Program-made: the position numbers and the translations under genes
The notes under the pieces: model-generated
Databases searched by the model: none
Seen by the model: only the letters and a program-made list of their open reading frames with translations
What the model was told of the DNA's origin: nothing
Part shown: positions 1 to 20,000 of the stretch, in pieces
Numbering within the stretch: the stretch's first letter is position 1
How the letters are laid out: each line of letters begins with the position of its first letter
Assembly: GCA_012862495.1 (NCBI GenBank)
Contig: BLSG01000419.1
Span: forward strand, 131,354 to 151,353
Length of the DNA: 20,000 nt
Direction: 5' to 3'
Origin: Thraustochytrium aureum
Lineage: Eukaryota

Positions 1-529
1 CTGGCGCCGTATGCAGGTGTCCACCGGCGCTTGGGGGACTTTGAAGAAACGCAGCGTACGAGGCCGGAAAGATTCCTTTGGCACCGTCATCAAGACACCC
101 GTAGAACCACTCGTCGCCAGCCTTTGCCGAAACGGTGATGAATTCCCCCGCCGAGAAGCCAAGGTCGCCTTGCTCGACAGAGTCGAAAGAATACTTGGCG
201 CGAGCGATGCGTGGCTTGCTAAAGAACTGCAAGGAGTCGTACTGCTCCTGTGCGCCGGCGAGCTGGTCTCGGACGGCGGGCACACTGTCGTGGCCTTGGC
301 TACGCGCTCTGGGATCTGGCAGATGTTGCTCCCTGTTAGTTTGAGTTGGGCGCAGTCTCGCTGTCCTAGACGGCTTTCTCGCGTGGCGCCGAATGGCAGG
401 GCGTCGGAGGACCGCAGAGTGGTCCATCGCCGGTTTTAAGGCGCAGTCGGCGCTTGGCGTAGGGCCTGCAACGGGCTCCCGTGGGGTCGGGCGAGGAGGA
501 GGAGCCGGGGGCTGCCGTGCTGGGCCCAT
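1..529 (-). CDS. SH3-domain protein with Pro-rich N-terminus (3' end outside the window)
   Basis: Not in the ORF track because it runs off the edge. Manual translation from ATG 529 gives MGPARQPPAPPPPRPTP...ARAKYSFDSVEQGDLGFSAGEFITVSAKAGDEWFYGCLDDGAKGIFPASY, with all the SH3 hallmarks (A-x-Y-x-F, dL-x-F-x-x-Ge, W-x-x-G, G-x-F-P-x-x-Y). The frame is open up to 622, so the true start may lie further upstream. Confidence 0.8.
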   Translation of the reverse strand, partial: MGPARQPPAPPPRPTPREPVAGPTPSADCALKPAMDHSAVLRRPAIRRHARKPSRTARLRPTQTNREQHLPDPRARSQGHDSVPAVRDQLAGAQEQYDSLQFFSKPRIARAKYSFDSVEQGDLGFSAGEFITVSAKAGDEWFYGCLDDGAKGIFPASYAAFLQSPPSAGGHLHTAP

Positions 530-1929
530 TGCGGCAGCGATTCGTGCTTGGCTTGATTGATGGCCTCGGCTTTCTGATCGTGTCAACGCCGCGTCGTCGT
601 CCGGTTTTGGGTTTGGGCTGGCTCAAGCTCGAGCTCCGCTTGCTCTCGAGGAGTGAAGCGCGCTAGGGGACTCGTTCGCGCCAAGAATGCTCTTTTGGCG
701 GCAACTTGATTCGCGAGGGGCAGTGCTCCAGCCAGGGACAGCCAAACGGCACCGTTGGCTTGCGCTCTAGCAAGGTTCGGCTGTCTCGTGGCTCATGGGG
801 GCCGGCCGGATTTACTCTGGCCGGCTATGAGGAGAGATTCTGTCGTTTCCACGATTCGCCTTGCCGAAACGCCAAGGCGCTTGTTTGCTAAACGAACGAG
901 TGCCCGCCATTCGTCGCGCGTCCCACTGTGGGCGGCGCAACGACAGCAGAAGCATAGTCGTAGGCGCACGAGATGATTCCGAGAGAACAGGTCTGCTTGG
1001 ACGACACGAGCAAGCGCACTCGCTTTCTTAGCACCGGAGCCCTTGCCTGGAGCGGGTCGCTCGAGGCCGGCCGCAAGAGTGACCATTCTCCCTTGCTCTG
1101 CCAATGGAGGCGCCTGAAGAAGCCCTTGGCGGCGCCATCGAGACGACTGGGGTGGGAGGGATGTCCTCTGGCTCTCCCGGAATTGACTGTCACCAGGCGC
1201 ACATCACCTGGGGTCATGGTGAGGAAAGATCGAGTATGTCGCACGAGGCTCGAGAGGACCCCGAAAGCGCAGAGCAAAAGGCAGGTTCGGCCAACCTAAC
1301 GCAACGCTCGCTCGTCGAGAGCTAGAGCGGCACCTGTGCGTGCGCTTCTCACGCCCTCCGAGTCAACGGCCTGCAGGAGCCATTGCCTTGCTAAATTGAA
1401 AAAAAGTGTCCGTTGAACGGGTGCGTGATGTGCCTGCTTCGAGCACCTCGAGCAGAAGGTGAGTTTACTGAAATGCGAGCAGAAGCGCCACGCTACACAC
1501 GCACCCTGTTGCCCACTCAGTTGGACAGACGCGCGTTCGCTACTCAAACTGCTTTTGTGTAACGCTGGACCCAGGAGACAATGGTTGTGGCGTTTCCGAG
1601 CCGCGCCTTTTGGCTCCTGCAGACAGCGGAGCCTCGTGCCGCACGCGCATGCATATTCCCTGTCGCCACGAAAGGCCAAGCTCAAGCAACAAGTCAGGGG
1701 GATTTGAATCGCGGAGGCACCTCTGGCTGAAGTGGCTTTCCTCGCTGGTAGTGCCGCGAGCCACTCTCGGCATTCTCACCAGAGAAATTTGGCAGAAACG
1801 GAATTGGGAAACGGATCCGTGCCACTCTCACGCGATTGGCTGCGTAGAATGCAACCCACTAGGCAATCTCTGCAACGCGCTCGCCACGCCGAGGCGACGT
1901 GGCAGGCGACTGCGAGCGGCGCGGGCAAG

Positions 1930-3159
1930 ATGGTCGTCCGGTCTTGTCTCGAGCCGGCGTGGCCAGCCACGGGCTCTTGCTTCGGCTTCGGAAAGTGCAC
2001 GGAAGACAACACCACAGATCTGGCTGCGCGGTGCCAGTGCGAGATTGGGTGGACAAACGCGGGCGACATGAACGTGGCAGGGCTCGACTGCAGCACGCAC
2101 CTCGGCGCGACCCGTATCTTGTGGGGTATTAGCGCGTTGGTCTGGCTGCCTTTCTTCGCGGTTGCGTTGAGCAACGTGCGACTCGTCGTTGCAATCCACT
2201 GGCTGAAAAAGCACGGGGCACCCAGCGCAGCCAGCGTCAAGTCGAGGTACATCCCCGTCTTTGCTCTGATTGGCACAGCAGCGTACGAAACGCTCTGCGT
2301 CCGCAAAGTTTTCGACCCGCGAGCCAGCATTGGGCAGGACGTGGTCTGCACGCTGGGTTTTGCAACAGCATCGATTGGGTTTTGGAGCTGCGGCGTTGGC
2401 TTCGGGGAGAAGCTCATGCTGCTGATCATCAAGCAAAGCAACGCGCAGAGGGACACATTAATCATCCGTATCGTGGCGCTGTACCGGACCTGGTCTTGGT
2501 TGCTCCTCTTAGTTGCTATGTCAGCTGGCACCGTCGTGCCCGTGGCAATGCTCGCGAAACCGCACAATGCGGTTTGGGTGCACCGTCTTGGCCAGACGCA
2601 CCTGCTCGGAATGATGTTTGTGATCCAATCGTTCGGGGCGTTCTTCTATTTTGTCGTGACACGGTGTCTTGCGTGCCTCAAAGAAACGGAGGCTGCGCTG
2701 GGCAAGACCGACAGCTCGATGGATCTGTCGTTAAAGTTAGCGAAGCCCAGGAGTGGGCAGGGGCCGAAAGCGCCAACAACCCTGGCGAGTCTGGTGAAGC
2801 TGCGAAAGAGGCTGCAGTTTTTCCGACAGCAAGTCTTCCTTCAAGCGCTCGCGAACGGCTTGACAGCGCTTGGCTTTGGACTGTGGCCGTACCTCAACAT
2901 CAAAATGGGGTACAACCTGGTCACGATGTGGACCGGCGCCGCGATATTTGGATTGCTTGTGTCTCTGATTGAAAATTCGTACTTGCAACGCATTGTCAAA
3001 ACGGCGACGGACCAGTATAGTGCGCACAGGGCGCGCTCGCGTCAAACGCAGGGTGGGGAGGCTCGTAGCGAACCGCATGTGCACCCGATTGACGGAGAAG
3101 CGTCGTCGACGGAGTTTAAAGGCAGAACCACAATGCCTCTCGCCCAAAGTATGACGTGA
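1930..3159 (+). CDS. Orphan 7-transmembrane protein with N-terminal EGF-like Cys module (GPCR-like topology)
   Basis: Within ORF 1732..3159; ATG 1930 is the likely start. The six-Cys EGF-like pattern is C..C-FGFGK-C..C-Q-C-EIGW..DC. Seven hydrophobic segments follow, with a long basic loop between the 5th and 6th and a polar C-tail. Confidence 0.7.
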   Translation: MVVRSCLEPAWPATGSCFGFGKCTEDNTTDLAARCQCEIGWTNAGDMNVAGLDCSTHLGATRILWGISALVWLPFFAVALSNVRLVVAIHWLKKHGAPSAASVKSRYIPVFALIGTAAYETLCVRKVFDPRASIGQDVVCTLGFATASIGFWSCGVGFGEKLMLLIIKQSNAQRDTLIIRIVALYRTWSWLLLLVAMSAGTVVPVAMLAKPHNAVWVHRLGQTHLLGMMFVIQSFGAFFYFVVTRCLACLKETEAALGKTDSSMDLSLKLAKPRSGQGPKAPTTLASLVKLRKRLQFFRQQVFLQALANGLTALGFGLWPYLNIKMGYNLVTMWTGAAIFGLLVSLIENSYLQRIVKTATDQYSAHRARSRQTQGGEARSEPHVHPIDGEASSTEFKGRTTMPLAQSMT

Positions 3160-3294
3160 TTGCTGCGCGCGACTCCCAAGGCCCAAAACTCTCCAAGTAT
3201 TTTGTTTTCGTTTTCGGTTTTGTATTTGTGCACCCAGCCACCCACCCTAAGCCGCAGGCTTCCTGCAGACAAAGCTCAGCTGAAGGGGGGGGGC

Positions 3295-4837
3295 TCAATC
3301 CTCCTCCTCCAGCTCTTCCTCAATCTCCTTTGCCAGCTCTTCCTCGGACTTTTTCTCGTCCTCGTCAACCTGGTCGTGCTTGGCCTTGTGCGCATCAGGC
3401 GGGTACCGCATCGCTTTGACGGCGTCATTGTGCATGCTGAGACAAAATTGGATGCGCTTGTGGAACGCTTGCTGCGGCTCGTTGGTTGAGTAGATATCCA
3501 GCACATCGTTCGACATGAGCTGGCCCTTCTCGTGGTCGATTTTCGCGTCGATGACGCCGTCCCTGATGGACTTGGCGCACGCAAGCTCGGCGCTCTCAGG
3601 GCTGTCGAGCGCCAATCGCATGGCTACATCTTTGAACGAGATGCGGCTGTACGAGAGGTTGATGCGGCGCAGTCCCGTGCGGATCACCGAGTTGCGTAGG
3701 CGCACAACTAGCGTGGACACCTTGTCGCGGGCGAAGGCGGCCGCGTGGGCCTTGCAGACGTTGTCATACTCGGCAAGACTGCCGTTGCGAACGGCCTTGC
3801 AGAGCTCAAAGTAGGGCTGCAGAGGCACCGCCAGCTCGGGGTTGGAAAAGTACGTCCGCTCGGGCATGTCGCCCATGAGGAGCTGGACGATAGCGGCCAG
3901 CTTGTGCACCGTGATGCGAAACCCGAGAGCGGTGTGCTGTGGCGCCTTGCGCATGGCCTGCGTGAGGTTGGCGAAGGCGAGCGAGTAGTCGAGCTGGATT
4001 GCGTGGATGCGGCCCATGTAGTAGAGGTAGCGCACTTGCTGGTTGTTGGAGACGTTCTCGGGGAAGTGGGCTTTGCTGGCAAACTTTGCGGCCTGCTCGA
4101 TGAGGTTGGCCTCGCAAAAGCTGCGCAAGATGAGGTTGACCAGCGTGACTTGCAGAAACTCGCTCAGGCGCAGGCAGGCCGTGCGGTGCGCCGCAAGAAG
4201 CTCGGTGCGAAGCTCGGCCAGCTGGCCCTTGAGCTCGGCGCACCTCGCCTTGAAGTGGTACGCGCGCGCTAGCAGGATGTCGAGCGTGGGTCGAGCCACA
4301 TGGCTGGCTCCGACTTCCTCGATGAGACTCGACACGCTCTTCATTGCTGCGTCCACAAGCTTGCGCTCCAGCAGTGCATTCACTACAAACAGGTGCAGGT
4401 AGGCGAGCACCTCCGGGAGGGCCTCTGTTTTGCGCTCCATCTTGGCCAAATCGGCACGTTTCGTTGCGGCAGCCGCGGCAGCCTCAGCTGCGACCTCGGC
4501 GTCGCCCTCTTCGGCGTCGACCTCCCATCGCAGACCCGGATCCCTCGCGAGATGCGGCGTCCAGGTCGCTATGGAGCGCCGCGGCCACCGGGGACCGCGA
4601 CGGCACCCAAACGTCCATCACGGCCCGAAAGTCGTCGAGCCCCAGACGCTTGCGGATGAACGTGTGTTTGCGCAGCACGCGCTTCACCCCGGACTGGTCC
4701 TTGTTGGCAACGGAAGCCACCAGAAGCTGCACGTTGTCCATCAGGGCGTCCACTGGCCCGACGACCTTGACCTTTTCGGCCTTGGGCTTCTTCCCCTCGG
4801 CATTGGCCGCCACCGCAACATTCTCCTTCTTGCCCAT
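3295..4837 (-). CDS. RPN3: 26S proteasome non-ATPase regulatory subunit 3 (Rpn3/PSMD3), with one apparent frameshift at 4524-4526
   Basis: Motifs LPEVLAYLHL, FPENVSNNQQVRYLYYMGRIHAIQLDY, a PCI domain (RLRNSVIRTGLRRINLSYSRIS) and DIYSTNEPQQAFHKRIQFCLSMHNDAVKAMRYP are characteristic of Rpn3. The N-terminus MGKKENV... (ATG 4837) is in another frame. Removing one G gives ...GSGSAM-EVDAEEGDAEV... and joins the two parts. Confidence 0.95.
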
Positions 4838-5146
4838 TCTNNNNNNNNNNNNNNNNNNNNNNNNNNNNNNNNNNNNNNNNNNNNNNNNNNNNNNNNNNNN
4901 NNNNNNNNNNNNNNNNNNNNNNNNNNNNNNNNNNNNNNNNNNNNNNNNNNNNNNNNNNNNNNNNNNNNNNNNNNNNNNNNNNNNNNNNNNNNNNNNNNNN
5001 NNNNNNNNNNNNNNNNNNNNNNNNNNNNNNNNNNNNNNNNNNNNNNNNNNNNNNNNNNNNNNNNNNNNNNNNNNNNNNNNNNNNNNNNNNNNNNNNNTCG
5101 GGCCGCCGAGCNGGAAAGGCAGCAAGCCGCCCTGAGCAAGTCCGCA

Positions 5147-5258
5147 GCCGCTGCCGCTGCCGCTGCCGCTGCCGCTGCTCTTGCTGCTGCTGCTCCTGCT
5201 GCTCCTGCTGCTGCTCCTGCTGCTCCTGCTGCTGCTCCTGCTGCTCCTGCTGCTGCTG
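5147..5258. repeat. Compound microsatellite: (GCCGCT)x5 followed by a CTG/CTC triplet tract
   Basis: Directly visible; it generates the spurious poly-L, poly-A/P, poly-Q/E and poly-S ORFs in the track. Confidence 0.9.
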
Positions 5259-5556
5259 GTCAAAGGGCGTCTGGAGCCCCGCCGTTGCTGCTTCGAAGCT
5301 GTTCACTCTGCCCTGGATATCCATATTAAGATACTAAATTTCAATACTAAGATGGAAGCGTTGTATCCCTTGCTCGCATGAAATATATTAGAATTCAATA
5401 TTCGTCGAACCAAGTCAAACTATGCCATTCTCTTGACGAGTCAGGACTCACAGCGTCCAATACTGTTATTCAATACTAATAGCTCTGTGCGGCGCATTTG
5501 AATACGGAATGTCAAGACTATAGAGAATTCATTTTCAGACCAGACAGACTCCGACG

Positions 5557-5987
5557 ATGAGCGAGCTGCGGGCGGCGGGGATGGCGCTCGTGGCCGGCGG
5601 CGATGCTCGCGTCGTGGTGGACTTCGCGCCGGAGCTGGTCGAGGGCATATTGGCCGGCAGAAAACGGGCCACGACGCGCTGGAGGCCGCCTGCGATCCAG
5701 GGCGACTTGCCCGTCGATGCGCTGGCCACCTGCGCCGGAATGGTGTTTGCCAGGGTGAGGATCACCGCGCTGGCGCACGCGACGCTGATGCAGGTTCGCG
5801 CGGACGCTGACCTGGCGGCGGTGGAGGACTTGGAGTCGGGCGAGCAGCTGGTGCGCTTGCTCGAGTTCTTTACCCGGATATGCCGCGGGAGGAGAACGAG
5901 CTCGTGCACGTGTTCTACTTTGAGGTGCAGGAAGCGCTCGCCGAGCGCGGCGAGTTTGTGCCGCTGCCCGGGGACTGCGTGATTTAG
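5557..5987 (+). CDS. ASCH/PUA-like domain protein, YqfB-like (putative N4-acylcytidine amidohydrolase), with an apparent frameshift at 5869-5871
   Basis: DFAPELVEGILAGRKRATTR matches the ASCH G-x-K-x-x-T-x-R motif. Adding one T at the TTT run gives ...LLEFFYPDMPREENELVHVFYFEVQEALAERGEFVPLPGDCVI* (TAG 5985-5987), which restores the typical ASCH YP...v.v..F C-terminus. Confidence 0.85.
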
Positions 5988-6011
5988 GAGCGCGTGCGAT
6001 ACGAGGCGGGC

Positions 6012-6671
6012 TCACGCCGCCGCGAGGTCGTGCGCGGAGAAAAAAATCTCTCTTGCAAGTGCGTTGCTGCGCTCGATCTGCTCCTGGCGCTCCGCCTCAC
6101 GGAAGCGCCCCGCTTGTGCGCTGATGGAGGCCTGGAACGCGCTTCGTCTGCGGATCTCGCGGCGGAGGTAGCGCACCTTGGGTTGGTTGAGTTGGGCCGC
6201 GCGCACAGGCGGCTTGGAGAATGTGGCCGAGTAGGGCGCCGCGGTTGGCAAATCGCTTTGCCCACCATACGGGGCCCTCTTCGGCTGCTGGGCACGTTTG
6301 TGCTCCTCGACGCGGTTCATGCTAGTCCATATGTCCTGGGGGCCGTGGCGAGGCAGCTCTGCGCGACTCTCTGATCGACCCTTGCCGCACCGAATGGTCG
6401 CAAGATGGTGGGCTGCCAGCGCTTGACTCAGTCCGCGAGGCAGGCCTTCGCGCGAAGTTACGCGAGGGGCTGGATAGGGGCGTAGCGCTGGGGCTGGCGC
6501 TGAGGGCTGGATATCTTCCACTTTTGGAGCTGGAGGCGCCTTCTGCTGCTGCCGCGGCTTTGGTGGCCGGCTTGTCCGGGGGTGTCGTTTGGCGCGCCTC
6601 GGGCGCGGTCGTGCTCGTGCAACTCTGCCACTTGCAAATGGAGGATAGCAGAGAGGCCCCCGTTCGCGGCG
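6012..6671 (-). CDS. Possible hypothetical protein (Pro/Arg-rich, charged helical C-terminus); start undefined
   Basis: One minus frame is open from 6671 to the stop at 6012 and ends ...VRYLRREIRRRSAFQASISAQAGRFREAERQEQIERSNALAREIFFSAHDLAAA. No recognisable motif and no clear ATG start. Confidence 0.3.
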   Translation of the reverse strand, partial: RRERGPLCYPPFASGRVARARPRPRRAKRHPRTSRPPKPRQQQKAPPAPKVEDIQPSAPAPALRPYPAPRVTSREGLPRGLSQALAAHHLATIRCGKGRSESRAELPRHGPQDIWTSMNRVEEHKRAQQPKRAPYGGQSDLPTAAPYSATFSKPPVRAAQLNQPKVRYLRREIRRRSAFQASISAQAGRFREAERQEQIERSNALAREIFFSAHDLAAA

Positions 6672-7719
6672 TCATATTCTTGCAAGTGCTTGCTGAGCGC
6701 GTCCTCGCACGGGCTGGCCATTTGGTCGGGTTGCAGCACTGCGCTGCCGCGCAGCTTCCATCGCCAATAGCAGGTCTGCGTCTGCTTTGGCTTGCCGTTT
6801 GTGACGCGTCGCTGCGGCTGTCGCGGCCTGCTCTACGGCGCTCGCAGGAAGGCGCGGCGCGGGGCTCTAAATGCAGCGCAATTCCCAGCCGGTTTTCATT
6901 TGCCTCCATAATTCACACATCTGCTCTACTCATCAGTTGAGTGCTCTACAGTTCACAACATCTGGGTTTTAGGCCCGTTGGCGCGGCCTTTTCCACACGA
7001 AAAGCCCAGCCGGTCTGGTCTGGTCTGGTCTGTCTCTCTGTGAGGAAGAGCGGCACCGAGTTGGTCGTGTTGTGAGTCGGGCCATGGGCCGGCTGCGTTG
7101 CTTCCACCCTGCCGCATGCATGTCCGCGGCCTGAGCCAAAGCAGAGCCAAGCTGCTGTTCAGATGAACGAAAGCAGAAGCAGGTTGTTCTCCAGGAAAGG
7201 GCTGCTCGCCTCAGCTCGCCAACTTGCCAAACTCGGCCAGTCCCGTCATCCTGTCCAAAGTCCCCGCCAACGGATAGCTGGTGTCCGATCTGGTCGCGCC
7301 AGAGTGGTTCCGTCTGTGGGGTCGGTCAACCGTCCCAACTCGCAGGACGACGTTCTCTGCCCAGGTTGCTCGAGGCTTCCCGTGCAGGAGTCACTCTGTT
7401 CGAGTAGCATGACGACTTGTGAGAGCAAGCTTGCGTTGTCGGCGGTTTCTGAAAGGCGACCGAGCGGAAGCACCCAAGGCGGTCGGGCCGATCGATGTCC
7501 ACTCCAGGTGAAGGACGCGAACGTGCCGTTCTGTTCATGGAAAACGAGGGCAAACGGGGCCACGGCAATCTTTGGCCGAGCTGCATAGCACGCGGAGATC
7601 GAGCTTGTTTGCTGCACTAGCTCGACCCGGAGGTCCATCCGAACCGATGCATCCGGCTTGGCAGGCACGTCTGTGGCGCGAAATGGCCTGCACCGGTCCC
7701 TTGGGGCGCAGCTTTGAGC

Positions 7720-7752
7720 GGCCTGGCCTGGCCTGGCCTGGCCTGGCCTGGC
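7720..7752. repeat. (GGCCT)n pentanucleotide microsatellite
   Basis: About 6.5 perfect copies are visible. Confidence 0.9.
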
Positions 7753-8652
7753 TTTGCACACTGACCGACACCGTGCGTAAGGGCAAAAGCGAGAACAAGC
7801 AGACGGACCAACCAACCTCTGGCCACTTTCTTGCCAAAGTGTGGCAAATACCAAGCGCCTGGCCGGTCGAACAGAGTCACGCGCGCGCACATCACCATCA
7901 AGCTCCCGCATTCTCGCAGACCCCTGTACGTACGCGCCCGCTGCGACCAAGCAAAAGAGCGACGCGGCAACGCGGGTGAAACCAAGTGAAGAAGAGCTGG
8001 GCACGACCGCGACGCAACATCCAGCGCAGCATCGCAGCGACCAAAGACACGCACCAAAGAAATCAAACTCTCGTGTTGAAACGCGCCCCCCCCACCAAGC
8101 TGTGCGTCTGGCGCAAGAGCGCACCACGCAGCGCGCGTCCCGCTGTGGCCTGGGCAGCCAAGGCAGCTGTGGCCCCAACTTTGGACCGCCAGACGCAACG
8201 CAGAGCCGGCCGCCCAGCGCGTCGCTCGCGCCTTCCCGGCCCATAAAGGGATCGGCTCTCGCCGCGCTCTGCGCGGGGGTCGCAATCCTGGCGGCATTTC
8301 AGCGAGCGCGCAGCTCGAGTCTCAAGGCTCGGCTCGCGCGCGCGGTGAAGGCTGTGCTGACATTCCCGNNNNNNNNNNNNNNNNNNNNNNNNNNNNNNNN
8401 NNNNNNNNNNNNNNNNNNNNNNNNNNNNNNNNNNNNNNNNNNNNNNNNNNNNNNNNNNNNNNNNNNNNNNNNNNNNNNNNNNNNNNNNNNNNNNNNNNNN
8501 NNNNNNNNNNNNNNNNNNNNNNNNNNNNNNNNNNNNNNNNNNNNNNNNNNNNNNNNNNNNNNNNNNNNNNNNNNNNNNNNNNNNNNNNNNNNNNNNNNNN
8601 NNNNNNNNNNNNNNNNNNNNNNNNNNNNNNNNNNNNNNNNNNNNNNNNNNCT

Positions 8653-9006
8653 CCGCTCGGCCCTGGCAGGTACCAGGTCCACCTCGACATCTCGAGCGGG
8701 CTCGGGATGAGCCTCGGGTGGACCAAGGACCGCTCGATCGTCGTCGCGGGGTTCCTGGATCTCCCAAATGGCGACTGCGGGCCTGCGGAGATGTCTGGCC
8801 TCGTCGACCTCGACGACCAGCTGGTGCGCGTGAACGGCGTGAGCATCCTCGGCCGCCCCCTCCCCGACGTGTGCCAGCTGATGCGCGGTTCCAAGTCAGC
8901 CATCCTGCTCGAGTTCCAAAAGCCTTCCTCGCGGTGCCTCCCGAAGCGCTTCGGCGGGGCTTCGGCGCCAGTCGGCGCGCACGGCCAGGTCGCCAAAACC
9001 GCCTGA
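8653..9006 (+). CDS. PDZ-domain protein, C-terminal part (5' part in the gap 8369-8650 and possibly 7841-8368)
   Basis: The frame is open from the gap edge: PLGPGRYQVHLDISSGLGMSLGW...GPAEMSGLVDLDDQLVRVNGVSILGRPLPDVCQLMRGSKSAILLEFQ. It has a GLGF-like loop (GLGM), GPA...G, D-x-L-x-x-VNG and a final helix-strand, which fit the PDZ fold. Confidence 0.75.
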   Translation, partial: PLGPGRYQVHLDISSGLGMSLGWTKDRSIVVAGFLDLPNGDCGPAEMSGLVDLDDQLVRVNGVSILGRPLPDVCQLMRGSKSAILLEFQKPSSRCLPKRFGGASAPVGAHGQVAKTA

Positions 9007-10037
9007 CGAGCCATGCCAGAATCACGCGGTCGCGCGGCAATCAATCGTTCATCCTCGACCACATCCGGCAGCAGAAACGGGCCAACCTGGCCAAAAAAAC
9101 AGCGAACCAGCCATCAAGCCAGCCAGCCTGTTGGCGAGCCAGCGTGTGGGCCAGATCGAGCGCGCGCGGGCAGCGGAGTCGCATCCGCCATGAAGGCCTC
9201 CGGACATATCCGGACATAGGTAGAATACCCGTTAGCGGCCACAAAGTCCTCAAAGCAGTTTTAGCGGAGCCATCCCACACGTTTGCGCGACACTGCGCCC
9301 CCCAAGGATCCGCGTCGCGCGATAGACAGTGTCTCCGCTGCCTCGAGAGACGCCCGCGCCCGCGGGATGGGACTGCGACCCTGGGCGGCCGAGGCCGCGC
9401 AGCGCTGCGCCATCGCCCGATCGAGGCCATGGATGCACGAGCGGAACACAGCGGGGCTGACTCTAGCTAGAGCTTGCTGAGTAGAGCGCGACTTGACCGT
9501 CTTTACCGCAGGCCGAGCGCCTGAATCAAAACGCCCTTGCTTGCGATTGTTTGCCTGCGTCCTGTTCGCTTGGCGCACGATGTTGGCGCTGGTATTTGCC
9601 CAGGGCTTGCTTGCCTCCCGGTTTTTGGTTTGGTTGTGATGACGGCGGATGGGGCGCTTGCGATGTGGCGACAGCGTTCGCTGCGTGAATGCGCGGCGAT
9701 GCGAAGCCGATGGACCCAGCAAATGTGCCTGTTTGCGCGCGACAGCCTCACACAAGCCATGAATTGATTGATGCTACGACGAGGCCACTTCTACGAGCAA
9801 CGTGCACGCCGGGCCTCGTTGATCTGCGCGGCCTGCGGGAACGGGCTGGTCGTTCTAGTACATGCCGCGGCAGACACCCAACCCTCCGCGCTCCAGAGCG
9901 AGGCAGCTGACCAGGCGAGGGACGTTGGAAGCACCGGGAAGCTCTGGCAGCCTGGGAGCGAGTCCAGCGAGACCACACGGGAGCGCTGTGGGACGCAGGT
10001 TGTGTTGGTCCGTGGGACAGCGGGAACACAAGGAAAG

Positions 10038-11729
10038 ATGAGCGCAGCGCCTGGAGGGTCCGTTGCTGGCAGCGGCGGGGTCCTGAATGCTCGCAACTTG
10101 GGGCTCGCGCTGGCCGTGGGCGCCGTCTCCAACCACGTGCGCATGCAGCGCAAGCTGACTGCCTCGGAAAAGGCCCTCGCTCGGTCGTCCAAGCTCGTCG
10201 CAGAGGATGTGATCGTCGTGGGCGCCGGCATCTCGGGAATCTGCATGGGCATCAAGCTGAAAAAGGCCGGGATCCCGTTCACGATCCTCGAGAAGGAGGA
10301 GGGCTTTGGCGGAACCTGGTTTCTGAACCGGTACCCGGGCTGCGCGTGCGACATCCCCGCTCACCTGTACTCGTTCTCCTTCGAGCCCAAGACGGACTGG
10401 TCGGCGCCGTACGCGCCCCAGGCCGAGATCTACCGCTACTTGGACGGCGTTGCGCGCAAGTACCACCTGGAGCGAAACACTGTGTTCGGGTGCGGGCTCG
10501 CCTCGTCGGAATGGGACGAGGCCACCAGGCGTTGGCACGTGACGACAACGACAGGCGCGACCTACAACCCGCGGTTCGTGATCAATGCAGTCGGGGGCCT
10601 GCACCACCCGAGCTACCCGGACGCGCCAGGCATGGACGAATTTGAAGGCGAGTCGTTCCACTCGACGCACTGGAAGGAGGGGATCGACCTGACGGGCAAG
10701 CGTGTCGTGGTGGTGGGCAGCGCGGCGAGCGCAGTGCAGCTCGTCCCTCACGTGGCAAAGCAGGCCAAGGAGGTGGTCATCTTGCAGCGCACGCCGAACT
10801 GGGTCTCGTCGCGGTTCCACCCGCTGCTGCCGCGAAGCGAGTACTCGAGCGCCTCCAAGTGGTGGTACAGCAACATCCCGCTGGCGGAGAAGTTGCACCG
10901 GCTGTCCCTCTACCTCGCCTTTGAGGCCACCTTCTGGCCGCTCGGCGTCTTTGACAAGGACGGCTTGGGCCAGAGCGTGGCGCAGCGCCTGATCCGCTAC
11001 GAGATGTGCAAACGCCTCGGCAACAACGAGGAGCTCATCGACAAAGTGGTGCCCAAGTACGGCATTGGCTGCAAGCGCATCTGCCGCACGGACGACTACC
11101 TGGAGGCTCTGTGCCGCGACAACGTCAAGCTCATCCCGCAGGGCCTGCGCTCCGTCGGGTCCAACTACGTCGAGGCCGCCGACGGGACGCGCGCCGAGGC
11201 CGATGTCATCATTTACGCAACCGGGTTCCAGGTGGGCTCCATCGGCAAAGACGTCGTGCTCACGGGGCGAAACGGTACGCGGATGACTGGCACGACCGCT
11301 GCCGACGATGCGGTCGAGATGTACCTCGGCGTGGCGTGCCGCGACTTTCCCAACTCGTTCATGATCGTCGGCAGCAACAGCGGGCTCGGCCACAACTCGA
11401 TCATCTTGCTCATCGAGAGCCAGACGGACTACATCATCCGAATGCTGACAGAGGCGATCGACAATGACATTCAGGTCTTCGAGATCCAGCAGACCGTTGT
11501 GGATGAATACTACAAGTGGCTCTGGAAGGAGTTTGACCAGCGCGTCTGGAAGCACGGGGGCTGCAACTCGTGGTACCAGAACAAAGACGGCAAGATCTTT
11601 TCGCTATGGCCTGCGACTACCGTCGAGTTTTTCCGCACCGTGGACAATGCGCCGTCCCTCCGTGATTCGTACATGTACTCGACTGGCGCAGGGGAGAACG
11701 CCTCGGGTGCCCACGCCGCGCGCCTCTAG
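10038..11729 (+). CDS. Type I Baeyer-Villiger / flavin-binding monooxygenase
   Basis: GAGISG (FAD binding), GGTWFLNRYPGCACD, BVMO fingerprint FEGESFHSTHW (FxGxxxHxxxW), VVGSAASAVQ, QRTPNW, GCKR, ATGF and GCNSWY. ATG 10038 is the probable start; the track's upstream extension looks non-coding. Confidence 0.93.
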   Translation: MSAAPGGSVAGSGGVLNARNLGLALAVGAVSNHVRMQRKLTASEKALARSSKLVAEDVIVVGAGISGICMGIKLKKAGIPFTILEKEEGFGGTWFLNRYPGCACDIPAHLYSFSFEPKTDWSAPYAPQAEIYRYLDGVARKYHLERNTVFGCGLASSEWDEATRRWHVTTTTGATYNPRFVINAVGGLHHPSYPDAPGMDEFEGESFHSTHWKEGIDLTGKRVVVVGSAASAVQLVPHVAKQAKEVVILQRTPNWVSSRFHPLLPRSEYSSASKWWYSNIPLAEKLHRLSLYLAFEATFWPLGVFDKDGLGQSVAQRLIRYEMCKRLGNNEELIDKVVPKYGIGCKRICRTDDYLEALCRDNVKLIPQGLRSVGSNYVEAADGTRAEADVIIYATGFQVGSIGKDVVLTGRNGTRMTGTTAADDAVEMYLGVACRDFPNSFMIVGSNSGLGHNSIILLIESQTDYIIRMLTEAIDNDIQVFEIQQTVVDEYYKWLWKEFDQRVWKHGGCNSWYQNKDGKIFSLWPATTVEFFRTVDNAPSLRDSYMYSTGAGENASGAHAARL

Positions 11730-12096
11730 AGCTTGGATGGACGGAGCGCTCGTTTACCGCGGCGAACTGGGCTGGGCCGGAGACGAGCAATTCTTTAGAA
11801 TAGAACTTTATTTGCCGGTCTTTGTTTCTGCCTTGCCGAGGCACGCGCGACGAATCGCATCACGCCTGGAAAGGGCCAGCCCGTCAGGACGCTAGGCCGG
11901 CCCAGATCGCAGCGAGGCGAGAGCGCGTCGCGAGACGCGTGGCTGCTCCGCCGAGCTGGACAGAGGGCTGCGATGGCAGAAAACTGATCGAATCTAAAGA
12001 TTCATCTTTGATAAGGTATCCCCCTTTTTCTTGATTGAAATTTGCTCGCTGACCCGTCGCGCTTGGCAACGCGTCCGGGTTCGAGCCCCGTGACCT

Positions 12097-12175
12097 AAGA
12101 GTCGCTTCGTCCGCACAGTCACGCTACCGGCATTGCGGTTTTCGCGCGCGCGCATCATACCCACCACCAACCTCG
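12097..12175 (-). promoter_or_regulatory. Candidate eukaryotic SECIS element, type II
   Basis: The minus strand 12158->12109 reads AUGAU GCGCGCGCGCG AAA ACCG CAAUGC CGGU A GCGUG AC UGUGC GGAC. It has the AUGA/GA quartet, a ~10-bp helix II with a 2-nt bulge, unpaired AAA 11 nt after the quartet and a 4-bp apical mini-helix. A helix I (GAGGUUG/CGACUC) is possible. Confidence 0.8.
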
Positions 12176-12273
12176 TGCTACAGCGGAGCGGGAAAGCCCT
12201 TGCACATAGATTGGCGCGATTACTTGGCCACAGGCCGCCGGCCGATCCCAGGCCGACTCTGCATGTTGTACGC

Positions 12274-13555
12274 CTAAAAGGCGTATACGAAAACACCTCC
12301 AAAAGCCGCTCCGAGAGCGATGCCGGCGAACAGGAGCAGAAGGACGCGCCCCAGGGCGCTCCAGTTGACAATTCCGTTCACGAACATGCTGATGAAGGTG
12401 TTGGCTACTCAGCAGCCCACCACGAGCTGACCGCGCGTGATGACGGCAGCAGTCAGCGGCACGCCAGCGGCCCACCTGTACTCGCGCGGCGCGCCTGAAT
12501 AGGTGAGCGCAACGCCAAGCAGGAGGGCCACCACGGCGAGCACGTTGCCGATCAGCTTACGCCCCTNNNNNNNNNNNNNNNNNNNNNNNNNNNNNNNNNN
12601 NNNNNNNNNNNNNNNNNNNNNNNNNNNNNNNNNNNNNNNNNNNNNNNNNNNNNNNNNNNNNNNNNNNNNNNNNNNNNNNNNNNNNNNNNNNNNNNNNNNN
12701 NNNNNNNNNNNNNNNNNNNNNNNNNNNNNNNNNNNNNNNNNNNNNNNNNNNNNNNNNNNNNNNNNNNNNNNNNNNNNNNNNNNNNNNNNNNNNNNNNNNN
12801 NNNNNNNNNNNNNNNNNNNNNNNNNNNNNNNNNNNNNNNNNNNNNNNNNNNNNNNNNNNNNNNNNNNNNNNNNNNNNNNNNNNNNNNNNNNNNNNNNNNN
12901 NNNNNNNNNNNNNNNNNNNNNNNNNNNNNNNNNNNNNNNNNNNNNNNNNNNNNNNNNNNNNNNNNNNNNNNNNNNNNNNNNNNNNNNNNNNNNNNNNNNN
13001 NNNNNNNNNNNNNNNNNNNNNNNNNNNNNNNNNNNNNNNNNNNNNNNNNNNNNNNNNNNNNNNNNNNNNNNNNNNNNNNNNNNNNNNNNNNNNNNNNNNN
13101 NNNNNNNNNNNNNNNNNNNNNNNNNNNNNNNNNNNNNNNNNNNNNNNNNNNNNNNNNNNNNNNNNNNNNNNNNNNNNNNNNNNNNNNNNNNNNNNNNNNN
13201 NNNNNNNNNNNNNNNNNNNNNNNNNNNNNNNNNNNNNNNNNNNNNNNNNNNNNNNNNNNNNNNNNNNNNNNNNNNNNNNNNNNNNNNNNNNNNNNNNNNN
13301 NNNNNNNNNNNNNNNNNNNNNNNNNNNNNNNNNNNNNNNNNNNNNNNNNNNNNNNNNNNNNNNNNNNNNNNNNNNNNNNNNNNNNNNNNNNNNNNNNNNN
13401 NNNNNNNNNNNNNNNNNNNNNNNNNNNNNNNNNNNNNNNNNNNNNNNNNNNNNNCCGGTGCTCAGGCGCTTGATCACCGCATCCTTCTCGGCAACCTCGA
13501 GCTCGAGCGCCTTGATGCGAGCCTCCAGCTCAGCAACCTTGGCCGAGTCGCCCAT
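12274..13555 (-). CDS. Putative membrane selenoprotein (in-frame UGA at 12409-12411, Gly-Cys-Sec); middle hidden by the gap 12567-13454
   Basis: 3' part: GRKLIGNVLAVVALLLGVALTYSGAPREYRWAAGVPLTAAVITRGQLVVGC-TGA-VANTFISMFVNGIVNWSALGRVLLLLFAGIALGAAFGGVFVYAF-TAG(12274-12276), followed by the SECIS. Likely 5' part: MGDSAKVAELEARIKALELEVAEKDAVIKRLST (ATG 13555, coiled coil). Joining the two parts across the gap is inferred. Confidence 0.75.
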
Positions 13556-13702
13556 CCTGCCTGCTTGCTTGTGCAACTGGGGTTTCTAGCGCCGCCTGCT
13601 TGCCTGTTTGCCTGCGTGCCTGCCTGCGTCTGCGCTCGCGCTTGCTCTTGCTCTTGTCGGTCTGCGCGCGCTCCACAGCCACTCGCACTGCAAGATAGCT
13701 CG

Positions 13703-13729
13703 AACCTAACCCAACCTAACCCAACCTAA
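13703..13729. repeat. Short (AACCT/AACCC)n pentamer tract
   Basis: aacctaacccaacctaacccaacctaac is visible upstream of the selenoprotein candidate's ATG. Confidence 0.7.
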
Positions 13730-13954
13730 CTCGCGCCGAGCACCCTTGCGCTGCGCGACCGCCGCTCGTGCCAGCGCACGAAACTAAATACAGATGCTTA
13801 TGGTGTTGTTGCGCTATGGGCCTGCGGACGCGAGTGGGCCTTCAGACGCGAGTTGGCTCGTTGCCAGGCTCGCGTGGCCGCTCGATCGCGCGTGGGGGTC
13901 GGCTCTGGCGAACGCAGGTTGGACTCGCTCGAGAGCGAGCGAGCTGTCCGGCGG

Positions 13955-14572
13955 TCACCAGTTCGAGGTGTAGAAGTATTGGCCCTTGTTGATTGGGTTC
14001 TTGCTGCAGTTCGCCCCGTTGTGGCAGTCTACGGGGCACATCTTGCACTGGAGCGTCCAGAAATACGAAACCCCTGGCATTGCAGACAGGTTCGAGCCGG
14101 CCGATGCAAACTGGGTAGTTGCTGGCGCCAGCGACGGGATGCTTGAGAATTGATCCGTGCCTTCGTCCAGGCTGTCATACTCCAGATTCTCCGAGACCCA
14201 GGTGAACCCGTCGTTGGCGTCTTCGTCCTCCTCGGCGTGAAGTGGCGAGCCTTCAAGATCCTCGCCCCCCCCACCCATGGCCTCGTCCTCTTCCAAATCC
14301 TCTACATTCCCCTCGTCCTCCTCCTCCTCCTCGTCGTCGTCCTCCTCCTCGTCGTCGCTGTACGCGTCAATCTGCGCGTTCGCCGCGTCGAGCTCCCCGG
14401 GCAGCTTGAGTTGTTGCAGGCTGGACAGGAGCGCCAGATCAACGTCAAAGTGGGCATGCAGCAGCGCGGCCGACGCGAGCGGCGTGAGCTTGCCAGCGCC
14501 GACCTCAGCGAGCGATGTGAGCCTGTCCTTCACCGCCGTCCGCGCCTTGCACTGCACGTCCCTGAGCGCCAT
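13955..14572 (-). CDS. Hypothetical acidic protein with C-terminal CCHC zinc knuckle
   Basis: From ATG 14572: MALRDVQCKARTAVKDRL..., a long D/E tract, then CKMCPVDCHNGANC, which is C-x2-C-x4-H-x4-C. The track's upstream extension is (GCCT)n repeat noise. Confidence 0.65.
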   Translation of the reverse strand: MALRDVQCKARTAVKDRLTSLAEVGAGKLTPLASAALLHAHFDVDLALLSSLQQLKLPGELDAANAQIDAYSDDEEEDDDEEEEEDEGNVEDLEEDEAMGGGGEDLEGSPLHAEEDEDANDGFTWVSENLEYDSLDEGTDQFSSIPSLAPATTQFASAGSNLSAMPGVSYFWTLQCKMCPVDCHNGANCSKNPINKGQYFYTSNW

Positions 14573-14688
14573 CCCGACCTCGCGCAGTCTCGACCGCCCT
14601 GCGCCAGCCGACGCAACCCGACGGCCACACGGCCGCTGCAGCCGATACCAGCGTTTCCAGACGCCCTTGCCGTTCGTTGCACCGCGCT

Positions 14689-14719
<31 letters not shown>

Positions 14720-14721
14720 CC
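14689..14721. repeat. (GCCT)n tetranucleotide microsatellite
   Basis: About 8 copies are visible. Confidence 0.9.
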
Positions 14722-14805
14722 CGCGGCCAGTTTTGATTCTCGCCTGCCTGCCCGGCAATCGGCCTTTATTGTCTGCTCGCGCTCCGCGGATCATCAGAAT
14801 GCCAA

Positions 14806-15042
14806 GTCCTGAGGAATCCTCAGGCGTTATTCGAGAGCTACCTTGGGTAACCCAAAGAGGGTAAGTCGAGGTACCCAGTGCACGGATGCGGGGGCAACAG
14901 CGAGTGTAAGAGCGTTTTTCGAGGGTCGTCCTGGGATTCTCTGCGCTATTCGAGGGTCCCGTGGCGAACTCTCAGAGGGTAAGTCGAGGCATCCAGTGCA
15001 CGGATCGGGGGCAACAGCGAGGGTAAGAGCGTTGTTCGAGGG
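14806..15042. repeat. Diverged tandem duplication, two units of ~118-122 bp
   Basis: 14856-14925 (agagggtaagtcgaggtacccagtgcacggatgcgggggcaacagcgagtgtaagagcgtttttcgaggg) nearly matches 14974-15042. The preceding ~50 nt of each unit also align more weakly (gtcctg...tattcgag). Confidence 0.85.
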
Positions 15043-15170
15043 GGACTGGGCTTGTGAAGAAGAGGAGGTTGGTTGGGTTGAACGTGGACGCGGTGTGGAC
15101 GCGGTGTGGACGCGGCAGAGCTGTTCGTGTTGTTGGTGTGCGCGGCGGGCGGGCTGGGCTGGTGGCGAGG

Positions 15171-16851
15171 ATGGGGCGCGACCTGGTGCTGTGGACGAGT
15201 GTGGTGGCGGTCTGGGTGGCAGTGTACGCCGTGCTGGAGGCGGCGAGAACGCCGCCTCGAGGGGCTGTTCTCCTGCTCGAAAAGCTGCGGCTTCGACGTG
15301 ACGAGGTTGTGCCGAGGGCTGGCAGCGCCAGGGTTGCGCTTGGGTACAATGTGTGCTTGGATGCCGTAGTGAACGTGTTTGAGCTGTTTGACGCAGCCGG
15401 AGTTGAGCCGCCGACGCGCGCGGAAGACCACGCTGACCTCGGGTCGAAAGCGGAGCTTGCCGAGACTTTCTTGCTGCACTTTGCCGAGGCGGCCGGCGGC
15501 GAGCGCGCCGTCACGGACAAAGAGACCTTTGCCGCGCTGGAGGAGGCGCTCGAGCGCGCCGAGCACCACAAGCACCTTGGCGGGAATGCCGCGATCATGG
15601 CCGTCGTGCTCGCGCGCGACTATGGGTTCAAGCACGTTCTGCTCGGCGGCCAGGTCGGGCCTGCCATTGAAAGCCTCCTGCCCAAGTCCATCGAGACTGC
15701 GGGGCTCGACTCGGGCCCAAGGTCCCTCGGCGGCGAGCTAGTCGACGTGCGCCAGGACGAGACGCACATCATTCTCGAGTACCCGCGAGGTGCCACTTGG
15801 GGCTCGACGGGGGCGCGCGCGGCGCGGGCCAATCGGTTCATCATCTCGCGCGACATCTCCAACTCTGTGCTCGCCCCGCTCGAGCCCCTCAACGCGCGCG
15901 TTGTCGCCGCAGACAAGCACTTTGATGTGCTCGTGGCAGCTGGCTTCCACATGCTCGACAGCATGGACGAGGCATTCCGCGCCGAGAGGCTCGCGGCAAT
16001 CCGCCAGAGCCTCGCCCAGGTCCCAGCGGACACGCGCATCCACTTTGAGCTTGCGTCCGTGGGCGACGCCGAGCTGCTCCGCGACCTCGCCCGGTCGGTG
16101 CTGCCGCTCGTTGACTCGCTTGGCCTGAACGAGNNNNNNNNNNNNNNNNNNNNNNNNNNNNNNNNNNNNNNNNNNNNNNNNNNNNNNNNNNNNNNNNNNN
16201 NNNNNNNNNNNNNNNNNNNNNNNNNNNNNNNNNNNNNNNNNNNNNNNNNNNNNNNNNNNNNNNNNNNNNNNNNNNNNNNNNNNNNNNNNNNNNNNNNNNN
16301 NNNNNNNNNNNNNNNNNNNNNNNNNNNNNNNNNNNNNNNNNNNNNNNNCAGTGGAAAGTGGGGCCCCAGGCGCCGAGGCTGTCGACTTGGGTGCCATCGC
16401 TCAAACGGTGCCCGATGTGGGGGCCGTGTGTGCAGGGCTCGAGCAGCTGATTCGCGCCGAGCGCGCGGGATCGGCTAGGCAGCTGCGACGGGTGCACTTC
16501 CACAGCTATGCCTTCCATGTGGTGGTTCAGGACGAGTCGGAGGGCCTCGAGCGGCCCTGGCCCAACATGGCGGCCGCTGTGGCGGCAGGGTCGGTGAAGG
16601 CCTCCGAGCGGGCCTGCAACCAGACTGCGCTTGGGGAGGAGGACATCACGCTGCAGCTCGCGCGCTCGTTTCAGCTTGCTAATGGGACGCAGGTGATGCT
16701 TGAAGCGGACCAGCCTGTCGTCGAGTGGTCGTCCGAGGCGTTTCCCCACATCAAGTTTGCTCTTGCACCCGTCCTGACCTGCAACACGCCGGTGCAGACG
16801 GTGGGCTTGGGCGACTCGATCTCGGCTTCGGCGTTGGCCTACCAGGCATGA
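15171..16851 (+). CDS. ADPGK: ADP-dependent glucokinase (ADP-PFK/GK family) with N-terminal signal anchor; interrupted by the gap 16134-16348
   Basis: Hydrophobic N-terminus (LVLWTSVVAVWVAVYAVL), VALGYNVCLD, AGGER, GGNAAIMA, HIILEY, RANRFI, IHFELAS and DSLGLNE. After the gap come RVHFHS and PVLTCNTPVQTVGLGDSISA, the catalytic GxGD motif. Confidence 0.93.
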
Positions 16852-17080
16852 AGCGCGGAGCCCAAGTAGCGAGCGAGCGAGGGGGCGTGCTTTGATAGCT
16901 AGCTCCCAGAACTCTCACGAACGGGGGCCCAGAAAAGCAATGCAAAAAAACACAGGTACAATAATGGGTTGGAGCGGTGCAGAACGGTGAGCAGCTCGCG
17001 AGAATCCGGGGCGACCCGGCGTCCGCCACCAAACGGGTGCCTGGGCGTCCGCAGCGCAAGCTTGGGCTTGGGGCTTTGGC

Positions 17081-17871
17081 TCAGACTCGCTGCCTCTTCC
17101 CGGAGGAGCCAGCCTTCCTTCCCTTGGCGGCGCCCTTGGCCCCGCCGCCTCCTACCTTGCGCTTTTTGCTCTTTCGCAATTCTTTGAAGGACATCGTGTT
17201 CTTGCGCTCGCGCTGCACCTCGCCGTAGACACGAGTTGTGTACGCTGTCACGGCCTTGTCGCCGAGAACCTGCTGCAGAATCGTGGGCTTGCGTTCACTC
17301 GCGCGCATGCGGTGCGACTTGAACTCGCCAAGGCCCTCCTTGACGGTGCCGATCTGGAATGTTGTGGGGAGGCCCTTGCGGTCGCTGGCCTTGTAGAAAC
17401 GTTTTGGGTCCATGTAGTTACGGAGCTGCAGCACCTTGAGGTCACGCTCCATCTCGGGCGTCATATCTGGCGTGACCATGTCGTGGAAGCCGCGCAATTC
17501 GCCAGACCGCTTCGCGCGCGTTGTTGCCTGGTCTCGAGCAATCGAGCTCATGAACTTTCCGCTCTCCTTGGCAGTCAGCTCGCCGCGCTCCATGGCCTGG
17601 ATCGCCTCTGCGCTGCCCACGTCGTCAAACCCAGAGTCAAGCCTCGTTGGTACTCTGCTCTCGTTCTTGCCTTTCGCTTCAGCAGGCTGCGCGGGCAGCT
17701 CGGCGGCCGCCCACCTCATCCTGCCCTCGCATTCCTCGACGCCAGCGTCCGCCGCGCAGCCACACTCACGCCCTTCCTCGGCAGGACGGTGCCAGCCAGT
17801 AGCGCGCCAGCCTCGCCGACCTCCTCCTCGTCGCTGCTCTCGGCGTCGCGTTGAGCGCGCTTGCCGGCCAT
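17081..17871 (-). CDS. FCF2: rRNA-processing protein Fcf2 (DNTTIP2 family); probable exons 17871-17770 and 17686-17081
   Basis: DMVTPDMTPEMERDLKVLQLRNYMDPKRFYK...FQIGTVKEGLGEFKSHRMRASERKPTILQQVLGD is the Fcf2 domain, followed by a Lys-rich tail. The N-terminus MAGKRAQRDAESSDEEE joins in frame through an 83-nt GTGAGT...GCGCAG intron. Confidence 0.9.
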
Positions 17872-17919
17872 CCCAGGTCCGCAGGATCGCCGCCGGGCCA
17901 CCGCGCCCAAGACCACAAG

Positions 17920-18005
17920 ACCAGCACGAGCAGCAGGCTCGCCAGCGCCGCAAGCAGCACCAGCACCAGCAGCAACACCAGCAGCAGCACCCGCAGGAGA
18001 GCAGC
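17920..18005. repeat. Imperfect CAG/CAC triplet tract upstream of FCF2
   Basis: cagcaccagcaccagcagcaacaccagcagcagcac is visible; it explains the spurious Cys/Trp-rich extension of ORF 17081..18073. Confidence 0.75.
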
Positions 18006-18378
18006 TCGACCTGCGTCAGGGCTGCTTGCCACTCTGCCTCGTCATCAACAACCACGTCCACCACCCACGGCACGAGTTATCCACCCGCTGGATAACAACC
18101 CCGACCTGGATAACCCCGCCTCCCTCGGGATATTCCCTAGCTGCTCCCAGCCCGCCACACACGCTACAAATGCGCTCGCCATTTCCCCGATACCGCATTG
18201 GCTTGCCGTATTTCTAAGCTCACGTCGCCACATACCCCTACGGGGTCATCTTACAAGAGTCAGTGGAAGAGTAGAGCAGCGTCCTCCTCGCGGAGAATTA
18301 AAGATGACTAAATGCGTATTTACCCGATAAACGGTAAAACGAAGTATATTCAACAGATCTTTTTAGAATGCGCGCGAG

Positions 18379-18871
18379 GGGAGAGAGAGNNNNNNNNNNN
18401 NNNNNNNNNNNNNNNNNNNNNNNNNNNNNNNNNNNNNNNNNNNNNNNNNNNNNNNNNNNNNNNNNNNNNNNNNNNNNNNNNNNNNNNNNNNNNNNNNNNN
18501 NNNNNNNNNNNNNNNNNNNNNNNNNNNNNNNNNNNNNNNNNNNNNNNNNNNNNNNNNNNNNNNNNNNNNNNNNNNNNNNNNNNNNNNNNNNNNNNNNNNN
18601 NNNNNNNNNNNNNNNNNNNNNNNNNNNNNNNNNNNNNNNNNNNNNNNNNNNNNNNNNNNNNNNNNNNNNNNNNNNNNNNNNNNNNNNNNNNNNNNNNNNN
18701 NNNNNNNNNNNNNNNNNNNNNNNNNNNNNNNNNNNNNNNNNNNNNNNNNNNNNNNNNNNNNNNNNNNNNNNNNNNNNNNNNNNNNNNNNNNNNNNNNNNN
18801 NNNNNNNNNNNNNNNNNNNNNNNNNNNNNNNNNNNNNNNNNGGAGAGAGAGAGAGAGAGAGAGAGAGAGAG
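18379..18871. repeat. (GA)n microsatellite flanking both sides of the gap 18390-18841
   Basis: GA repeats run into and out of the N-run. Confidence 0.85.
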
Positions 18872-19215
18872 CAGAGGCACGGCAGACCCGCATCGGCGGA
18901 GGGGAAGAGCGGCGGTCCTGCGGGCGGAGCAGCCCGAGCCCTCTGCGCGGCGCCGTTGCGCGGAGCGGAGCTGCTCTCTCCCTGCGGCGCTGACGGCTCG
19001 GCTCGCCAGCGGCTCGGAAGGCGCGCCGCTCCCGGTTGATCGACCGGTCGACCGGTCGAGCGCGCGCGCGAGAGCGATTGAGCGGGCTGCTGGGCGACGT
19101 GGCGAGACCTGGGCGGACACGAGCGAGCCTGCGACGTGGCGGGACTGTGACGCGCGAGAGTGGCTTACGCCGCGGGGGACGGACGGGCGGGCGGGCGGGC
19201 GGGCGAGCGAGGCAC

Positions 19216-20000
19216 ATGGAGAGCTTTTTGGAGCCGGCGCTGGCGAGGCTGGCGAAGGATACGCCGAGGAAGGAGGTCGCGCTGAAGGAGGCGCTCACAG
19301 CGGCGAGCGAACGGCTCTGGCGCGGCGCGGAGCAGGGCGAAGAGGCGCCGCCGCCGGAAGACTCGCCTGCCGATGCGTACCTCGGCGCGCTCATGCTGGC
19401 GTGCGCCAGCGCACAGCCCAAGGTTGTGGTGACCGCGCTTGATTGTTTGCAAAAGCTCATGTCGTATGGCTACCTTCGAGGCGCGCGCAACGCCAAGGCG
19501 GCCGGCTTCGCGCCACCTAGCGACACGTTCACGGTGATGGACGTGGTCGTGCAGGCGATATGCGCTTGCGAAGACATCGACGGCAAGTCGTCCGTGCCAG
19601 ATGACGCCGTCCAGCTGCAGGTGATCAAGGCCTTACTGACGGCGGTCACCTGTGTTTCCTGCGGCGTGCACGAGACCTCGTTGCTGAACGCCGTGCGGGC
19701 GTGCTACCACATCCACCTGTACTCGAGGAACACGGTCAACAAGCGAACAGCCAAGGCCTCGCTGACGCAGATGATGAGCGCCGTCTTCCAGCAGATGGAG
19801 ATCGCTGACGCAAAGTTCGTAAAATCAGCGCAGGGTGTGCGGGCGGCTGCTGCAGCCACCCCTGCAAGCGAGGGCGACAAACAAGGAGAGCCGGAAACCG
19901 ATCAGACAAACCACGCCCAACCGGGTTCACAAGACGATGCGCGCTGGACACGGCAACGCAGGGCGATGCGCATGGGGCAAGCCTTGGAGGCCTCGCCATG
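19216..20000 (+). CDS. Sec7/BIG-family ARF guanine-nucleotide exchange factor, N-terminal DCB domain (continues beyond the window)
   Basis: Not in the ORF track. Manual translation gives MESFLEPALARLAKD...LACASAQPKVVVTALDCLQKLMSYGYL...DAVQLQVIKALLTAVT...VHETSLLNAVRACYHIHLYSRNTVNKRTAKASLTQMMSAVFQQME, typical of BIG1/BIG2/Sec7. Confidence 0.92.
   Translation, partial: MESFLEPALARLAKDTPRKEVALKEALTAASERLWRGAEQGEEAPPPEDSPADAYLGALMLACASAQPKVVVTALDCLQKLMSYGYLRGARNAKAAGFAPPSDTFTVMDVVVQAICACEDIDGKSSVPDDAVQLQVIKALLTAVTCVSCGVHETSLLNAVRACYHIHLYSRNTVNKRTAKASLTQMMSAVFQQMEIADAKFVKSAQGVRAAAAATPASEGDKQGEPETDQTNHAQPGSQDDARWTRQRRAMRMGQALEASP

Follow-up and report, generated by a model that had tools for sequence, protein, structure and literature searches.

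The locus and its surroundings

The window, that is, the whole 20-kb stretch of DNA analysed here, carries on its minus strand the 3' part of a coding sequence in which a Cys codon is directly followed by an in-frame TGA (codons 51 and 52), with 44 sense codons between this TGA and the closing TAG (Table 1). The preliminary description of this DNA had pointed to a multi-helix membrane frame with such a Cys-TGA pair, and to an open stretch with a further membrane helix downstream of it. Both were recovered, the last helix reaching a 19-residue hydropathy of up to 2.4. The frame begins at the edge of a gap of 888 N, one of six N runs in the window, and the coding sequence is thus a fragment.

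Table 1. Features of the candidate selenoprotein locus (positions in the window)
Feature	Position	Strand	Remarks
Type II SECIS-shaped element	12100..12168	-	AUGA, 10-pair helix II, AAAA bulge, 4-pair mini-stem, GA, weak helix I
3' part of coding sequence	12274..12564	-	96 codons and TAG; spanned by X1 to X4 contigs without joints
C-terminal membrane helix, predicted, residues 68-95	12280..12363	-	Holds three synonymous differences
Short hydrophobic helix after Sec, residues 53-63	12376..12408	-	The bacterial proteins have a soluble beta-hairpin at this place
In-frame TGA, residue 52, inferred selenocysteine	12409..12411	-	Falls on the bacterial Sec/Cys column; by eye on the U of Ostreococcus hypothetical protein 3
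Cys codon TGC just before the TGA	12412..12414	-	Bacterial family has Thr here, both Ostreococcus proteins Leu
Membrane helix 2, predicted, residues 34-49	12418..12465	-	After invariant R30, with P36; ends just before Cys-Sec
Membrane helix 1, predicted, residues 2-23	12496..12561	-	Model helix; hydropathy up to 2.1; family R2 and G6; R2 invariant in alignment A2
888-N gap hiding the 5' part of the gene	12567..13454	.	X3 contigs enter 424 and 757 letters from the two sides
ATG and 33 coiled-coil-like codons	13455..13555	-	Possibly the start of the Sec gene, possibly a separate gene

Among the neighbours, the ORF at 3295-4440 matches the proteasome subunit RPN3 (E 1.7e-105), which identifies the window as eukaryotic. 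A flavin monooxygenase-like gene (9771-11729, plus strand; Pfam FMO-like) is convergent with the candidate selenoprotein gene, the two stops lying 545 bases apart. Upstream, on the same strand as the candidate, the ORF at 13955-14794 encodes a long acidic tract and a Cys-rich C terminus and ends with TGA. The ORFs at 15171-16478 (plus strand) and 17081-17719 (minus strand) presumably resemble ADP-dependent glucokinase and the Fcf2 rRNA-processing protein, respectively. A GCAG-type simple repeat at 13594-13627 drew many short contigs, and a short TTAGG-like repeat lies at about 13700-13735, upstream of the ATG at 13555. No tRNA was found in the 20-kb window.

Contigs from two studies were compared with the locus: X1 and X5 derive from one sample, the probable source, and X2 to X4 are three runs of a second study. 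The RNA label of X2 to X4 is a guess made by a tool, no run on record as RNA being listed, and the points at which their contigs stop were given no role as evidence. From the ATG side, one X3 contig extends 757 letters into the gap and, from the Sec side, another extends 424 letters; these lengths add up to more than the 888 N, and the depths of the two contigs differ threefold. None of the X1 to X5 contigs links the ATG segment, which coiled-coil families matched only below their cut-offs, to the Sec segment; the locus may hold a single gene of about 500 residues or two genes. Read by eye, the 30 contig letters beyond the gap edge keep the frame open and contain no Cys codon; they include an Asn, three residues off the register of the N-I motif that hypothetical protein 3 and its bacterial relatives, described below, have before helix 1.

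Contigs of X1, X5 and X2 to X4 cover the TGA, none of them showing a different letter or a joint at this point; the depth of the source is low (about 4). Two concerns of the preliminary description, a misread letter and splicing out of the TGA at the GT next to it, were checked on these contigs. The letters are unchanged in X1 to X5, the second study included, and contigs of both studies keep the TGA without a joint. Moreover, this GT belongs to the Val codon of a conserved U-V-A motif. We also determined how TGA is used elsewhere in the window. RPN3 could be aligned to residue 376 of 381, corresponding to residue 527 of 533 of the human chain, and then ends with TGA. Four of the five neighbouring ORFs checked are terminated by TGA and none of the five contains it internally, TGG and TGC being normally used. 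Thus, TGA is an ordinary stop codon here.

Codon usage downstream of the TGA is coding-like, as had been proposed. The synonymous codon bias is +0.09 in frame, compared with -0.26 and -0.53 when the other frames are read and with values between -0.07 and -0.31 for the 3' region; 6 of 5000 shuffles reached +0.09. It is weaker than upstream of the TGA (+0.28), and GC3 is 0.70 after the TGA versus 0.82 before it. All three listed coding differences of the second study (12352, 12325 and 12283) are third-position and synonymous and lie downstream of the TGA; they represent one haplotype common to the three runs of that study, and each contig carries one further difference outside this list.

A type II SECIS-shaped element was found about 115 nt 3' of the TAG, in agreement with the hairpin noted in the preliminary description; Rfam gave no SECIS family match for it. 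Its landmarks are AUGA at 12158-12155, AAAA at 12142-12139 and GGAC at 12112-12109, and its 10-pair helix, which carries two single bulges, has an energy of -13.9 kcal/mol together with the 4-pair mini-stem. A strict scan of both strands of the 20-kb window, with thresholds fixed after the element had been seen, returned this element as its sole match; when the 250-nt 3' region was shuffled 3000 times, 8 shuffles produced a match of any kind. A second scan, which was our own and not SECISearch, used criteria modelled on PMC2375036 (NUGA, 10 to 13 nt, AA, 15 to 39 nt, GA, and energy limits). The element agrees with these, having spacings of 12 and 29 nt, an upper stem of -13.9 kcal/mol and a forced whole of -20.0 kcal/mol, and it is the only AA-type match of three in the window. 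The other two SECIS-like matches (15514 and 15667) are CC-type, lie inside the 15171-16478 ORF and are probably due to chance. Long mini-stems have been described for protist SECIS elements in PMC2375036.

When a 79-nt piece was folded, the forced SECIS shape (-20.0 kcal/mol) was close to the free fold (-20.5 kcal/mol); with a 96-nt piece, the forced shape reached -21.9 kcal/mol versus -25.1 kcal/mol for a competing fold, which is thus 3.2 kcal/mol more stable. A 241-nt piece of the 3' region, folded freely, is not out of the ordinary (z -0.48). In the X2 contig (depth 7.7), a change at 12115 turns a helix II G-U pair into G-C. We gave this change little weight, because it also stabilises the competing fold.

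Relatives in bacteria and in Ostreococcus

Single-sequence searches with the 96-residue read-through protein detected no true relative; four repeat-type matches and two matches of 12 to 13 residues were rejected, and Pfam and NCBIfam returned nothing meaningful for the window protein. Bacterial genomes were scanned with a short motif that had the Q and the U-V-A in common with the query, which yielded 20 loci. Eighteen of them are genes of one family read across TGA (two of these, L011 and L012, are cut by contig ends), and the remaining two, L010 and L019, are chance motif matches. The family shares the motif Q-A-x-x-x-T-U/C-V-A, and its loci come from Anaerolineae, Myxococcota, Gemmatimonadales and others (entries L003-L009, L011-L018, L020-L022 and L036; proteins P0006-P0125). 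Where the locus is not cut right after the TGA (17 loci), the frame continues for 52 to 58 codons past it.

An alignment of 14 loci with the window protein found 277 proteins, 120 of them listed. Among these 120, the Sec column is occupied by Cys in 41, by Trp in 3 and by Arg in 2, and 74 end one residue before it. The Trp proteins are P0008, P0032 and P0044 and the Arg proteins P0053 and P0098; these residues may reflect single-base changes of TGA or translations with another code. A hairpin follows the UGA in all 16 bacterial loci that were folded, with three pairs kept in 16/16 and one pair changing on both sides in 7 loci, and selA scored over its cut-off in the five genomes tested (5/5). 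Taken together, the Cys residues, the truncations, the hairpin and selA indicate that the bacterial site is a Sec/Cys site. The preliminary description had expected TGA or Cys at the aligned position of homologues, and the 41 Cys proteins and 74 truncated ones accord with this. A second Cys, within four residues before N-[IV]-[GSDN] and just before helix 1, is present in 112 of 117 bacterial proteins.

This bacterial family is covered by no Pfam or NCBIfam model, and we could match it to none of the 119 entries that the 2026 inventory PMC13188914 lists in its Table 1; it merits a description of its own. GOS_B (NF041374) was considered as a possible name and rejected, and no plasmid match was obtained. 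Its distribution in one phylum is patchy, since 151 sampled genomes gave 4 matches, 2 of them strong and one of these the centre genome. For the ten Sec-type loci fetched with their flanks, 34 of 44 ORFs were scanned, most of the others overlapping the Sec gene itself. DoxX-family genes flank two loci (L024:541-2306 and L026:295-987) and were not seen at the other eight in the ORFs scanned; such neighbours are a hint only. An NAD-dependent epimerase gene lies downstream at three Sec-type loci (L024, L025 and L026). Three genomes (L028, L034 and L035) carry a second, Cys-type paralogue immediately after a gene for an RlmKL-like methyltransferase. Among the weak matches of the bacterial members, the commonest was the YgaP-like transmembrane domain PF11127, likewise a small helix hairpin (20 of 85 members at E <= 0.1, best 1.4e-4). 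When five genomes were scanned with the PF11127 model at E <= 1, the family loci were not among its matches, and the window protein has no Pfam match; a link between this domain and the family would be distant at most.

We then assessed the alignment of the window protein to this family. A profile of 16 bacterial loci, built without the window sequence, covered residues 2-54 ungapped and placed U on U with 14.5 bits, a score reached by 0 of 2000 shuffles. With a 59-sequence profile (43 proteins and 16 loci), the score rose to 17.7 bits, equalled in none of 10,000 global and in 1 of 10,000 local shuffles; the bacterial relatives suspected in the preliminary description are thereby borne out. 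Because the scan motif overlapped the query in Q and U-V-A, residues 1-45 were scored separately with this motif left out, and gave 18.5 bits (0 of 4985 scored shuffles). The hhalign program aligned 53 columns ungapped in the same register, with an E value of 2.1e-4 and a probability of only 45.7%.

Conserved residues shared with the bacterial proteins include R2, G6, R30, P36, Q46 and U-V-A. The bacterial proteins differ from the window protein by a Thr in front of Sec, a Cys at the N terminus, a beta-hairpin downstream of Sec and a SECIS inside the gene. Conservation had been anticipated on either side of the UGA; it was found upstream, where residues 2-54 align ungapped, but downstream it is confined to U-V-A. 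The profile match ends at residue 54, and the 42 residues after U-V-A, which make up the non-alignable C-terminal half, were unmatched. Among structures, no solved one was matched by sequence. Fold searches, which are uninformative for helical bundles, gave a best Z of 7.3 for the window model and 6.9 for the bacterial model and a best Foldseek E of 1.9, and an Atlas search with a bacterial Cys homologue returned unnamed clusters only and no named match.

The closest relative among eukaryotes is the Ostreococcus selenoprotein "hypothetical protein 3", for which sequences from two species are given in supplementary file 2 of Lobanov et al. 2007 (PMC2375036). Counting back from U, each of these two sequences fits the window protein ungapped with 16 of 51 identities, by hand count and with no tool. 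For O. tauri, the identities are R2, G6, V8, V12, L14, A19, G24, A25, R27, R30, P36, L37, A40, G45, G50 and U52. Hypothetical protein 3 and the window protein are alike in being eukaryotic and in having a helix hairpin and then Sec in the same register, followed by a hydrophobic C-terminal helix. Unlike the window protein, with its Cys before Sec, the two supplementary sequences have Leu at that place, no Cys near Sec and none before helix 1; about 55 residues follow Sec and include a soluble segment, versus 44 residues with a shorter hydrophobic segment in the window protein, whose N-terminal part may in turn be much longer.

The hairpin with R, G, R and P in register, followed by Sec/Cys, is thus present in the window protein, whereas the conserved soluble segment that the family has between Sec and the last helix is absent, with no profile match past residue 54. 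Because this segment is unmatched, the window protein is, as judged from the alignments, a divergent relative sharing the Sec hairpin and not a full-length member of the hypothetical protein 3 family. On these alignments, we regard it as likely that the hairpin shares its origin with those of hypothetical protein 3 and of the bacterial proteins, and a wholly new family, one of the options in the preliminary description, is not what was found. The UGA falls on the Sec/Cys column of both the algal protein and the bacterial family and is therefore very probably read as selenocysteine, and the recoding mechanism would be the ordinary eukaryotic one. In a literature search, with most subscription journals outside its scope, the name "hypothetical protein 3" occurred in one publication only, and nothing linked this protein to bacteria or described a Cys-Sec form. 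The "Hypo" family of PMC7539508 may hold further algal members.

The preliminary description had suggested an MSP-type protein. MSP of Ostreococcus, Chlamydomonas, Volvox and Dictyostelium has the motif P-x-L-V-G-[SA]-U-C-W-P, as given in PMC2375036. It is likewise a protist multi-helix membrane selenoprotein with Sec and Cys as neighbours and a superficially similar L-V-G before them. However, its U-C is followed by W-P and stands in an early part of the protein, ahead of several helices, and the R...G...R...P pattern is absent from the MSP sequences compared. On comparison by eye, the Sec-before-Cys order and the motif are unlike those of the window protein, and we rejected the MSP label; the algal relative, hypothetical protein 3, is another protein in the same paper.

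Predicted architecture and candidate redox chemistry

The model of the window protein (pLDDT 86, pTM 0.64; Sec folded as Cys) has helices at residues 2-23, 27-32, 34-49, 53-63 and 68-95 and places Cys51-Sec52 in a loop after the helix hairpin. Helix 2 is only moderately hydrophobic (about 1.3-1.6). In the model of a bacterial Cys member (pLDDT 94), this hairpin recurs, a beta-hairpin comes after the site and the last helix is long, so that the hairpin, the Sec loop and the final helix occur in both models. According to the positive-inside rule, basic residues mark the cytosolic side of a membrane protein; since the bacterial proteins have such residues before helix 1 and after the site, we infer that the N terminus and the Sec loop face the cytosol.

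Thioredoxin reductase ends in Gly-Cys-Sec-Gly. Its tail has the Gly-Cys-Sec sequence in common with the window protein and serves here as a model for the chemistry. Unlike that tail, which sits at the extreme C terminus of a flavoprotein, the Cys-Sec pair of the window protein is internal, with 44 residues following the UGA, lies at the predicted membrane surface and is accompanied by no FAD domain in the sequenced part. The proposal of a membrane redox selenoprotein with an internal Cys-Sec pair is retained as far as the position of this pair at the end of a helix hairpin is concerned, but the comparison with thioredoxin reductase is an analogy only.

We consider it reasonably probable that the UGA is read as Sec with the help of the predicted 3' SECIS and that the adjacent Cys-Sec pair is a redox centre at the membrane surface. 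The adjacent-pair mechanism itself, which is modelled on thioredoxin reductase, has in our judgement a somewhat better than even chance. In such a mechanism, the selenolate would attack an oxidised sulfur substrate at the membrane (disulfide, persulfide or peroxide), Cys51 would resolve this adduct by closing a selenenylsulfide ring of the kind formed in the tail of thioredoxin reductase, and the pair would be restored by a reductant of the thioredoxin or glutathione type. The window protein would thus work as a small membrane selenol oxidoreductase. In the bacterial proteins, a Sec-Cys redox pair would instead be closed across the hairpin, since 112 of 117 have a Cys before helix 1, on the same side as Sec, and this conserved N-terminal Cys would do the resolving step. 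At the position of the bacterial Thr the window protein carries Cys, and no Cys codon occurs in the 30 letters beyond the gap edge; the simplest reading is therefore that, in this lineage, the resolving role moved from the N-terminal Cys to the residue next to Sec. Both of these Cys residues are missing from the Ostreococcus proteins, so that a resolving Cys is not required throughout the family and the case for a partner is weakened.

The pairing of Cys with Sec might also serve another chemistry. The main rival, which we think unlikely, keeps the UGA as Sec but has the Cys-Sec pair bind a soft metal or metalloid (Hg, As or Cu) at the membrane, so as to sense, transfer or detoxify it. All evidence for Sec is equally compatible with metal binding, and CU motifs occur in predicted bacterial metal-handling selenoproteins such as HgcA, SaoL and MbdU (Table 1 of PMC13188914). 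However, in the relatives the site holds one Sec or Cys by itself, and the 34 neighbouring ORFs scanned contained one HlyD/CusB-type fragment, with no other metal-resistance genes identified. Cys51 could alternatively be incidental, the protein being a single-selenol catalyst like the Ostreococcus proteins, with an outside thiol that resolves. This fits with the Leu before Sec in Ostreococcus and the lack of Cys at the bacterial N-terminal position in those two sequences, and Cys51 itself is known only from this organism and one close haplotype. But 112 of 117 bacterial proteins keep a second Cys, which points to a partner thiol as the usual arrangement, and an adjacent Cys-Sec is a known redox motif, so that we find an incidental Cys51 improbable.

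Decoding as Sec is itself challenged by two readings of the TGA. A decayed selenoprotein gene, in which the UGA is now a true stop, would yield a short two-helix protein ending in Gly-Cys and leave the downstream frame and hairpin as relics. The non-alignable C-terminal half, the fall in codon bias after the UGA and the absence of an Rfam SECIS match are in line with decay; the exclusively synonymous downstream differences (3/3), the 44 open codons with a strongly hydrophobic last helix as in the relatives, and the SECIS-shaped element still in place argue against it, and we judge decay to be about as improbable as an incidental Cys51. An artefact, be it a sequencing error, an intron or a code with UGA as Trp or Cys, is hardly credible. 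The GT directly after the TGA, the low source depth of about 4 and the guessed RNA label of X2 to X4 leave some room for it, but the TGA stands without a joint in contigs of two studies, ends RPN3 at its homologous C terminus and is internal in none of five ORFs; the GT belongs to the codon for Val in the conserved U-V-A, and the site falls on the Sec/Cys column.

Selenocysteine with an adjacent Cys as its redox partner is hence the reading that we prefer for the window protein. Membrane selenoproteins known from protists are few, and the closest relative of this one consists of two Ostreococcus sequences left unexplained since 2007. The link to the bacterial Sec/Cys family supplies small, expressible Cys homologues, and it exposes a systematic annotation error, 74 of the 120 listed bacterial proteins being cut at the Sec codon. 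Relative to these proteins, what appears to be new here is the adjacent Cys-Sec pair and the non-alignable C-terminal half. Hypothetical protein 3, the widespread bacterial family and the window protein could conceivably form one cross-domain membrane redox relay family, possibly derived from a YgaP-like hairpin. In the lineage of the window protein, an adjacent pair would then have replaced the distant resolving Cys and created an internal centre like that of thioredoxin reductase on a membrane, perhaps fused to a protein of about 500 residues with a coiled coil at its N terminus; we hold this broader view only tentatively and rather doubt it. The relatives offer a natural series, with an N-terminal Cys and Sec in bacteria, a lone Sec in Ostreococcus and an adjacent Cys-Sec pair here.
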